DNA from: Atribacterota bacterium
GTDB taxonomy: Bacteria; Atribacterota; Phoenicimicrobiia; Phoenicimicrobiales; Stramentimicrobiaceae
NCBI GenBank assembly: GCA_040767965.1
Contig: JAXGNR010000006.1
Coordinates: 1 to 64,000, forward strand
Reading direction: 5' to 3'
DNA length: 64,000 nucleotides
Part shown: in pieces, positions 1 through 64,000 of the stretch
Layout: every line of letters begins with the position of its first letter
Position numbering within the stretch: position 1 is the first letter of the stretch
Made by a program: the position numbers and the translations under genes
Notes under the pieces: model-generated
The model's input: the letters and a program-made list of their open reading frames with translations, nothing else
What the model was told of the DNA's origin: nothing
Databases searched by the model: none

Positions 1-40
1 GGGAGAGGGATTTGATAGTATTCGGACTCAATACCGTTTT

Positions 41-78
41 TGTCATTGCGAACCAATTTTAATTGGTGTGGCAATCTC
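41..78. repeat. REP/RPE-like palindromic element (GTCATTGCG...GGCAATCTC type), single copy in window
   Basis: TGTCATTGCGAACCAATTTTAATTGGTGTGGCAATCTC: ATTGC/GCAAT outer arms and ACCAATT/AATTGGT inner hairpin; ends match a widespread intergenic repeat type recalled from other bacteria. Confidence 0.5.
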
Positions 79-410
79 ATACGATTATACCAGGAGTATT
101 TTAATATAGTATATCCTTAAATTTATTATTCTAAAGAATCATAGAGTTCTTTCCATTCAGGATTCTCAGAATTAATTAAATCAATTTTATTCTTTCGGGA
201 ATCTGTCTTAATCTGCTTCTCCCTGGTGATTACATTTTCCAGATCATTGTATATTTCATAATAAAATAATTTAATGTAATTTATTGGTATTGTATCTAAT
301 TGTATGGTATATTTTTTATATAGAAATTACAATTCTAGTCTAAAAAGAATTTTTTAGTTGAAATTTCAATAGATTGTTTTACTGAAAATTAAACAATATC
401 TTTAGACATA

Positions 411-500
411 TAATCGTTCAAGGCAAACTGCCTGAAAAGGCAGGACGCAAAGTGATGGACCTAAAGCAATACTTTGCTATGGTCGCCACACTGCCGATTT
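411..500 (+). ncRNA. c-di-GMP-I (GEMM) riboswitch
   Basis: AAGGCAAACTGCCTGAAAAGGCAGGACGCAAAG...CCTAAAG...ATGGTCGCC...CTGCCGA matches GEMM core; P1 AATCG(412-416)/CGATT(495-499); G20- and C92-equivalent bases retained. Confidence 0.93.
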
Positions 501-709
501 ATTTTTTATTTCTTGATGCTTTTAACTATACTTCTTAAATGTAAATGAAAATCTTTATTAGGAGGTGGTACTTTAATAATATGCAAGTTGCTAACCTGTG
601 CTAAGCAATTTCTTTTTATAAATAGCTAAATAAGAAAACACCTTTTATTTGTTATTATTTTAAACACCCACAACTAACCCATTTATAAATTTTTTAGGAG
701 AACAATAAT

Positions 710-2722
710 ATGAAACAAAGCAAAAATAAAATCATCTTTCTTGTTTTTGGTTTACTTTTAATGATATCTCTGGCCTTTGCATTTTCCGGCTGCGTACCCC
801 AGCTACCGGAAGTCATAGAGGTAACCGGAGTAGAGATCACCGAAGAAGACCAGTCAATGAAAGTTGATGAAAGTTTGCAATTGACTGTAATAATAACCCC
901 GGAAGATGCCACTAATAAGGCTATCACCTGGGAATCAGATAACCCTGATGTAGCTATTGTTGATGAAAATGGTCTGGTAACAGCCTCATCAGCAGGAACA
1001 GCCAATATCACTGCCACAACAGAAGATGGTTCTTTTACCGATACCATAAAGATAACGGTAACAAAACCAACTCCTGTTCCCTCTCCTGACAAGTATACCC
1101 TGACAACAACTGTCTTGCCTGCTGATAGTGGTACTGTTACCAGAGATGGTGAATATGAACAAGGAGATGAAGTGTCAATTACTGCAACCTCAGCTGACGG
1201 ATATCAGTTTGTCAACTGGACTGATGATGACGATAATAATAAAGTAGTATCCGAAGATGCCAGCTATACCTTTAATATGCCTGGGGCTGATGTAAACTAC
1301 ACTGCTAACTTTATATCTGTTTATGAGGTAAGCTTCCAAGTAATTGATGGTATACCAGCAGGAGCAAGCAGCAGACAAATTGATTCTATTAATTTATCCG
1401 GATTTAAAATAGAGATATTCTCAGATGAAGCAAGAACAGAAAAGGTAACAACTGTAACAACTGATGAAAATGGTATGGCTACAATAAAACTACCCAATGG
1501 CACATACTACTTTATCGCCAGCAAAGAAAGATACATCTGTACCCCAATGGATGAAAACTATGAAGTTATAACTTTAACCACACCTGTTGCTACTCTCACT
1601 GTTCAAGGATCTTTTACCATATCAGATGAAGATATATCAGATACAATCCTGATTATTGCCCAAGATACCTATCTAGTTACCTTTCTGGCAACAGAAAATA
1701 ATACCCAACCATCTGGAGTAAACAGGGTAATAGATCCAGTTCCTCAACCTATTCCCTTAGAGGGTGTTACTATAGAAATATATAAAGGTTATAGGGGCAC
1801 ATCAATTCAGGAGAGAACTGCAAAAGAACCTGTTGAAGAACCAAATATTGTAAAATTAACCACTGATTCAGACGGCATGGTCCAGATCTACTTGCCTAAT
1901 GGTTATTATCCCTTTACTGCCAGTAAAGATGGCTATACCTACTTTCCTCCTAGAACAACTAGATCCTCCACACAAAGAGCACTTCCGCTAGGTTATTTTG
2001 AAGTAATTGGTGCTGATGTTATAGATGATCCGGTTTCGGTGCCTATGAGAGCAGTTTATACAGTAACCTTTGATAAAAACAATGACAATGCAACTGATGC
2101 TAACCCAACCACAGCAGAAGTGACTTCTGGGGATTCCCTTGGTGTTTTACCTGAACCTCCAAGTTTGGATGATTATACCTTTCTTGGCTGGGCAATAACA
2201 GAAGATGCTTTAGAGCCAAATTTTGATAGTAATACAGTTATTGAAGATAATATTACTGTTTATGGGGTATGGTACCAGGAAATATGCCTTTATTCTTATG
2301 GATTAGAAGATTATAGTTTTATAGAAGGATACCAGAGTTCTTCTCAGACTCTGCGTTCCAAAGAAGATGATTTTCTTTACTTATACGCTAATGGCAATAA
2401 TGTTGAAACAGGTTATGTAACAAAAGATTTAATTGATTTCACTGATATTAGCTTTATTGAAATAAGCTGGGAAAATTGTGGAACTGATGATATAGCCAAT
2501 ACATCTTATCTCACTTTAAAAGATGCTGATAACAAAGCAACCAGCAGAAGAGATACAAATTGCATCACTTACTTCAGCCAGGAAGGAAAATTCAATAAAA
2601 CAAACAGATTTGATGTTAGAGCTTATAATGATTCATACCATATTAGCATTCATGCTCGCTCCACCATCTGGGATTATCCCAGTGAATTAAAGATCTATGA
2701 AATTAAACTGCTTTCAAAATAA
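710..2722 (+). CDS. Surface lipoprotein with Ig-like (Big_2) domain, InlB B-repeat-like domains and two prealbumin-like repeats
   Basis: Lipobox FSGC (Cys28); ITPEDATNKAITWESDNPDVAIVDENGLV (Big_2); GYQFVNW and YTFLGW...TVYGVW repeats; duplicated TTDxxGMxxIxLPNGxYxFxASK; RBS AGGAG. Confidence 0.85.
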   Translation: MKQSKNKIIFLVFGLLLMISLAFAFSGCVPQLPEVIEVTGVEITEEDQSMKVDESLQLTVIITPEDATNKAITWESDNPDVAIVDENGLVTASSAGTANITATTEDGSFTDTIKITVTKPTPVPSPDKYTLTTTVLPADSGTVTRDGEYEQGDEVSITATSADGYQFVNWTDDDDNNKVVSEDASYTFNMPGADVNYTANFISVYEVSFQVIDGIPAGASSRQIDSINLSGFKIEIFSDEARTEKVTTVTTDENGMATIKLPNGTYYFIASKERYICTPMDENYEVITLTTPVATLTVQGSFTISDEDISDTILIIAQDTYLVTFLATENNTQPSGVNRVIDPVPQPIPLEGVTIEIYKGYRGTSIQERTAKEPVEEPNIVKLTTDSDGMVQIYLPNGYYPFTASKDGYTYFPPRTTRSSTQRALPLGYFEVIGADVIDDPVSVPMRAVYTVTFDKNNDNATDANPTTAEVTSGDSLGVLPEPPSLDDYTFLGWAITEDALEPNFDSNTVIEDNITVYGVWYQEICLYSYGLEDYSFIEGYQSSSQTLRSKEDDFLYLYANGNNVETGYVTKDLIDFTDISFIEISWENCGTDDIANTSYLTLKDADNKATSRRDTNCITYFSQEGKFNKTNRFDVRAYNDSYHISIHARSTIWDYPSELKIYEIKLLSK

Positions 2723-2794
2723 ATTTGCGCTAAAAAATCTATAATAACAATATAATAAAATTACATTTTTATTCTATTGCAAATAAAATAAAAC

Positions 2795-2847
2795 AGAAAA
2801 AAAGAAGACTGTAATTTTTTTGTAAAATTTACAGTCTTCTTTTTTCT
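2795..2847. terminator. Bidirectional intrinsic terminator
   Basis: AAAAAAGAAGACTGTAA / TTACAGTCTTCTTTTTT inverted repeat between convergent genes. Confidence 0.8.
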
Positions 2848-2858
2848 AATATAGAAAA

Positions 2859-3050
2859 CTATTTTTGACTATCTACCCTTAACACGCCTGCTTTGGCAAA
2901 ATCTTCTGTTTCCATCTCCCTGATGATAATGCTAACAGCTTCTTTTGGGCAATCTAATGTTTCAACAATTGCCTCTGTTACCTTCTTTACCATTGCTCTT
3001 TTTTGTTCGACAGTTCTTCCTTTTATAATTTCAACTTGCAGTATTGGCAT
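2859..3050 (-). CDS. 4-oxalocrotonate tautomerase family protein
   Basis: 63 aa, catalytic Pro1 (MPILQV), GRTVEQKR motif, RBS GGAGG. Confidence 0.92.
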   Translation of the reverse strand: MPILQVEIIKGRTVEQKRAMVKKVTEAIVETLDCPKEAVSIIIREMETEDFAKAGVLRVDSQK

Positions 3051-3228
3051 AAATTCCTCCTTTTATTTTATAATATGAATTGCAAACTAATTTTATATTT
3101 TAAAAATATAGATTAAACAAATTATAACAAAACCTTAGTTTAATTAATACTCTTTCTTATTATTTGTTTTTTTGAATTATCCAAAACATTTTTTATATCT
3201 ATCAAATATGAAAATATCATTAAAATTA

Positions 3229-3813
3229 TTAATTATGCGGTAACCAAATACATCCATCTAGTTTAAAATCTGAAAAAATTGCAGTAAAGGATGATTGATT
3301 AGGACTGCAGGCATAAAACCCAAAGTTAATTAGCTCATTCTGTTTTATGGGTAAATGGAATATCCTCATTTGTTTGAATTCTATTTTATCTAAAGAATAC
3401 TCAACCAAAAAATCTGAATCTCTTCTGTTTATCCTGTACCAAATACACTGAAAATTAGGAGAATCAGCAGTAGCCCAGTCAGAATAACCATTAACAGTCA
3501 CTACACTTCCTAAGCGAGAAAAATATTTATTCTCATGTTCCAAAGAAGTTTTACACCAATTATCTTCATTTACAAAAACAATTAAACCACATTGATCGAA
3601 TCTATTTTTGTACTTAAAATCAACTCTTGCTGTAAAAGTAAAATTTTTATCTTCTTCAAATAAAAGTGCATGACCATTGTTTCTTCTAAAACCATAATAA
3701 GTTCTTTGCCAGAAATCAGTTTCAGGATCTGTAGTTATCTCAATATAGTCATCCATAATTTTATTTTTTGTAGGGCAGTTTAACCATTTTGTTTTTTTTA
3801 TATTTATTTTCAT
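3229..3813 (-). CDS. DUF1349 (Ree1-like, ConA-fold) protein
   Basis: TDFWQRTYYGF, FDQCGL, LGSVVT.NGYSDWAT, YACSP motifs. Confidence 0.88.
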   Translation of the reverse strand: MKINIKKTKWLNCPTKNKIMDDYIEITTDPETDFWQRTYYGFRRNNGHALLFEEDKNFTFTARVDFKYKNRFDQCGLIVFVNEDNWCKTSLEHENKYFSRLGSVVTVNGYSDWATADSPNFQCIWYRINRRDSDFLVEYSLDKIEFKQMRIFHLPIKQNELINFGFYACSPNQSSFTAIFSDFKLDGCIWLPHN

Positions 3814-3861
3814 AAATTTATACCATCTTTTTGTTTTTTAAATAAATAAACAGTATAGATT

Positions 3862-4083
3862 TCATTTAAATAATTTATTGCCCAGAATACCGGAAATTGC
3901 CATTAAAATCAATGAAACAATAATAAATATTGCAAATTCCGTAAATACATCATATAAAACTGCTTTTAATATAAAAGACTGGGAAAAAAGCTGCCTTATA
4001 TTAATAGAGTTTAGGAATATTTTTTTAATTATGATAAAAACAAATACAATTTTGTACATTGACCAGATAGATATTTTTCTCAT
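3862..4083 (-). CDS. Small hypothetical membrane protein (73 aa)
   Basis: AGGAG RBS before ATG at 4083; two hydrophobic stretches. Confidence 0.5.
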   Translation of the reverse strand: MRKISIWSMYKIVFVFIIIKKIFLNSINIRQLFSQSFILKAVLYDVFTEFAIFIIVSLILMAISGILGNKLFK

Positions 4084-4323
4084 TGTTTCTCCTGATAACA
4101 AAACAATATTCAATTTATTTTATATTCTACAGATTTGGCAGGAATAATATTCTATTTAAATATATTTTTATAGAAATATAATACTATCGATTATCTTCTC
4201 AGTAAAGATTAAAAGTTTTCTTCATTCTTTTTTAGAATGAATATTTATTCAGAATTATTTTCAGTTGGGGTTCGTTTTTTATTTTATGAATTATTTTTCT
4301 GATAAAATGCTTTCTTAAAATCT

Positions 4324-4370
4324 ATAAAAAATAGCCTCTTTTTTATAAAAATAAAGAGGCTATTTTTTAT
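4324..4370 (-). terminator. Intrinsic terminator of liv-cyclase-racemase operon
   Basis: ATAAAAAATAGCCTCTTT / AAAGAGGCTATTTTTTAT inverted repeat. Confidence 0.8.
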
Positions 4371-4390
4371 TAATATAAATTTTCTTATAT

Positions 4391-5056
4391 CTAATTAATT
4401 TTCCCCAGCTTTTCTTTCACATGCTCTATCATATATGGTATGGTAGGAGTTATTTTATTTTTAATCTCTGCAGATAAATATTCTATAACTGGTATCATTG
4501 AAAGTTGAGCCAACAAAATTGTATCTACGGAATCCAGTTGAGTATATTTCTTTTCAATATCATCTGCCAGGTTTTTATATAAATCAATTTCTGGATCCTT
4601 GTTTGCATCCATCGAACAGACAATTGTTTCAATTTTTGTATTTCTTTTTTCTATCATGTTTGCCTTTTCCAGACCTTGCTTTGATGCTTTTAAGGCTGAT
4701 ATAGCAGTACCGAAGATAACTAAATTATTACTCCTTTTTACTACTTCCCGAAAAAGCTTCTCATCAACAGGTAAAATTGGAACTGAGAAAAAAGGTTCTA
4801 ATTTACATGCTATTGGAGAAATACTTGAGCAGCTGAATAATATTAATTCAGAATCAGACTCTGTTGCAGATTGGACCATCCTGTATACTTTTTGATAAGC
4901 CGCATTATTCAGACCTTCTGCGGCCTTAAATTCGGGTAACAGGCTTTCATCAAGTATATTAATTATATTAATTTCAGGTAAGCTGTTGGAAAATTCATTC
5001 ATTAATCTATCAATTACACTATGAATACTATGAATTAAGGTAATTTTATGGGTCAA
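4391..5056 (-). CDS. Asp/Glu/hydantoin racemase family protein (single catalytic-type Cys)
   Basis: LIHS, ILDESLL, ILFSCSSI, PILPVDE, ILLAQLSM. Confidence 0.75.
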   Translation of the reverse strand: MTHKITLIHSIHSVIDRLMNEFSNSLPEINIINILDESLLPEFKAAEGLNNAAYQKVYRMVQSATESDSELILFSCSSISPIACKLEPFFSVPILPVDEKLFREVVKRSNNLVIFGTAISALKASKQGLEKANMIEKRNTKIETIVCSMDANKDPEIDLYKNLADDIEKKYTQLDSVDTILLAQLSMIPVIEYLSAEIKNKITPTIPYMIEHVKEKLGKIN

Positions 5057-5065
5057 TTTTACCTC

Positions 5066-5719
5066 CTACAAAACATTTTCCAGAGCAACTGCTCGAATTG
5101 GGAAAGAGTCTAATCCTACAATAGCAACCGGGATTCCAATAAAGAAAAATCTTTTTTCTTTCAAATCTGATAAATGATCCATCCGTTCAATAATCGGGAT
5201 ATCTTTAGCCATTAAATAGCGATGGGTAAACATTTGATCCAGTGGTTTAAACCATTCTTCAATTTTAAATGTCTGATCCATTCCTAACATTTTTATATCT
5301 GTGTCAGCCATAAATTTTACAGCTTCTGCTGCTAAATAATTCTGGTCATCACCTGTATGCTTTGAATTTCCCATTATAACAATATCATCTTTTTTTACAC
5401 CTATTTCTTTCAAAAATTTACTGCTAACAGGTTCTTTTGGGCTCAGCCCTGAAAGATCGGCAAAAATAGCTTCTCCTAAAAAACTTTCAAGAGGCAGCTC
5501 ACTGATATCTTTTGCTGGTTTGCCGAAACAGGGAGTTATATAATGACTGGGTGCTTCTACATGGGTAGAGATATGACTCATCATGTCTATATCATGCATA
5601 ACTTCTCCAGCGTACACAGTATACTTTCTTATCTCTAATCGACGATCATATTGTCCAGGAACACATTTTTCTGAAAGATCAACTATACGCGCTTTTTTTA
5701 GCATATCTACCATATTCAT
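5066..5719 (-). CDS. Cyclase / kynurenine formamidase (KynB-like) metal hydrolase
   Basis: IVDLS, HISTHVEAPSH, H.YLM.KDIPIIE, GLDSFPIRAVA. Confidence 0.88.
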   Translation of the reverse strand: MNMVDMLKKARIVDLSEKCVPGQYDRRLEIRKYTVYAGEVMHDIDMMSHISTHVEAPSHYITPCFGKPAKDISELPLESFLGEAIFADLSGLSPKEPVSSKFLKEIGVKKDDIVIMGNSKHTGDDQNYLAAEAVKFMADTDIKMLGMDQTFKIEEWFKPLDQMFTHRYLMAKDIPIIERMDHLSDLKEKRFFFIGIPVAIVGLDSFPIRAVALENVL

Positions 5720-5777
5720 ATTACTAGATTCTCCTTTATATTTTTTATCTTATTAATATTAATTCATCTCTTATCCG

Positions 5778-6485
5778 CTATCCGCTTAAATAGGTTTGGT
5801 GCACTTGCGGATCTGCAGCTAATTCAGAAGACTTGCCGCTCATAACAATATTACCGGTCTGAAGCAGATAAGCCCGATCGGAAATCTCAAAAGCCATTTG
5901 AGCATTTTGTTCAACTAATAAAATAGTAGTTCCCTCTTCCTTGATTCTTTTTATAGCTTGAAATGTTTGTTCTACTAAAATAGGAGCAAGCCCCATTGAG
6001 GGTTCATCCATAAGAATAAGTTTTGGTCTGCTCATCATAGCCCTGGCCAGTGCCAGCATTTGCTGTTCTCCTCCACTGAGAGTTCCTCCCAATTGTTTTT
6101 GTCTTTCGAATAATACGGGAAATATTTCCCAAATTCTTTCCAGAATAGGCTTACTTCCCTCCGGATCTTTCCGATGTACATATGCTCCTAACTCTAGATT
6201 TTCTATGACAGTCATTTTGGGAAAAATACGCCTACCTTCAGGAACACATGATATACCAAGCTTAACAATTGTAGACATACTGCTTCCTCTGATGTTTTTT
6301 CCTAAAAAATTAATAGAACCTGAGCATGTTGTTAACATTCCGGTAATTGTTTTTATAGTAGTTGTTTTACCAGCCCCATTAGCCCCAATCAAACAGACAA
6401 TTTCTCCTTCATTAACTTCTAGGTTTACTTTATGTAGAACCTGGATTTGATCATAAAAGGCACACACGTTCTCTAATTTTAACAT
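5778..6485 (-). CDS. livF: Branched-chain amino acid-type ABC transporter ATPase
   Basis: GANGAGKTT, VPEGRRIF, LSGGEQQMLA, DEPSMGLAP. Confidence 0.95.
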   Translation of the reverse strand: MLKLENVCAFYDQIQVLHKVNLEVNEGEIVCLIGANGAGKTTTIKTITGMLTTCSGSINFLGKNIRGSSMSTIVKLGISCVPEGRRIFPKMTVIENLELGAYVHRKDPEGSKPILERIWEIFPVLFERQKQLGGTLSGGEQQMLALARAMMSRPKLILMDEPSMGLAPILVEQTFQAIKRIKEEGTTILLVEQNAQMAFEISDRAYLLQTGNIVMSGKSSELAADPQVHQTYLSG

Positions 6486-6502
6486 TCCCCTTTTACTCCT
6501 TT

Positions 6503-7297
6503 CTAGGCCTCAGTGCTTATCTTTTCATGTCTTCTGCCAAGATAAGCTTCGATAACTTCAGGATTATTCTGTACATGTTCAGGAGTTCCTTCGGCTATTT
6601 TTTTACCATAATTCAATACAACAATTTTATCAGCAACAGTCATTACCAGCTTCATCCTGTGTTCAATTACCATTATGGTAAGTTTGTCTTCACAACAAAG
6701 AGATTTAATTAATTCAATTAGCTGGCCTATCTCATCGCTGGACATTCCTGCTGCTGGTTCATCGAGAAATAGTATCTTTGGTTTTAAGGCAAGCGCTCTG
6801 GCAATTTCCAGTAATCTTCTTTGTCCATAGGAAAGATTAATAGCCAAAGTATTAGCTTTATCGGCTAATTTGACCTTCTCAAGAAGTTCCATACTTTTTT
6901 TAATGGCTCTTTTTTCATCAGCTTTACCTGCTGGTAATCTGAAAACCGCATTAAAAAATCCAGCTTTACTCTGTGAATAATCACCTACTAATACATGCTC
7001 CAAAACTGTCAGGGTGCTGTAGATACGCAAATTTTGAAAAGTTCTGGTAAGTCCTATTCTGGCAATGTCCGATCTTTGCATTTGGGAAATATTTACATCG
7101 TTAAAAAGCACTTCACCCCATTGAGGCTGATAAACACCAGTAATCAAATTAAGAGTAGTAGTCTTACCTGAACCATTAGGGCCTATAAGGGCACAAATTT
7201 GTCCTTTTTCTATTGAAAAACTTAAACCATCGACAGCTTTTACTCCACCGAAATGAAGTCCTATATCCTTAACATCTAAGATTATTTCATTTGGCAT
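6503..7297 (-). CDS. livG: Branched-chain amino acid-type ABC transporter ATPase
   Basis: FGGVKAV, GPNGSGKTT, RTFQN, LSYGQRRLLEIARAL, DEPAAG. Confidence 0.95.
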   Translation of the reverse strand: MPNEIILDVKDIGLHFGGVKAVDGLSFSIEKGQICALIGPNGSGKTTTLNLITGVYQPQWGEVLFNDVNISQMQRSDIARIGLTRTFQNLRIYSTLTVLEHVLVGDYSQSKAGFFNAVFRLPAGKADEKRAIKKSMELLEKVKLADKANTLAINLSYGQRRLLEIARALALKPKILFLDEPAAGMSSDEIGQLIELIKSLCCEDKLTIMVIEHRMKLVMTVADKIVVLNYGKKIAEGTPEHVQNNPEVIEAYLGRRHEKISTEA

Positions 7298-7303
7298 ATT
7301 CTT

Positions 7304-8278
7304 CTACTCCTTCTGCAAACTTCTACGGCTAAATAGCGGGCTGATATATTTATAAATTGCATGACGGATAAATACAATAAGACCGCCTGGTTGATAAATG
7401 AGAACTATTATAATTAGTAAAGCATAAAAAGTAAGATATTTTTCTCTTAAAAATCTTAACATTTCAGTAGCAATAGTTAGAAGAGTAGCACCCAGGACTG
7501 CTCCGGGAACAGATCCTAACCCACCTACAACTAACATACACATATAAGTAGAATTAAGATTAAAAGTATACATCTCCGGGCTAATAAATCCTTGTAAACT
7601 GGCAAACAGGCTACCTGCAAAACCAGAATATATGCCACACATTAAAAAAGCTAATAGTTTTACTCTATGAGATTGAATGCCTAACATTTCAGAGCTAAGC
7701 TGGTCATCACGAACAGCCTTGAAAGCTCTACCGAATCTTGAATCTTCGACCATTATAGCGAAAATAGCAAGTAATAAAGCTATTCCAATAGCAAGAAAAT
7801 AAAAATGTAGATCTGATCTAATTGGTGCATTCCCTATATATGGTCTTGGAATACCCATTACGCCCCAAACACCACCGGTAAAAGACATCCAGTTAGTTAA
7901 AATACCAACTGTAATTGTTACAAACCCTAAAGACATTAAAGCCAGGTAAAAACCCTTTAACTTTAAAGTGGGAAGTCCTAATAATAAACTAAAGAAGCTG
8001 GTTATTAAAACTGAGCAGACAAGGGCTTGCCAGAAATTTAAACCATAATTAACTGTTAATAAAGCATTAGCATAGCCTCCAATGGCATAGAAACCTACTG
8101 TTCCTAAAAATACCTGGCCAGCAAAGCCTAAAATGAAATTTAAAGCCATTACTAAAATTATATTTATAGCAACCATGCATAAGACAAAAATATGATATGG
8201 CGCTTTATCAAAAATAGGTACACCAATTAAGATTGTAAATATTAAACCTAAAGCAATATTGCGTTCTTTTTTATACAT
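7304..8278 (-). CDS. livM: Branched-chain amino acid-type ABC transporter permease
   Basis: GFAGQVFLG, LKGFYLAL, SRFGRAFKAVRDD, GGLGSVPG. Confidence 0.93.
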   Translation of the reverse strand: MYKKERNIALGLIFTILIGVPIFDKAPYHIFVLCMVAINIILVMALNFILGFAGQVFLGTVGFYAIGGYANALLTVNYGLNFWQALVCSVLITSFFSLLLGLPTLKLKGFYLALMSLGFVTITVGILTNWMSFTGGVWGVMGIPRPYIGNAPIRSDLHFYFLAIGIALLLAIFAIMVEDSRFGRAFKAVRDDQLSSEMLGIQSHRVKLLAFLMCGIYSGFAGSLFASLQGFISPEMYTFNLNSTYMCMLVVGGLGSVPGAVLGATLLTIATEMLRFLREKYLTFYALLIIIVLIYQPGGLIVFIRHAIYKYISPLFSRRSLQKE

Positions 8279-8324
8279 ATCCTTTGTATTTCCTCCTTTT
8301 TATCTACTTTATGTATATATTAAG

Positions 8325-9209
8325 TTATAAGCCACTTGCTTCTTCCTTTTTCCCAAGCAAACCTTGGGGACGAAATAGTAAGAACGCAATTATAAGCAGG
8401 TAAACAATGGCATCTTTGTATAATGATGAAATATAACTGGCACTGAAAACTTGAAAAACTCCAAGTATTAATCCACCAAGCAATGCACCGGGAACATGGC
8501 TGAATGATCCTATTATACAGGCACCAAAACCCATAAATCCCAAATTGGACAACACAGTACCAACTACAAAGATGGGCGCAATAAGCATTCCGGCAATACC
8601 TGCCAATATTGCACTATAGGCAAAAGTAAAGGAAACAGCCTGGTTTGATTCAATCCCCATCAGGGAAGCAGTATCTTTATCCTGGGCTACAGCTCGCAAT
8701 ACTTTTCCCAAAGTAGTCTTTTGAAAAATGTAGTACTGTATAAGTAGAAGAATTAAAGTTAAAACAATAATATAAATATTCTGATAGGGAATAGTAACTC
8801 CACCGACTGATAAAAGTTTTTGGCCAAAAGGACCATCTAGCCCCATATCATATGGACCCCAAATAATCAATGCCAGGTTTCCCAAAAGCATACTTAGGGC
8901 TAATAAAGCAACGAGTTTAGTTCGTACATGAGAATTTACTAAAGGACGATAAAATATCCTTTCACAAAGCATACCGAATAAAGCCATAACAACTATCATA
9001 CCTGCAAAAGCAGGGAAAGCAGGCCAACCAAATGATCTAACAAAAGAAGCTCCATAAACAAAAGCTCCTACCATAACAAAGGCACCTTGGGCAAGATTAA
9101 CAACTGCTACTGCATTCCAGATCAAGCTATATCCTAATGCTATTAACCCATAAACGCAACCAAGAGCCAATCCGGAAACTATTTGTTGAATTATAACTGC
9201 AATATCCAT
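8325..9209 (-). CDS. livH: Branched-chain amino acid-type ABC transporter permease
   Basis: GLIALGYSL, VNLAQG, GKVLRAVAQD, RPQGLLG; start moved to ATG 9209 behind GAGGAG. Confidence 0.93.
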   Translation of the reverse strand: MDIAVIIQQIVSGLALGCVYGLIALGYSLIWNAVAVVNLAQGAFVMVGAFVYGASFVRSFGWPAFPAFAGMIVVMALFGMLCERIFYRPLVNSHVRTKLVALLALSMLLGNLALIIWGPYDMGLDGPFGQKLLSVGGVTIPYQNIYIIVLTLILLLIQYYIFQKTTLGKVLRAVAQDKDTASLMGIESNQAVSFTFAYSAILAGIAGMLIAPIFVVGTVLSNLGFMGFGACIIGSFSHVPGALLGGLILGVFQVFSASYISSLYKDAIVYLLIIAFLLFRPQGLLGKKEEASGL

Positions 9210-9241
9210 TTCCACTCCTCTTACTCTTGTAAGTTTATTCA

Positions 9242-9279
9242 AAAATATGGAGGAGCACATATATGCTCCTCCATATTTT
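9242..9279 (-). terminator. Stem-loop between livK and livH (mRNA stabiliser or partial terminator)
   Basis: AAAATATGGAGGAGCA / TGCTCCTCCATATTTT 16-bp stem. Confidence 0.75.
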
Positions 9280-9290
9280 CCTGGTTTTAT

Positions 9291-10418
9291 TTAACCTTCA
9301 ATAGTATCGATTACATTATGTCTACCGTCCTGGATTTCAATTAATAATAACATATTAATTGTTTCTCCATTAGGTTGAACATAATATGTTAAACCGGTTG
9401 CACCTTCGTAGCCTTGTACCTGATGGAGAGCATCTCTTACTGCTTCTCTATCGGTAGTACCAGCTATTTTGATAGCTTCTGCTAACATATAAACTGCATC
9501 ATAGGCTAAAGGATCAAAGAAGTCATATGGTTTTGCACCATATTCAGCAACATGAGCTTCAATGAATTTCTGTACTTTTTCGTTGGGGTTGTCTTCTGTA
9601 TAGGTAACAACAGCAAAAACACCATTAGCTGCATCTCCAGCTACATCCATAAATGGCTGGGTTGCACCAACACTACTACTAAAAATTTCTACTTCTGGAA
9701 TTAATTGTCTAGCTTGTCTAACCATCATACCCATATCAGGCAGTCCTGAGAAAACTACCATAGCCTCAGCTCCAGACTGACGGATATTTAAAAGCTGACT
9801 GGAAAAATCTGTATCTTTACTATTGTGTGCCTCAATTGCAACTGGTACTACTCCATAGTTTGCAAGGGATGCCACCATATTGTCTTTTCCACCAACTCCA
9901 TATTGCTCGCTCATATGGAAAATTGCAATTTTATCATGGCCTTTTTCGTTAACTATGAAATTCGCAAGAACCCTTGCAGTAAGGTTATCGTTTTCTCTTG
10001 CTCTAAAAACCCATGGATTTCCAATCTCGGTAACCTGGGCAGCACTTCCCATAGCCATTTCTATAACACCGTGCTGAGCTATCAATCCTTCAACTGCCAA
10101 AACAACTGTACTACCATGGCATCCGATTAAAGCATCAATTTGGCTGTCAAAAATAAGCTTTTGGGTTGCCATACGACCTGTTGCAGCACTGCCTTCTGTG
10201 TCCTGCCAGTCAATAGTAAAAGTAACTCCATTAACCCCGCCGGCTGCATTAATTTCTTTGATTGCTAATCCAGCTCCACTGGTCATTGATTGACCATAGC
10301 CAGTTTGCAAGCTTGCCAGTCCACCTAATTTAAAAACCTCTGCAGAAACCATGCTGGCAGTTAATATAAAAATTACTAGTGATATCAACATTATTTTTGT
10401 TAATTTTTTAAATAGCAT
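9291..10418 (-). CDS. livK: Branched-chain amino acid-type ABC transporter substrate-binding protein
   Basis: Signal peptide; EINAAGGVNG, NPWVFR, DTDFSSQL, AYDAVYML. Confidence 0.9.
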   Translation of the reverse strand: MLFKKLTKIMLISLVIFILTASMVSAEVFKLGGLASLQTGYGQSMTSGAGLAIKEINAAGGVNGVTFTIDWQDTEGSAATGRMATQKLIFDSQIDALIGCHGSTVVLAVEGLIAQHGVIEMAMGSAAQVTEIGNPWVFRARENDNLTARVLANFIVNEKGHDKIAIFHMSEQYGVGGKDNMVASLANYGVVPVAIEAHNSKDTDFSSQLLNIRQSGAEAMVVFSGLPDMGMMVRQARQLIPEVEIFSSSVGATQPFMDVAGDAANGVFAVVTYTEDNPNEKVQKFIEAHVAEYGAKPYDFFDPLAYDAVYMLAEAIKIAGTTDREAVRDALHQVQGYEGATGLTYYVQPNGETINMLLLIEIQDGRHNVIDTIEG

Positions 10419-10800
10419 AAAAATACCTCCTATTTTTAAATGTCTTTGGAAAAATTACTTTTTAGTGTAAGTAAAAAAAGTTAAGCAGCACATCACCTCC
10501 ATTCCTGGATCAGAATAAGGCAAAAGTTACTTTTTTATTAATAAAAAGCTATTTGATGCCTTTACTAAGCCATTTTTATAATATATTTACAGTTAGATTA
10601 TAGTATATAAATTATAATTTAATAATAATTTTCATTCAAATGTATTCAATTTTAAATTAAATAAATAAAATTTTTTGGGATTTTTTCTAAAGTTGGAATT
10701 GGAAATTATTGAAATTGAAATTTTTATTATATTTTTTAAATTTAAGATATAATATCAACTGATTTTGTTAGAAAGAAAATATGTTAGGTACTAAAATAAG

Positions 10801-10818
10801 TAAAGTTTGCAAACTTTA
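10801..10818. promoter_or_regulatory. Perfect 18-bp palindrome in divergent livK/AKR intergenic region (candidate operator)
   Basis: TAAAGTTTGCAAACTTTA is its own reverse complement. Confidence 0.5.
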
Positions 10819-11172
10819 GAATTGGAAATGCTTTTTTTAGAAAACAATATTCTAAATAATTATTACGGCAAGAAGAGTATGCTAGTTTGCACTTTGATAC
10901 GCTGTAACAATTACAGTTTTCAAAGATCAAACACATGTAGTTTTATTTGTTATTGGATATAAAAACTATATCATATTTGTAAATCTAGAGCAAGCAAAAA
11001 GGTTTTTACAGATAATTTGTAGTAAATAGCATATTCAGATGTCTATCCGGTTTTGTTGTTGAAAGATATAAATGATGTTATACTTTTTTAATATATATCT
11101 AAATATCTTTAGCTATATTTAACTGCTTCTAGAATAAACAATTAAAGATTTTCTATAAAAGGAGTTCTTCTT

Positions 11173-12345
11173 ATGAAAACAAACATTAAAAGAAGGAAAT
11201 TGGGCAAAACAGGATTGATGGTATCAGAACTTAGCCTTGGCGCAATGAATTTACGATTATTAAAAAGCTTTGCTGAAGCCGAAGAAATGGTGAGTTTTGT
11301 TCTTGATCAGGGGATAAACCTTATTGATACCGCAAGAGCATACAAGGGAGAAATCGCACCAGGAATAACCCTGGAAAGCGAAGATATAGTAGGAAAGGTA
11401 ATTTCACAAAAAAATAATCTAGACGAGCCTATAGTCGTTATTACCAAAGGACATGCTTATACTATTCCTGAAATGGAAGAAGATCTAACTACAAGTCTAA
11501 AAACTTTACAAGTCACCGGAAAAGGCAATCTAAAAATTGGGGAAAACGATATCAAATTAATATACCTGATACATGGCCTCAGTGATGAAAGATGGACAAC
11601 AATCAAAGAATCTGGTGTGCTTGATGAATTGCAAAAATTAAAAAAAGAAGGGGTTATTAATTACATTGGATTTTCCAGCCATTATCCATTTGTTAAAGAA
11701 GTAAAAGAAGCAGTTGATCTGGGAATTTTTGATGTCGTAGAGCTGCCTTACAATATCTTTAACCGTACTTTTGGAGAAAACGGTGAATTGAATCTCTTTA
11801 AATATATCTATGGAAAAAATATTGGCATAATCAATATGAAAGCCTTTAATGGTAATGGAATGATTCCTCTTTTCCCTATAATAAAAGAATATGTTTCGAT
11901 TGATTATCAGGCCATGTTGCGGTTTTGTCTTTCAAATCCATACATTTCTACAGTAGATGCTGGTACAAAATATCCAAAAGAATTTTCTTCAGATATGCAG
12001 GTAGCAACCGGCAGCAGGTATACTGAACAGGAATTAATAGAAATGAGAAAAGAGGCTGACAAAGTAGCTCCACACCTGCAAAACATTTGTCGAAAATGTA
12101 TGCATTGTCAGGAAAAATTTACCTGCCCTAATGAAATTGATTTTCCAGAAATACTTTCCTTATATAACCATTATACTTTTCTTACCAGGGAAAACAAAGA
12201 TACAACTATGGTTATAAATAAATATAATCTACTTAGTAAAAATGGAGATGATTGTATAGAGTGCGGTGAATGCCTGCCGTGGTGTGAATACAAGTTAAAC
12301 ATCCCTGGTCTATTAAAAAAAGCACATGAAGTTTTAGGCAAATAA
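11173..12345 (+). CDS. Aldo/keto reductase with C-terminal Fe-S domain
   Basis: RRKLGKTGLMVSELSLG, IDTARAY, IGFSSH; CRKCMHC...CP and CIECGECLPWC. Confidence 0.9.
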   Translation: MKTNIKRRKLGKTGLMVSELSLGAMNLRLLKSFAEAEEMVSFVLDQGINLIDTARAYKGEIAPGITLESEDIVGKVISQKNNLDEPIVVITKGHAYTIPEMEEDLTTSLKTLQVTGKGNLKIGENDIKLIYLIHGLSDERWTTIKESGVLDELQKLKKEGVINYIGFSSHYPFVKEVKEAVDLGIFDVVELPYNIFNRTFGENGELNLFKYIYGKNIGIINMKAFNGNGMIPLFPIIKEYVSIDYQAMLRFCLSNPYISTVDAGTKYPKEFSSDMQVATGSRYTEQELIEMRKEADKVAPHLQNICRKCMHCQEKFTCPNEIDFPEILSLYNHYTFLTRENKDTTMVINKYNLLSKNGDDCIECGECLPWCEYKLNIPGLLKKAHEVLGK

Positions 12346-12390
12346 TAAATTCTACTTAATTTTAATTTAATATTATTACAAAAATCATAA

Positions 12391-12431
12391 GCCTTAGATT
12401 ATAGTTATATAAAATAATTACAATCTAAGGC
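12391..12431. terminator. Hairpin between convergent genes
   Basis: GCCTTAGATT / AATCTAAGGC inverted repeat. Confidence 0.6.
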
Positions 12432-12442
12432 CTAATCTTAAA

Positions 12443-13603
12443 TTAGCTTTCTCTATTATAAATTAATTTACCATCCTTAAAAGTCATTATAGGGATTAGT
12501 TTCAGCTTCCCTTCTAATTTAACATTATCAGGATCGTAAAATTCATAATTTCCTTCTTTTAATTCAAAAATTGCAATATCAGCTTTGCTACCTGTTTTTA
12601 AATGGCCAATTTCTTTTTCTTCTCCAATCACTTCAGCAGATGCATAAGTGCTTGAATAAACTACTTTATCAAGAGGCATACCTAAATTTAAAAATTTAGA
12701 CATGGTAGTTGGCAAATCAAAAGCCGCTTTCTTTATCGATAAAGCGTGTAAATCAGTACTGATAGTATCAGGATAAAAATTATTTTTAATCATTTCTGCA
12801 GCAACTTTAAAAGAAAAACTAGCCACACCATGACCAATATCTACTATAACTCCTCTTTTGCGGGCTTCGAGCAATTCTGACAGGACTTCTCCATTTTTAT
12901 TAGTAAATTTATTTGTCCCCCCTTTAAAAGAATGGGTGATAATATCTTTACTACGGAGACAAGTTATTAATTCTTCCACAGTCGGAGGTGCTTCATCAAT
13001 ATGCACCATTACCGGTTTACCTGTAGTTTCAGCTGCCTTTAAAGCAAGTTTTAAAGGAATCAAAGAAAGGTTACCAGAAGTATTCATTCCCAGCCTAACT
13101 TTAATCCCTTTAATTATCAAGGGGTATTTTTCTACTATATTTATCGCTGATTGAACTTTTATCATTTCTAAAGCCTGGTTTTCACCATACATGTTAGGAT
13201 TAGCAAAATCTTCACTGCTAAAATAAGGAATACCGGCATAAGATATATTTAAAAAAGCAAAAATATCGCAAATGCTTGTTTCGATGATATGTTCCTTAAA
13301 ACCAAGAAAATTTCCCGGTCCACTGCTTCCGGCATCCACAAAAGTAGTTACTCCTGTTTTTGGACCAACATCATTTGGATTTATTCCAAGAGAGGTGCCT
13401 CCCCAATAAATATGGGTATGTAGGTCTATCAAACCAGGCATGATTAATTTACCTTTGACGCTTATAGTATCCCGGGCTTCGCTTTCATCTATTACTTCAC
13501 TCATCAAGCAAACCTTACCATCCTTGATTGCTACATCCATTATTCCATCAATTTCTTGAGCTGGGTCAATCACCCTGCCATCTTTTAGCAAATAATCAAA
13601 CAT
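12443..13603 (-). CDS. Amidohydrolase, dihydroorotase-like deacetylase family (Atu3266-like)
   Basis: IDLHTH, DAGSSG, GIKVR, VMVHI, ITHSF, DIGHG..SFSF, ISTDLH. Confidence 0.88.
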   Translation of the reverse strand: MFDYLLKDGRVIDPAQEIDGIMDVAIKDGKVCLMSEVIDESEARDTISVKGKLIMPGLIDLHTHIYWGGTSLGINPNDVGPKTGVTTFVDAGSSGPGNFLGFKEHIIETSICDIFAFLNISYAGIPYFSSEDFANPNMYGENQALEMIKVQSAINIVEKYPLIIKGIKVRLGMNTSGNLSLIPLKLALKAAETTGKPVMVHIDEAPPTVEELITCLRSKDIITHSFKGGTNKFTNKNGEVLSELLEARKRGVIVDIGHGVASFSFKVAAEMIKNNFYPDTISTDLHALSIKKAAFDLPTTMSKFLNLGMPLDKVVYSSTYASAEVIGEEKEIGHLKTGSKADIAIFELKEGNYEFYDPDNVKLEGKLKLIPIMTFKDGKLIYNRES

Positions 13604-13659
13604 CAAATCCTCCTTGCTGTTAAATTAATTTCTGCTTTTTAAAATTAGAACCTAACCTA

Positions 13660-15135
13660 TTATATATCTAATCTATCTAAAGGGAAAACCGGCCTTCTGA
13701 TATTTTTTAATTTTATTACTTTCGTATTTACCGGTGCAACTCCAGGGGCATCTACTTCAATTATTTTCCGCGCAAGCTTTTCATAGGCAGCCCGGTAATG
13801 CATTGCCGATTTTAAAACTATAATTTGTTTTTCCAGAGGTTCAATCCCAACCCGTCTAAAGATTTCTGGATCTAGTGGTTGAAATCTGCGTTCATTAACA
13901 ATCACTTCAATTCCATTAATCCCTAAAACAACAGTCCTGCCAACATCATTCATTAAACCATGACCCATAGGTCCTTTATTAATAAACTTTCCATCAGCTA
14001 TAGTCTTGACGATAGCTTTAGTGGTAATTGGTTTTCCTAAATTATAAACTGACTTTCCTCCAATATTAAAATCAGCAGTATTTCTTATCCCAATTTTTAT
14101 AGCTTTTTCTACTGTTTCAGGATCGAAAATGGTAGCAAAACCCACATTTTGTGCTTTTTTTTCAATTAGCTTTTTTAATATTTCCGTTCCATCTCCAGGG
14201 CTTCCTCCTCCCGGATTATCAGAAACATCAGCCAGGATAACCGGTTTAACATCTGATTCAATCCCCATCTTAATTGCTTCTTCAATAGAATATATTTCCT
14301 TATAAAAGTCCTGATGTTTTGCCATTATAGCATCTCCGATTTTATTGGCAATTTTAGCAGCTAATGGCAAATCATTATTAGTCTGGGCCAAAACTGACAT
14401 TCCTGCTTCATAAATATCTGCATAATTAAATCCAGCTAAAATACTTACACTTATCACTCGGGGATCTTTTTCCCATTTGTGAGCCATATCCAGAAACTCT
14501 TTATGGGGAAGTCTTGCGGTATTTAAACAGGAGCTAAGCAAAGGAAGTTTATTCATTACCAATACCGGTTTAATTTCTTTTCGGATCATTTTAATTATAT
14601 TAACCGCAGCCTCATATCCTCTTTCGTATAAATCAGTATGGGGGTTATTATCATAAGGGAATAATCCATTGGCATTTTTAATCATTTTTTCAGTTAAGTT
14701 AGCATGCATATCAAGAGAAGCCATTATAGGGAGATTATCTCCTACAAGGTTGCGAATTTCTTCTAACAACTCTCCCTCTCCATCTGGTGCATCTTCCAGC
14801 ACCATAGCTCCGTGAAGAGACAGCAATATAGCATCTATATTTTTTTCTTCTCTTATTTTGTTAAGAAGGTTTTTTTTAACCAAATCAAACATTTCCCTGG
14901 TAACAGCACCACCAGGACAGGCATTGGCTGCTAACACTGGTAGAATTTCAGCTTCTTCTTGGCATGCATCAATAAATCCACCTATTTCACTTTTTGTACC
15001 TTTAAAAAATTTTATTAATTCTTCACCAAAAAGAAAATATTTTTCCTGAAATTCTTTTATACCTGTCTTATCATGGCAAAAGGTGTTTGATTCATGTTTA
15101 AATTCGGCAATTAAAACTCTTGGTTTTTTTTTCAT
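13660..15135 (-). CDS. mlrC: M81 family metallopeptidase (MlrC-like)
   Basis: HESNTF, LHGAM, DGEG, DMHAN, PHTD, SDNPGGG, LKSAMHYRA, RRPVFPLD. Confidence 0.92.
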   Translation of the reverse strand: MKKKPRVLIAEFKHESNTFCHDKTGIKEFQEKYFLFGEELIKFFKGTKSEIGGFIDACQEEAEILPVLAANACPGGAVTREMFDLVKKNLLNKIREEKNIDAILLSLHGAMVLEDAPDGEGELLEEIRNLVGDNLPIMASLDMHANLTEKMIKNANGLFPYDNNPHTDLYERGYEAAVNIIKMIRKEIKPVLVMNKLPLLSSCLNTARLPHKEFLDMAHKWEKDPRVISVSILAGFNYADIYEAGMSVLAQTNNDLPLAAKIANKIGDAIMAKHQDFYKEIYSIEEAIKMGIESDVKPVILADVSDNPGGGSPGDGTEILKKLIEKKAQNVGFATIFDPETVEKAIKIGIRNTADFNIGGKSVYNLGKPITTKAIVKTIADGKFINKGPMGHGLMNDVGRTVVLGINGIEVIVNERRFQPLDPEIFRRVGIEPLEKQIIVLKSAMHYRAAYEKLARKIIEVDAPGVAPVNTKVIKLKNIRRPVFPLDRLDI

Positions 15136-15219
15136 AAATACATCCCCCTTATAAATAAGGTCAATTTCTACAGCAAATATTTGTAATTGATAAATGTATT
15201 AAAAAGTTTGCTTTTTCCT

Positions 15220-16215
15220 CTAATCTAAATGACAGGAAACATAATGCCCATCACCAATATTTTTCAACTCTGGCTCTTTTTCTTTACAAATATCTTTGGC
15301 TTTAGGACAACGAGGGTGAAACCTGCAGCCCGAAGGAACATTCAGTAAACTGGGAACATCCCCTTTTAGGAGATGTCTTTCTTTCTTATAGGTGGGATCA
15401 GGAACAGGAATAATTGATAATAATGATTGCGTATAAGGATGCATAGGGTTATCATAAATATCCTCTTTGTTATTTAGTTCTACAATTTTACCTAAATACA
15501 TTATCCCTATGCGATCACTGATATATTTCACCACACTCAAATCATGGCTTATAAATAAATAAGTTAAATTATATTTAGATTGTAGATTATTCAATAAGTT
15601 AAGAACCTGGGCTTGAATTGATACATCCAGAGCTGAAACCGGCTCGTCAGCTATAATCAGACTGGGATTAACAGCTAAAGACCTGGCAATGCCAATTCTC
15701 TGTCTTTGCCCACCACTAAATTCATAAGGATAACGAAACATCTGCTCAGCAGTTATGCCAACATCTTCTAATAATTGCTTGATCTTGTCTGTTCTTTCTT
15801 TCTTATTTTTTACTAAATTAAATATATCAAGAGGTTCACCTACAATATCTGCAACTCGCATCTTGGGATCTAATGAGGAATATGGATCCTGGAATATCAT
15901 TTGAATATCTTTCCGCATTTCCCTCATTTTATTCTGATTTAAAGTCACCAGATTAATATCATTAAATAGAACCTCTCCAGAAGTGGGTTCCTGTAACCTC
16001 AAAATACATTCAGCGGTGGTTGTCTTGCCACACCCTGATTCTCCAACCAAACCCAGTACTTCTCCTTTATTTATAAAAAAACTTACATCATCTACTGCTT
16101 TTAAATGACCCACAACTCTTTTTAATAAACCACTTTCCACCGGAAAATATTTTTTTAAATTTTTTACAATTAATATTTTTTTTCTTACTTCTGACAAGTC
16201 TGCCTCCATTACCAT
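15220..16215 (-). CDS. dppF: Di/oligopeptide ABC transporter ATPase
   Basis: LKAVDDVSF, GESGCGKTT, FQDPYSSL, FSGGQRQRI, GCRFHPRC. Confidence 0.93.
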   Translation of the reverse strand: MVMEADLSEVRKKILIVKNLKKYFPVESGLLKRVVGHLKAVDDVSFFINKGEVLGLVGESGCGKTTTAECILRLQEPTSGEVLFNDINLVTLNQNKMREMRKDIQMIFQDPYSSLDPKMRVADIVGEPLDIFNLVKNKKERTDKIKQLLEDVGITAEQMFRYPYEFSGGQRQRIGIARSLAVNPSLIIADEPVSALDVSIQAQVLNLLNNLQSKYNLTYLFISHDLSVVKYISDRIGIMYLGKIVELNNKEDIYDNPMHPYTQSLLSIIPVPDPTYKKERHLLKGDVPSLLNVPSGCRFHPRCPKAKDICKEKEPELKNIGDGHYVSCHLD

Positions 16216-16294
16216 TTTTTCAACTGGCTTCTATTATCTATTAATAGATATTTACTTGCAGCAAACACTTTTTGTTAATATTTTTATCCCTTTA

Positions 16295-17311
16295 CTACAT
16301 TTGAGTGGAGCTTGTTTTCAGTATCTTTTTTGTTTGATCAAAGTGCCAACACCTTACAAAATGTCCTTTTTCTACTTCTTCTAATTCAGGCTCTTCTTCT
16401 TGACATTTATTATCAGAAAGCGGACATCTGTTATTGTATTTGCAGCCTTGGGGGAGATGAATTGCACTCGGAACTAGACCAGGAATAGAATACAGCTCAA
16501 CATTTTCTTTTTGAGTTAATTTTGGGATTGATTCTAATAAACCTAAAGTATAAGGGTGTTTTGTTTTTTTAAAAAGAGATACAACATCGGTATACTCAAC
16601 TACTTTCCCTGCATACATAACCAAAACCTTATCAGACATTTCTGCAATTACTCCCAAGTCATGAGTTATAAAAATAATACTCATATTAAAATCTTTTTTT
16701 AGTTTATTTAATAAATCTAAAATCTGCGCCTGGATAGACACATCTAAAGCAGTTGTTGGTTCATCAGCTATCAACAATTGAGGATTACAGGATAAAGCCA
16801 TTGCTATCATGATCCTCTGACGCAAACCTCCACTCAACTGATGAGGAAACATATTTATAAATTTTTCCGGAGAAGATATTCCTACATTTTTTAAGGAATT
16901 AAGAATTAATGCTTTTAAATCCTTTTTATTCATTTTTTTATGAGACAGTATTGCTTCAGCAATTTGATAACCAACCGGATAAACCGGATTTAAAGAGGTC
17001 ATTGGTTCCTGAAAAATCATGGTAATCCCATTTCCTCGAATATTTCTCATGTTTTCATCACTTATCTTTAGAATGTCCTGGCCTCCAAAAAAAACCTGAC
17101 CATCAACAATTTCTCCAGGAGGGGTATCGATCAATCTCATAATCCCTAGAGAAGTAACACTTTTGCCACAACCGGATTCTCCCACTACTCCTAAGGTTTC
17201 TCCGGCTTTAACATCAAAACTAACTCCATCAACAGCTTTTGCAATACCTTCTTCGGTGTTGAAATAAACTTTTAAATTATTAACTTCTATTACTTTTTCT
17301 TTCAAATTCAT
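16295..17311 (-). CDS. dppD: Di/oligopeptide ABC transporter ATPase
   Basis: GESGCGKSVT, FQEPMTSLNP, PHQLSGGLRQR, DEPTTALDV. Confidence 0.93.
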   Translation of the reverse strand: MNLKEKVIEVNNLKVYFNTEEGIAKAVDGVSFDVKAGETLGVVGESGCGKSVTSLGIMRLIDTPPGEIVDGQVFFGGQDILKISDENMRNIRGNGITMIFQEPMTSLNPVYPVGYQIAEAILSHKKMNKKDLKALILNSLKNVGISSPEKFINMFPHQLSGGLRQRIMIAMALSCNPQLLIADEPTTALDVSIQAQILDLLNKLKKDFNMSIIFITHDLGVIAEMSDKVLVMYAGKVVEYTDVVSLFKKTKHPYTLGLLESIPKLTQKENVELYSIPGLVPSAIHLPQGCKYNNRCPLSDNKCQEEEPELEEVEKGHFVRCWHFDQTKKILKTSSTQM

Positions 17312-17370
17312 TAATTCAACCCCTTATTTCAGCAAAAGATTGCAATGTCTTGCTTAATCATTATCAATAA

Positions 17371-18744
17371 TTATAAAAATACAAATTCTTTTTTATCTTT
17401 TTTTAGAGCTTCTTCCAGTTTAAGTATTTTTTTCTCTTTAACATATTCTCTTAAAATATGAGGAAAAGCGCCAAAGTTTCTGGGGTGGGGATTTCCTCCA
17501 GACAAAGGCCCTTCAGTAGAAAGAGAGCTTCCATCAGAACCAGTCATAGTCCATGGATATTTTATAATATTTTCCACATCTTCAGGACTCATTGAATAAC
17601 AAACCCAATTAGCATTATAATAATTACTAATCATCATCATAGCGACTTCAGCAGGGTCTTTTCCCGATTCATCACTTATATCCTGTAATGATCTTCCCTC
17701 AAAAGAATGATCAACAGGATACTCTGCAATAATCTGATTTTCAGCCCCTCCCCTTAGTTTTATATTGTATGCAACTTCATCTTTTAATTGTTCTATTACT
17801 GTTGGGATTTTTAACTCTTTTTGGACTTCCTCAATATTTTTACCTTTCAAGAAAGACAAAGGCAAAACATCAGCAGGAAGACCTCCTCCGCTGGCAACAT
17901 AAGGGTATTGATCACAAGTTACATCAATTCCATTACTTCTTGCTTCTTCCATAATACTTAATACTTCTTCTGAGGAGCCCCACACATCAGGTCCAAATGC
18001 CTTGAGGTGAGAAATCTGAATAGACGCACCAGACTTTTTACCGATATCAATGATTTCTTTTACTGATGGAACAAAACCAACTGTATGGATTCCTTCATCT
18101 CGAATATGACTAGTGAAAGTTGATCCGTATTTAGCAACTATTTTCCCTAATTCAACCAATTCATCTTCTCTGGCAAATGAACCGGGTGCGAAATATAAAC
18201 CTGTAGACATACCAAATGCACCAGCAGATAACCCATCCTCTAAAATCTTTTTCATTGCTGATAATTCTTCTTCTGTAGATTCCCGATCCTCAAATCCGAC
18301 AGTATGGGCGCGGATTGTTCCATGTCCGACCAATGGGGCAATATTGACTGTTTTAGGCTGTTGAGATAGAGCATCAATATATTCTTCTATGGTATGCCAG
18401 TATGGGGTAAAATTAAATGCTTTAGGTGGCTTGGCTTTGACTTTTTCATCATAAGGGCCTCCACTTGTTCCACAATTACCGGTAATCTCCGTCGTTACCC
18501 CTTGTCTTACTTTGCTTTGTGCTGTAGGATCAACAAAAAAAACAATATCAGAATGAGTATGTGCATCAATAAACCCGGGACAAATAATATTGTTTTCAAC
18601 ATCTATTTTCTCCAGAGAAGACCCTGTAATACTGCTTCCTACTTTTTCTATTCTTCCATCCTTTATAGCAATTTCCCCTTTGTACCAGGGGTTGCCTTTC
18701 CCATCAACTATTCTTCCGTTTTTTAAAATAACATCATATTCCAT
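17371..18744 (-). CDS. N-acyl-D-amino-acid deacylase (D-aminoacylase), C-terminally truncated
   Basis: PGFIDAHTHSD, QGVTTEITGNCG, GHGTIR, SHIRDE, ISHLK, DQYPY, GSDG, PHPRNFGAF; ends LEEALKK without the usual MT..PA...G..DRG...ADIV.FD tail. Confidence 0.88.
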   Translation of the reverse strand: MEYDVILKNGRIVDGKGNPWYKGEIAIKDGRIEKVGSSITGSSLEKIDVENNIICPGFIDAHTHSDIVFFVDPTAQSKVRQGVTTEITGNCGTSGGPYDEKVKAKPPKAFNFTPYWHTIEEYIDALSQQPKTVNIAPLVGHGTIRAHTVGFEDRESTEEELSAMKKILEDGLSAGAFGMSTGLYFAPGSFAREDELVELGKIVAKYGSTFTSHIRDEGIHTVGFVPSVKEIIDIGKKSGASIQISHLKAFGPDVWGSSEEVLSIMEEARSNGIDVTCDQYPYVASGGGLPADVLPLSFLKGKNIEEVQKELKIPTVIEQLKDEVAYNIKLRGGAENQIIAEYPVDHSFEGRSLQDISDESGKDPAEVAMMMISNYYNANWVCYSMSPEDVENIIKYPWTMTGSDGSSLSTEGPLSGGNPHPRNFGAFPHILREYVKEKKILKLEEALKKDKKEFVFL

Positions 18745-18775
18745 CTAGACCTCCAAAATTATTAATTATAATTTT

Positions 18776-19588
18776 TTATCTTATAATACTTCTAAAACGT
18801 GGATCCAGTTCATCTCGTAAAAAATCACCAACAATATTAAAAGACAAAACAGTAAAAATAATACATAAACCAGGGAAAATGAGCAGCCATGGAGCTCGAG
18901 TGATATACATTTGACTTTCGCTAAGCATATTGCCCCAGCTGGGGATTTGAGGGTCAACTCCTAGTCCTAAAAAGTCTAAAGCAGCAATTTGCAAAAGACA
19001 AAATCCAAAGGTAAAAGTTGTTTGTACCGAGATTGGACTAACTAAATTTGGCAATATATGCCTGAATATTATTCTTGAATCTTTGGCTCCTACAGATCTG
19101 GCAGCTTTTATGAAGACTTCACTTTTTGTCTTTAGGGTAACCCCATATATTATCCTGGCAGTTCTAACCATAAATCCAATTCCGACTGCAAAAACAACAT
19201 TAACAAAACCTCTGCCAAAAATAACTATAAAAACTAAAGCTAATATTAGAGAGGGAAAAGACATCACTACATCAACTAACCTCATAAAAATATTCCCAAT
19301 CCTGGTATAATAGGCAGAAATTATTGCAATAATTGTTCCAAAAATTATTGACAAAATAACTACTCCTAACCCGCTTTTCAAGGTTAAGTTTGCGCCATGA
19401 ATAACTCTGCTGTATATGTCTCTTCCAAACATATCAGTACCAAACCAGTGGCTGCTGCTTGGTCTGGACAATCTGTTTCTGACATCCATTTGCAAGGGAT
19501 CTATTGGCGTAATTAGTTTTGGAAAAAGAGCCACAAATAATAATAAGAATAAAAATATAATACCGAATATCACTATTTTTCTTCGCAA
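18776..19588 (-). CDS. dppC: Di/oligopeptide ABC transporter permease
   Basis: HWFGTDMFGRDIYSR, FIKAARSVGA, RHILPN, PSWGNML; true start probably ATG 19617, one base out of frame across A-runs. Confidence 0.92.
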   Translation of the reverse strand: MRRKIVIFGIIFLFLLLFVALFPKLITPIDPLQMDVRNRLSRPSSSHWFGTDMFGRDIYSRVIHGANLTLKSGLGVVILSIIFGTIIAIISAYYTRIGNIFMRLVDVVMSFPSLILALVFIVIFGRGFVNVVFAVGIGFMVRTARIIYGVTLKTKSEVFIKAARSVGAKDSRIIFRHILPNLVSPISVQTTFTFGFCLLQIAALDFLGLGVDPQIPSWGNMLSESQMYITRAPWLLIFPGLCIIFTVLSFNIVGDFLRDELDPRFRSIIR

Positions 19589-19636
19589 TATTTTTTTAAG
19601 AATAATTTTTTTCTCATATATTCCTGTATACCTCCT

Positions 19637-20584
19637 TCAGTTATACCTTATTCTTGGATCAAGGTATGCAAATGAAATATCAATTAACAGGTTTACAGCC
19701 ATATAAGCAAGAACTACAAAAAGCACTATGCCTTGTATCACTGGATAATCTCTTCTTAGTATTGACTGTACAATTAATTGCCCTAATCCAGGTAGGGCAA
19801 AAACATTTTCTGTAACCACTGCACCAGACATGAGGCCTACAAAAGTAAAACCGAGTGCTGATAAGACGGGTATTAAGGCATTTCTTAAAATATGCTTAAT
19901 ATTAACCTTTGTGTTAGTTAATCCTTTTGCCTTTGCTGTTCTCACATAATCTTCTTTAGCTACATCCAGCATGGTAGATCTGGTTAAACGAATAATCAAT
20001 GCCGCATTAGGTATTGCTAAGGCAACGCAAGGCATGACAAGATATCTAAAATTACTAAGGTTTCCGGTTTGTAGCACGCCCGGGAAACCAGAAGTTGGAA
20101 GCCATTTTAAATTCACTGCAAATAAAAGCATCAATATAAGTCCTGACCAAAAAGTCGGTATAGCGGCCCCGAACATGGCAATTCCCATAAAAAATTGATC
20201 TAAAAAACTATTGTACTTTAGAGCTGAAAGAACACCAATTGAAATTCCAATAAGAATAATAATAATCATAGAAAATAATGCAACAAATATACTTGTCTCA
20301 GCCCGTACTCTTATTACTTCGGCTACTGGGGTATGAGCAAAAATTGAATCACCTAAATCCCCCTGTAATGCATTTTTTATCCATCTGTAATACTGAACTG
20401 GATAAGATTCATTTAACCCCATTTTTTCTCGCAACAACTCTACTTGTGCTTCGGTAGCTGTATCTCCCAGCATGACGGCTGCAGGATCTCCAGGAATTAA
20501 GTGAATCATGGAAAATATCAATATAGTACTAATAAGTACAGTAGGGATCATTAAAAGAATTCTTCTAATAATATAAGATACCAT
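19637..20584 (-). CDS. dppB: Di/oligopeptide ABC transporter permease
   Basis: IPGDPA, GDLGDS, EDYVRTAKAKGL, RDYPVIQG, LDPRIRY. Confidence 0.93.
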   Translation of the reverse strand: MVSYIIRRILLMIPTVLISTILIFSMIHLIPGDPAAVMLGDTATEAQVELLREKMGLNESYPVQYYRWIKNALQGDLGDSIFAHTPVAEVIRVRAETSIFVALFSMIIIILIGISIGVLSALKYNSFLDQFFMGIAMFGAAIPTFWSGLILMLLFAVNLKWLPTSGFPGVLQTGNLSNFRYLVMPCVALAIPNAALIIRLTRSTMLDVAKEDYVRTAKAKGLTNTKVNIKHILRNALIPVLSALGFTFVGLMSGAVVTENVFALPGLGQLIVQSILRRDYPVIQGIVLFVVLAYMAVNLLIDISFAYLDPRIRYN

Positions 20585-20954
20585 TATCTCTGCATTACCT
20601 CCCCTTTGGCTTTATTATCAACAAAAATATAATTTTATTAATTCTTTGCTATCTTTTATAATTGATGTTTTATTGCTATAAAATTAGCACAATATTGAAA
20701 TTTAGTGTGGTTCTAATATCTGGTATTTATCTATTGCTTACTTATTATTTATTTACTGGATTATTATTAAACTATTTTTCTAATTTATCTACCGCAACTA
20801 AGTTATCTATAATCAAATTTACTGCTTTTTTACTTTATTTAATTGATACTTAAAATAAAATTTCAATTTATAAAGAACATCTTAATCACTTAATTATGCA
20901 TAAAAATCATATAATTGTTCAAATTAAAATATAAATTTATATCCTCTTTATTTA

Positions 20955-22148
20955 CTAGTTACCTTTACCTCTGCCGGTTACTGGTATTACTCTTTCAAGA
21001 ATCCCATTCCTAACCCCATATAATTTCTCATGGACATTGATAGTACAGGTACTGTTATTAGGAATAATCTCCAATCTATCTCCAAGATGGAGTCTTGGTT
21101 TGCCAGGGTTCATGTAGTAAATATGAGCACTTTCTGCACTTAAATTTGCTGCCCGCAAATCTGGTCTTCCTTTAACAATGCCGAAGCTGGGCAATAAAGT
21201 TCCTTTATAGTTCCAGTAATAGTCCGGTTCATTAATAGCAGCCATCAAGTAATCCGGACAAAAAGCTTTATATCCTGCATCAATCATAAACCAATCCGGA
21301 TGGGTGGTACTCATTACTGTTACCAGCATACTTAAAGCGCAATCTTCAATTTTATTGCCACCATGTTTCCAATAAACTAAACTGCCGATAACAAAATTGC
21401 CGGGATGAAGTTCATTGACCTCAGGAAATTTACCTTCCTTTAGGTATTTACATGTATAAGGATATTGGGGTGAAGCGCCCACAGAAACATCATCTAAAAT
21501 CATTCCTATCTCCTGAAATTTCTTTGCAAGATTAGACATAATCTCAAGAGTTTTATAAGCGCTGGTATCAAGGGCTTTTTCAGTAGGTTCAACTCCCATT
21601 TCATGGGCATAAATACCAGCTATTTTAATATTGGGAAGTTGGGAGGCTTTCTTCCCTAATTCTAAGGCTTCCTCGTCAGTAGTAACACCATGCCTTTGAG
21701 AACCACCTACTATTATACTGGTGTCTATTTTTATGTTTAAAGGGACTTCTCTATCCACTTGTGCTGCAATCCTGGAAATCTGTTCTGCCTGTTCGTACAT
21801 ATCTATTACAATACTTATTTTGACATCTTTATTTAAAAGTATCCTTCTGAGGGTTTCACCTTTATGGGCTCCATAGTAGCCCGGGTGGGCAATTTTAATA
21901 TCTTTTATTCCTTCATTTACCATGCTTTCAGCCTGGGCAACTGGTCCTACTTCTACACCACAGGCACCTGCTGCAATTTGCATTCTGGCTATTTCAGCAC
22001 TTTCATGAATTTTAATATGCGGTCTTAAGCGTACGCCTGCTTCTTTAGCAAGACTGGACATTCTGTTTATATTTGCCTCCAGTTTATTAAGGTCTAAAAG
22101 TAATGATGGGGTATCTATGGTCGGATAGGGGATTTTATTTTTTGACAT
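20955..22148 (-). CDS. Fold-type III PLP enzyme, D-serine dehydratase / D-threonine aldolase (DSD1) family
   Basis: IDTPSLLLDL, LRPHIKIH (PLP Lys), ELHPGNF, IDAGYKA, GDRLEIIPN; start at ATG 22148 behind GGAGG. Confidence 0.85.
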   Translation of the reverse strand: MSKNKIPYPTIDTPSLLLDLNKLEANINRMSSLAKEAGVRLRPHIKIHESAEIARMQIAAGACGVEVGPVAQAESMVNEGIKDIKIAHPGYYGAHKGETLRRILLNKDVKISIVIDMYEQAEQISRIAAQVDREVPLNIKIDTSIIVGGSQRHGVTTDEEALELGKKASQLPNIKIAGIYAHEMGVEPTEKALDTSAYKTLEIMSNLAKKFQEIGMILDDVSVGASPQYPYTCKYLKEGKFPEVNELHPGNFVIGSLVYWKHGGNKIEDCALSMLVTVMSTTHPDWFMIDAGYKAFCPDYLMAAINEPDYYWNYKGTLLPSFGIVKGRPDLRAANLSAESAHIYYMNPGKPRLHLGDRLEIIPNNSTCTINVHEKLYGVRNGILERVIPVTGRGKGN

Positions 22149-22405
22149 TAGAATATTTTCCTCCTTATTAATTGAACGCATTTATCATTAATAGCATAAT
22201 GAAATTCTAGCAATTTATTTTATAATTAATTTGGCTGCTAAAGAAACTATCTAAATAATTTGATTTATATATTATTATTTGTCTAGTTTGATAAGATACC
22301 TGGCTAAAAAGTATCTATATTTGTTATTTATACCATCAATATTTTCGTATAAAAATTCAGAAATAAGGAGCTATAAAGTAGATAGTGTAAGAATGTAAAA
22401 TAAAA

Positions 22406-22422
22406 TAGTATCTAATATACTA
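22406..22422. promoter_or_regulatory. Candidate GntR operator upstream of DSD1-dpp operon
   Basis: Reverse complement TAGTATATTAGATACTA equals 31292-31309 TAGTATATTAGAATACTA except one A. Confidence 0.6.
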
Positions 22423-22481
22423 AAAATAAATAAAATACTATACGTAAGCAAAAAACAAAGTAGGAATTAAATCTTTTTGTA

Positions 22482-22511
22482 ATTATAACATCAAATATTT
22501 TAAAAAGTCAA
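22482..22511 (-). promoter_or_regulatory. Sigma70-type promoter of DSD1-dpp operon
   Basis: TTGACT-18 nt-TATAAT with extended -10 TG on minus strand. Confidence 0.55.
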
Positions 22512-22822
22512 TTTTCTAATTTTGCTTTATCTAACCTAAAAATACTCACAAATTAATTAATATTATTATATAAAAAAGCATTCAAAATAGCCCTGCTTTA
22601 ATAATTAGAATATTCTGCGTCCTATACTAAAAACAAAGATTTAAAGATTTATTCAAAATAAAAGGAAAAAAGTAAAAGTAAAGAAAAAAGTAAAGAAATT
22701 TGTATAATAATATAAATCTTTAATAATTTTTCAGTAAATTTTCAGGACAGATATTTAATTATCCACTAAATTTTATTTTTAAATCCCTTATTCGCTTAGC
22801 TAACTAATCTTTTTTTAATTTT

Positions 22823-24084
22823 TCATGTAATATTTTTTTGATCTATACCAGAATATCTAGCATGAATTCCTAATTCCTGTTCAATCTGTAATAAACGATT
22901 ATATTTTGCATTTCTTTCACTTCTAACAGGTGAGCCACATTTAATTTGGTAAGCCCCTAATGCCACAGCTAAATCAGCAATAAAGTTATCATTTGTGTCA
23001 TTGGAACGCATAGAAACTGCTAATTTATAATTATTGTTTTTAGCCAATAATGCAGCGTCAAATGTTTCCATTAAAGTGCCAACCTGATTTATTTTTACTA
23101 ACAGACTATTGCATGCTTTTCCCTTAATTCCTTGGTAAATTCGAGAGCTATTTGTTGTAAATAGATCATCACCAACAATTTGTATGTTGTGTAAGTTTGA
23201 TGTTAGTAACGAAAATGATTCAAAATCATCTTCTTGAAATCCGTCTTCGATTAAAACCAAAGGATAATTTTTAGCTAATGAAATGTAATAATTAATCAAT
23301 TCATCTCTATTAATATTCTTTCCTGAAATTGTGTAACAATCATCTTTTTCGTTATACAATTCGTTTGCTGCAACATCCAGTCCAAGCGAGACCATACCAG
23401 AGTAACCAGCCTTTTCTATAGCTTTCAACAAAATATCAAAAGCCTCTTCATTACTCCTAATAGGAGGAGCATAGGCACCTCCTACATCTTGTAGAGATGT
23501 ATATTTGCTTTTCAAAATCAGTCCTAGGCAATAGTGAGTTTCTGAAAGGGCTTCTAGCGATTCCGAAAATTTTTCAAAACCATTCATTATAAGCATATAA
23601 TCTTCAAAATCTAGTTCCGAAGGAGAATATTTCCCACCTGCCAAAACAGTAGCTATCGGCATAGGAAGTCTGTTCATGATGATGCCACCAAGATATCTAT
23701 ACAAAGGTATATCACAAGAGTTACATGCGGCTTTGCAAATAGCTAAGGATGTTGCCAGAATAGCATTGCTACCTAAGTTACTCTTATCTTTTGTACCATC
23801 AAGATCAATTAATAAATTATCAATATATCTTTTTGATTCAATATTTCTTTTCCTATTAATTCTGGAGCAATAATGTTATTAATATTTTCTACAGCTTTTT
23901 TTACACCAAACCCTCTGAATCTATTCTCACCATCAAAAATTTCTCTTGCTTCATATTTCCCTTTTGAAGTTCCACTTGGGACAGAAGCTATCCCGCTTAT
24001 CCCACTATTAGTAATTACAGTTGCTTCAATTGTTGGAAGTCCATTACTATTCAATATTTCTCTAGCAAAAATATTTTTAATCAT
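22823..24084 (-). pseudogene. Enolase (phosphopyruvate hydratase) family paralogue with altered active site; one frameshift near 23830 (probably sequencing error)
   Basis: AREILNSNGLPTIE, VPSGTS, then shifted frame IDNLLIDLDGTKDKSNLGSNAIL continuing into 22823..23704 (DVAANE, IEDG, VGDDLF, LVKINQVG, RSERNAKYNRL). Confidence 0.88.
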
Positions 24085-24117
24085 CAATTTTTATACACCG
24101 ACTTTCTTTTTAATAAT

Positions 24118-25464
24118 TTATGGAATTATAATTACCCTCAAATTCATAACATTTGTTCCAGTATGACCAGTTATAATTACGTCTTTTAATTTAAGCAAAG
24201 CTTCTGAACTATTATGTTCGATTAAATATTTTGAAATATCTATCCCTAATTTTTTTGTTCTTTCTATTGTTTCTCCATCCACAATTCCTCCTGCAAAATC
24301 AGTTGGGCCATCTGTACCATCAGTATCAACAGAAATGCAAGAATAATTTTTTTTATTGCCCATTTTCTCAGCAAAAGCAAGAGCAAATTCCTGATTAGGA
24401 CCTCCATGACCTGAGATATTACCCACAGTAACCGTTGTCTCTCCTGCACTAATAATGGCAGCAGGATTAGAAAATGGCCTTTTGTATTTTATAATTTCTT
24501 TTGCAATACCTGCAAGACAAATCCCAACATCTTTAGCTTCTCCTTCGATATTTGTAGAAAGAATAATTGGTCTATATCCTAATTCATTAGCTTTTTGAGC
24601 TGCTGCCTCACAGGTACTAACAGGGCTACCAACAAAAATTATTTTTGAGTAAAATCCATCTAGGCTTTTTAATGTTTCTAGTTCTTTATCTTTTAAACTA
24701 TTTACCAAGTACGACTTAATTGATAAAGGTATTGTTTTCCATAAATTATATTTTTTTAGTATATCAATAGCATCTTGAAATGTAGAAGGATCCGGTAAAA
24801 CCATATCAGGCCATGGCATATCTTCAGGAGCAGTATCAAGAGTGAAGGTAATAACCTTTGCTGGGTGAGCATATTTCAATAAGCCACCCCCCTTTATTAA
24901 ACAAAGATGTTTTCTTACAGCATTGATTTCACTAATAATTGCTCCACTCTTTAATAATAAATCTGTTACTATCTGTAAATCCTCTAAATTGATATTTTTT
25001 GGTGGAAGAGCTGTTAAAGCAGAAGAGCCACCTGTAATTGCAGCTAGTATAATATCATTACTATCAGCTTCCTTTAATAATTTTAGAATTTTTTCTGCTC
25101 CTACAATACTATTCCTATCAGGCAGAGGATGTCCAGCCTCTATTACTTCTATTTTTTTTAATCTACGTTTATCACCATTCTTTACTACAGTAACCCCTTT
25201 ATAGATTAAATCTCCAAGCAATTCTTCTAACGCCTTTACTATAGAAAATGAACCCTTTCCAGTTCCCACTACAAAAATATTTCTTATTTTATTAATATCA
25301 TATTCTATTTCTGCTATTTTAAGTTTGTTGCCATCAATTTTTACCAAGTTGCATGTACCTTTTTCAGGATCTGCTTTTTCAATGCCTGATTTTATAATTT
25401 CCAGAGCAACACTTCTTAGTTTTTTTTGTCCTTGGGTTAAAAGTGTTGAAGAATTTTTTATCAC
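24118..25464 (-). CDS. Glycerate 2-kinase type II (DUF4147/MOFRL) family kinase, divergent
   Basis: GTGKG, AGHPLPD, ITGGSSAL, NAVRKHL..IKGG, GETTV, DTDGTDGPT, TGHTGTNV. Confidence 0.9.
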   Translation of the reverse strand: MIKNSSTLLTQGQKKLRSVALEIIKSGIEKADPEKGTCNLVKIDGNKLKIAEIEYDINKIRNIFVVGTGKGSFSIVKALEELLGDLIYKGVTVVKNGDKRRLKKIEVIEAGHPLPDRNSIVGAEKILKLLKEADSNDIILAAITGGSSALTALPPKNINLEDLQIVTDLLLKSGAIISEINAVRKHLCLIKGGGLLKYAHPAKVITFTLDTAPEDMPWPDMVLPDPSTFQDAIDILKKYNLWKTIPLSIKSYLVNSLKDKELETLKSLDGFYSKIIFVGSPVSTCEAAAQKANELGYRPIILSTNIEGEAKDVGICLAGIAKEIIKYKRPFSNPAAIISAGETTVTVGNISGHGGPNQEFALAFAEKMGNKKNYSCISVDTDGTDGPTDFAGGIVDGETIERTKKLGIDISKYLIEHNSSEALLKLKDVIITGHTGTNVMNLRVIIIP

Positions 25465-25543
25465 TTTATTTTTAACTCCCTGATTTTTTATTTTAGAAAT
25501 CTCTAATTATATTAAAATTATACATAACTTTTTATTGTTATTG

Positions 25544-26806
25544 TTATAGAAAAGATGGTACTAAATTATTATTTTTATCAAAGTTTATTGAATTTAATTC
25601 ATCAGCTATACTTAAGTTATTTCTTTTTTTTGCCTCATGATATAAAGCCACTGAAACACATATTTTTTCAAGAGAAAGAGTATTTTTAATCCAAACCAAT
25701 TTTAATTTGCTTATATCTACCGGTCCAATAGTATTAAGACATGCCTCTATGGCCTCTTTATCATTAGGAAAATGCATTGGTATTGCTGCACTCTCCGGAC
25801 CAGAGGCTGTGAGGGCATTTATATACATTTTTTTTAGATCCAATTTTTTTACCAATTTTTCTGTTGTGAAATCTGCCATTCCAATACCTAATCCATTCCC
25901 CATAGATTCTTTTGTAATATCTCTCACAAATAATCTCTTTACTTTTTGTTCAGAATGCCATCTGTTCATTATATCTCTATTTCTACCAATAACATTAAAA
26001 TCCATTCCACCGCCACTAATTTCTTTACCAATTTCATCAATTATTAAAATATCAATATTTTTAAATGGTATCTTTGGTAAATTATCTTTTGCTATCAGTA
26101 AAAGTTCTTTCTCCTTATCTATTATATTAGTTGGTTCTATGGCTTCAATTATCGAGGTTTGGTCATATCCATCTTCTACTATTGCCAATCCAAACAAAAT
26201 AGGAAGTTTTTCTATGACATTTTGGGCAACTATTTCAAGTAATTCTGGAAAACCGTAGTGAAGAGCATATTTATGATAATATTGAGCGCCAATATGTTTT
26301 CCCATACCGATAGCCATCATTTTACACAAACCACTCTCAATAGAACCCTTCCATTTAGTATGAGGCTTTATCCTGTTTACTACAATAATATGGTCTGCTT
26401 CTAAGGCAATTTTATCTATATATATTGACAGTCCTTCTTTGGTTTTAGCTATTTCTTTTACTTCCATTGTGGCCATAATAGGAACATCCATAGATTCTTC
26501 ACTAATACCATAATCTTGGAGTATTTTTATTTGCCCTTCAGCAGTTGCACCTCCATGACTACCCATAGCAGGAAAAATAAAAGGATTGGCATTTAGAGAT
26601 TTAATATATTTAATTAATATTTTTACTATCTTGTCTATATTATTAATCCCTCTACTTCCTGCTGTAATAGCAACTTTGTCACCAGGATTTATTTTTGTCT
26701 CAAGATTCAAATAGTCTAGTTCTGCCTTTATTTTGGAAGACAAATCTAAAATTGGTTTATTTACTAGCTCTTGATGTATCAATCCCATTTGTATATTTTT
26801 TAACAT
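25544..26806 (-). CDS. Lactate racemase (LarA N-terminal / DUF2088) domain protein
   Basis: AITAGSRGI, PAMGSHGGATAEGQ, VNRIKPHT, ESGLCKMMAIGMGK, GKEISGGGMD, GNGLGIGMAD. Confidence 0.8.
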   Translation of the reverse strand: MLKNIQMGLIHQELVNKPILDLSSKIKAELDYLNLETKINPGDKVAITAGSRGINNIDKIVKILIKYIKSLNANPFIFPAMGSHGGATAEGQIKILQDYGISEESMDVPIMATMEVKEIAKTKEGLSIYIDKIALEADHIIVVNRIKPHTKWKGSIESGLCKMMAIGMGKHIGAQYYHKYALHYGFPELLEIVAQNVIEKLPILFGLAIVEDGYDQTSIIEAIEPTNIIDKEKELLLIAKDNLPKIPFKNIDILIIDEIGKEISGGGMDFNVIGRNRDIMNRWHSEQKVKRLFVRDITKESMGNGLGIGMADFTTEKLVKKLDLKKMYINALTASGPESAAIPMHFPNDKEAIEACLNTIGPVDISKLKLVWIKNTLSLEKICVSVALYHEAKKRNNLSIADELNSINFDKNNNLVPSFL

Positions 26807-26899
26807 ATTTAAATTCCTTTTTAATTAAATATTTAATTATTTTATATTTATTGTATTGCTTAGCAAGCAATAAATCACTTTTAAGTTAAAGTAATCTTT

Positions 26900-28396
26900 T
26901 TATATTTTTCCTTTGTTTGCTATTTTTGTGGAAGTAATTAATACTAAAATAGACAAAATTATAAGCATTACAGATATTGTTCTAGTAAAAAATATTGACC
27001 AATCTCCACCACTAATAATTAACGAACGTCTAATTTGACTTTCTAACATTGGGCCTAGAATTAATCCTAATACTATAGGAGCCATTGGGAATTTTCCTCT
27101 AACCAATACATAACCAAAAAGTCCTAAAATTAAAGTCACCCATATATCGAAAAAATTATTCCGTAATGCATATGAACCAATTATGGAAAGAATAACTAAT
27201 AAAGGTGCTAAAAAATGTAAAGGTATTTTCAGTATTTGTACAAATACTCTAATTCCGAAATATTGAATTAACATCATGAAAATATTTGCCAATAAAATTA
27301 ATGTAAATAAACCAACGGCAAGATTTGGGTTTTTTGTAAAAAATTGAGGTCCAGGTTGCAATCCATGAATCATTAAGGCACCTAAAAGAACCGCAGTCGG
27401 ACTATCACCGGGAATACCTAAGGCTAGCAATGGAATTAAAGCTCCGCCGGTAACACCATTATTTGCTGCTTCAGAAGCAATAACTCCTTCTATATTTCCT
27501 TCACCAAATTCATTAGGATTTTTTGAAAATCTTTTTGCTTGATCATAAGCTAAAAATGAGCCAATATTTCCACCGGCTGCAGGTATCATACCAACGAATG
27601 TACCTATAATACTTGAACGAATTAAGTTGATTTTATTGTACCAAATTGAAGCTAACGTTGGTATTATTTTCATAGCATTTTCCCCTCTACCCACACTGAA
27701 CATTTGAACTTCATTCTGAGTTAAATTTTGTAATATTTGAGGAATTGCAAAAAATCCAATAAGTGCAGGCATAATACCTATTCCCCCCATAAGGTTTACA
27801 CTATTGAAAGTAAATCTAAGATTCCCAATTATTGGGTCAATGCCAATAACGGCTAGCCACAACCCAATCAATCCAGAAAATATGCCTTTAGCAATAGATT
27901 CTGCAGTAATTGAAGCAATAATTGTAAGCCCGAATAATGCTAAAGCTGCATACTCAGGTGGACCAAATCGTAAAGCAAATTTAGCAAGTTGCGGTGCAAC
28001 TGTAACCAATATTAACCAACTTATAAATCCTCCAAAAAAAGAAGCAGTTATCGCCCAACCTAAAGCTTGACTAGCTTTCCCCTTTTTAGCCATCGGATAA
28101 CCATCAAGGGTAGTAACAACAGAAGAAGGTGTTCCTGGAATATTTAAAAGAATTGCTGAAATTGCTCCTCCTGCTATCCCGCCAACGTAAACACCAATCA
28201 TCATGCCAATCGCTTGCACTTCAGGTAATGTAAATGTGACAGGAAGCAAAAGAGCAACACCCATCGTTGCTGTTAACCCTGGCATAGCACCAAATATTAA
28301 ACCCATAAATGTAGCTAAAAAAATACTCAATACATATATTGGGTTTAATAAAACATCAGTTACCATTTCTAAATAGGAAAATAATTGTATTTCCAT
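26900..28396 (-). CDS. tctA: Tripartite tricarboxylate transporter large permease
   Basis: GAMPGLTATMGVALL, ILLNIPGTP, DGYPMAKKG, SEAANN, LGIPGD, GLQPGP. Confidence 0.95.
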   Translation of the reverse strand: MEIQLFSYLEMVTDVLLNPIYVLSIFLATFMGLIFGAMPGLTATMGVALLLPVTFTLPEVQAIGMMIGVYVGGIAGGAISAILLNIPGTPSSVVTTLDGYPMAKKGKASQALGWAITASFFGGFISWLILVTVAPQLAKFALRFGPPEYAALALFGLTIIASITAESIAKGIFSGLIGLWLAVIGIDPIIGNLRFTFNSVNLMGGIGIMPALIGFFAIPQILQNLTQNEVQMFSVGRGENAMKIIPTLASIWYNKINLIRSSIIGTFVGMIPAAGGNIGSFLAYDQAKRFSKNPNEFGEGNIEGVIASEAANNGVTGGALIPLLALGIPGDSPTAVLLGALMIHGLQPGPQFFTKNPNLAVGLFTLILLANIFMMLIQYFGIRVFVQILKIPLHFLAPLLVILSIIGSYALRNNFFDIWVTLILGLFGYVLVRGKFPMAPIVLGLILGPMLESQIRRSLIISGGDWSIFFTRTISVMLIILSILVLITSTKIANKGKI

Positions 28397-28663
28397 CTTC
28401 TATATCCTTATTATTGTATTTATTTTTATAATTTTATATTTATTTTTTAATATTCAAGCTATATTAACAGTAAAATTTGAATTATTCTAGAGTTCATATG
28501 GTATGCAAATATGAATATATATCGATTTAGATTAGATCAAAATTATTACACTTAAATTGCCTTAATACTTAAATAAAATACAAGAAAATTATAGTTATCA
28601 ATATCTTTTTTATAGTAATAAATAAACAATTTTAGTAACTTTTTAAAATAATCATTTTTATTA

Positions 28664-29188
28664 TTATGGAAGTGGTACTGAAAAAATAGATTTAAATACG
28701 AAATTAATGCTTGAAATAATAATTAAAATCAAAATAAAGCTTTTAAATAAAAAAATTATTGTTAATTTGCTTTTAGGACATAACAATATAGAAGATCCCC
28801 ACATGAAAAACAAAGAAGAAACAACAAAACTTAATCTTTTCCACAAGCCAACATAAAGAACAATCAAAACTATAAATTCTATAGTTAGCACAGGTGTTTT
28901 GGGGAAAACATTCCAAACTAATTTAGCTAATTTTGATTTATTTTCTAGTTTTTTATCTAATTGATTATCATCTTTATTATTTATTTTATTTTTATATTGA
29001 GAAAAAAACAGTACACTATTGACTATAAGGATAGTTATAAAAATAAACATAGGGAATAACCATGGCCCCACACTACTCCGCTCTCCTGGCACTCTATATG
29101 TTGTTGCATTAAAAGCTATTATAGTAAAATATATCGCAAATATTGAAGTAATTAAAATAATTAATCTGGTTGCTACTTTTTCACTCAA
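28664..29188 (-). CDS. tctB: Tripartite tricarboxylate transporter small permease
   Basis: Four hydrophobic helices, VGPWLFP, C-terminal VPLP; between tctC and tctA; AAGGAG RBS with TTG start. Confidence 0.85.
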   Translation of the reverse strand: MSEKVATRLIILITSIFAIYFTIIAFNATTYRVPGERSSVGPWLFPMFIFITILIVNSVLFFSQYKNKINNKDDNQLDKKLENKSKLAKLVWNVFPKTPVLTIEFIVLIVLYVGLWKRLSFVVSSLFFMWGSSILLCPKSKLTIIFLFKSFILILIIISSINFVFKSIFSVPLP

Positions 29189-29213
29189 ATTAATTTAGAT
29201 CTCCTTTTTTATT

Positions 29214-29257
29214 TTTTAAAGGATACCATATTGTTAAAATGATGGTATCCTTTAAAA
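29214..29257 (-). terminator. Stem-loop between tctC and tctB
   Basis: TTTTAAAGGATACCAT / ATGGTATCCTTTAAAA 16-bp stem. Confidence 0.75.
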
Positions 29258-29282
29258 TTATCTTTGTAAATTCAATTAAAAA

Positions 29283-30260
29283 TTATAAAACTTCTTCAAT
29301 TATAGTCTTTAAAGATTGTTCTAAATCTTGTATAAATATATCCAACTCTTCACCTATAATAGGTTCGCTAATGATTCCCATGCTTTTCGCAAAATCCTGA
29401 AATTCTTCGTTTAAAATAGCTTTTTGGAATATTTCCCCTAATTTTGTTTTAACTTCTTCATCTAATCCTGCTGGGGCGGCAACAAAAGTTGATTGTACAG
29501 GTTCTCCATATGGAAAAACATTGTAACCTTTTTCTTTAAATGTAGGTACATCCGGGAAAAGATTCGTTCTTTCTTCTCTAAAAGTTGCTAATGGTATTAT
29601 TTCTCCTGACTCGAGCTGACTCCATGTTTCACCTGGTTTTAAAATTTGTGCTGCAATATGTCCACCTAATAAGCTGGCAAGGCATTTACTCCCCCCATCG
29701 AATGGGACATACCTTATTTCACTTTCTACACTTTTAGCCATACCAATTGCATCCATATGAGAAGTAGTTCCACTTCCAGAAGCACCAACTGTAAGAACTC
29801 CTGGGTTATTCTTAATATCTTCCATAAAATCTTCTATGTTTTTGTATTTTGAATCTGCCCTAACTGTAAGTAAATAAAAATCCTCAGACATTCTCGCTAT
29901 ATTGGTAAATTTATCAGTTCCCCAAGGAACCATTTTCTGTACTATCATACTTATTAGACTGCTTGAAGCAAGAGATACGGTGTAACCATCTGGTGCAGAT
30001 AATGTCATTTCTGTATTACCAACTACACTGCTAGCTCCTTCCCTATTAACAATTACTGTATCAACACCTTGGCTTTTTAAAATTGGTTGGAGTTTTCTCG
30101 CCATAACATCCGTGGATCCCCCTGGGGACCATGGGACAATAATTGTAATTGGCTTGCTTGGAAAATCACTCGCTATTACATTAAAAGTTGTAATTATACT
30201 TAACAAAAATACTAGACAAAGAAACATTCTTAATAAATAAATTAGATTCTTTTTAAACAT
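29283..30260 (-). CDS. tctC: Tripartite tricarboxylate transporter substrate-binding protein (Bug family)
   Basis: FPSKPITIIVPWSPGGSTD, PDGYT, VPFDGG, PDVPTFKEKG. Confidence 0.93.
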   Translation of the reverse strand: MFKKNLIYLLRMFLCLVFLLSIITTFNVIASDFPSKPITIIVPWSPGGSTDVMARKLQPILKSQGVDTVIVNREGASSVVGNTEMTLSAPDGYTVSLASSSLISMIVQKMVPWGTDKFTNIARMSEDFYLLTVRADSKYKNIEDFMEDIKNNPGVLTVGASGSGTTSHMDAIGMAKSVESEIRYVPFDGGSKCLASLLGGHIAAQILKPGETWSQLESGEIIPLATFREERTNLFPDVPTFKEKGYNVFPYGEPVQSTFVAAPAGLDEEVKTKLGEIFQKAILNEEFQDFAKSMGIISEPIIGEELDIFIQDLEQSLKTIIEEVL

Positions 30261-30555
30261 ATTATACCTCCATATTAAATACTATTTTTCAATTTTTTAT
30301 AAAAAACTGAAAAAGTTGAATTAGCTTCTATATTATAAACTTTTCACCTCCCTTTCTTTTGTTTTCCATTTAGAAGTGATTAATAATTAAAACATTTATT
30401 TTATTAAATTTAAATTTGAAGTATTACTTATTTTATTAAATTAATTTAAGATAATTAACATTGTTATTTAAAAAAATTTGTAACTGATGCTCAAAATTTT
30501 TAATACAAACAATAATTATGTAAATTAAATTATCGCAAAAAGATGTAATTTATTT

Positions 30556-31245
30556 TTAAAGAGTATATTCTTTTTTACCAGAAACAATCATTTTTTCTAT
30601 AAGCTCTAAAATTGCTTTTTTAAAATTGTTAAGATGACTATGCATTGCTACATTTGCTTCACTAGGCTTTTTACTTAATAATCCATCAAAGATTTGAATA
30701 ACTTCTTCTCTGCTAAGTTCAATTCTTCTTTTTGTAAAATGTGCGGTTAAAAGGCGAGCTCGGTCAATCTTGTTTCTATATGATTCAATGATAATTGATA
30801 TCTCTTTGTTTCCACACAAATCCCATATTGTTTTATGAAGTATAAGATCAATCTCATATAACAAAGAAATTTTCTCTCTTTTTTCACCTTTAAAATTATC
30901 AAGTTTGTTGTAGCATTTTTTTAATAAAGACATTTCGCTTGATATTGGATTAATATTCATAGCTGCTTTTTCAGTGGCATAAGGTTCTAAAAGTAATCTT
31001 ATTTCACATATATTTTAATATCCTCATAAGAAATAGGTTTTACAAAAGTTCCTATTTGTGGCTTAACAACTATAAGATTTTCACTTTCAAGTTTAGAAAT
31101 TGCATGTTTAATTGGTGCTCCTGCTTACATTAAATTTTTTTGGAAATAATTGTTTCTGATAATTTTTCACCAGGCATAATCTTTAATGTTATTATTTCTT
31201 TTAAAAGCTTTTAAAGATATCATCAGCAATTGTATTTCTGCTCAT
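30556..31245 (-). pseudogene. GntR family regulator (HTH + FCD) with several frameshifts
   Basis: MSRNTIADDIF at 31245, then MPGEKLSE...FNVSR, PIKHAISKLESENLIVVKPQIGTFV in shifting frames; ORF 30556..30960 is the FCD domain (LH...CGN...MHSHL). Confidence 0.85.
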
Positions 31246-31279
31246 TATTAAACACCAACAAAATATTTATTCTGATATA

Positions 31280-31305
31280 ATTCTAATATACTAGTATATT
31301 AGAAT
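31280..31305. promoter_or_regulatory. Perfect 26-bp palindrome, candidate GntR autoregulatory operator
   Basis: ATTCTAATATACT/AGTATATTAGAAT, abutting the -10 box of the gntR promoter. Confidence 0.75.
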
Positions 31306-31332
31306 ACTACTTTATTTTCATTCTGTTGTCAA
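31304..31332 (-). promoter_or_regulatory. Sigma70-type promoter of gntR
   Basis: TTGACA-17 nt-TAGTAT on minus strand. Confidence 0.6.
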
Positions 31333-31654
31333 TAATCCTAATAGCCTAGTAAAGAATTTATTGAAAAATACAATACTTTTAACCTCTATATAAGATTGAT
31401 TTTTATTGCAAAATAACCTTAAAATTACTTGCAAATGTCAATAAATACCATTCCCTATTAATTCAAAAAGATTAAAAAATGTATTAATAAATGGATTTAA
31501 AAAGGGAGTGAATATTTAGCTATGATAAAAAATATACTCTATAAAAATAAAAAAACTATTTCAAGAAAGTAAATTTTATTTATTTAAATAATTTACTGTT
31601 AGAAATACATATAGTAGATAGAAGTTATATTACTATAATTAGAATTAATAACCT

Positions 31655-32595
31655 TTATTCTATTTCAAAATAAAAATCAATCCTAGCTTTCTTCCGGCAT
31701 TCTTCGCTATTACAGTAGCTGAATTCCAGTTGGATCATTGGATGCAAAATATTAAATTCTTTCTCTAAAGTATTGTTAATTTTCTCTGATTTTTCAGCTT
31801 CACTTATTTTCATATCTTCTTTCAGCTTAATATGGCCTCAAAAAGAATTTTATCTTCATTTATCTGCCATATATGAATATGATGAAGATTATTTACATTT
31901 GGGATTAGTTCAATTTCGTTTTTTATTTTATTAATATCAATTTCTATTGGTACCCGTTCCATTAAAATCATAACACTTTGTTTTAATACCTCGATATCCT
32001 TACATAGAATATAAGATCCTATTATCACAGTTAAAATGGCATCAATGTAATATATTTTATAAAAATAGATTAAAATACCAGCAATTACAATTGTTAATGA
32101 ACTCAGGGTATCACTTAATAAATGTAAGTAAGCTGACCGAATATTTAAACTGTGCTGTGACTCAGGATGGAGGAGAAAAACACAAATCAAATCAGCAATC
32201 AACCCAAAAAAACCAACTCCGATCATTAAAGAAATGCTAATCTGCTGTGGATTCATTAAACGGAAATAAGACTCCCTGAAAAGAAAAAAAGCTATCACTA
32301 TAATGACAGAAGAATTAAATAAAGCAGCCAGTATCTCGGCTCTCTTATAGCCAAATGTCATTTTTAAATCAGGAGAACGCATACCAATTTTTCGTGCCAG
32401 ATAACTGATAAAAATAGCCATCCCATCACTAAAATTATGAAAAGCATCCGCGATTAAAGATAGACTACCGGCTAATATCCCTCCGATTATTTCCACTATA
32501 CAGATTAAAAAATTTAGAATAATGGCAAAAAATATTCTTCTATTATTAGAGTTATGCTGATGAATGTGATTATGCATTTCTTTTTCCTCAAGCAT
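31655..32595 (-). CDS. czcD: Cation diffusion facilitator (CzcD/ZitB-like), one frameshift near 31836
   Basis: His-rich N-term, DAFHNFSD, TFGYKRAEIL, LHLLSD, HHIHIW; shifted frame continues HIKLKEDMKISEAE...ILHPMIQLE to TAA at 31655. Confidence 0.88.
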
Positions 32596-32666
32596 TTTAG
32601 AAATTATTTAGCCGATAGCGCTTTCTTTATTTTTGTTCCAGTTAAAACCTTCTTAAATTATAATAA

Positions 32667-33644
32667 TTACTTTTTATTTATTTTTTCTTCACTGCGATCT
32701 GTTGCAACTGGCGGACTCACAGATAATGAAGATATTTCTTCATACATCGTAGGGTTCATTTCTACTTCCAAAGAAGCGAGCACCTGTTCTAACTGATCAA
32801 GATTTCTGGCTCCAATAATTGGAGCAGTAATTACAGGATTATACATTACCCATGCTACTGCCAGAGCAGCAGGATTAATATTTTTTTGCTCAGCATAATC
32901 TGCAAAATTCTCAGCAACTTTGTAATAGACAGAATCAGCATAACGATTAGCATACATTTTGTTTTCATTAATTCTGCCTTTGGCAGCTTCTTTCTCCTTA
33001 TATTTTCCTGTTAACATGCCTGCACCTAAGGGGCTGTAACTAATAACCCCGATATTTTCTTCTTTAGCTAAAGGCAATATCTCAACCTCTACTTGTCTTT
33101 TTATAAGACTATACATAGGTTGAATGCACTCAAAGCGAGCAAGTCCTTTCCTTTCAGAAATTCCCAATGCTTTTGCAATTTGCCAGGCAGACCAGTTGCT
33201 GACACCTAAATAAAGTATTTTGCCCTGTCTTTGTAAATCATCCAGGACAGATAAGGTTTCTTCAATAGCTGTATCTGGATCATAGATATGTAAAAAATAC
33301 AAATCAATATGATCAGTATTCAGTCTTTTTAAACTTTTTTCAATGGATTGTCTAATATGATATCTGGAAAGTCCTTTATCATTGATATTTTCACTCATCG
33401 GGCTTCCTGCTTTAGAAGTTAGCACAATTTCATCCCTGCAATTTGCGATGCACTTTCCCAATATTGTTTCTGATAAACCAAAGCTATACAAATCAGCTGT
33501 ATCAAAAAAATTTATACCAGCTTCACGACACCTGTTAAACATTTTAATTGATGTTTCTTCATCTGCTTCTTTTCCAAAAGTCATTGTTCCGAAACAAAGC
33601 TTAGAAACTTTCAATCCGGTTTTACCTAATATTCTATAATCCAT
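32667..33644 (-). CDS. Aldo/keto reductase
   Basis: LGKTGLKVSKLCFGTMTFG, FFDTADLY, SLKRLNTDHIDLY, GVSNW, YSPLGAGMLTGKY. Confidence 0.95.
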   Translation of the reverse strand: MDYRILGKTGLKVSKLCFGTMTFGKEADEETSIKMFNRCREAGINFFDTADLYSFGLSETILGKCIANCRDEIVLTSKAGSPMSENINDKGLSRYHIRQSIEKSLKRLNTDHIDLYFLHIYDPDTAIEETLSVLDDLQRQGKILYLGVSNWSAWQIAKALGISERKGLARFECIQPMYSLIKRQVEVEILPLAKEENIGVISYSPLGAGMLTGKYKEKEAAKGRINENKMYANRYADSVYYKVAENFADYAEQKNINPAALAVAWVMYNPVITAPIIGARNLDQLEQVLASLEVEMNPTMYEEISSLSVSPPVATDRSEEKINKK

Positions 33645-34123
33645 TTTCTAAATACCTCCTGAATGATATTAATTGTTTACGAATATAAGCAATACAATAA
33701 GTATTTTTATATATAATCTATAGGTAATCCTATACTTAAGTTGCACTTAGAATCTTAAAAAACTGTTGATAAATAAGTATATTCAAAGGATAAAAATAGC
33801 TGCTTATTGCAGCATATATTTTAGTAAACACTTAAGAAATATTTTTCTGTTTCTATTTAATGTAAACAATAACACGATGAACCTAAAAAGCTTATTAAAT
33901 AAGACATATTGTCTTTTTAGAATTAAATTTAAATGTTTTAAAGATTGCTAAATTAATAAATTTATATTTCAAAGATCAAATTTAGTGCAACTATGGTTAT
34001 GCATTACCTAATCTAATTATTATAATAGCAGGAAATTATCATTTTTTGTCTTTAGATTTTATAAAAATATTTTTCATAAAATAAATTTCTCTCTTAGTGT
34101 AGAAACTTTTTCTGATAAAAATT

Positions 34124-34613
34124 TTACCTCAACATAACATCCAGTATAGCCTGATCTGTAACAACCATTCCGGGATCACAGATATCACCTAAATTGTTAA
34201 ATAATTGTTTAAAATCAGGGCTGACTATTCCATCATTTTTATTAATAATTGCACCATGATAAGATAACAGCGCACTTTGTACTGCCCACCCGGCTGACAT
34301 GGCTAGCTTATAGGAACATCCCTCTTTGGCCCCATCGCAAATAATCCCTGAAACTGAACCAACCATATTGTAAAGAGAACCTAATATTTTATCTATTTTT
34401 CCACCTAAGAGATATACTACTCCTGCGCTTGCTCCGGTTCCTGCTGCTACCCCGCAACCACACATAGCAGATAGAGGTTTAGTATAGGATTTTATAAAAA
34501 ATGTAATAAGATTAGTTAATGCTAATGCTCTTAATAATTTTTCTAAAGAAATATGTTGCAGGCGATATCCCCTCTTTTAAAAGAGCAAGTAATATTTCTT
34601 CATTTTTTATCAT
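34124..34613 (-). pseudogene. YhaM/CdsB-like L-cysteine desulfidase (serine dehydratase alpha-like) with large internal deletion
   Basis: RBS AGGAG + MIKNEEILLALLKEGISPAT (family N-terminus, normally followed by GCTEP) joined out of frame to LLRALAL...LSAMCGC...GIICDGAKEGCSYK (C-terminus). Confidence 0.8.
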
Positions 34614-34875
34614 TACAAATCTCCTGTTAAGTTTTGTTTATGAGAAAAAATCTCTCTTGTCTTTATTGAATATAAATTATTATACATCTATAAAAATGTA
34701 GATAACAACTTCTAAAAAAATTTCTTTAAGGGCAAATTATTAAATTTATTTTGTGGAAATATTTCCTGAAGTAACAATAAATTTGGAATTCCTTCATAAA
34801 TTAGATAAAAATGCTTGCAAATATTTTTTTTCCTAGTATTCTATTGAAGTATATGCATAAAACAAGGAAAAAATA

Positions 34876-36066
34876 ATGTTTCGACGAAAAAAAGATTTTC
34901 AACTAAAAATGATTTTACTAGGGCATTCCTATAATGATATTTACCTTTTTATAATTCCATTACTGCTTCCTTTTTTTCGTATGGAATTTTCTTTCAGCTA
35001 TTTTCAATCAGGGATTATCATGGCTATCCATGTTGCTCTTCGTTCAATTTTCTCTCTTATCTTTGGGTTTATAGGAGATAAATACAATCACAAAAGTATT
35101 TTTATTGCTACAGGGTTTGTGGTATCTTCAATTCTTTTAGGGGTGATTGTCTTAATAAACAGATTTTCATTGATAATAACTATCCTTTTGCTTATGGCAA
35201 TTAGTGTTTCCACTTTTCATCCTTTAGCAACGGCTATATTGGGAGAAAAAACAAAACCCGGAAAACAGGGCAGGAATTTTAGCTTGTTTAATGCGGCAGG
35301 AACTTTCGGTCTGGTAATAATGAGCTTATTATTTGGCTGGCTTGTCCAATTCTGGGGATGGAAAATCGCCTGTTTGATTATCTCGATACCGGGCTTTTTA
35401 CTGTCCTGGTTTTATTTTAAAGTAAAAAAAGAACCTGGAAAAAAAATTATTGCAGCAGAAAAAACTGATTTCACCAACAAAATCATGTATGCAAATTATT
35501 TTATAAGTCATGGCTTATGCAGTTTAGGTACCTGGGCTATATTATCTTTTCTTCCTATTTATGCAACAGAATATATAGGTATTAACCCTAATATATCAGC
35601 CTGGTTTTTAACTTTGTTTTGCCTGTTTGAACTTTCAGGAAGCTTGTTAATGAGCAAGATACTTGACAGAAATCAGCCTTTAAAATTTATTATATTTGCT
35701 ACAATTACAATTTCTTTCTTACTGCTTGCGCTCACCTGGGTAACTGTACCGGTAATTTTAATTTTAATTGTTGCTGGCTTGGGTTTAATGCAATCTTTTT
35801 ATTATCCATCACAACACACCTGGATAACCATGGCTACTCCCAACCATATTCACGGAAAAGTTTTTGGTTTCATATTTTTTGTGGAAGGCTTGTCAGCTAC
35901 CATTGCACCTTTTCTATATGGATTAATAGCAGACAATTTTGGTATTGTCTTTGCTTACCGAATGGCTGCTGTACCTTTTTTTGCAGGTTTCCTGCTCTAT
36001 TTATATTTACACACTTCTACAGAGAATGCCCAATCAACAAAAGTCAATACTGTACCAATCCAATAA
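34876..36066 (+). CDS. MFS transporter (Fsr-like)
   Basis: GHSYND, FGFIGDK, STFHP, about 12 TM helices. Confidence 0.88.
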   Translation: MFRRKKDFQLKMILLGHSYNDIYLFIIPLLLPFFRMEFSFSYFQSGIIMAIHVALRSIFSLIFGFIGDKYNHKSIFIATGFVVSSILLGVIVLINRFSLIITILLLMAISVSTFHPLATAILGEKTKPGKQGRNFSLFNAAGTFGLVIMSLLFGWLVQFWGWKIACLIISIPGFLLSWFYFKVKKEPGKKIIAAEKTDFTNKIMYANYFISHGLCSLGTWAILSFLPIYATEYIGINPNISAWFLTLFCLFELSGSLLMSKILDRNQPLKFIIFATITISFLLLALTWVTVPVILILIVAGLGLMQSFYYPSQHTWITMATPNHIHGKVFGFIFFVEGLSATIAPFLYGLIADNFGIVFAYRMAAVPFFAGFLLYLYLHTSTENAQSTKVNTVPIQ

Positions 36067-36217
36067 TTTTTTATTTCCTTATCCTCTATCCTCTGCTAAA
36101 TAAATTATGTTTACTTGAAAAAGTATTGATACTTTTAATTGGAATTAATTTTTACCACTTCTTGGCATAAATATGACATTTTGCTATACTTTAATAAAAA
36201 GAAAAGGAGTATTTTTT

Positions 36218-36541
36218 ATGATAAATGTATTAAAAGATATACCTTATAAAGACGAAGGCATGGGGAATAGAAAAGTAACTGATGAAAAATACGTACAAAT
36301 TATGCAAATTGCTTTAAAGCCAAATCAGAATGTGCCTCAACATAAAGCAAACTCCAATGTTAATTTGCTTGTTTTAAAAGGAATTATTTCAATAAACCTT
36401 GATGGAATAGATCATCATATTGAAAAAGGAGATTTACTTCCTGTAAAATTTCAGACAACTATGAATATAAAGAATACCGGACAGGAAGACGCCACTTTTC
36501 TGGTAATAAAAACTCCCAATCCATCTGAAATGATTAAATAA
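36218..36541 (+). CDS. Cupin domain protein
   Basis: LKPNQNVPQH, LLVLKG, IEKGDLL; AAGGAG RBS before ATG 36218. Confidence 0.8.
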   Translation: MINVLKDIPYKDEGMGNRKVTDEKYVQIMQIALKPNQNVPQHKANSNVNLLVLKGIISINLDGIDHHIEKGDLLPVKFQTTMNIKNTGQEDATFLVIKTPNPSEMIK

Positions 36542-36581
36542 TCTCTGATTAATTAAAAATTTATGGTAATTCTATCCAACA

Positions 36582-37712
36582 ATGGAGGATTTTAATTTGA
36601 AAATAACTGATATTAAAATGCATATCCTTTCTGTTCCCTTAACAAAGCCCCAAAACCTTTCATTTGCAAAAATGCAATCTCGCAATACTCTTATAATCGA
36701 AGTAATAACCAATAAAAATATAATCGGGATAGGAGAATCCTGGATTAATTTTCCACCATGGGGAGGAGTTGAAAGAAAAGCAACTTTGGAGCAGGGCTTA
36801 TTTCCTCTACTTATCGGGGAAAATCCTTTAGAGATCAATCATATTCACCAAAACTTATTGAACAAACTAACAGGAGTAGGCAGACAATGGGGAGCATTGG
36901 GAATAATATACCAGGCAATAAGTGCAATTGATATTGCTCTTTGGGATATTTTGGGAAAAGAAACAAACTCTCCTATCTATAAAATTCTTGGAGGTGGCTC
37001 TGCCAAACCTGTGCCCATTTATGCAAGTGGAATTGAAACTTCAATGGGAGAAGAGATAATTTTAAAATGGCTAAAAAGAGGAGTGAAAGCCTTTAAGGTA
37101 AAAGTAGGAATAAAAAGCGCAAAAGAAGAAATTCATTATTTACAAAAAATAAGAGAAATAATTCCAAATGATTCAAAGTTAATGATTGATGCTAATCAAG
37201 GCTGGGATTTTAAAAAAGCATTGGATTTTCTAAAAAAAGCCAAAGATCTTAATCTTTTTTGGGTAGAAGAACCCCTTCCATGTCATGAATATAATGAAAT
37301 GCATTTAATCCAGAAAAAAACCGGTATTCCTGTTGCAGCTGGTGAAAACCTTTATGGGCATAAGGAATTCAGAGAGCTATTAGAAAAAGACGCGGCAACT
37401 GTTATCCAGCCCGATCTGACTAAGGCGGGTGGAATAACTTCCGCTAAAGAAATTATTACTCTGGCTCGTGCCTGGAATAAAAGTTTTGCTCCACATGTCT
37501 ATGGATCGGCAATAGGTTTGACTGCTGCACTTCACCTTACAAGTGCAATTCCTGGAGGGATAATATTAGAAGTAGACAGCACGGAAAATCCATTACAAAA
37601 AGATCTCCTTGAAGAAACCTTTGAAATAAAAGATGGCTGTATTATTCCTTCTGTAAATGCTGGTTTAGGAATTAATCTTAATTATGATTTTATTGAAAAA
37701 TATTCTGTTTAA
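36582..37712 (+). CDS. Mandelate racemase / muconate lactonizing enzyme family protein
   Basis: SAIDIALWDILGK, KVKVG, MIDANQ, WVEEP, AGEN, QPDLTKAGG, APH; start may be TTG 36597. Confidence 0.92.
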   Translation: MEDFNLKITDIKMHILSVPLTKPQNLSFAKMQSRNTLIIEVITNKNIIGIGESWINFPPWGGVERKATLEQGLFPLLIGENPLEINHIHQNLLNKLTGVGRQWGALGIIYQAISAIDIALWDILGKETNSPIYKILGGGSAKPVPIYASGIETSMGEEIILKWLKRGVKAFKVKVGIKSAKEEIHYLQKIREIIPNDSKLMIDANQGWDFKKALDFLKKAKDLNLFWVEEPLPCHEYNEMHLIQKKTGIPVAAGENLYGHKEFRELLEKDAATVIQPDLTKAGGITSAKEIITLARAWNKSFAPHVYGSAIGLTAALHLTSAIPGGIILEVDSTENPLQKDLLEETFEIKDGCIIPSVNAGLGINLNYDFIEKYSV

Positions 37713-37762
37713 ATTAGTTGATATTTGATAAATCTGAAAAGAATTGAACAATTTTGATATAA

Positions 37763-37792
37763 AAGGCTCACCCATATTAAAAGGTGAGCCTT
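37763..37792. terminator. Bidirectional terminator
   Basis: AAGGCTCACC / GGTGAGCCTT between convergent genes. Confidence 0.7.
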
Positions 37793-37927
37793 AAAAAGAG
37801 ATTTTAGTATATTATTTTTGTATGGGGTTGCCTGTTAACTCTTATTTTAACATATCAGAACAAAAAAACAATTGGAATTTTATTGAGAAACATTTTGCCT
37901 TAAAGGCAAACACTTTTCCAAACCTGA

Positions 37928-38602
37928 TTATACGTAATCATCTGAAGAAAAATTCAAAATGGCTATGGCCCGGCAAGGGGAACCATCTCTTCCTTGTAAC
38001 TTTAATGGTAAGGCGCTAACCCAGAAATCTTCTTTTTCGGGGAGAAGATGTAAGTTTTTTAAATTTTCCACGATAGGTATTCCTGCCCCCAATAATTGTT
38101 GATGCCTGGGATTACTTTTATCCTTATAAAGATCAACAGCAGTGGCATCAGTCATAAAAGATTTGACATTTTTACTAATCAACCAATCCACAAGCTCTTT
38201 AGAAGGGCTGGGGAATATTTCATTATACTGTTTGGTCTCTGCATATTTCCAGATACCGGTTTCCATTATAAAAATATGGTTTTCTTTCATTTCAAACCCA
38301 GAAGAAATTACCTCTTCTAAAGTGATTTCCTGACCATATAGTTTTTTGTTATATCTAAAGATGCAAGTCTTCCCAAATAATCTATTTAAAGAAACTTCAT
38401 CAATACATTGAACATCATCCAAAAAATGTTTTGGTGCATCAACATGAGTACCGGTATGTGTAAACATACTAAATTTAGTTGCATTTATACCTTCTGAATT
38501 AATTCTTTTTATCCATTGGAAGACAGGTCTTTCATTTCCTGGAAAAACCAGCATATCGCTTTTGAAAGTATAGCTTAAATCTATAATTTTTACTTTTTCC
38601 AT
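37928..38602 (-). CDS. Cyclase / kynurenine formamidase family protein
   Basis: IIDLS, HTGTHVDAPKH, GIPIVENL, DGSPCRAIA. Confidence 0.92.
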   Translation of the reverse strand: MEKVKIIDLSYTFKSDMLVFPGNERPVFQWIKRINSEGINATKFSMFTHTGTHVDAPKHFLDDVQCIDEVSLNRLFGKTCIFRYNKKLYGQEITLEEVISSGFEMKENHIFIMETGIWKYAETKQYNEIFPSPSKELVDWLISKNVKSFMTDATAVDLYKDKSNPRHQQLLGAGIPIVENLKNLHLLPEKEDFWVSALPLKLQGRDGSPCRAIAILNFSSDDYV

Positions 38603-38654
38603 TTTATCCTCCTATTTTTCAACTATAAATAATATTGTCTTCTACTTAAAATTA

Positions 38655-39668
38655 TTATTCTATATAAAAATTCTTTTCAAATTCGTAATGAATTTGTTTG
38701 ATAGAAAAACCTGCAGACAATAATACCAAAAGTTTTATTCTGGCTTTTTGAGATGAGAGATCCTCTCCAAAGATAACACCTAATTTGCGCAGATGTGTTT
38801 CGCTTCCGATAAATCCATAGGTATTAGTCATAAATCTACCTATGGAAACCCTGGATGTAAGCACAACCGGTATTGAGGCTTCGATTGCCTCTTTTATGCC
38901 CGGGATCATATTTTCTGGTATATGCCCTGCCCCTAATCCCTGTAAAATAATACCATCTGCTCCTTCTTTAATGCTGTTTCGGAGCATACTTGAATCTGCC
39001 CCCAAATAACTTGGAATTATATCTACTTTGTTTCTTTTAAAATAATTAAAATTGTAATTATCATGAATTAAAGGAGTTCTGTGCCATAGGACATGGTTGT
39101 TGTCAACAGTACCAATTGGTCCATATTCTATACTTTTGAAAGTATCTACTCTTGTACGATGTATTTTAGTGGCCTCTCGAGCAGTTAAAATTTCTGAAGA
39201 AAATACAATTAAAACTCCCTTTTCTGATGCATAATCATCGGCTGCTGTCAGAACAGAATCTACAATATTCAGCTGAACATCAGAGCTTATAGCAGAAAGG
39301 TTTCTTTGAGCCCCTGTTAAAATTACTGGAATTTTTAATTTTACGGTTAAATCTAAAAAATAAGCAGTTTCTTCCAAAGTATCTGTACCATGGGTTATAA
39401 CTATACCAGCATAATCTGAATTACTCAGCTTAATTACTTGGTTCTTTAATTCAGTTAAATTTTCTAAAGTCATGTGTGCACTTGGAATATTTTTAAATTC
39501 AATACCTTCCAGAAGGATATCTTTTCTGAAAGAACTGATTAATCCAATTAAACCATCAGCTCCGACTGCTGGTACCGCAACTCCATTTTTATTTTGCATG
39601 GCAATGGTTCCGCCAGTTGAAAGCAAAGCAATCTTTTTCAATTTTATTCCCCTTTCCTGGGTATTCAT
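38655..39668 (-). CDS. Asparaginase / glutaminase family amidohydrolase
   Basis: STGGTIAM, ITHGTDTLEETAYFL, LTGAQR, GLGAGH, SSQKARI; start may be TTG 39641. Confidence 0.93.
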   Translation of the reverse strand: MNTQERGIKLKKIALLSTGGTIAMQNKNGVAVPAVGADGLIGLISSFRKDILLEGIEFKNIPSAHMTLENLTELKNQVIKLSNSDYAGIVITHGTDTLEETAYFLDLTVKLKIPVILTGAQRNLSAISSDVQLNIVDSVLTAADDYASEKGVLIVFSSEILTAREATKIHRTRVDTFKSIEYGPIGTVDNNHVLWHRTPLIHDNYNFNYFKRNKVDIIPSYLGADSSMLRNSIKEGADGIILQGLGAGHIPENMIPGIKEAIEASIPVVLTSRVSIGRFMTNTYGFIGSETHLRKLGVIFGEDLSSQKARIKLLVLLSAGFSIKQIHYEFEKNFYIE

Positions 39669-39697
39669 GTTTTGTATTCGAACAATATTATTTAAAA

Positions 39698-40363
39698 CTA
39701 ATCCTCTAAAGCAATTACTCTCAATGGGAATGAATCCAGCCCTTTAACCGCTAATGGGAATGCATATATTTGAATACGATTTCCTGATATACTATCCATG
39801 TTGCACATGTTTTCTATTAATGGAATACTATTTATAAAAAGGGTATAATGATTAACATGCTCTTCGCTTGCCGGCAATTCAACTCCTGAAGTATCTACTC
39901 CCATTAATTTCATGCCTTTCTCTATTAACCATTCAATTGATTCTGTAGAAAAATATGGATTATTTTCATATTCCGGTTTTCCGTAATATTTTGAAAAACC
40001 TAGATTGCATAATACTATATCTCCCTGCTTAATATCCCCTGCTTCTTTTGCAGCTTTTTGGATACACTCTATTGTGATACTGCTTCTGGGCAACACTTCT
40101 TTGAGATTCAATATTACTGCTTCACCACATAGCCTATCAAGGGAAATCTGAGATACGTCCTTGCCATTTTTCAATAGATGAAAAGGTGCTTCGATATGTG
40201 TTCCTATATGATTAACCATAGAAATATTATGCATAATGTACCATTGATTTTCTAATCTTATTACATTTGGGTTTATTTCGTCTGCACCAACCATCTCTAT
40301 TTCAAACTTTCTTCCCGCACTGTTTGGAATAATAGTATGAGATAAATCTATTAATCTAGCCAT
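39698..40363 (-). CDS. Cyclase / kynurenine formamidase family protein
   Basis: LIDLSH, NHIGTHIEAPFH, IPLIEN, GLDSFPLRVIA. Confidence 0.9.
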   Translation of the reverse strand: MARLIDLSHTIIPNSAGRKFEIEMVGADEINPNVIRLENQWYIMHNISMVNHIGTHIEAPFHLLKNGKDVSQISLDRLCGEAVILNLKEVLPRSSITIECIQKAAKEAGDIKQGDIVLCNLGFSKYYGKPEYENNPYFSTESIEWLIEKGMKLMGVDTSGVELPASEEHVNHYTLFINSIPLIENMCNMDSISGNRIQIYAFPLAVKGLDSFPLRVIALED

Positions 40364-40537
40364 TTTTATCCTCGCTTTTTATTCTTAATTATATTAAAAA
40401 TGCTATATAAAAACATATTCCATAAATATTCTAACATAAATCCATATAGAAAATGTACAGAAAAAATTATCCTAGACTACAGTCTATTTTAATGTTGGCA
40501 ATTAATTAATTTTTAATTCACAATCTGAAAATTTCTC

Positions 40538-40598
40538 TTGACAAATTAAAATAATATCAATAATATATCATATATAATACTATATGTATATTGCATAT
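40538..40598 (+). promoter_or_regulatory. Sigma70 promoter and candidate PadR operator
   Basis: TTGACA(40538)-17-TAATAT; imperfect palindrome ATATGTATATTGCATAT (40582-40598). Confidence 0.5.
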
Positions 40599-40626
40599 AT
40601 ATTATTTACACATAAAGGGGTGTTAT

Positions 40627-41016
40627 ATGAAAAAAGAACAAGATCAGTTCTGCAAAGGGAAACCACATAATATGGAAAGGTTTATGGAAATATGCCTGCT
40701 ATTACTTTTATCTCAAGAAAATAGCCATGGTTATACTTTAGCAGAAAAATTAATCTACTTTGGATTTTCTAAAGAAGAGTTGAATCTTGGATCCTTATAT
40801 AGGACATTAAGAAAAATGGAGAAAAGTAATTATGTTGCTTCTAATTGGCAAAAGGGAGGCCCTGGACCAAAAAAAAGGGTATATCAGATTACAGAAACAG
40901 GGAAGGATATGCTGGATCAATGGATTCAAATTCTAAAAAACAGAAAAAAAAGAATTGAAAAGTTAATTAGCAGCTATGATTTATTAAAAAATAAATTTAC
41001 TGAAGAGGAAAAATAA
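40627..41016 (+). CDS. PadR family transcriptional regulator
   Basis: SHGYTL, GSLYRTLRKME, GPKKRVYQITETG. Confidence 0.92.
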   Translation: MKKEQDQFCKGKPHNMERFMEICLLLLLSQENSHGYTLAEKLIYFGFSKEELNLGSLYRTLRKMEKSNYVASNWQKGGPGPKKRVYQITETGKDMLDQWIQILKNRKKRIEKLISSYDLLKNKFTEEEK

Positions 41017-41018
41017 AA

Positions 41019-41651
41019 ATGAAAAAACTTTTTATAAATATATCAAGAATATTATTCTTGGGAATTTTTCTTTGGCTAATTTCTAAAGGAGCAATGATAT
41101 TGTGGTTAGGAATATTCGGAGTTACTGTAATTTTAGCACTAATATTAGGCAGAGTATTCTGTGGATGGATATGCCCCATGAATACTGTAATGATACCGGC
41201 AGAATGGCTTTCCAAAAAGCTTAATATACAAGCAGAAAACAGTCCCAGCTGGTTAAAATCTAAAGTAATTCCCTGGTTAATGTTATTTATAATGCTAGGC
41301 ACTATGATCTTCGCAAAAAGGTTTTTAGGTATCCAAATGCCAGTATTGCTATATTTAGTAATTCTGTCGTTTATTATTACTCTAAGATACAAGCCAGAAA
41401 TTTTTCACAATTACATCTGCCCTTTTGGTCTTTTGCAAAGTTTGACAGGAAGATTTGCTCTATTCACTGAACAGGTAAACCATGATAAATGTATCGGGTG
41501 TAAATTGTGTGAAACTGTTTGCCCTTCTGAAGCTGTTAAGGTTTCAAAAGATACAAAAAAGGCTGATATCAAACCTGTGTTATGCCACCAATGCTTTAAT
41601 TGTCAACTGGTATGTCCAAAAAATGCTATCAGTTATGGAAAAAAAATATGA
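41019..41651 (+). CDS. Membrane 4Fe-4S binding protein (NapH/YccM-like)
   Basis: GRVFCGWICPM, HNYICPFG, CIGCKLCETVCP, CHQCFNCQLVCP. Confidence 0.9.
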   Translation: MKKLFINISRILFLGIFLWLISKGAMILWLGIFGVTVILALILGRVFCGWICPMNTVMIPAEWLSKKLNIQAENSPSWLKSKVIPWLMLFIMLGTMIFAKRFLGIQMPVLLYLVILSFIITLRYKPEIFHNYICPFGLLQSLTGRFALFTEQVNHDKCIGCKLCETVCPSEAVKVSKDTKKADIKPVLCHQCFNCQLVCPKNAISYGKKI

Positions 41652-41740
41652 GATAAAAACCCCTATAAATTTTTCAAAAATTACAAATAATCAATCGAGA
41701 TGTATTTAAATTAAAACTGAATAAAGAGGAGTGATTATAG

Positions 41741-42220
41741 ATGATTACTATTGTTGTAATATATAGTTTATTAATATTTTCTCTACTATTATCTTTCTGG
41801 AAAAACCGACAAAAAACTTTGAAATCTTTTTTAATTGCCGGAAGGGCTTTTCTCAAAACAGCACCCAGTTTGTTGACCATATTGGGAATTGTAGGTTTAA
41901 TTTTAGGAATTTTAACCCCGGAAACCATTTCTAAACTAATAGGTTCTGAGGCTGGATACTGGGCTACAGGTATAGCTGCAATATTAGGTGCCATTACCTT
42001 GATTCCTTCGCTGATTGCTTTTCCTTTAGCTGGATCTTTGTTGCGTTCAGGTGCAACAATCATGACTATATCAGCATTTATTACAACACTGGTCATGGTC
42101 GGCGTGGTAACCGCCCCTATGGAGATAAAATCTCTGGGGAAAAAATTTACCATTTTACGTAATAGTTTAAGCTTTGTTGGAGCTTTGATTATTGCTGCGA
42201 TAATGGGGGTAATTTTATAA
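41741..42220 (+). CDS. Permease half (DUF318/ArsP-like)
   Basis: IPSLIAFPLAGSLLRSGA, PMEIKSLG...RN. Confidence 0.8.
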   Translation: MITIVVIYSLLIFSLLLSFWKNRQKTLKSFLIAGRAFLKTAPSLLTILGIVGLILGILTPETISKLIGSEAGYWATGIAAILGAITLIPSLIAFPLAGSLLRSGATIMTISAFITTLVMVGVVTAPMEIKSLGKKFTILRNSLSFVGALIIAAIMGVIL

Positions 42221-42741
42221 TGACTTCTTTAAATAAATTCAAATTTCCTATTTTTCTCGGAGTGGTTTATCTAATTTTAATCTTTTGGCTTCCAAATGCG
42301 GCTGAAAGATCAATTTCAGTAGCGATTGATTATGCTAAAGAAATGGCTCTTATTATGCCTGCAGTATTTGTATTAATGGGGCTGATGGAAGTGTGGATTC
42401 CTAAAGATAAGATCCAGAAATGGCTAGGGAAAAGCTCTGGAATAAAAGGTATCCTTATTTCCTTTTTTATGGGAACATTACCAACCGGACCATTATATGT
42501 TGCCTTTCCATTAACTGCCTCTTTGTTAAAAAAAGGTGCCAGTATTACTAATATGGTTGTATTCTTAGGTTCCTGGGCTGCTTTGAAAGTACCCCAATTA
42601 TTATTGGAAATTAAATTTCTGGGAAGCTCTTTTACTCTGTTACGATTTATATTAACTTTTACAGCAATAGTATTGATTGGCATTGTAATGGAGTTATTTC
42701 TTAAAAAGAATACTGATAAAGTTTGGTTAAATTACGAATAA
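42220..42741 (+). CDS. Permease half (DUF318/ArsP-like)
   Basis: WLGKSSG, GPLYVAFP...LLKKGAS, KVPQLLLEIKFLG; TAATG overlap with upstream half. Confidence 0.8.
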   Translation: MTSLNKFKFPIFLGVVYLILIFWLPNAAERSISVAIDYAKEMALIMPAVFVLMGLMEVWIPKDKIQKWLGKSSGIKGILISFFMGTLPTGPLYVAFPLTASLLKKGASITNMVVFLGSWAALKVPQLLLEIKFLGSSFTLLRFILTFTAIVLIGIVMELFLKKNTDKVWLNYE

Positions 42742-42854
42742 ACTTCTTTCTTGCTGTTAAAACCAGAAAAAAACTTATTTTTACAAAAAAAAGTGAATGT
42801 TTAATTATTCCAAATTTTTAGTTGTTTAATGTCAGCTTTTTAAGTTTATGGTAA

Positions 42855-44213
42855 TTATGTTAAACGAGTAAAAAGTAAGGTTGCAATTGCAAAATATATT
42901 GTTAAATTAATTACATCATTTATAGTTGTTATGAAAGGGCCAGCAGCGATGGCAGGATCAATCTTGAGGCGGGTAAAGATGATAGGTAAAAGAGTACCGG
43001 TAGTGGCTGCAAGTATTGCAGTAATAAAAGCAGATAATCCGATAGTGATCGATAGAATATAATTTCTCTGCCAGATGTAGGTAAATGAAAATATAATAAT
43101 ACTGGTTAGAAGACCTATAAAAAACCCAGTTCTGGTTTCTGCCCAAACGTTTCTCCACAGTTCATCCGTACTAAGCTGCCCGGTTGCCAGGCCTCTAACA
43201 GTAATTGTAGAAGATTGGGAGCCAATATTCCCTCCCATATCCATAATAATTGGGATAAAAAAAGCCAGGGCTATTACAAGTTGTAATATTGTAGTATTAA
43301 TTTCGATAACCTTTCCGGAAATTATTTGTCCAGCTACACAAACAAGTAGCCATGGCAAGCGGGCTTTTGCCCTTTGCAGAGAGGTTGCTTTGATTAGTCT
43401 ATCTTCATAAAACTCATTTGAACCAACCATCTTGTGAATATCTTCAGTTACCTCTTCTTCCAAAACATCGATAATATCATCTACAGTAATTATTCCAACC
43501 ATTTTCCCCTGTTTATCAACAACAGGTATAGCCAGCAAGTCATAATCAGAAATAACTTTTGCAACTATCTCCTGATCTTCTTTATCTGTTACGCTTATAA
43601 CATTTTCTTCCATAATTTCTGTAATATTTTTTTCAGGGTCAGCTACAATCAAATCTCTTAGAGACAATACTCCTATCAAGCGCTTTCTTTTGTCCAAAAC
43701 ATAAACATAATAAATCATTTCGGCTTCTAAGCTCATTTCCCGAATAAGTTTAATTGATTGTTCTGCAGTAAAGCTTTCCGGAATGGCTACAAATTCATTA
43801 TTCATGATACTCCCGGCAGTATTTTCTTCATAATGCATTAGCTGTTCAATTTCGCTAGCCTCTTCTTCAGGCATTAATTCCAGTAACTGTCTCGATTCTT
43901 CAGGAGTAATCTCAGTCAACAAATCAACAGCTTCATCTGTATCCATCTCTTCCAGGATTGCAGAAGCTTGTTTTTGATCCATTAATTTCAGCAAGTCAGA
44001 TTGTAATTCAGGAGAAAATTCAGCAATATATTCAGCTATTATCTCTGAATCTTCTATAATCTGGAATATTCTGATAATTTTTTCAGCAGAAAATTCTTCA
44101 ACAATTTCCCTGAAATCATTAGGGTGAAGATCTCCAATTAATTCTTTTATTTCTTCAGATTTTTGTTTTTCCAATAATTCTTTTATTTTTTGAATATAAA
44201 ACTGTTTTTCCAT
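42855..44213 (-). CDS. mgtE: Magnesium transporter MgtE
   Basis: MgtE_N and CBS pair, ARLPWL, MGGNIGSQ, DPAIAAGPFITTIND. Confidence 0.95.
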   Translation of the reverse strand: MEKQFYIQKIKELLEKQKSEEIKELIGDLHPNDFREIVEEFSAEKIIRIFQIIEDSEIIAEYIAEFSPELQSDLLKLMDQKQASAILEEMDTDEAVDLLTEITPEESRQLLELMPEEEASEIEQLMHYEENTAGSIMNNEFVAIPESFTAEQSIKLIREMSLEAEMIYYVYVLDKRKRLIGVLSLRDLIVADPEKNITEIMEENVISVTDKEDQEIVAKVISDYDLLAIPVVDKQGKMVGIITVDDIIDVLEEEVTEDIHKMVGSNEFYEDRLIKATSLQRAKARLPWLLVCVAGQIISGKVIEINTTILQLVIALAFFIPIIMDMGGNIGSQSSTITVRGLATGQLSTDELWRNVWAETRTGFFIGLLTSIIIFSFTYIWQRNYILSITIGLSAFITAILAATTGTLLPIIFTRLKIDPAIAAGPFITTINDVINLTIYFAIATLLFTRLT

Positions 44214-44536
44214 TTTTATCATCCTGGATAATGTCAAATAAATTTAATTATAACATCAATAATATTATAAACAAAATTCTAACTCTTGTATGTTAACTGG
44301 ATAATCTTTATTGTTCAATGATGCTTGGTAGTTTAAAAGTAAAATATTTTTTTGTTTTTCATGATCGATTTGTGGAGAATTTTTCTATGAATAATAAGTA
44401 TAATGAATAGTTAAGAAAATACTATTGATATGTTAAGATTGGAAACCGCTTTTCCTCAAGTCAGGTAAAAATTATTGCAGATAAACTTAAAGCTTCTAAG
44501 TTCTTAGATTGACTAATAAATAGAATGTTTTTAAAT

Positions 44537-44579
44537 TTATCCAGCCAATTCCTGCTATTAGTAGGGATTGGCTGGATAA
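44537..44579 (-). terminator. Intrinsic terminator
   Basis: TTATCCAGCCAAT / ATTGGCTGGATAA. Confidence 0.7.
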
Positions 44580-44641
44580 TATCTCATGGTAATAATCCTA
44601 ATTTCAGTTGATTTTTTATAAAACTTTTTTGCTAATATCTC

Positions 44642-45127
44642 TTATTTTTTTCCTGTAAAAATTTTCCAATAATATTTTACATGCCATAGGGCGTGAAAGA
44701 TACCAACGAGACCCATGGCAATAGAAAACTCAACATGCCAGAATTTCCTTTCCCTTGTCGGGCTGATTTTCAAATTACTTGCCAATAATTTTCCTCCAAG
44801 GTATAAAAAAACAATAGCAAGACTAATTTCGATTAAATAGTAATGATTGATAGTTTTTTTCTGTTCGGAATTAACATCTACTTCCTGTTGTTCAGAAGCA
44901 TTGGCATTGATGAAAAATGTATTACTTATTGGCCCTGGATTATTCTGAGTTTGGTTATCTGCCCTCTCCACAGGTTTTGGTTGAGATAAATCACATATCC
45001 CGTCATTGTTTGTATCAGTATATCTACCACAATCACCTGGATAAAGGCAATCTTCTTCGCCAAACGGACACCTGTTCCAGGGTTGTGTGGTTGCCACAAA
45101 AGTAACTGAAAATAGAAAAATAAGCAA
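44642..45127 (-). CDS. Membrane protein with Cys-rich N-terminal motif and DUF4405-like C-terminus, possibly degraded
   Basis: CPFGEEDCLYPGDCGRYTDTNNDGICDLSQ; FWHVE...FHALWH; RBS-positioned codon at 45172 is ATA. Confidence 0.6.
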   Translation of the reverse strand: MLIFLFSVTFVATTQPWNRCPFGEEDCLYPGDCGRYTDTNNDGICDLSQPKPVERADNQTQNNPGPISNTFFINANASEQQEVDVNSEQKKTINHYYLIEISLAIVFLYLGGKLLASNLKISPTRERKFWHVEFSIAMGLVGIFHALWHVKYYWKIFTGKK

Positions 45128-45339
45128 GGTAATAAAATAAAAATATAGCTTCTTCTTTTTAAATAATTTTATCGAAATCCCTTCCTTATAAAAATTATTG
45201 TTCTAACAATTCCAATAAATAATACGAAAAAATTATCATTTTTCTTTCATATTGGTAAGATTTTAAGGAATCTTGAAATTGGAATGGCTCGTACAGAGAA
45301 GCAAAGAAGAAAAATAATGATAAAATTTGACCCGGATGG

Positions 45340-45790
45340 CAATACTACATTCAAATCTTTTATAAAGAGATCTTATAGTAATTTCAACAGCAATAAAATA
45401 AGCAAAAAGTATTATTAATATCAACGCAATCACAACTGCTGGCAACTTCACAAATTCAAAATATTGTTTGCCAAAAGAAGTATTAATAAGAAATACTACA
45501 ATGACAGCTATAAATAAGAATATTGGAAATAACAGCTTGCTTGGCCTACTTTTGACAAAAAATAATCTTGTCCGTATGGAAAAGGTAATAAATATCTCAG
45601 ATAAAACTGTTTCACAAAACCATGCTGTTCAGAATATATGCGGCTCAACCCTTAAAATTAAAATCGATGGAATGATCAACGCCAATCAAAAAATATATAT
45701 TATCATATCTCAAAATACAGAATAAATTATGATATGAACCTTATATTCCAATATCCTGGTTTTATTAGAAATTTCTCATCCAATAATCTA
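45340..45790 (-). pseudogene. mgtA: C-terminal relic of Mg2+-translocating P-type ATPase
   Basis: DEKFLIKPGYWNIRFIS*, F*TAWFCETVLSEIFITFSIRTR..FVKSRPS, FEFVKLP...YFIAVEI; in-frame stops, no N-terminal part. Confidence 0.75.
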
Positions 45791-46273
45791 TCAATAAAAA
45801 ACAGAAGATATCCAAACCCCGGCATAATGTGTTAGAATTATCACTATTATAGCAACAACCAGATGCTCCAGAACTACATTCCAGGCATTTGAATCTTGCT
45901 TACGGGATAACAAATAGCTTAATATAGATAACAAAGAAAGGCCTAATATCACACTAACGATTACGGCTGTTGGAAGATCAAAATATAATACAGGCAGAAT
46001 AAATAAAGAAGCAAAAATAAATTTAGCTAAAAAAGTGAAAATTGTTGATTGCCATATTTCTCTATCTGTATGCTTCCCCTCTGATTCTTCCGAGATATGA
46101 ATTCCTAAAGCATCTGAAAAGGAATCTGCTATCGCTATAGTTAGTATGCCACCAATAACTGTAACCTTGGACTGTGTCCCAGAACTCAACCCCACTATAA
46201 GACCTAATGTGGTAATAATACCTGAGGTAATTCCAAAAGAAAAACCTACTTCAAATGAATGTTTATTGATCAT
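45791..46273 (-). CDS. VIT1/CCC1-like small membrane protein
   Basis: FSFGITSGIITTLGL, IAIADSFSDALGIHISEESE. Confidence 0.8.
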   Translation of the reverse strand: MINKHSFEVGFSFGITSGIITTLGLIVGLSSGTQSKVTVIGGILTIAIADSFSDALGIHISEESEGKHTDREIWQSTIFTFLAKFIFASLFILPVLYFDLPTAVIVSVILGLSLLSILSYLLSRKQDSNAWNVVLEHLVVAIIVIILTHYAGVWISSVFY

Positions 46274-46512
46274 ACAAATCCTTTATATATTTTTAATACA
46301 CAAGATATAAAATTAACATTATAGAAAATTTTTTGTAAACCAATTTTCTTTTATCTAACATCCTATTATATCTGCATTTTAATAATACACTATTTTTTTC
46401 AGCCTACAAAAATTAATTGTCTAATAAGTTTTTTATCTTCAAAGAAATTCATTACTGGATATAAGTCATTGTTAAAATAAACTGAACCTTAAATTTAAAT
46501 TACACTTTATTT

Positions 46513-47682
46513 TTAACTTTTTAAAAATAAACCTTTTGTCTTCCTGCATACTGATACCAGCATCAGCATAACCGGAACTTCAATTAAAACACCAACCACT
46601 GTTGCTAATGCAGCACCGGAAGCCAAACCAAAGATCATAGTAGCAGTAGCAATCGCTACCTCAAAATGATTGCTGGCACCGATTAGTGCTGAAGGAGCAG
46701 CATCTTCATAATTAAGCTTTAGTAATCTGGCTAACCCATAAGTAAGGAAAAAGATTAGATTGGTCTGAATGAAAAGCGGAATAGCGATCCATAAAATCGT
46801 CAGAGGCTGAGTTAAAATCACATCTCCTTTAAAGGAAAATAATAATACCAGGGTAAAAAGCAAGGCAATGATCGATACAGGAGTAAGTGTATGTAAAAAT
46901 TTCTCTTTGAACCATTGCTCCCCTTTTCTTCTGATTATCCATTTGCGGGAATAGTAACCTGCTACCAGGGGCAAGGCTACATAAATACTGATGGAAAGAA
47001 ATAATACCTGCCAGGGTACCGGCATCTTTCCTACTCCAAGTAAGAAGCCACCTAACGGACCATATAAAAATAACATGGAAAGAGAATTAATGGCTACCAT
47101 CACCAGGGTATGCCCGTCATTTCCTTTGGCCAGATAGCCCCATACCAGCACCATGGCTGTACAGGGAGCAATGCCCAGGAGGATACATCCGGCAAGATAA
47201 CTTCTCCAGAGAGGGATTTCCAGCATCCTGATACTTTCACTTAAGACAACGGTTCCTGCCCCATGTACCGAACCGACTGTCCAATCTACTCCCGGAGGCA
47301 GTTTCACCAGATCTGTTGCATCAACTCCAATCAGGTTTCTAAAAAGAAAGCCTAAAAAGAAGTAGGCAATCAGATACATGGTAAAAGGCTTGATAGCCCA
47401 GTTGGCAAAAAGAGTCAAACCAACCGGCTTGGGGGATTTTCCTGCCCTCAGCACTTCTGCAAAGTCAATCTTGACCATAATCGGATACATCATAAAAAAT
47501 AGGCAAATAGCAATGGGAATAGAGATGACCGGTGCACCGTTGATATATATCGCAATTCCATCCAGAAACTGAGCAGCCCCGGGAGCTACTTTACCAAAAA
47601 TAATGCCTGCTACAATACACAACAAGACCCAAACTGTTAAATATTTTTCAAAGATATTCAATCCGCCTTGATTTTCTTTCAC
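46513..47682 (-). CDS. acr3: Arsenite efflux transporter Acr3
   Basis: [59 protein letters not shown]. Confidence 0.95.
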
Positions 47683-47697
47683 GATACAGTTCCTCCT

Positions 47698-48399
47698 TTA
47701 AACACTCCAGATTAAATAAATTCCACCTAAAACAACTAAAACACCGCATATTTTTTTCACTATGACCATACTCCGCGAATCCTTATTCCAATTAAGATAT
47801 CTTTGAATTAACCTGGTAAAGGTTCCGGCAAAGACAATGACTGAACAGTGGCCAAACCCGTAAAATAGCAGCAGTAAAACTGCAAAAAGTAATTGCGTAG
47901 CTGATAAGGTAAAGACAATTCCTAACATAGGTGCCATATAGGCAAAAGTGCAAGGCCCCAGGGCAACACCAAAAATGAGTCCTAAAATAAAAGCAGCCAA
48001 GATTCCTTTTTTTTGGAACACCGGCTGATTGGTTTTCCCAATAAAGGGTATTTCAATAACTTCCAGCAAATGAAGACCTATTACAAAAAAGATTAATGCT
48101 ACAAAATAATTCCCGTAAACACCAACATCTCCCAGCATACGACCCATCAAACCGGTTATAAGGCCGATAACACCAATAGTTATTAATATTCCTACCGAAA
48201 AGGAAGTTGACAGCCAAAAAGCCCTTCTGGTAGTCATACGCCCTTGCTCTCCTATAAAAGCTACAATTAGCGGAATACTGGCCAGATGGCAGGGACTAAG
48301 CAATATACTCAAAATCCCCCAGACAAAAGAGGCAATTAAAGCAAAAAGATAACTGGATTGGAGTAAATTATTTAGCCATTCAAAGATTATTACTGACAT
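47698..48399 (-). CDS. ccdA: CcdA/DsbD-beta family membrane disulfide reductase
   Basis: LSPCHLASIP and LGPCTFAYMAP Cys pair. Confidence 0.88.
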   Translation of the reverse strand: MSVIIFEWLNNLLQSSYLFALIASFVWGILSILLSPCHLASIPLIVAFIGEQGRMTTRRAFWLSTSFSVGILITIGVIGLITGLMGRMLGDVGVYGNYFVALIFFVIGLHLLEVIEIPFIGKTNQPVFQKKGILAAFILGLIFGVALGPCTFAYMAPMLGIVFTLSATQLLFAVLLLLFYGFGHCSVIVFAGTFTRLIQRYLNWNKDSRSMVIVKKICGVLVVLGGIYLIWSV

Positions 48400-48821
48400 T
48401 ATTTAACACCCTGCTGTTGCAAAACCTTAACTACTTCTTCTTTAGGAAAAAATCCAAGATGACGGAAATATTCATTGCCGTCTTGATCCAGAAATACCTG
48501 AGTAGGTATCGCCCTGACCTTGTATTCCTGGACATAGGGTTTGCCTTCAGGTGTTTTAACGTCATGGAATACCACCTCTACCTGTCCTTTGTATTCTTCG
48601 GCAATCTCTTCCAGAATAGGTTGCATTTTATCACAAGGAATACATCCAACAGAGCCTAATTCCAGAAAAGTTACTTTTACCTCGCTATCTGATGAAATTT
48701 TTTCTTTCTGACTAATTTCTTTTGTTTCGCTGGGGCTATTGTTAAAAATTGTTTTGAATCCAAATATTGCCAACGAAATTAAAACTATGGATAGTATTAA
48801 AATAAGTTTTTTATTTTTCAT
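48399..48821 (-). CDS. Membrane-anchored thioredoxin family protein
   Basis: N-terminal TM; ELGSVGCIPC; IPTQVF; FRHLGF. Confidence 0.88.
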   Translation of the reverse strand: MKNKKLILILSIVLISLAIFGFKTIFNNSPSETKEISQKEKISSDSEVKVTFLELGSVGCIPCDKMQPILEEIAEEYKGQVEVVFHDVKTPEGKPYVQEYKVRAIPTQVFLDQDGNEYFRHLGFFPKEEVVKVLQQQGVK

Positions 48822-48917
48822 ATATTACACCTTTATTACACCTTGAACAGAAATAATTAAGTCTTGTTTTTGATTTACTACAATAACCTTCTTCCATTTT
48901 AATCTCCTATTCATTTA

Positions 48918-49157
48918 TTAATTAGTTTTTTTAATCCAATCCTTAATTTCTTCTTTGCCGGGAATTTTGCCTGTCACTTTTACTTCTCCATTAATCACCA
49001 AAGCCGGGGTCATCATTACCCCATATTCGGTAATCTTATCCAGGTCTTCTACTTTTATGATTTCTGCCTCTATTCCCAGCTCTTCAACTGCCTGCTGGGC
49101 ATTTTGAAATGTTTTCTTGCATTTTGGGCAACCCATCCCTAAAATTTCTATCTTCAT
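48918..49157 (-). CDS. Small redox-active disulfide protein (MTH895/thioredoxin-like)
   Basis: IEILGMGCPKC, YGVMMTPALVING. Confidence 0.92.
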   Translation of the reverse strand: MKIEILGMGCPKCKKTFQNAQQAVEELGIEAEIIKVEDLDKITEYGVMMTPALVINGEVKVTGKIPGKEEIKDWIKKTN

Positions 49158-49184
49158 AATTTTTCTCCTTTAATCTTTATGAAT

Positions 49185-50366
49185 TTATTGAATTATATTT
49201 CCATAGACCATGCCACTTATCGTGGCCATAATAACAACTAAAGCAACATAAACAATGGTTTTCTTTGTGCCAACTACGCTGCGGATAACCAACATATTAG
49301 GTAAACTTAATGCCGGTCCGGCAAGTAATAGTGCCAATGCGGGACCCTGCCCCATACCTGAACCAATTAACCCTTGCAGTATTGGAACTTCTGTACAGGA
49401 AGCAAAATACATAAGAGCTCCAACAAAAGAGGCATAGAAATTCGCACTAAGTGAATTGCCTCCTACTAAAGAAGCAACAAAACGGGAAGGTATCAACCCT
49501 TCCTCTCCCGGTCTGCCTAAGAAAAGTCCGGCAAAAAAGATACCTAAAAAGAGCAAAGGCAATATCTGCTGGGTAAAACTCCAGGAGGATTCCAGCCAGG
49601 GTGCAATCTCCTGTTTTTGAAACCAGTTCATCAGGATATAGATGAATAAGAGAACAAAGGTAACTGCAAGATACCACTTGTACTGGAATATCAGAGCCCA
49701 TAAGCTCTGGTCTCCTGCCTGAGGCCTTGCCCAGTTGGCAAAGACCATAAAGCCAATCATGGATACAAAATAGAGAATATTCTGCAGACCCGTTCTTCCG
49801 TCAGTTTCACTTTTGCTCACACCAAACTTTAATTCTCCATTGGCTTGCCTTTCTTTTTCTTCGGAAAGAAAGATAAAATGCATACACAAGCCAATAATCA
49901 CACTGAAAATAATAGCTCCGATCGCTCTGGCTAAACCTATCTGCCAGCCTAATACCCGGGCAGTTAGGATAATGGCCAGGACATTTATCGCCGGGCCTGA
50001 ATAAAGAAAGGCTATGGCAGGGCCTAAACCTGCCCCTTTTTTATAGATGCCTGAGAACAAAGGTAATACTGTGCAGGAACATACTGTTAATATAGAACCT
50101 GAAAGAGATGCCACAAAATAAGCCAAAACTTTATTGGTTTTGGCACCCAGATATTTTAGAACTGCATTCTGATCCAGAAACTGATAGATGGCTCCGGCAA
50201 TCAGGAATGCCGGAATCAGACTGAAAATCACATGTTCTCTCGCATACATGTTCAGCATTGCCAGTGCTTCGAAAATCGGATTGCGGAATCCAAAACTATT
50301 CAATGGTAAAAAGTAGAAAAGTAGGAATCCACCTATTATTAAAAAAATTTTTAATTGATTTTTCAT
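49185..50366 (-). CDS. DUF318 / ArsP-like permease
   Basis: AREHV, VCSCTVLPLF, FLYSGPAIN, YFASCTEVP, LLAGPALSLP; start at ATG 50366 behind AGGAG. Confidence 0.9.
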   Translation of the reverse strand: MKNQLKIFLIIGGFLLFYFLPLNSFGFRNPIFEALAMLNMYAREHVIFSLIPAFLIAGAIYQFLDQNAVLKYLGAKTNKVLAYFVASLSGSILTVCSCTVLPLFSGIYKKGAGLGPAIAFLYSGPAINVLAIILTARVLGWQIGLARAIGAIIFSVIIGLCMHFIFLSEEKERQANGELKFGVSKSETDGRTGLQNILYFVSMIGFMVFANWARPQAGDQSLWALIFQYKWYLAVTFVLLFIYILMNWFQKQEIAPWLESSWSFTQQILPLLFLGIFFAGLFLGRPGEEGLIPSRFVASLVGGNSLSANFYASFVGALMYFASCTEVPILQGLIGSGMGQGPALALLLAGPALSLPNMLVIRSVVGTKKTIVYVALVVIMATISGMVYGNIIQ

Positions 50367-50435
50367 TATTCTTTTACTCCTGTATCCCTTCTTACTGCTA
50401 ATAAAAACATAATTAGAATAAAAATTGTTTATATT

Positions 50436-50453
50436 TATAGCCATCAAGCTATC
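50436..50453. promoter_or_regulatory. Candidate ArsR operator 2 (between arsR and permease)
   Basis: TATAGC-N6-GCTATC. Confidence 0.55.
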
Positions 50454-50465
50454 TAACAATAAAAA

Positions 50466-50816
50466 TTATCTTGTAAGTTTTTTGCAAAGAAACTCGCGGC
50501 AAGCTTGTTCAGCTTTTTCCCTATCTTCAATAATCACCGGATCTTCATTAATCCATCCGCTTAAAAGACCCATTAGTATTCTAGTATATTCATCCCCTTT
50601 GCGGTTAATAAAATATTCATTCCATAATCCATCCTGACGGCTGTCAATCAATCCTGTTTCTTTCATTTTTCTTAAATGCCTGGAAACGCTGGGCTGGCGA
50701 ATACCAAGTACATAAGTTAATTCACAAACACACATAGGTTTGTATTCCAATAACTTCAGGATTCTGAGCCGGTTTTTATCGGATAACATATCATGAATCT
50801 GGGATAATTTTTCCAT
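50466..50816 (-). CDS. arsR: ArsR/SmtB family regulator
   Basis: LSDKNRLRIL, MCVCEL, QPSVSRHL; start at ATG 50816 behind AAGGAG. Confidence 0.93.
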   Translation of the reverse strand: MEKLSQIHDMLSDKNRLRILKLLEYKPMCVCELTYVLGIRQPSVSRHLRKMKETGLIDSRQDGLWNEYFINRKGDEYTRILMGLLSGWINEDPVIIEDREKAEQACREFLCKKLTR

Positions 50817-50834
50817 AAATATACTCCTTGAATG

Positions 50835-50852
50835 TATAGCATGTTGGCTATA
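50835..50852. promoter_or_regulatory. Candidate ArsR operator 1
   Basis: TATAGC-N6-GCTATA next to TTGACA(50879)-16-TACTAT promoter. Confidence 0.7.
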
Positions 50853-51176
50853 TAGTAGCACTAAAATATTTTTTGTCAATAGTAAATAGTAAATAAAATA
50901 TTAGCAAAAAAAACAAAATCAAAAATAATTTCAATGATCTTCTGTTTTGTTACTTTATAAATAAAGGCAAAAATAAACTCAAAAATAATTTTTCTTATTA
51001 TTTTAGTTGATTCTTATTCTGTTCAATAAACCTATTGTTATTGCATATTGCAGCAACTCAGGAAGAATAAATATGGGTTAAAACAGTTTAAGAGGAAATC
51101 TTTATTTTCAATCTGCCGATAACATATTAATCCTGAAGAATAATTATCACCTAAATTGAATAAAATCGATACAGGC

Positions 51177-51212
51177 AATACTCCCTATTTACAAAATTAA
51201 ATAGGGAGTATT
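51177..51212 (-). terminator. Intrinsic terminator of MarR operon
   Basis: AATACTCCCTATTT / AAATAGGGAGTATT. Confidence 0.75.
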
Positions 51213-51268
51213 ATTTTTTGATAATTTCTCTGTGTTGTTGGGCTAAAAAATTCCTTCTACTTTTTTAA

Positions 51269-51708
51269 TTAACAGCACTGATTAGAATCACAACCACAAC
51301 TGCAATTTGATTGGGTCTTTGGTTTATTATTTTCGATACCCAGAATTTTATATACTGCTTCCTGATTGCTTTTGCCGGTACTTCCTCATACTCCTGACCA
51401 TCATAAATCACAGTACGACAGTAGGTTTCTGCCTCCAGGCAAGTTGAACATGATTCACAGTAATTTTCTGAAATCTCAATATTTAAAATATCTTCAATAG
51501 GAATTCCATTGAATAAAATTGTATTTGACTGTGGGATCTGAGTATCATCAAGTTTGGTTTCAAACCACTCTATATTAATACCTTTAGGTTGCAGTATTCT
51601 GTTTAATCTTTTAACTTCCTGATTAAGGTTCTCCCCTGTATCATAACAACGATTGCAGGTCTCTCCTTCTATATCAAGATGTTTCCATTCAATTTTAAGT
51701 GTTTTCAA
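51269..51708 (-). CDS. DUF2703 domain protein with Cys-rich tail (frameshift near 51360)
   Basis: GETCNRC, SNTILFNG, CESC...CR; TTG start behind AGGAG; shifted frame reads AVYKILGIENNKPKTQSNCSCGCDSNQCC*. Confidence 0.8.
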
Positions 51709-51802
51709 TTTTTTTCTCCTTATATTTATATTAATCTCTTTTGTTTGTAAATCTCCCATAGAAAGTATTGAAAGGTTACAACTTTTTTCAATTAAAAACT
51801 TA

Positions 51803-51964
51803 TTAACAACAAGATTTTCCTTTATCTTTTGGTGAATCTTTTTCATTTTTATTATCACTTTGATTTTCAGTTATCTCTTCAATTTCTAAATTACAGCAAC
51901 ATGATTTTTTTTCTTTGCTGCTAAAAATACGACCAAACAGTCCTTTCTTTTCTATATTTTTCAT
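51803..51964 (-). CDS. 53-aa Cys-rich small protein (not in ORF track)
   Basis: AAGGAG RBS; MKNIEKKGLFGRIFSSKEKKSCCCNLEIEEITENQSDNKNEKDSPKDKGKSCC*. Confidence 0.78.
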   Translation of the reverse strand: MKNIEKKGLFGRIFSSKEKKSCCCNLEIEEITENQSDNKNEKDSPKDKGKSCC

Positions 51965-51999
51965 TTCACAACTCCTTATTTTAAATTTATTTTTTATCT

Positions 52000-52893
52000 T
52001 CAGATTGCATTAAAAATATAACCACCTGTTACAGCAGTCAAGAATATGACTATCACTATGGCAATTACTAACTTTTTCTTGAAAATGGCTGCCAGCATAC
52101 TCATCTCCGGGATAGCCATTCCCGCGCCACCGATAACCAATGCTATGACTGTCCCAATATTCATCCCCTTCTGCATCAATGAAATGCCAATAGGCAAAAC
52201 AGTTGATGCTCTAACATAAAAAGGTATTCCAATTATCGCAGCAACCGGAACAGCAAACAGATTATCAGGTCCAGCATATTTCAAGACAAACTCCTGAGGC
52301 AAGTAACCATAAATAATTGCTCCTACTCCTACCCCGATAAACAGATACGGCAATACTCTTCTAAAATCACCCCAGGCTTTTAGAAATGAAATCTTTAATT
52401 TTTCCTTAAAAAGCACTGGTATTACCTCATTTTGATACCTTTCTCCTTTTAAACGAACTCTTTTAATTAGTTTAGAACCACCTGTTTTTTCCAGAATAAT
52501 CCCGAAGACAATAGCAGCCAGAAATACGATAATAAAATATAAAACTGCTGCTTTTGTTCCTAATAACAAGATCATCATTCCAATGATAATGGGATTCAGT
52601 AAGGGTGAGGAAATAACAAAGGACATCACAGCACCAAAAGGGATACCTGCTTCCAGAAAACCCAGGGTTAACGGAATGGTTGAACAGGCACAAAATGGGG
52701 TAACAGAACCAATGATAGCTCCAAAGATATTGCCAATGATTCCTTTCCCGTTCATCCAGGTTTTTATTTTTTCTTGGGGCAAATACATAAGGAGTAAGGC
52801 AACAAAAGTGCTAATACCTAAAAAAAGGATAGTAAGCTCCAATGTTATAATAATGAAATATTGTAAAGTATTGATTAAAGTATTCAACAGCAT
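52000..52893 (-). CDS. DUF318 / ArsP-like permease
   Basis: TPFCACSTIP, SSPLLNP, GIPFYVR, GGAGMAIPE. Confidence 0.92.
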   Translation of the reverse strand: MLLNTLINTLQYFIIITLELTILFLGISTFVALLLMYLPQEKIKTWMNGKGIIGNIFGAIIGSVTPFCACSTIPLTLGFLEAGIPFGAVMSFVISSPLLNPIIIGMMILLLGTKAAVLYFIIVFLAAIVFGIILEKTGGSKLIKRVRLKGERYQNEVIPVLFKEKLKISFLKAWGDFRRVLPYLFIGVGVGAIIYGYLPQEFVLKYAGPDNLFAVPVAAIIGIPFYVRASTVLPIGISLMQKGMNIGTVIALVIGGAGMAIPEMSMLAAIFKKKLVIAIVIVIFLTAVTGGYIFNAI

Positions 52894-53360
52894 TCTCCTT
52901 TCAAGTCATCTTCTAATGCTGGTTTTGATTCCTTATTTTCCTGTAAAGCACTCACTAAAGTCTCTAAGGCAATTTTGATATCTTCTTTTTTTTCAGATGT
53001 CAAATGTTTTAATATATTTTCCAGTTGTATTGTCTGATTTTCAACAATTCTTGATATTATAGCTATTCCTTTATCTGTAATGGAAACACAACAGAAACGT
53101 CCATCTCGGGGAGAAATTTTCCGAATGACATATCCTTTCTTTTCCAGGCGATTGATAATCTTTGTGGCTCCGCTTTTAGTAAAGTTTAAAGCATAGCCAA
53201 TAAACTGTATGGTCGACTGCTGGTTTTCATACACTGTTTTTAAAGCAGTATATTCTGCAAACGAAAGATCTTCACAGCATTTCTCACTGATTCCATGATT
53301 ACCATAATGCCAGGCGGTTTGTTCAAGTAAACTGCAAATTGCCACGATTCTTTTATTCAT
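52884..53360 (-). CDS. MarR family regulator with three Cys-Cys pairs
   Basis: TKSGATKIINRLEKKGYV, DGR...ITDKG; KCCE, FCCV, C-terminal GECC. Confidence 0.92.
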   Translation of the reverse strand: MNKRIVAICSLLEQTAWHYGNHGISEKCCEDLSFAEYTALKTVYENQQSTIQFIGYALNFTKSGATKIINRLEKKGYVIRKISPRDGRFCCVSITDKGIAIISRIVENQTIQLENILKHLTSEKKEDIKIALETLVSALQENKESKPALEDDLKGECC

Positions 53361-53439
53361 GTTTTTTCTTACCCTTCTACCTCGGTCTATTTAGAAATTC
53401 TTAAATAAAATATGTAACAGAAATATATTAACAGCAATG

Positions 53440-53454
53440 GTTGACACTGTCAAC
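53440..53454. promoter_or_regulatory. Candidate MarR operator
   Basis: GTTGACA-C-TGTCAAC palindrome upstream of marR. Confidence 0.7.
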
Positions 53455-53602
53455 TATTAGTATTTCAAAATAAAATTCTATAATTTTAAAAATATTTTAA
53501 AAATTTTTTATTTTTTTGAAAGAAACTTTCTCTTTATTGCGTATAAGTAGATGAAAGCAAAAAACAAAATTCATTTTTAATGAAAAGAAAGGAAGATAAA
53601 AG

Positions 53603-54208
53603 ATGAATAATAAAAAGATACTCGTTATTTTATTAATCGCAGCACTTGCTTTGACAATGGTAAGCATCAGTTCATTTGCTTATGGTCCAAAACAGGGAAA
53701 CTTTTCAGGTGGCACTGAAACCTCTAATCGATTTGCCGGTCAAGGACAAGGACCTGGAGGACAAAACATTAATCCACCTGCACAGAACAGCACCCCCAGA
53801 GGAATGTTTAACCTGGAACTAACAGCAGAACAGCAAGCCAAAATGAGAGAAATGATGTTTAGTTTTCAGAAGGAATCTTTAGAGCTTAGAAATCAGATCC
53901 AGGTAAAACAACTGGAGATGAGAGAGTTAAGGCTGCAAGACCCGGTAGACATTGAACAGATTAGAACCAAATTAGAGGAAATTTCTCAATTGCAGGTGGA
54001 AGTTAGAATGAAAGCTATTGAAAGACAGATTCAATTTAGAGAATTGCTAACTCCCGAACAATTGGAGAACTGTTCTGCAGGATTTCAGATGCAAAGATTC
54101 AACATGGGGAATATGGGTAATGTCAGCATGAACAAAGGTTTGAACCAGCAGTCTGATTGTGATACATGTGGTATGGCAAACCGCGGTAACCGTGGAAATC
54201 GCTGGTAA
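53603..54208 (+). CDS. Spy/CpxP/ZraP-like periplasmic protein
   Basis: Signal peptide; LELTAEQ and LLTPEQ motifs; Gly/Met/Asn-rich tails. Confidence 0.85.
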   Translation: MNNKKILVILLIAALALTMVSISSFAYGPKQGNFSGGTETSNRFAGQGQGPGGQNINPPAQNSTPRGMFNLELTAEQQAKMREMMFSFQKESLELRNQIQVKQLEMRELRLQDPVDIEQIRTKLEEISQLQVEVRMKAIERQIQFRELLTPEQLENCSAGFQMQRFNMGNMGNVSMNKGLNQQSDCDTCGMANRGNRGNRW

Positions 54209-54237
54209 CTTGTGACTTTTTGATTAAGGAAATCAGC

Positions 54238-54268
54238 AAAAAGGAGAAGGGGGAACCTTCTCCTTTTT
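54238..54268 (+). terminator. Intrinsic terminator
   Basis: AAAAAGGAGAAGG / CCTTCTCCTTTTT followed by T-run. Confidence 0.85.
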
Positions 54269-54477
54269 ATTTTTTCCGATTTATCTTTTTATCAATTCAT
54301 TGTTTTGTTAAAAACCCTTCTTGGCTAAATATTTTTCAAGAAACAGAGATGTAATAATCATAGGAACTGGTATTATTTAAAACAATACAATAAATTCAAA
54401 CCCAAGAAAGCTTTTCTCTGTTTTCTTATTAAAATAGAAAAACCCCTTATTTTCAAAATAAGATGGCTGTTTAGTTA

Positions 54478-54627
54478 TTAATTTTTTAAATACAATACCC
54501 ATAACAATCGTTTTCTTTTGTCTAAAACATAAATATAATAAACCATTTCGGATTCTAAACTTATTTCCAGAATTAGTTTAATTGATTGTTCTGCAGTAAA
54601 GCTTTCTGGAAGGGCTACAAATTCATT
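54478..54627 (-). pseudogene. mgtE: Diverged internal fragment of mgtE (CBS region)
   Basis: NEFVALPESFTAEQSIKL...YVLDKRKRL; 38/48 aa identical to the matching segment of mgtE ending at 43799. Confidence 0.85.
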
Positions 54628-54824
54628 ACCCCGGTTAACAGGTCCTGCTCTTTCTAATTTATTTATTTGTTTCATTACTATGCTTTGTAAACTGTCAGTT
54701 AGAAAACCGCAACAAAAGGAAAATCAAAAAAGAAAAAGACAAGTAAATTTCAAATTAAAACAATGAAGATTTGCACAATAAGTTATATTAAAATATTTGA
54801 AATTAGGAATACATCTAAAGGATA

Positions 54825-55235
54825 TTAATCTATCTTTTCTAAAAGAAAATTAATATGTTCTCTATTAGCCCTATGAGCTATGGACATCAATCTGGCAATG
54901 TATTCAAAATGGACTTCTTTATCAGCATAAACTTGAATAGCTTCTGAAAATTCAACAGGATTTTCTTCCAAATAGACTGGTAGCTCGTCCCAGGAAATAT
55001 ATTTACCCTCAATTTGAATCATTCCGTTTTTATCAAGATATATAATAAATATATCTCTGTTTGTATTCCTGGTTTGTCCCGTATCCACTTGCGGTATTTG
55101 GATCGTTGCCTGAATCTCTTTGTCTGCATCCAGAGAAGAAGCAACCATAAAAAAAATTAACAATAGAAAGACCACATCGATAAGAGGTGCCAGATTCATC
55201 TCCAGATCCAGTTTTCTAATCCTGTACCGGTACAT
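54825..55235 (-). CDS. exbD: Biopolymer transporter ExbD
   Basis: NLAPLIDVVFLLLIFFMV, YADKEV. Confidence 0.93.
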   Translation of the reverse strand: MYRYRIRKLDLEMNLAPLIDVVFLLLIFFMVASSLDADKEIQATIQIPQVDTGQTRNTNRDIFIIYLDKNGMIQIEGKYISWDELPVYLEENPVEFSEAIQVYADKEVHFEYIARLMSIAHRANREHINFLLEKID

Positions 55236-55845
55236 TTTTTTCACCTAATTTCTGAATATAATGAATAAGTTCTAATTCTCTTTTTTCAGTGTGTTTTACA
55301 ACATATTCTGCCTTATTCATAAAATAGTAATAGGCTGCTAAAGCAGGGATAGATATTATCATCCCAAAGGCAGTTGTAATTAAAGCTTCTGATATACCCT
55401 GAGCTAATTGTTGTGATTCAACATTAAGTGATAAAAAATGAAAAGTCTTAATCATTCCAATAACCGTGCCTAATAAACCCAAAGATGGGCTCATTTTTCC
55501 AATAAAATGAAGCATAGCCAAATACTTTTCCATTCTTGGAAATTCAGCCATTTTTGCATCACTCATAACTCTCTCCATCTCTTCAAAACCTTCTTCCCAA
55601 ACTAGAATACCTTCTAACAAGATTCCATACATGGGGTCGCTGGGCTTTTTTAGTAATTTTACAGCTTCCTTAGTCTTCCCTCTTTTTAGATTTTCTTTAA
55701 CCAGATAGATTATTCTTTCTGGGATTTCCCTTCTGATTCTTATATAATAGTAAAATCTTTCCAGAATTATAGCTAACGATATAATTGAAGCAGCCAGAAG
55801 AGGGTAAACCACAACCCCTCCCTGTTCTATCAATGTATTGATCAT
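55216..55845 (-). CDS. exbB: MotA/TolQ/ExbB proton channel
   Basis: SPSLGLLGTVIGMI, GISEALITTAFG. Confidence 0.93.
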   Translation of the reverse strand: MINTLIEQGGVVVYPLLAASIISLAIILERFYYYIRIRREIPERIIYLVKENLKRGKTKEAVKLLKKPSDPMYGILLEGILVWEEGFEEMERVMSDAKMAEFPRMEKYLAMLHFIGKMSPSLGLLGTVIGMIKTFHFLSLNVESQQLAQGISEALITTAFGMIISIPALAAYYYFMNKAEYVVKHTEKRELELIHYIQKLGEKNVPVQD

Positions 55846-55867
55846 AAAAATATACCTCTTTCCAGTA

Positions 55868-56716
55868 TTATTTCAATTTAAAAATCACAGGGATATAAAC
55901 CCAGCTGGATCTTTTAATGTTATTTAATTTAGCCGGTTCAAATTTCCACTGTAAAACTGATTTAACGGCAGCCTGATCAAAATCCTGATAACCTGAAGAA
56001 TGATTAATGTGTGTTTCCACCACATTGCCTTCTATATCAATTAAAACTTTTAATTGAACTTTTCCTTCAATGTTTCTTCTCTGTAAACCGGGAGGATATT
56101 CGGGAGAATGAAAATGGATTATCGTTGGTTCAATAACCTGTTGATCTATAATCCCTGTTTCGGTAAAATCAAGAGGAAGACTCTCCAGTAGTTGCACTTC
56201 TTCTAACTCCTCTTTCTGTTTTAATGGTACTTTTTCTGTTATTTCAGATTCAGGCAACATATTTTCAATCTCTACAGGCAGATCCTTTTTCAATGAATGG
56301 TCATTGCCCGGAGTTACCTGCTGTTCTTTTTGATTATTCTCCACCACAACTTCTTTAACATCAGGCTGAACAGACATTTTTATTTTTTCCAATAAATCAT
56401 CTGCTTCATTTTCTTTTTGTATATTCTCATCTTCCTTTTTTAGAATTTTTGTTTCTTTATTTTGTTCCATTTCTTTCGCATCTGTGACTTCAGCAGTTAT
56501 CCCGATTAAGCTGTCCTGGATATCTGCAGGTTGTTCAATATATTCTTCAACGGTTTGAATAACAGAGGTAGAGATGAATTCAATTTTGGCTGATAAAATT
56601 GGTTTCTCTTTTATTTCCGGATAAGAAAAATCAAAAAAATCATCTAATATCTGCAGGACCCAAAAATGGAGCAACAATGAAATTATAATTGTGATAAAAA
56701 ATATTTTATTCCTCAT
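55868..56716 (-). CDS. tonB: Energy transducer TonB
   Basis: SLLLH TM motif; PEYP...IEGKV...SSG...D.AA...WKFEPA. Confidence 0.92.
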   Translation of the reverse strand: MRNKIFFITIIISLLLHFWVLQILDDFFDFSYPEIKEKPILSAKIEFISTSVIQTVEEYIEQPADIQDSLIGITAEVTDAKEMEQNKETKILKKEDENIQKENEADDLLEKIKMSVQPDVKEVVVENNQKEQQVTPGNDHSLKKDLPVEIENMLPESEITEKVPLKQKEELEEVQLLESLPLDFTETGIIDQQVIEPTIIHFHSPEYPPGLQRRNIEGKVQLKVLIDIEGNVVETHINHSSGYQDFDQAAVKSVLQWKFEPAKLNNIKRSSWVYIPVIFKLK

Positions 56717-56740
56717 TATTTACTTCTCATGACTTATATA

Positions 56741-56774
56741 AAACGGGATGCAATTAATATTATCCATCCCGTTT
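56741..56774 (-). terminator. Stem-loop between btuB and tonB
   Basis: AAACGGGATG / CATCCCGTTT. Confidence 0.6.
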
Positions 56775-56783
56775 AAAATTTAT

Positions 56784-58682
56784 CTAAAAATTAGTACTGA
56801 CTCCCAACAAAAAAGTTCTTCCCTGAATTGGAAATCCACTGGCTAATTCAGGTTTCTGATCAAACAGGTTTTTGATAGAAAGGCTTAATTTAATGATTTT
56901 GTTCTTTTCTTTATTAACAGTAAAATCTCTATTCATATTGGTATTGAAAAGATAATATTCAGCAAGACTATCAGGTCTACCTGATACTAAATAACCATCT
57001 AAACTTATTGTAAAATCATCTTTGTTTTTTCCAACCTGATTTAAATAAATTAAACCAAGTCCATACTTATGTTTTGGCTTTAATTGGCTACCCATATCCA
57101 GATCTATAGCATTCAGATAAGTGTAATTTATACATCCGGTAAAATTTTCATTCATTTCTTTCTTTAGAATTATTTCTGCTCCATCTATCTGTGCTGAGCC
57201 GATATTGGAAGGACGCCAGACTCCTTCTGAATCAGCTGCCCAATGAATTAAATCGCGGACATTGTTTCGAAAAATATTTAATTCAGCCTGCATATTTCCT
57301 TTTTTATTATTAAAACGTATTCCTGCTTCATAAGCCCAGGCAGTTTCCGGAACCAGATCAGGATTACCACCAACATAACCATCTTCCGGCCAATAAAGAT
57401 CATCATAAGTAGGTGTGCGATAAGCTCGACTTATGGAGGTATGAAAACTAAGCCCATCCTGCAAACGATAGGAAATTCCTACACGAGGGTTAAACTGTCC
57501 ACCAAAGATTTGGTGGTAATCATAGCGTAAACCTGCAGTCATGCTTAGCTTTACTAATTCTGCCGGCTGCCAGACATCCTGAATAAATACTGCACCGTTT
57601 AGATCTTGTTGTTTACCGATATCTGTACTGTCTAACCAATGGTATTTTATATCTCCACCCCAGGTTAAAGTATGGTCACTTTCTATATTGTCATCATCAA
57701 AACTGAAGTTATAACGAGTGCTATCAAAAGATAGCCCTGTAGTATGGATATTATGAATACTGGCCCCGGTATGTCCCCATTCATCCGGATTATCATAATA
57801 AAGACGATGAAAATCATACCAGGCTAATATATTAATATCTTTATCCTCTTCTTTCTTCTGCCATTTTAAATTCAAATTAAAATTCCGGTCATTTTGCAGG
57901 GCATTGAGAGTAGGATAATCAAGAGAACCAGGCAAACCTCTTTGATAATCATGGTAACGAATAGCTAAACCCAATTCTGTTTGCTGATCTATCTTTTTAG
58001 AAATCTTCCCCATGAAAGAAACTTTATCTAATTGGCTGTTTTCCCGATCTCCTTCTGTTTTGTAATATTCAGCTGTAAAAAAATATCCCATATCATTACT
58101 TTTATTTTGATAGGAAGCTACATATTTCTGAGTTGAATAATTTCCGTAATAAACTCCAACAACTGTCTTTTTCTCTTCTTCTCCACTTTTAGTTATTATG
58201 TTGATTGCTCCGCCTAATGCATTTGCTCCATATAGTGCTGAAGCAGGCCCCCGGTAGATTTCAATTTTCTCTATAATATTCGCCGGGATCAACCCTAAAT
58301 CTATTTTGCCGGTCTGCGGGCTATTTACTACCTGGCCGTCTATCATGATTAAAACCTGTTCAGGAGAAGAACCACGAATACTGGCTGCTTTTATGTCTCC
58401 CTGACTTCCATAATCTACAATCTCGATACCAGCTATTGCTTTTAATATTCCGGCTAAATTTTCAGATTGATTATTGGTTATTTCTTCTTCAGATATCATT
58501 TCCACACTAGAAATTGAATCTATTAATATCTGAGGATATTTAGATCCTATGACGATGACTTCCTCTAAGGTAAAAAACTCTATGGGCTCCATCGCCCAGA
58601 CAGAATTCCCAAATAGAGAAACACTGCTAAAAAGAAACAGCATAAAAAGAAACAAATAGAATTTTTTTGATAAAGATGACAT
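56784..58682 (-). CDS. btuB: TonB-dependent cobalamin receptor (BtuB-like)
   Basis: EEVIVIG TonB box, SIRGS, IEIYRGPASALYGANALGGAINIITK plug, GNPDLVPE, C-terminal F; B12 riboswitch upstream. Confidence 0.88.
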   Translation of the reverse strand: MSSLSKKFYLFLFMLFLFSSVSLFGNSVWAMEPIEFFTLEEVIVIGSKYPQILIDSISSVEMISEEEITNNQSENLAGILKAIAGIEIVDYGSQGDIKAASIRGSSPEQVLIMIDGQVVNSPQTGKIDLGLIPANIIEKIEIYRGPASALYGANALGGAINIITKSGEEEKKTVVGVYYGNYSTQKYVASYQNKSNDMGYFFTAEYYKTEGDRENSQLDKVSFMGKISKKIDQQTELGLAIRYHDYQRGLPGSLDYPTLNALQNDRNFNLNLKWQKKEEDKDINILAWYDFHRLYYDNPDEWGHTGASIHNIHTTGLSFDSTRYNFSFDDDNIESDHTLTWGGDIKYHWLDSTDIGKQQDLNGAVFIQDVWQPAELVKLSMTAGLRYDYHQIFGGQFNPRVGISYRLQDGLSFHTSISRAYRTPTYDDLYWPEDGYVGGNPDLVPETAWAYEAGIRFNNKKGNMQAELNIFRNNVRDLIHWAADSEGVWRPSNIGSAQIDGAEIILKKEMNENFTGCINYTYLNAIDLDMGSQLKPKHKYGLGLIYLNQVGKNKDDFTISLDGYLVSGRPDSLAEYYLFNTNMNRDFTVNKEKNKIIKLSLSIKNLFDQKPELASGFPIQGRTFLLGVSTNF

Positions 58683-58863
58683 TCTCTTCTCCTTCTATAG
58701 AGATTTAACTTTTTCTCTTATTACTCCTTACTGGTTATCAATATCCCCCTTCCCCGCCATTCAAACAAAAAAGCTGCCTCCTATAAATATAGAAGACAGC
58801 TTAATAAACTTACCAAAAAATTTATTCCTGCTCTTCCTCTATGTCGGAGGTTTTTAAGGCAGA

Positions 58864-59017
58864 CAATTATGGCAAGTCTTCTGGCTCCCAGACCCTTTTT
58901 AATATTATCCTTCCCACCTATCGGGCAGTGGATAATATCGGGATTGCTCTGGTTACAGATGCGACAACAGCAACGGCCTTTACCGTTTTCCTTTTTAATC
59001 ACATTGAACCACAATTG
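58864..59017 (-). ncRNA. Cobalamin (AdoCbl) riboswitch
   Basis: Minus strand GGTT..TTAAAAAGGAAAACGGTAAAGGCCGTT..CGCATCTGTAA..CCACTG..GGGAAGG..GAGCCAGAAGACTTGCC; P1 CAATTGTGG/CCATAATTG. Confidence 0.93.
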
Positions 59018-59231
59018 TTTGATTGCGTTATTTTATTTTCAAATATAGTATGACTGAAAAAATCATTTTCAATTAAAATTAGTTTATCTCTTATAAAGAA
59101 AAAAGCAATACTTCCAGGCTATTCTTCTTTTAGTTGTTGTTTCAATGTATAACTTTGTTGAACCATACAAACACTAGACACTACAGTGTATCTTTATTTA
59201 AGAAAATCCTTGCTTTTGTTTAAATACTTTT

Positions 59232-60845
59232 TTATGATACTTTTACTTTTTTTTCTTTAGGTTTTGCTTTTACAATTAAAGATCTTTTATTACCGGATTT
59301 TTTTTGGAATATCCCTAAAATTGTCTTAGCTTCCTTGAAAGGTACAGTTATAAAAGAAAATTCATTATAAACCTCTATTTGATCAATAACTGATTTATTT
59401 ACTCCGGTATTCTCAAATACGAATTTCACCAGTTTTGCAGGTGTTATTTTATCTTTTTTACCCATTGCCACAAACAGCCTGGTTGTACCTGGTAATTCTA
59501 TTTTCCTGTTTTTTTCAGATAGTTCCTGGATTTCATTATACAAACCCGGATTTAATTTATCATCAAAGCTATAACTAAGTATCTTAGCCAGTATTTCTGT
59601 GCCATTATCATTTTCTAAAAGTCTTTTTGCCCAATTAAAATAATTACTGTCAATGTTTTGGCTATTAATAGCAGCAAGATCATCATTTATTTTTTTAGTT
59701 TTGGCTTTAATAATCTCTCTCACATTAGGTATTTTTAGTCTCTTAATATCGGTTTTTGCTTTTCGTTGTATAAACATTAACTTATGATATTCACTAGGAG
59801 TTACAAATGTTATTGCTGTTCCTTCATTCCCTGCTCTTCCGGTACGACCAATCCTGTGTACATAAGATTCAGAATCATGAGGAAGAGAATAATTAATAAC
59901 ATGAGTCAGATTACTAATATCCAATCCGCGTGCTGCCACATCAGTTGCTACCAAAATGTTGCTATGTTTTTTCTTGAATTTGTTTAGTGTTTTTTCCCTT
60001 TGGCTTTGTGAAATATCTCCATGGATAAAATCTGCATCATAACCTCTTTCAATTAGATGACTGGTAACTTCATCAACATCATTTTTTGTCCTGCAGAAAA
60101 CTAAACCATAAAAATTTTCTTCAATATCTATAATTCTACATAAAGCCTCAAATTTATCAGAAGGTCTTACTTCATAATAAATCTGTTCTGTAAGACTGAC
60201 AGTAGGATTTTGTTTGTCAATAGTTATAAATTCATAATCGCCCATATAATTTTTTGCCAGCGCCTTTATCCTGGCTGGAATAGTGGCAGAAAATAATAGA
60301 ATCCTCTTCTGGGGATTGGTATATTTCATGATTTCTTCTACATCATCAATAAAGCCCATGTTAAGCATTTCGTCAGCTTCATCAAGAATAAGATATTCTA
60401 TATCTTTTAGATTAAGGGTTTTTCTTTTTAAATGATCGATCACTCTGCCAGGAGTGCCTACTACAATATGAACACCTTTTTTCAAACGTCTAAGCTGTTG
60501 ATCAATTGATTGCCCTCCATAAACAGGAATAGTTTGAATTCCTGATTCCCCTTTTAAAGAATTTATTTCTTCAGAAACCTGTATAGCAAGTTCTCTGGTA
60601 GGGGTAATTATTATGGCGTGGACATTTCTTTCTTTTGTATCAATCATCTCAATTAATGGCAAACCAAAGGCAGCAGTTTTCCCCGTACCGGTTTGAGACT
60701 GTACAATTATATTACCATTATCGTTAAACATTTTTGGTATTGTTAAAATCTGAATAGGGGTTGGCTCTTCAAATCCTTTCTTGGAAATAGCAGCAATAGC
60801 TTCTTCCGAAAGACCTAATTTTTTAAATTTTTCAATATCTGTCAT
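59232..60845 (-). CDS. deaD: DEAD-box RNA helicase with DbpA-type RNA-binding domain
   Basis: PTPIQ, QTGTGKT, PTRELA, TPGR, DEAD, SAT, HRIGRTGRAG, RLFVAMGKKD. Confidence 0.93.
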   Translation of the reverse strand: MTDIEKFKKLGLSEEAIAAISKKGFEEPTPIQILTIPKMFNDNGNIIVQSQTGTGKTAAFGLPLIEMIDTKERNVHAIIITPTRELAIQVSEEINSLKGESGIQTIPVYGGQSIDQQLRRLKKGVHIVVGTPGRVIDHLKRKTLNLKDIEYLILDEADEMLNMGFIDDVEEIMKYTNPQKRILLFSATIPARIKALAKNYMGDYEFITIDKQNPTVSLTEQIYYEVRPSDKFEALCRIIDIEENFYGLVFCRTKNDVDEVTSHLIERGYDADFIHGDISQSQREKTLNKFKKKHSNILVATDVAARGLDISNLTHVINYSLPHDSESYVHRIGRTGRAGNEGTAITFVTPSEYHKLMFIQRKAKTDIKRLKIPNVREIIKAKTKKINDDLAAINSQNIDSNYFNWAKRLLENDNGTEILAKILSYSFDDKLNPGLYNEIQELSEKNRKIELPGTTRLFVAMGKKDKITPAKLVKFVFENTGVNKSVIDQIEVYNEFSFITVPFKEAKTILGIFQKKSGNKRSLIVKAKPKEKKVKVS

Positions 60846-61089
60846 TTTTTCTCCTGATAATTTTTAAAATATCTATTTCCGCAATTGCTCTTGTGGACTG
60901 GAGACATTGTTGGTCATTGAAAAATGAACATATTATCCAGATGATGAAGGAGTTTGAACACATGAAAACTAAAAGCTATGTGATATCTTTTCCCCGTAAT
61001 CAGACAAAAGCAGAATAAGCTTTACTATTATAACATAAATGTCAAGAAAATAATTTTATAATTCATAATAAACTACAATTTTTAATATT

Positions 61090-61974
61090 TTACTTTTTTA
61101 TCCCGGCCAAAATAATAAAGTCTGCAGTTATTTTATTAATTTGACAATAATTATCTTCTGAGACTTTTTTTTCTTTTATCCTCCAGGAAAGAGGAGTCAT
61201 TTCAATAAAAGGCAGAATATCATTATTATTTATTTCCTGCTGATAGGAAAAGTGCTGTTGATTGATAATTTTAAAGTTTTTTTGAAAAAGATTAATTATT
61301 TCCTTATTGGAAGAGGGTTTTCCCTCAGATTTGGGAGAAAGTATTTTTCTAATTTCCTGTAGATAAAAAACTCCGGGAATAACCTTTATTAAAAAACCAT
61401 TATCCTTCAATATCCTGTTGAATTCAAAGTAGTTAGCTGGAGAAAGGATATTTATAATGAAATCAAACTGCTTGTCATTCAACGGGCTATTAGCCAGGTC
61501 AGCAACACTCCAGATGTGTCCCGGGAATTCCCTGGAAGCGATATGAATTCCTTCTCTGGGAAACATTACCAAGTCTTATTCTAACAGGAGTTCTTGCAAT
61601 TTTGAATGTCGACGAATATATTCAACAAATTTACCAGATTTGTACCTTCTCCGCAGCCGGCATCTAATATTTTGGAATCTTTGATTTTGTATAATGCTTC
61701 TCTGTTTGCAACATAAAATTACCAATCTCAGTTATTAATTTTTCAAAAATCCATTCTGGAGAACAGTTTTATGGTGAATAAATCATTATCATATTTTGAA
61801 TGAATAGTATTTTAACAGATTAATATAGCCATTTCTGGATAGATCAAAACAGTGGCCTGTTGTGCAAATTAGAGATTTTTCTTGCAATAGCATCTTCTGT
61901 CTACAGACTGGACATCTGAATAAATTCAAATTATCTTCAATTAATTTTTTGGTTATCTCTATCTTTTTTTTCAT
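61090..61974 (-). pseudogene. rlmA: RlmA-like rRNA m1G methyltransferase, multiple frameshifts
   Basis: CPVC...C..GHCFDLSRNGYINLL zinc finger; ILDAGCGEG near 61650; ADLANSP, ILSPANY.EF.RILK. Confidence 0.8.
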
Positions 61975-62005
61975 AAGATCCTGTTTAATTAAAGTTATAC
62001 AATTT

Positions 62006-63264
62006 TAGCTTAATAGCAAATTTTTTGCTAATTTTTAAGCAGTAAAATAGTTAGAATCGGCATGCTCGGAGACTTTGGTAAAACACTAGCATCACAAACA
62101 TAAAGATTTTCAATTCTGTCTGTAAATTATCAACAATTTTACCAATTAACGTTCCTCCAGTGATGAGCTCCTGAATTTTAGAAAATAATATTGGACCATT
62201 AAAATCTCTTTTGCAATAGCTGATCCTTTCTTTAATCTTTGCCGATCCTTTTCGGTAATTGGTTTAGAAATTGTACTATTTGGATAAACATGGCCATTAG
62301 CTTCGTCACTAGTTTTGTTCATTATTCCAATCAGCCGGTTTATAGGTAAAGTAAGTCCTTTGGCTCCCAGTCGATATGAGCCTGACCATCGGATTAACAT
62401 TTATATATGTTGATAAAATAAAACCCTGTTTTTCATGAAATTCACTGCAAATTAAGGTCATAGCAGGTTCATCTTTTTGACTAATATTGGAAGTAACTCC
62501 ATAAGTATTAATGAACAAATCGACAAAGAGCCCTGATCCCGCTTTTAGAATTCCAGAATTTTGCAGTATAATCGGCGAACCTAAACCGCCAGCGGTCAGA
62601 ATAATTATATCGGCAAAATAATCTTTACTTCCGTTTTGCCCTATTGCCCTTACTCCTGTCGCTTTACCATTCTTTGAAAGAACCTGTTCTGCTGAAACAT
62701 TATATTCAATTTTAGCCCCATGTTCTAATGCTTGATCCAGATAATTTAAAGCTGTCCATTTAGCATCTTTAGTACAACCAAAGAACATTGGCCACATTTT
62801 TTGCATTTTTCAGGATCAACAAATTTCAGCATTGGTTGCATCTTATAGCCTAAAGTTTTTGCTGCTTTCATTATACTATTTGAACCTGTTGTTAAATATT
62901 TTTCAGGAAAAGGATTGATATTCATTTCTTTTTCAGTTTCAATAAACTCATCTTCCAGATCTAATCCCATATCCAGAAGTTCTTTTGTAAACAACGAGTC
63001 CTATTTCCGCAAGAAAAACCAAAGTAGATCCTCCAGCCATAATAGTCCTCCAGATAATAACACCTTCTTTTGATTTTTTAGGAATTCTTGTTAATCTGTT
63101 TACATCATAGAATCGAAGGGAATCCTGAAATGAACCTAATTTTTTTCATAGTTACCTTTTTCCAGAATAAATACTGAATGACCTTTCCTGCTCAACTCTT
63201 TTGCTATAGTTGATCCTCCAGCACCAGAGCCAATAATTAAAAAATCCCACCTTTTCTTTGTCAT
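62006..63264 (-). pseudogene. GMC family FAD oxidoreductase, multiple frameshifts
   Basis: FLIIGSGAGG, MAGGST, CKKCGQC..GC, LTAGGLGSPIILQNSG, LYVCDASVLP across shifting frames. Confidence 0.82.
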
Positions 63265-63384
63265 AAAACAAAACCTCTTTTGTAAAAAATTTCAAGGAGT
63301 AGATCAAAATTTTCTAGTTTCTAGTAAGAATTATTTCTTTTTTTACCATAAGCATATACAACATTAAGAGTCAGTTTATTAACA

Positions 63385-64000
63385 TTATTTTCCTTGTGTA
63401 ACATTTTTTTTTATTTTTTCCATAATAACAGGCAAATCTTTAACTGGAATTGAGGCTGACCAAAAATTAGCAGATGAAGATGCTGTAAAATTAAACATTT
63501 CAGATCCATTCCTGTGGCAGTCTTCCCAGGTTGATTGTTTTGTTATTATTTCTGTCAACTCTTCGTTTTGATAAAATTCAATCATTTGTGAACAAGTTCT
63601 AGGCCAAAAAGCTACCCTATAACCGAGAATATATTTTTTTGGAACAATATCAACTATTGTTTTGATAAATTCCAGATAGTGTTTGGGACCATGAGTTGCT
63701 AAAGCAATAATACCTCCCGGCTTAACCAATCTGACTATTTCTCTAAGCATTCTCTCCTGGTTTGGCACTAGACCAAATACCATGCTGGACAAAATAATAT
63801 CAAAAAAATTATCCTCAAAAGGAAGATTTTCAGCATCAGCCACTTTGTTTCAATTAAATTTAAAGGATAGCCATTAGTCTGAATTTTTTTCTTTTCAAAT
63901 CTCTATCATAAATTCAGATATATCTACTGCTGCTATTTTTTAGCTCCACCTGCTATTAACATCATGGATAAGATCCTTTAAGGCAACCTAAATCTAAAAT
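63385..64000 (-). pseudogene. Class I SAM-dependent methyltransferase, frameshifted and cut by window end
   Basis: ILDLGC at window end, VDISEFM, ADAENLPFEDNFFD, RLVKPGG. Confidence 0.75.

Follow-up and report, generated by a model that had tools for sequence, protein, structure and literature searches.

The window, a 64,000-nt stretch of an Atribacterota bacterium genome (GCA_040767965.1, JAXGNR010000006.1:1-64000), contains a cassette on the minus strand at 22823-31305 in which a paralogue of enolase is placed beside a kinase gene, a LarA-fold gene, a TTT transporter and a regulator. The question raised by this locus is whether the enolase paralogue still dehydrates 2-phospho-D-glycerate or acts on a different phosphorylated acid.

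Gene content and order

In the Pfam and NCBIfam domain scans, the genes are ordered gntR, tctC, tctB, tctA, LarA-fold gene, MOFRL kinase gene and enolase paralogue, and all seven are co-oriented. The three TTT components lie side by side: the solute-binding protein tctC (29283-30260; Pfam TctC, 146.9 bits), the small membrane subunit tctB (28664-29188; Pfam TctB, 41.9 bits) and the large membrane subunit tctA (26900-28396; Pfam TctA, 513 bits, full length). The gap between tctB and tctA is 268 nt long, AT-rich and non-coding. The LarA-fold protein, a presumed C2 racemase or epimerase, is encoded at 25544-26806 (NF052515, 516.6 bits; Pfam Lar_N, 36 bits). The class II glycerate-kinase-like MOFRL kinase, which has a GHGGPNQE motif, is encoded at 24118-25464 (DUF4147, 203 bits; MOFRL, 117 bits). 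These five genes are free of internal stops. The other two are pseudogenes: the enolase paralogue at 22823-24087 (separate ORFs match Enolase_N, at 95 bits, and Enolase_C, at 295 bits) and a GntR/FadR-type gene with HTH and FCD domains at 30556-31245 (Pfam FCD, 32 bits). The co-oriented, seven-gene order of the original prediction is therefore recovered with all of its genes, except that the enolase and gntR genes are broken reading frames.

A DSD1/BhcC-like PLP gene at 20955-22181 was considered as an eighth member and rejected. It lies 640 nt away from the cassette, the region's best promoter-like match (22511-22482) intervenes, and the gene is missing from the cassettes of three other loci (L011, L091 and L204).

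Residues and phylogeny of the enolase paralogue

The enolase paralogue belongs to a group of sequences referred to here as E-D, with residue positions in yeast numbering. In the window protein and the homologue tables, the metal ligands Asp246, Glu295 and Asp320 are retained, as are Lys345, Lys396, Arg374 and Ser375. These residues and the metal Ser (the second Ser of PSGxS) are invariant in the homologue alignment. The substitutions Gln167Glu and Glu168Asp are invariant in the clade. Glu is absent at position 211, with a one-residue change around GG(A). Residue 373, which is His in canonical enolase, is Met in the window protein and Met, Leu, Ile, Val, Gly or Ala among its E-D relatives, and residue 159 (His159) is Tyr, His or Phe. 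The altered enolase residues of the original prediction are present in the window protein and, when examined for conservation in homologues, the substitutions are kept across the E-D clade.

In the tree, all 37 E-D rows are on one side of a branch with an SH-aLRT of 98. The window enolase is 47% identical to the canonical enolase of its own genome. Genomes bearing E-D genes also contain a canonical enolase (682.5 bits in the source genome, G000; 442.8 bits for the second match in G086). Three E-D genes are present in G000. Two of them adjoin MOFRL kinases that differ from each other (40% identity), which argues for several substrates. The 2.3-Mb source genome contains seven enolase-family genes, four of which adjoin a kinase-family gene. 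The source-named E-D hosts include Desulfarculia, Desulfovibrio and Peptococcaceae.

Against TIGR01060 (cut-off, 300 bits), the C-terminal piece of the window protein scores 310.8 bits and the N-terminal piece 88.4 bits. The intact E-D relatives score 471.9 bits (P0002, the closest intact homologue), 409.7 bits (L091) and 390.2 bits (L011). Because they exceed this equivalog cut-off, annotation pipelines name the E-D proteins, like other family members, 'phosphopyruvate hydratase'. To our knowledge, a single function is usually ascribed to the enolase family proper. A metagenome scan with the E-D alignment matched generic enolase motifs at 80 loci, so most of these loci (74/80 by motif regex) carry the SHRS of canonical His373, with SERS in 5/80 and SLRS in 1/80. 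L091 is the only E-D cassette among the 80 loci.

The MOFRL kinase and its fusion to the enolase

The kinase consists of DUF4147 and MOFRL domains and contains both the GGxNQE and the DxDGxDG motif, the latter as DTDGTDG. Its best solved relative is PH0495 (PDB 1x3l, 340.6 bits); the score to TM1585 (PDB 2b8n) is 243.8 bits. PH0495 bears the same GGPNQE motif, and the available text of PMC2063504 counts it among the class II glycerate kinase structures. This is at odds with the original prediction, in which GGPNQE marked the loss of a glycerate-specific residue, and judged by its motifs the kinase is not visibly "altered". The kinase scores below the cut-offs of the NCBIfam glycerate 2-kinase equivalogs (237.5 vs 550 bits for NF041176; 176.4 vs 670 bits for NF040791), which is weak evidence because both models are lineage-specific.

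The kinase and the E-D enolase also occur as a single natural protein. P0252 is 908 aa long and joins DUF4147 and MOFRL domains (GRGGPNQE) to an E-D enolase. Full-length members of this fusion, 908-912 aa, are encoded on three contigs from three assemblies. Fusions of an APH kinase to an enolase also exist.

Recurrence in other bacteria

In L011, from a Desulfarculia MAG, the seven-gene order is identical and the flanks are made up of a transposase-like gene and unrelated genes. L091 and L204 contain the TTT genes, the kinase and the E-D enolase without the LarA-fold gene. Across the four recovered cassettes, the TTT transporter, the GGPNQE kinase and the E-D enolase are always present, and no other catabolic enzyme lies inside. 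The synteny predicted for the enolase variant therefore extends to the kinase (4/4) and not consistently to the LarA-fold gene (2/4), which is hard to reconcile with the core role that the latter had been given.

An additional E-D gene, in G077 (L201), lies alongside a TTT transporter, an MR/MLE enzyme and a true LarA, and the flanking ~8 kb on each side contain no MOFRL kinase. No sulfite exporter, reductase or dehydrogenase gene is found in the window cassette or among the larger ORFs scanned within ~10 kb at L011 and L091.

The LarA-fold protein and its predicted cofactor

The LarA-fold protein is a member of NF052515 ('NPN_iso_grp_22', nickel pincer cofactor-dependent isomerase, group 22), scoring well above the cut-off of 400 bits. 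Its AlphaFold model has a pLDDT of 89.9. In Foldseek, the best PDB folds for the model are of the LarA family (E 5e-12 to 2e-9, TM ~0.5), with a probability of 1.00 for 9q3j, 2yjg, 5huq and others. HMMER searches of PDB sequences with the protein and with its profile give no LarA match, and the protein is 13-15% identical to solved LarA structures. The relation to LarA is visible only by fold.

In LarA, His108 and His174 are catalytic, Lys184 is the tether and His200 is the Ni ligand (L. plantarum numbering; available text of PMC7583248). In an hhalign alignment with the true LarA of G077, which has a probability of only 0.55, these residues pair with His84, His149, Lys162 and His178. The four candidate residues have LarA-like spacing and are invariant in 22 homologues in this low-confidence alignment. 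LarA-superfamily enzymes racemise glycerate according to the available text of PMC11770544; no characterised member of group 22 is found there or in that of PMC7583248.

In the 98%-complete G000, no LarB, LarC or LarE scores above cut-off, and LarC is found in 0/22 genomes of the family. The Desulfarculia genome with L011 does have LarB and LarC. The absence of LarC from 12/27 genomes with NF052515 raised the possibility that NF052515 needs no nickel cofactor. This reading was dropped, since a genome without LarB and LarC also contains a true LarA with the four key residues. The LarA-fold gene was also rejected as a marker of the cassette: among loci of its relatives (42-56% identical), the kinase and enolase are present at only 1/80.

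Transporter and upstream region

The nearest solved structure to tctC scores only 126 bits, and the structure and relative search finds no close characterised relative. The tctA protein is 67% identical to that of L091. The solute-binding proteins are only 27-44% identical across the four cassettes, so these may not have one substrate in common.

A perfect palindrome at 31280-31305 (ATTCTAATATACT/AGTATATTAGAAT; two halves of 13 nt, 100% complementary, with no spacer) lies just upstream of the gntR start. It is a candidate operator for GntR, a role that we infer. It overlaps a sigma-70-like promoter site before gntR (31332-31304, minus strand; TTGACA-17-TAGTAT, 10/12 consensus positions). Promoter-like sites in the region number 55, against a shuffle mean of 62. 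Because they are no more common than in the shuffles, the site at 31304-31332 is rated as only a consensus match.

Decay of the window cassette

The enolase paralogue is cut into ORFs of 92 aa (N-terminal, 23809-24087) and 293 aa (C-terminal, 22823-23704), and the frame of the latter is open up to 23875. The alignment of P0002 runs in one frame as far as 23827 (residues 1-87) and in a second frame from 23848 on (residues 80-413), with 72-74% identity over the two frames. This split fits a single frame change near 23821-23827 (minus strand), where gat-at-at-t-gat stands in place of the Ile-Asp of homologues and leaves the paralogue without an intact reading frame. The lesion is a 2-nt change and, as we read it, is consistent with a duplication of AT.

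In gntR, only the FCD half (30556-30960) forms an ORF, and the HTH half is scattered over three frames by four frame changes from ~31215 to 31015. In tblastn, the intact GntR proteins of L091 and L011 align successively in frames 3, 2 and 1 of this region, and the start with a short FNVSRST stretch shows yet another arrangement. The single frame that joins HTH and FCD is intact in L011 and L091 but not in the window. Judged from its sequence, the window cassette is a relic, with a frameshifted enolase, a shattered repressor and a nickel-pincer cofactor that the genome is predicted not to make.

The breaks are improbable as assembly or sequencing errors in a cassette that is intact and functional in the organism. 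The assembly consists of 30 contigs and further genes in it are split (DctM and a MOFRL kinase in L006, and a serine dehydratase fragment at 34124-34465), as such errors would produce. They would have to account for four frame changes in ~200 nt of gntR and none in the adjoining 4.6 kb from tctC to the kinase, and the enolase lesion lies outside a homopolymer. Even if the breaks were errors, the LarA-fold enzyme would have no cofactor because LarB, LarC and LarE are absent. For this genome alone, the locus is a decaying accessory operon, and because the window copy is broken its value is that of a pointer to an uncharacterised enzyme pair. Part of the stretch is contained in 20 metagenome runs (best, 0.43 of sampled words), and no RNA run is among them.

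Proposed pathway and alternatives

The cassette is read here, tentatively and with not quite an even chance of being right, as a self-contained catabolic unit for a small 2-hydroxy-carboxylate, in which a kinase is followed by an E-D enolase whose chemistry is probably not that on 2-phospho-D-glycerate. The unit would be controlled by a GntR-type repressor. The acid would be taken up by the TTT transporter and inverted at C2 by the accessory LarA-fold enzyme, so that both stereoisomers could be used, and its 2-hydroxyl would be phosphorylated by the MOFRL kinase. The E-D enzyme would then abstract the C2 proton via the retained Lys345 on the likewise retained two-metal site and expel the C3 substituent. 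This would give phosphoenolpyruvate or a closely related enol-phosphate, which would enter central metabolism without further dedicated enzymes. This order of import, inversion, phosphorylation and enolase-type step follows the logic of the original prediction and is supported by the conserved synteny (L011, L091, L204), the natural MOFRL::enolase fusion and the conserved substitutions. Because the leaving-group apparatus of Glu211, His373 and Glu168 is replaced clade-wide, the true substrate is most likely another acid than ordinary 2-phospho-D-glycerate, one that resembles glycerate but has another C3 substituent or another configuration. Several points stand against this reading, among them the E-D gene of L201 with no MOFRL kinase nearby, the low identity of the solute-binding proteins and the GGPNQE motif that the kinase shares with PH0495. 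In addition, the invariant Glu/Asp pair could have taken the acid role, which would make E-D simply an enolase, and a self-contained cassette of three enzymes is exactly what a route from glycerate to PEP needs.

The last two points belong to the serious rival, rather unlikely as it is, that D/L-glycerate is imported, racemised, phosphorylated to 2-phospho-D-glycerate and dehydrated by a divergent but genuine enolase in which Glu167/Asp168 replaces the Glu211 acid. The kinase, with 340.6 bits and a shared GGPNQE to a class II glycerate kinase structure (PMC2063504, available text), agrees with this, as does the racemisation of glycerate in the LarA superfamily (PMC11770544, available text). 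The cassette would require no additional enzyme, and the E-D proteins exceed the TIGR01060 cut-off. Dedicated isozymes of lower glycolysis have a precedent in the Agrobacterium vitis tartrate operon, which has its own pyruvate kinase. The rival is opposed by the clade-wide loss of Glu211, the hydrophobic residue 373 and the Asp at 168. In yeast enolase, mutants of Glu168, Glu211 and His373 are reduced in dehydration by several orders of magnitude and keep C2 proton exchange. A second true enolase would also add little to genomes that already have a canonical one, and G000 contains two pairs of MOFRL kinase and E-D enolase.

Loss of the general acid Glu211 would also fit a leaving group that needs no protonation, as in a 3-substituted lactate that is converted to PEP by release of a non-hydroxyl group (3-sulfolactate with sulfite, isoserine with ammonia, or 3-mercaptolactate). 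This, the specific version given in the original prediction, is a distinctly unlikely reading, and the sequence data single out none of the three acids. For sulfolactate, a TTT importer is known, and Desulfarculia, Desulfovibrio and Peptococcaceae, groups capable of sulfite reduction, are among the hosts; the larger ORFs scanned of L011 and L091 and the window cassette contain no sulfite exporter, reductase or dehydrogenase, and the added negative charge at 167/168 would repel a sulfonate. The same acidic residues would suit the ammonium group of isoserine, but we know of neither isoserine nor mercaptolactate as an abundant environmental substrate. It is very unlikely that E-D only enolises and reprotonates a 2-phospho acid. 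In that role it would racemise or epimerise a 2-phospho-hydroxy-acid and pass the product on to the canonical enolase or to some other enzyme. Such an enzyme would keep the proton-abstraction and enolate-stabilising residues and dispense with those for the leaving group, as is seen. An alternative inversion step would be useful in two of the four cassettes because the LarA-fold gene is missing there; it would be redundant where that gene is present, and no second base is identified on the opposite face. The kinase-enolase fusion is compatible with elimination and racemisation alike.

Under the preferred reading, elimination from a phosphorylated acid other than 2-phospho-D-glycerate, the E-D proteins may be the first in the enolase family proper to catalyse anything other than the enolase reaction. 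Paired with or fused to the GGPNQE MOFRL kinases, they would form a two-step 'phosphorylate, then eliminate' route that leads directly from a 3-substituted or otherwise non-glycerate 2-hydroxy acid to PEP or a PEP analogue, a proposal to which we give somewhat less than an even chance. If true, it would exemplify a broader pattern, in which each divergent enolase paralogue works with a small-molecule kinase of its own; the APH-kinase::enolase fusions and the position of four of the seven enolase-family genes beside a kinase-family gene support such a pattern. The replaced leaving-group residues, conserved kinase partner, natural fusion and own transporter and regulator make E-D a well-defined candidate for new reactions of the enolase scaffold, and one that could be tested at low cost. 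In anaerobes of digesters, landfills and sediments, the route may be an unrecognised way for an environmental hydroxy-acid to reach PEP. Should E-D prove to be an ordinary enolase, it would still show that a textbook enzyme can shift its catalytic acid to a different position.

Comparison with known systems

A literature search, bounded short of the supplementary tables of PMC7583248 (LarAH group contexts), finds no paper on the E-D enolase clade or on the TTT/MOFRL/enolase cassette, in keeping with the claim that this layout is undescribed. The likeness to ComA (phosphosulfolactate synthase, PEP + sulfite) is only formal, in that the reverse reaction would yield PEP. No sequence relation to ComA is seen, the window protein is Enolase_N plus Enolase_C by Pfam, and nothing here points specifically to a sulfonate or sulfolactate substrate. 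The LarA superfamily, including the glycerate-racemising LarAHs (available text of PMC11770544 and PMC7583248), shares its fold with the LarA-fold protein, which NCBIfam places in group 22 of the NPN isomerases and in which the candidate counterparts of the key residues have LarA-like spacing. The LarA-fold protein differs in its low identity to solved LarA and in its genome, which is without larB, larC and larE.

The tartrate and glycerate routes with a TtuD-type MOFRL kinase (available text of PMC2063504), which end in glycerate kinase, enolase and pyruvate kinase, likewise lead from an imported hydroxy-acid through a MOFRL kinase to lower glycolysis; the cassette has no dehydrogenase or decarboxylase and has its own non-canonical enolase. 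The class II (MOFRL) glycerate 2-kinases PH0495 and TM1585 share DUF4147, MOFRL and DTDGTDG with the cassette kinase, and PH0495 also shares GGPNQE. The cassette kinase differs in falling under the equivalog cut-offs and in being always paired with or fused to E-D in the recovered loci. Canonical enolase (EC 4.2.1.11, TIGR01060) shares with E-D the two-domain fold and family, the three Mg ligands, Lys345, Lys396, Arg374, Ser375 and the loop Ser. E-D differs from it in Gln167Glu, Glu168Asp, the lack of Glu211, the altered residues 373 and 159 and its separate clade, and in its location, since the E-D genes lie in transporter and kinase cassettes whereas the canonical enolase lies elsewhere in the genome.

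Gene content of the cassette

All genes between 22823 and 31305 lie on the minus strand. The predicted seven-gene cassette is borne out by Pfam and NCBIfam matches, which recognise every member in the same orientation. These are a GntR/FadR-type regulator (gntR, with its FCD half as the sole ORF, 30556–30960), tctC (29283–30260), tctB (28664–29188), tctA (26900–28396), a LarA-fold protein of 420 aa (25544–26806), a MOFRL kinase (24118–25464) and an enolase-family gene in two ORFs (23809–24087 and 22823–23704). The LarA-fold protein matches Pfam Lar_N weakly (36 bits); its strong match, at 516.6 bits where the cut-off is 400 bits, is to NCBIfam NF052515 ("nickel pincer cofactor-dependent isomerase, group 22"). 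A perfect 26-nt palindrome (31280–31305) overlaps a promoter-like site ahead of gntR, and its end at 31305 is also the end coordinate of the original prediction. The gap between tctB and tctA is AT-rich, non-coding and 268 nt long (28397–28663); neither an ORF nor an inverted repeat turned up there. The counterpart in L011, a locus in a Desulfarculia MAG, is 17 nt (between the end of tctB at 8408 and the start of tctA at 8426).

The next gene downstream encodes a DSD1/BhcC-like PLP enzyme (20955–22181) and heads a peptide-transporter/amidohydrolase cluster. It was rejected as a cassette member, being 640 nt apart, with the region's best promoter-like match in between. Immediately upstream of the cassette, a CDF metal-efflux gene, with Co/Ni-type DmeF among its weaker matches, adjoins an aldo-keto reductase (31822–33644). 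A second aldo-keto reductase-like gene lies at 11173–12345. Nickel-pincer-dependent aldo-keto reductases were reported in 2026 (PMC13524815). A 113-aa ORF at 34124–34465 matches only the C-terminal part (147–260 of 260) of serine dehydratase alpha chain and is probably another gene fragment.

The enolase paralogue and its clade

Seven enolase-family genes of this genome score above the TIGR01060 cut-off (C5:208984, C5:114354, C10:95899, C10:10817, C6:22841, C11:51398 and C10:83946; C6:22841 is the gene in the window), and one of them is canonical (682.5 bits). His373 is missing from all six non-canonical copies and Glu211 from five of the six (yeast numbering). A kinase-family gene adjoins four of these paralogues, of APH type at P2 and of MOFRL type at P3, P5 and P6; an acetate-kinase-like gene lies near P4. 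Aligned to the canonical enolase of the same genome, the window enolase keeps Asp246, Glu295, Asp320, Lys345, Arg374, Ser375 and Lys396. It has His159 changed to Tyr, Gln167 to Glu, Glu168 to Asp and His373 to Met, and Glu211 is absent. The metal-binding Ser, the second Ser of PSGxS, is invariant in the homologue alignment. As the original prediction required, the substitutions are kept beyond this gene: LxFEDY, GGA and SxRSxxTxDxF are invariant or nearly so in 28 homologues with 48–73% identity.

Proteins with Gln167Glu, Glu168Asp, a hydrophobic residue at 373 and no Glu211 are here called E-D. Setting aside the protein of the window itself, the best 119 database matches comprise 65 proteins with the Glu-Asp pair but no DEGG, 52 canonical proteins and two that carry Gln-Glu and likewise lack DEGG. 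Clustered at 90% identity, the E-D proteins among these matches give at least 65 groups. A quick maximum-likelihood tree was built from 50 rows, which were picked from the best matches and grouped by motif; in it, the 37 E-D rows all lie on the same side of one branch (SH-aLRT 98). The clade is rare. Of the top 150 representatives at 50% identity, 11 belong to it, and it occurs in 2/86 genomes of the window's phylum and in 2/401 genomes sampled from the phylum that includes L011. In their sources, E-D proteins carry the name phosphopyruvate hydratase. By coordinate arithmetic, the stops flagged within the matches from L011 and from genome G077 are the genes' own stop codons. A third enolase subtype, "SERS" (metagenome loci L096 and L101, and protein P0053), has His373Glu and His159Leu and keeps Glu168 and Glu211. 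It adjoins MOFRL kinases in L096 and L101, and in L101 an NF052515-like gene also adjoins.

Gene order and fusions

L011 has all seven genes in the order seen in the window, next to a transposase-like gene. The metagenome locus L091 has the order gntR-tctC-tctB-tctA-kinase-enolase without the LarA-fold gene. Locus L204 of genome G376 also lacks this gene and has tctC, kinase-enolase, tctB-tctA and a second tctC. The transporter, kinase and E-D enolase are therefore present in all four recovered cassettes and the LarA-fold gene in two; no further catabolic enzyme was found inside any of the four. Equal-sized contigs and shared sources suggest that the database proteins P0002/P0122 and P0102/P0144 may be further linked pairs. 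Among relatives of the LarA-fold protein (42–56% identical), a kinase and an enolase lie alongside in only 1 of 80 loci, so the LarA-fold family is general and no more than an accessory in the cassette.

In the second-best representative, P0252 (908 aa), an E-D enolase comes after DUF4147 and MOFRL (GRGGPNQE). Three full-length proteins (908–912 aa) belong to its 90% cluster, each on a contig of its own, and these contigs have different sources. In another representative, P0341 (745 aa), an APH-family kinase is fused to a second non-canonical enolase type, with Gln-Asp at 167/168 and Gly at 373. The adjacent APH-kinase/enolase pair of this genome (C5:113300–115640, or L005:8303–10638) mirrors this fusion, and APH kinase with enolase is a second kinase/enolase-paralogue pairing. 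In locus L201 of the relative G077, a different E-D gene occurs with a TTT system, an MR/MLE enzyme and a true LarA. No MOFRL kinase was found near it, which counts against strict kinase dependence.

The kinase and the LarA-fold protein

The best solved relatives of the kinase are PH0495 (1x3l, 340.6 bits), reportedly assayed as a 2-phosphoglycerate-forming kinase, and TM1585 (2b8n, 243.8 bits); in the alignment the former has GGPNQE and the latter GGRNQE. GGPNQE occurs in the kinases of all four cassettes, in line with its predicted co-occurrence with the enolase variant, and also in the L101 kinase. GGRNQE is the motif of the L096 kinase and of this genome's second MOFRL kinase. PH0495 and TM1585 are both included as class II glycerate kinase structures in PMC2063504. 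On that listing, the proposal that GGPNQE marks a lost glycerate-specific residue does not hold, as PH0495 carries the same motif.

The AlphaFold model of the LarA-fold protein has a pLDDT of 89.9, and its best PDB matches all belong to the LarA family (probability 1.00, E 5e-12 to 2e-9, TM ~0.5, 13–15% identity). In a low-confidence profile alignment to true LarA, the invariant His84, His149, Lys162 and His178 pair with LarA His108, His174, Lys184 and His200 at similar spacing. Five intact NF052515 genes are present in the genome, in acid-sugar clusters that also contain TRAP or TTT transporters, aldolases and 2-hydroxy-acid dehydrogenases; this setting fits a C2 epimerase/racemase role for the LarA-fold protein. 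Glycerate racemisation by the LarA superfamily is described in PMC11770544.

No LarB, LarC or LarE scores above cut-off in this genome (98% complete), which has a true LarA homologue (L207:13918–15312). LarC is present in 48/86 genomes of the phylum and in 0/22 of the window's family, of which 9/22 nevertheless have NF052515. The G077 LarA keeps all four key residues, and that genome is without LarB and LarC. L207 (C10:98600–117400) is a tetronate-type cluster. Besides the true LarA homologue and an NF052515 gene, it encodes a DUF1537-like kinase (SBD_N and NBD_C), PdxA, and one class II and one HpcH aldolase.

Probable decay of the window copy

P0002 is the closest intact homologue. Its residues 1–87 align with the window enolase as far as 23827 in one frame, and the remainder aligns in another. 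The DNA at the break is gat-at-at-t-gat, where homologues have Ile-Asp; we read this as a probable 2-nt duplication. The HTH half of gntR occupies three frames; the frame shifts four times from ~31215 to ~31015. Across the 4.6 kb that separate gntR from the enolase, the five genes carry no internal stops. This uneven spread of lesions argues for real decay of the cassette over random assembly error. The assembly has 30 contigs, totals 2.33 Mb and is 98% complete. The L006 cluster around P3 (C10:86500–106400) also looks decayed, with DctM split into 99 and 319 aa, a MOFRL kinase split into 346 and 133 aa, and one MR/MLE gene without its N-terminal domain.

Possible reactions of the cassette

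The conserved core, the kinase-enolase fusion and the self-contained layout support a scheme in which a substrate would be taken up, optionally inverted at C2, phosphorylated at the 2-O position and passed to an enolase-type step whose product would require no further dedicated enzyme. Our tentative preference, held at somewhat short of an even chance, is that this last step is a non-glycerate or non-canonical elimination. An ordinary dehydration of 2-phosphoglycerate, with plain glycerate as substrate, seems unlikely. It would account for the glycerate-kinase-like partner and for the scores of E-D proteins on the enolase equivalog model (390–472 bits, above cut-off); the invariant Glu/Asp pair may also replace Glu211. 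However, three dehydration-critical residues are lost clade-wide, and mutation of these residues in yeast enolase cripples dehydration. A canonical enolase also coexists in the same genomes, and one small genome has several kinase/enolase pairs.

Within the preferred non-glycerate or non-canonical elimination, the substrates originally named, 3-sulfolactate, isoserine and 3-mercaptolactate, are distinctly improbable. A scan of the larger ORFs near the L011 and L091 cassettes found no sulfite-handling genes, and the extra negative charge in the E-D active site argues against sulfolactate in particular. A racemase-type reaction of the E-D protein itself is given the least weight and is very unlikely.

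A literature search of article full texts returned nothing on the E-D clade or the cassette. The original prediction is a good lead at the family level, and the window's own copy is apparently a relic. E-D is a clade of the enolase family whose active site is rebuilt and which has a kinase dedicated to it.

Follow-up and report, generated by a model that had tools for sequence, protein, structure and literature searches.

Enolase is among the best-studied enzymes, and the enolase subgroup of its superfamily is, to our knowledge, commonly treated as having a single function. A 64,000-nucleotide stretch of an Atribacterota genome (the stretch is hereafter called the window, the genome G000) carries an enolase-like gene that keeps the metal ligands and the catalytic lysine of enolase, while other residues stand where the canonical enzyme handles the 3-hydroxyl of its substrate. 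This raises the question of whether the gene is a decaying copy, a second enolase or an enzyme with a reaction of its own. Here, we report that the gene is real and belongs to a conserved, unstudied branch of the enolase family that is kinase-coupled, its members lying nearly always beside, or being fused to, a glycerate-kinase-like enzyme. The protein probably carries out a different reaction on a phosphorylated hydroxy-acid.

The enolase-like gene and its neighbours in the window

An earlier note on this DNA had described an enolase paralogue with a frameshift, with the motifs DVAANE, IEDG, GDDL, LVKINQ and QIK kept and the motifs AGGKY, EDY, QDVGG and SMRSNDT altered. Translation and Pfam searches agreed with the split gene (Table 1), and every one of these motifs was present in the translation, EDY as part of FEDY. 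The N-terminal frame is open over 23809-24087, with an ATG at 24084, and stops at a TAA seven codons beyond the break, while the C-terminal frame is open over 22823-23875 with its stop at 22823. The second piece comprises the end of the capping domain and the whole barrel, with Pfam finding the tail of Enolase_N followed by the full Enolase_C (profile positions 4-293 of 296 covered). Compared with protein sequences, this piece was 100% identical to the window's own record and 73% identical to P0004, an intact homologue that scores 472 bits against TIGR01060 (eno; cut-off 300) and whose model in the ESM Atlas has a pTM of 0.95. The enolase fold is retained, and the hallmarks of the enolase superfamily were all found, namely the barrel, metal ligands ending three successive strands and a general base for the alpha proton of the carboxylate.

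Table 1 Positions of the enolase-like gene and of neighbouring features in the window
Feature	Positions	Strand	Evidence and remarks
PLP enzyme, D-serine-dehydratase/D-threonine-aldolase type	20955..22181	-	Ala_racemase_N + D-ser_dehydrat
Enolase-like gene	22823-24084	-	Split across two frames
Enolase-like gene, C-terminal 340 codons, second frame	22823..23845	-	Enolase_C 1.8e-87 (Pfam)
Enolase-like gene, N-terminal 91 codons, first frame	23809..24084	-	Enolase_N 5e-27, profile 1-87 of 131 (Pfam)
A5 run (T5 on the plus strand)	23830..23834	-	Site of two extra bases
MOFRL/DUF4147 kinase (glycerate-2-kinase family)	24118..25464	-	Intact; DUF4147 6e-60, MOFRL 4e-34
LarA homologue, nickel-pincer isomerase group 22	25544..26806	-	Intact; Lar_N 7e-9; NF052515 516 bits, cut-off 400
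TctA	26900-28396	-	Tripartite tricarboxylate-type importer
TctB	28664-29188	-	Tripartite tricarboxylate-type importer
TctC	29283-30260	-	Tripartite tricarboxylate-type importer
GntR/FCD regulator	30586..31210	-	Three frames, two breaks at A-rich runs; FCD domain in last piece

Read along the minus strand, the genes follow one another in the order GntR/FCD regulator, TctC, TctB, TctA, LarA homologue, MOFRL/DUF4147 kinase and enolase-like gene, and the kinase ends 33 bases upstream of the enolase-like start. The kinase scored below the equivalog cut-offs, with 237 bits for glycerate 2-kinase (cut-off 550) and 176 bits for a second equivalog (cut-off 670); it reached 340 bits against the archaeal PH0495 and 244 bits against a Thermotoga glycerate 2-kinase relative. 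A PDB search with the LarA-like protein gave no match, and the PDB matches of TctC held nothing informative on its ligand. LarC, which belongs to the LarA cofactor pathway, was not found in G000 (98% complete). A tblastn search with the intact regulator of a related locus (L117) placed the window's regulator in frames -1, -3 and -2. With its broken regulator, no LarC found and the frameshift as assembled, the cassette in this genome looks partly degraded.

Downstream of the enolase-like gene, across a 641-base gap, lies a PLP enzyme that scores 143 bits against BhcC (cut-off 690). It was not seen adjoining the enolase-like gene in any other locus examined and is probably a separate unit. The best promoter-like match in the gap is at 22511-22482, such matches being no commoner here than chance. 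Since a promoter and terminator scan of the operon likewise gave counts no higher than in shuffles, no operon boundaries were drawn.

The break in the reading frame

We compared the region 22700-24300 with Logan contigs from four runs of four studies. DNA pieces identical to the window were present in all four runs, and the sole indel among the contigs was the omission of two letters at 23830, with no other difference. The comparison at the break itself rests on runs X1 and X3 (X2 and X4 have no coverage of the site), in which the intact-allele contigs are 257 bases (23783-24041) and 151 bases (23754-23906) long at a depth of 2-3. Position 23830 is the left end of the T5 run, so the other samples have A3, and with 23830-23831 removed the gene reads as a single open frame of 419 codons. 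Two other public studies thus provide contigs that cover the site without the two bases. As other samples have the intact allele, the break reflects either an error in the assembly or a lesion acquired very recently by the strain.

It is possible, though we find it doubtful, that the strain truly carries the insertion within a decaying cassette, so that the copy is dead there. Beyond the frame broken as assembled, the operon's regulator has two breaks, LarC is not found, and the genome contains a split MOFRL gene and an enolase fragment at other places, all of which would fit decay. However, the same DNA minus two bases was recovered from two independent studies, the break falls in a homopolymer, and further gene fragments in the window indicate that indel errors or scattered lesions are not limited to this operon. 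TctC, TctA, the LarA homologue and the MOFRL kinase are intact, and the dN/dS of the enolase-like gene, given below, is low. Programmed -1 ribosomal frameshifting at the A run, by which a shift at CAA-AAA-G would recover the downstream frame, is barely credible and was rejected, as the zero frame holds no X-XXY-YYZ heptamer, the homologues are single open frames and other samples do not have the two bases.

Conserved and replaced halves of the active site

To place the residues, yeast Lys345, Glu211, Glu168, His159, Ser39, Arg374 and Lys396 were paired by motif with residues of Mycobacterium tuberculosis enolase, a correspondence that we assume throughout. In the latter enzyme, as described in the mechanistic passages of PMC10619443, the C2 proton is taken by Lys335 and the elimination is carried out by Glu204; in the reverse direction water is activated by Glu163 and Glu204. 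According to the same passages, His154 contacts the substrate hydroxyl and the phosphate, Ser42 holds the second Mg2+, Arg364 binds the phosphate and Lys386 the carboxylate. The account of the enolase mechanism in a review, PMC8495383, is garbled and was set aside.

Residues were then counted in 51 variant clusters and 38 canonical clusters drawn from the same match list. Neither set shows any variation (51/51 and 38/38) at the second-metal Ser, the three metal ligands, the base Lys, the Arg-Ser pair or the second Lys; the metal ligands of the family are Asp, Glu and Asp in addition to that Ser, and all of them are found in the window gene too. By contrast, Gln167 (yeast numbering) is Glu in 51/51 variant clusters and Gln in 38/38 canonical ones, and Glu168 is Asp in 51/51 and Glu in 38/38, respectively. 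His373, present in all 38 canonical clusters, is replaced by Leu (30 clusters), Met (11), Val (6), Ile (3) or Ala (1), with Met in the window gene. Likewise, the Asn of Asn-Gly-Gly (38/38 canonical) has become Ala in 41 variant clusters, Ser in 9 and Gly in 1. The position of His159, invariably His in the 38 canonical clusters, is Tyr in 20 variant clusters, His in 19 and Phe in 12. The window gene does have Tyr here, as had been pointed out, but because the position varies across the 51 clusters the change is not family-defining.

The acid loop has changed as well. MAFFT and HMMER alignments both give the window gene a two-residue deletion of Asp-Glu, and a gap-free alignment turns the Glu into Gly or Val; the canonical acid Glu (yeast Glu211, M. 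tuberculosis Glu204) is gone under every alignment. The earlier reading of GDEGG to QDVGG was therefore right about the loss of the acid, whereas the Glu-to-Val substitution that it assumed gives way to a deletion in the MAFFT and HMMER alignments. Across the family the loop is shortened or rewritten, with an acidic residue at most two positions before Gly-Gly in only 33 of the 51 clusters. Other family-specific changes are Thr to Leu beside the second Lys, Ser to Phe or Tyr before the second metal ligand and Asn to Ala, and the family-specific changes lower the polarity around the catalytic residues. As judged from the alignments, the half of the site that would form the enolate, by holding the 2-phospho-carboxylate on two metals and removing the C2 proton, is strictly conserved, and the half that would handle the 3-hydroxyl is replaced, with the canonical machinery for protonating the leaving group lost.

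A conserved clade under purifying selection

We searched for homologues with the C-terminal 340 residues as the query. Intact homologues of about 400-430 residues, at 49-73% identity, carry the variant motifs, and canonical enolases match at no more than 50% identity, overlapping the low end of the variant range. At least 51 intact homologue clusters have identical changes (Gln to Glu and Glu to Asp in 51/51, the His absent in 51/51), and hereafter we call them the Glu-Asp type. Intact relatives with the variant motifs, for which the earlier note had recommended a search, thus exist, and the closest homologues carry the variant rather than the canonical residues. An IQ-TREE phylogeny was built from 62 rows, of which 27 were variant, namely the window gene and 26 sampled clusters. 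These 27 and one paralogue from a relative formed a single clade (SH-aLRT 99, stem 0.33), in which P0004 was the sister of the window gene.

Compared with L117, its closest relative, the window gene had a dN/dS of 0.147 by the Nei-Gojobori method, a pairwise value with dS near saturation, in which a very recent loss would not show for that reason. The same method gave 0.06-0.14 in other diverged pairs, and 0.29-0.33 in two near-identical pairs with few changes. A value near 1, which had been named as a sign of decay, was thus not observed. Since the substitutions are fixed in 51 clusters that form one clade, the dN/dS is low and the partner gene is conserved or fused, the changes are a family trait and not random decay, in agreement with the original suggestion.

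All 67 PDB matches are named enolase or phosphopyruvate hydratase (best 2pa6, 409 bits), and none could be recognised as a structure of the variant clade. A profile search of the genome contigs with the family alignment returned 80 loci, all at or below 49% identity and swamped by canonical enolases. Among the best 150 representatives, 103 are fully canonical, 13 are of the Glu-Asp type and 14 are of a Gln-Asp type with Ala, Gly or Ile in place of the His; the base Lys is retained in nearly all of these 150. A separate group of 15 clusters among the matches has the His replaced by Glu, and the 8 of them that were sampled form one clade in the tree, distinct from the Glu-Asp clade.

Canonical enolase and further paralogues in the host genomes

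The recommendation to look for a separate canonical eno also proved fruitful. Besides a single canonical enolase (682 bits, TIGR01060), the window's genome encodes six divergent paralogues, and a higher-scoring canonical eno was found in all four genomes checked (G000, G003, G380 and G444). Therefore, the Glu-Asp gene is not redundant with glycolysis. The window's genome also has three MOFRL loci, each beside a different enolase paralogue, and a fourth paralogue overlaps an APH-type kinase by one base; P0230 is a natural APH::enolase-like fusion of this fourth paralogue's type.

Linkage of the gene to a MOFRL kinase in a probably mobile cassette

To see the gene in other contexts, loci were chosen by a DNA pattern for the enolase-like motif alone, AGGxxSPSxLDFED[YF], which yielded 17 metagenome contigs. 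A MOFRL kinase, 52-72% identical to that of the window, lies directly upstream in all 14 loci that have upstream DNA, and the remaining 3 contigs end at the enolase-like gene. Some of the 14 loci are nearly the same sequence: L107 and L112 barely differ, and L110 matches both at 96-97% identity. When the window and the genomes G380 and G444 are added, the kinase is directly upstream in 17 of 18 loci, the sole exception being a more distant member in G003 that has no adjoining kinase.

The surroundings of this pair are less uniform. Genes of the TTT importer lie alongside it in six loci (the window, L109, L111 in part, L117, L157 and L158); L101, L104, L108 and L114, in which part of the upstream DNA can be seen, lack them. 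A LarA homologue occupies the same position in four loci (the window, L111, L117 and L158), and the downstream genes differ by locus, including a lactate permease, a D-2-hydroxyacid dehydrogenase and oxidoreductases.

Within the window's phylum, 2 of 86 genomes have a member of the family, the second being G003; in another phylum it is 2 of 401 genomes (G380 and G444), both with the kinase directly upstream. In G444 the cassette is complete, with all seven genes, and it is bordered by an integrase-type transposase, a transposase helix-turn-helix gene and toxin-antitoxin genes. Given this scattered occurrence and these flanks, we read the cassette as mobile, self-contained and horizontally spread.

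The kinase and the enolase-like enzyme are also found in one polypeptide. When the family profile was run against 1.84 billion representatives, the second-best match was P0126, a protein of 908 residues with DUF4147 and MOFRL (40-461) followed by Enolase_N and Enolase_C (483-895). A search with P0126 found such MOFRL::enolase-like fusions in seven 90%-identity clusters (866-917 residues, 51 member sequences), with the variant motifs present in all seven; it also found the kinase fused to a D-2-hydroxyacid dehydrogenase (P0281 and P0282). P0281 may share a 132-kb contig with the family member P0041.

A putative kinase-lyase pathway and its alternatives

A kinase-lyase module is the simplest account of the split conservation of the active site, the linkage and fusion to a kinase, and the retention of the gene beside a canonical enolase. 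We propose, with a probability of roughly 0.55, that the protein is the second enzyme of a mobile kinase-lyase cassette and acts on a 2-phospho-hydroxyacid other than 2-phosphoglycerate. The cassette would be a small catabolic one, consisting of the regulator, the importer, sometimes a LarA-type racemase, the kinase and the enolase-like enzyme. Its MOFRL-type 2-hydroxyacid kinase would yield a 2-phospho-D-2-hydroxyacid that is glycerate-like, not ordinary 2-phospho-D-glycerate, and the enolase-like enzyme would take the following step. The retained Lys would generate a metal-stabilised enolate, from which the beta substituent would be expelled without the canonical acid, or with the new Glu-Asp pair acting instead. 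The product would be phosphoenolpyruvate or a close homologue, feeding central metabolism, and the housekeeping enolase would not process the phosphorylated substrate of the cassette. The chemistry may be new, as the earlier note suggested with a lyase or an epimerase in mind. A clade that keeps the enolate-forming half of the site, swaps the dehydrating half and is tied to a kinase by both adjacency (17/18) and fusion (seven clusters) points to a catabolic reaction that has gone unrecognised and to a pathway of two enzymes that can be tested.

More tentatively, the enolase subgroup may hold several conserved, kinase-coupled families, of which the one studied here would catalyse a reaction without an EC number, the loss of a beta-substituent other than the 2-phosphoglycerate hydroxyl from a 2-phospho-3-substituted acid. 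These families may comprise the Glu-Asp type with MOFRL kinases and the Gln-Asp type with APH-type kinases, paired or fused, and together they may represent a general route for hydroxy-acids, in which the 2-hydroxyl is phosphorylated before elimination gives phosphoenolpyruvate or a homologue. Candidate substrates are phosphorylated forms of tartrate, sulfolactate, mercaptolactate, isoserine and a C4 dihydroxy acid. For sulfolactate (2-phospho-3-sulfolactate to phosphoenolpyruvate and sulfite), no sulfite-handling gene recurs beside the cassette, and a NIR_SIR-type sulfite reductase was not found in G000 or G003; it is kept as one candidate among several, with the evidence in the window's genome speaking against it.

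The main rival is an ordinary enolase isozyme that would convert 2-phospho-D-glycerate into phosphoenolpyruvate for imported glycerate, with the Glu-Asp pair as the acid. We judge it unlikely, even though the partner belongs to the glycerate 2-kinase family, a D-2-hydroxyacid dehydrogenase adjoins the gene or is fused to the kinase, the TIGR01060 eno cut-off is passed (472 versus 300) and the Glu and Asp at the Gln-Glu position are invariant. In addition, some LarA homologues racemise glycerate (PMC11770544). Against an isozyme, however, the canonical acid Glu and the His are missing in 51/51 clusters, and 4/4 host genomes checked have a canonical enolase, yet the gene is kept, or fused with the kinase, under purifying selection. 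Furthermore, three MOFRL kinases in one genome, each with a different paralogue, are hard to explain as three glycerate pathways.

Some further observations run counter to the kinase-lyase reading. The kinase is a fairly close match to glycerate 2-kinase relatives from archaea (340 bits) and Thermotoga (244 bits). The adjoining or fused D-2-hydroxyacid dehydrogenases and the lactate permease all suit a plain glycerate pathway, which yields the usual substrate of enolase. In addition, the invariant new Glu-Asp pair could stand in for the lost acid.

A racemase or epimerase of a 2-phospho-2-hydroxyacid, which would exchange the C2 proton with no elimination, is appreciably less probable than the isozyme. 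In its favour, the base Lys persists along with the metal site that stabilises the enolate, the leaving-group side is less polar (His to Leu or Met, Thr to Leu, Ser to Phe or Tyr, Asn to Ala), and 1,1-proton transfer is a classic reaction of the enolase superfamily. However, the opposite face offers no evident conserved second base, a LarA-type racemase acting before phosphorylation is already present in several cassettes, and an epimer as the end-product would need a further enzyme, of which none is conserved in the cassettes. Finally, a non-catalytic protein with the enolase fold, which would sense a ligand or support the kinase structurally, would agree with the loss of textbook catalytic residues and with the fusion. 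It is very improbable, as none of the 51 clusters departs from the metal ligands, the base Lys, the phosphate-binding Arg-Ser or the second Lys, a pattern that is the signature of a working active site.

Relation to known systems

The Glu-Asp protein is by sequence (Pfam, TIGR01060) a member of the enolase subgroup. It shares with enolase (EC 4.2.1.11; TIGR01060, PF03952 and PF00113) the two-domain fold, about 45-50% identity, the metal ligands, the base Lys, the phosphate-binding Arg-Ser and the second Lys, and differs from it in having no acid Glu, Glu-Asp in place of Gln-Glu and a hydrophobic residue in place of the His. Moreover, its gene lies in a catabolic cassette by a kinase and not in a glycolytic or ribosomal context, in a host that has its own canonical enolase. 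Relatives in the enolase superfamily include mandelate racemase, muconate lactonising enzyme, o-succinylbenzoate synthase and methylaspartate ammonia-lyase. These likely share the principle of a metal-stabilised enolate made by a Lys and followed by loss of another beta group or by reprotonation, but they belong to other subgroups, have other capping domains and do not bind a 2-phosphate.

A divergent second enolase (arCOG01169/arCOG01170) beside the canonical one, with a proposed shift of function, is described for Methanococci and Thermococci in the enolase passages of PMC4390880. Unlike the genes studied here, these archaeal paralogues are located in the ribosomal superoperon, according to the same passages; the group of 15 clusters with His replaced by Glu may or may not correspond to them. 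A parallel in the order of steps is the non-phosphorylative Entner-Doudoroff branch, in which, as outlined in the relevant section of PMC2063504, a MOFRL class II glycerate 2-kinase phosphorylates the 2-hydroxyl and an enolase-type enzyme, the housekeeping enolase, takes the product. Here, by contrast, the kinase is linked or fused to a dedicated paralogue whose catalytic residues have changed.

In the main texts searched, no description of the Glu-Asp clade or of its pairing with MOFRL kinases was found, the nearest accounts being those of the archaeal paralogues and of the Entner-Doudoroff step order. Similarly, the main-text passages of PMC7583248, PMC11770544, PMC12611868 and PMC11796402 gave no substrate for LarA group 22.

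Consequences for annotation

All six divergent paralogues of the window's genome, as well as P0004, exceed the TIGR01060 'eno' equivalog cut-off, so that annotation pipelines will label them phosphopyruvate hydratase. With this label, metabolic models would count them as glycolytic enolases, and divergent paralogues of this kind therefore present an annotation problem.

Enolase paralogues in the genome and among the homologues

Besides one canonical enolase, the 2.33-Mb genome from which the window comes encodes six divergent enolase paralogues, including the target gene (the other five are listed in the table). All six exceeded the cut-off of the eno equivalog model TIGR01060, and the set of altered active-site residues differs from one paralogue to the next. 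A third enolase-like group was also found among the homologue matches of the target, in which His is replaced by Glu (SERSGE) and Leu occupies the His159 position. This group comprises 15 clusters (P0055, P0059-P0062, P0066, P0068 and others), and the eight sampled in the tree formed a clade of their own (SH-aLRT 98).

Coordinates of enolase genes in the genome and of truncated genes in the window
Feature	Contig or stretch	Position
Canonical enolase	C5	208975-210252
Divergent enolase paralogue	C5	114339-115637
Divergent enolase paralogue	C10	10808-12064
Divergent enolase paralogue	C10	83928-85211
Divergent enolase paralogue	C10	95887-97161
Divergent enolase paralogue	C11	51374-52636
Enolase fragment	C10	83026-83262
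Serine dehydratase alpha chain, truncated	window	34124-34465
GMC oxidoreductase, truncated	window	62309-62806
Methyltransferase, truncated	window	63385-63843

Further couplings of enolase-like genes and kinases

MOFRL kinases adjoin two further paralogues of the same genome (C10:95887-98620 and C11:51374-54065), one of these kinases being a split gene made up of two ORFs. Another kinase/enolase-like pair lies in G003, the second genome of the phylum that carries the target family (contig C44, locus L154, 1295-3938), within a cluster that also contains 2-oxoacid dehydrogenase, SDR, acetate-kinase-like, phosphotransacylase and TRAP transporter genes. In the proteins P0281 and P0282, the MOFRL kinase is fused to a D-2-hydroxyacid dehydrogenase, and this kinase shares 56% identity with the kinase portion of the MOFRL::enolase-like fusion P0126. 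Because the longest contigs of P0281 and of the enolase-like protein P0041 are equal in length (132,211), these two genes may be neighbours.

A different phosphotransferase accompanies the paralogue on C5, which overlaps an APH-family gene by one base (C5:113302-115637) and belongs to the 'Gln-Asp, His->Ala' type. The enolase part of the natural APH::enolase-like fusion P0230 (745 residues) is of this type as well, and these APH-linked proteins look like a second kinase-coupled enolase-like family.

Integrity and possible mobility of the cassette

The group-22 LarA gene of the window's genome is intact; a search of this whole genome (98% complete) found no LarC (TIGR00299, PF01969) and nothing above the cut-off for LarE. 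LarC is present in G380 and G444, two genomes of another phylum that carry the target family.

In the window, the cassette's GntR/FCD regulator (30586-31210) is spread over three frames, with the breaks at A-rich runs, while its orthologue at metagenome locus L117 is a single frame of 226 codons. A metagenome copy of the enolase-like gene (L108, 2147-3411) also occupies two frames, split near its 3' end. The three truncated genes in the table show that gene fragments occur outside the cassette too.

At locus L158 of G444 (contig C1), MazEF, an rve integrase, a transposase helix-turn-helix gene and ParE border the seven-gene cassette on its two sides (900-2500 and 11200-12400), which suggests that the cassette moves as a unit.
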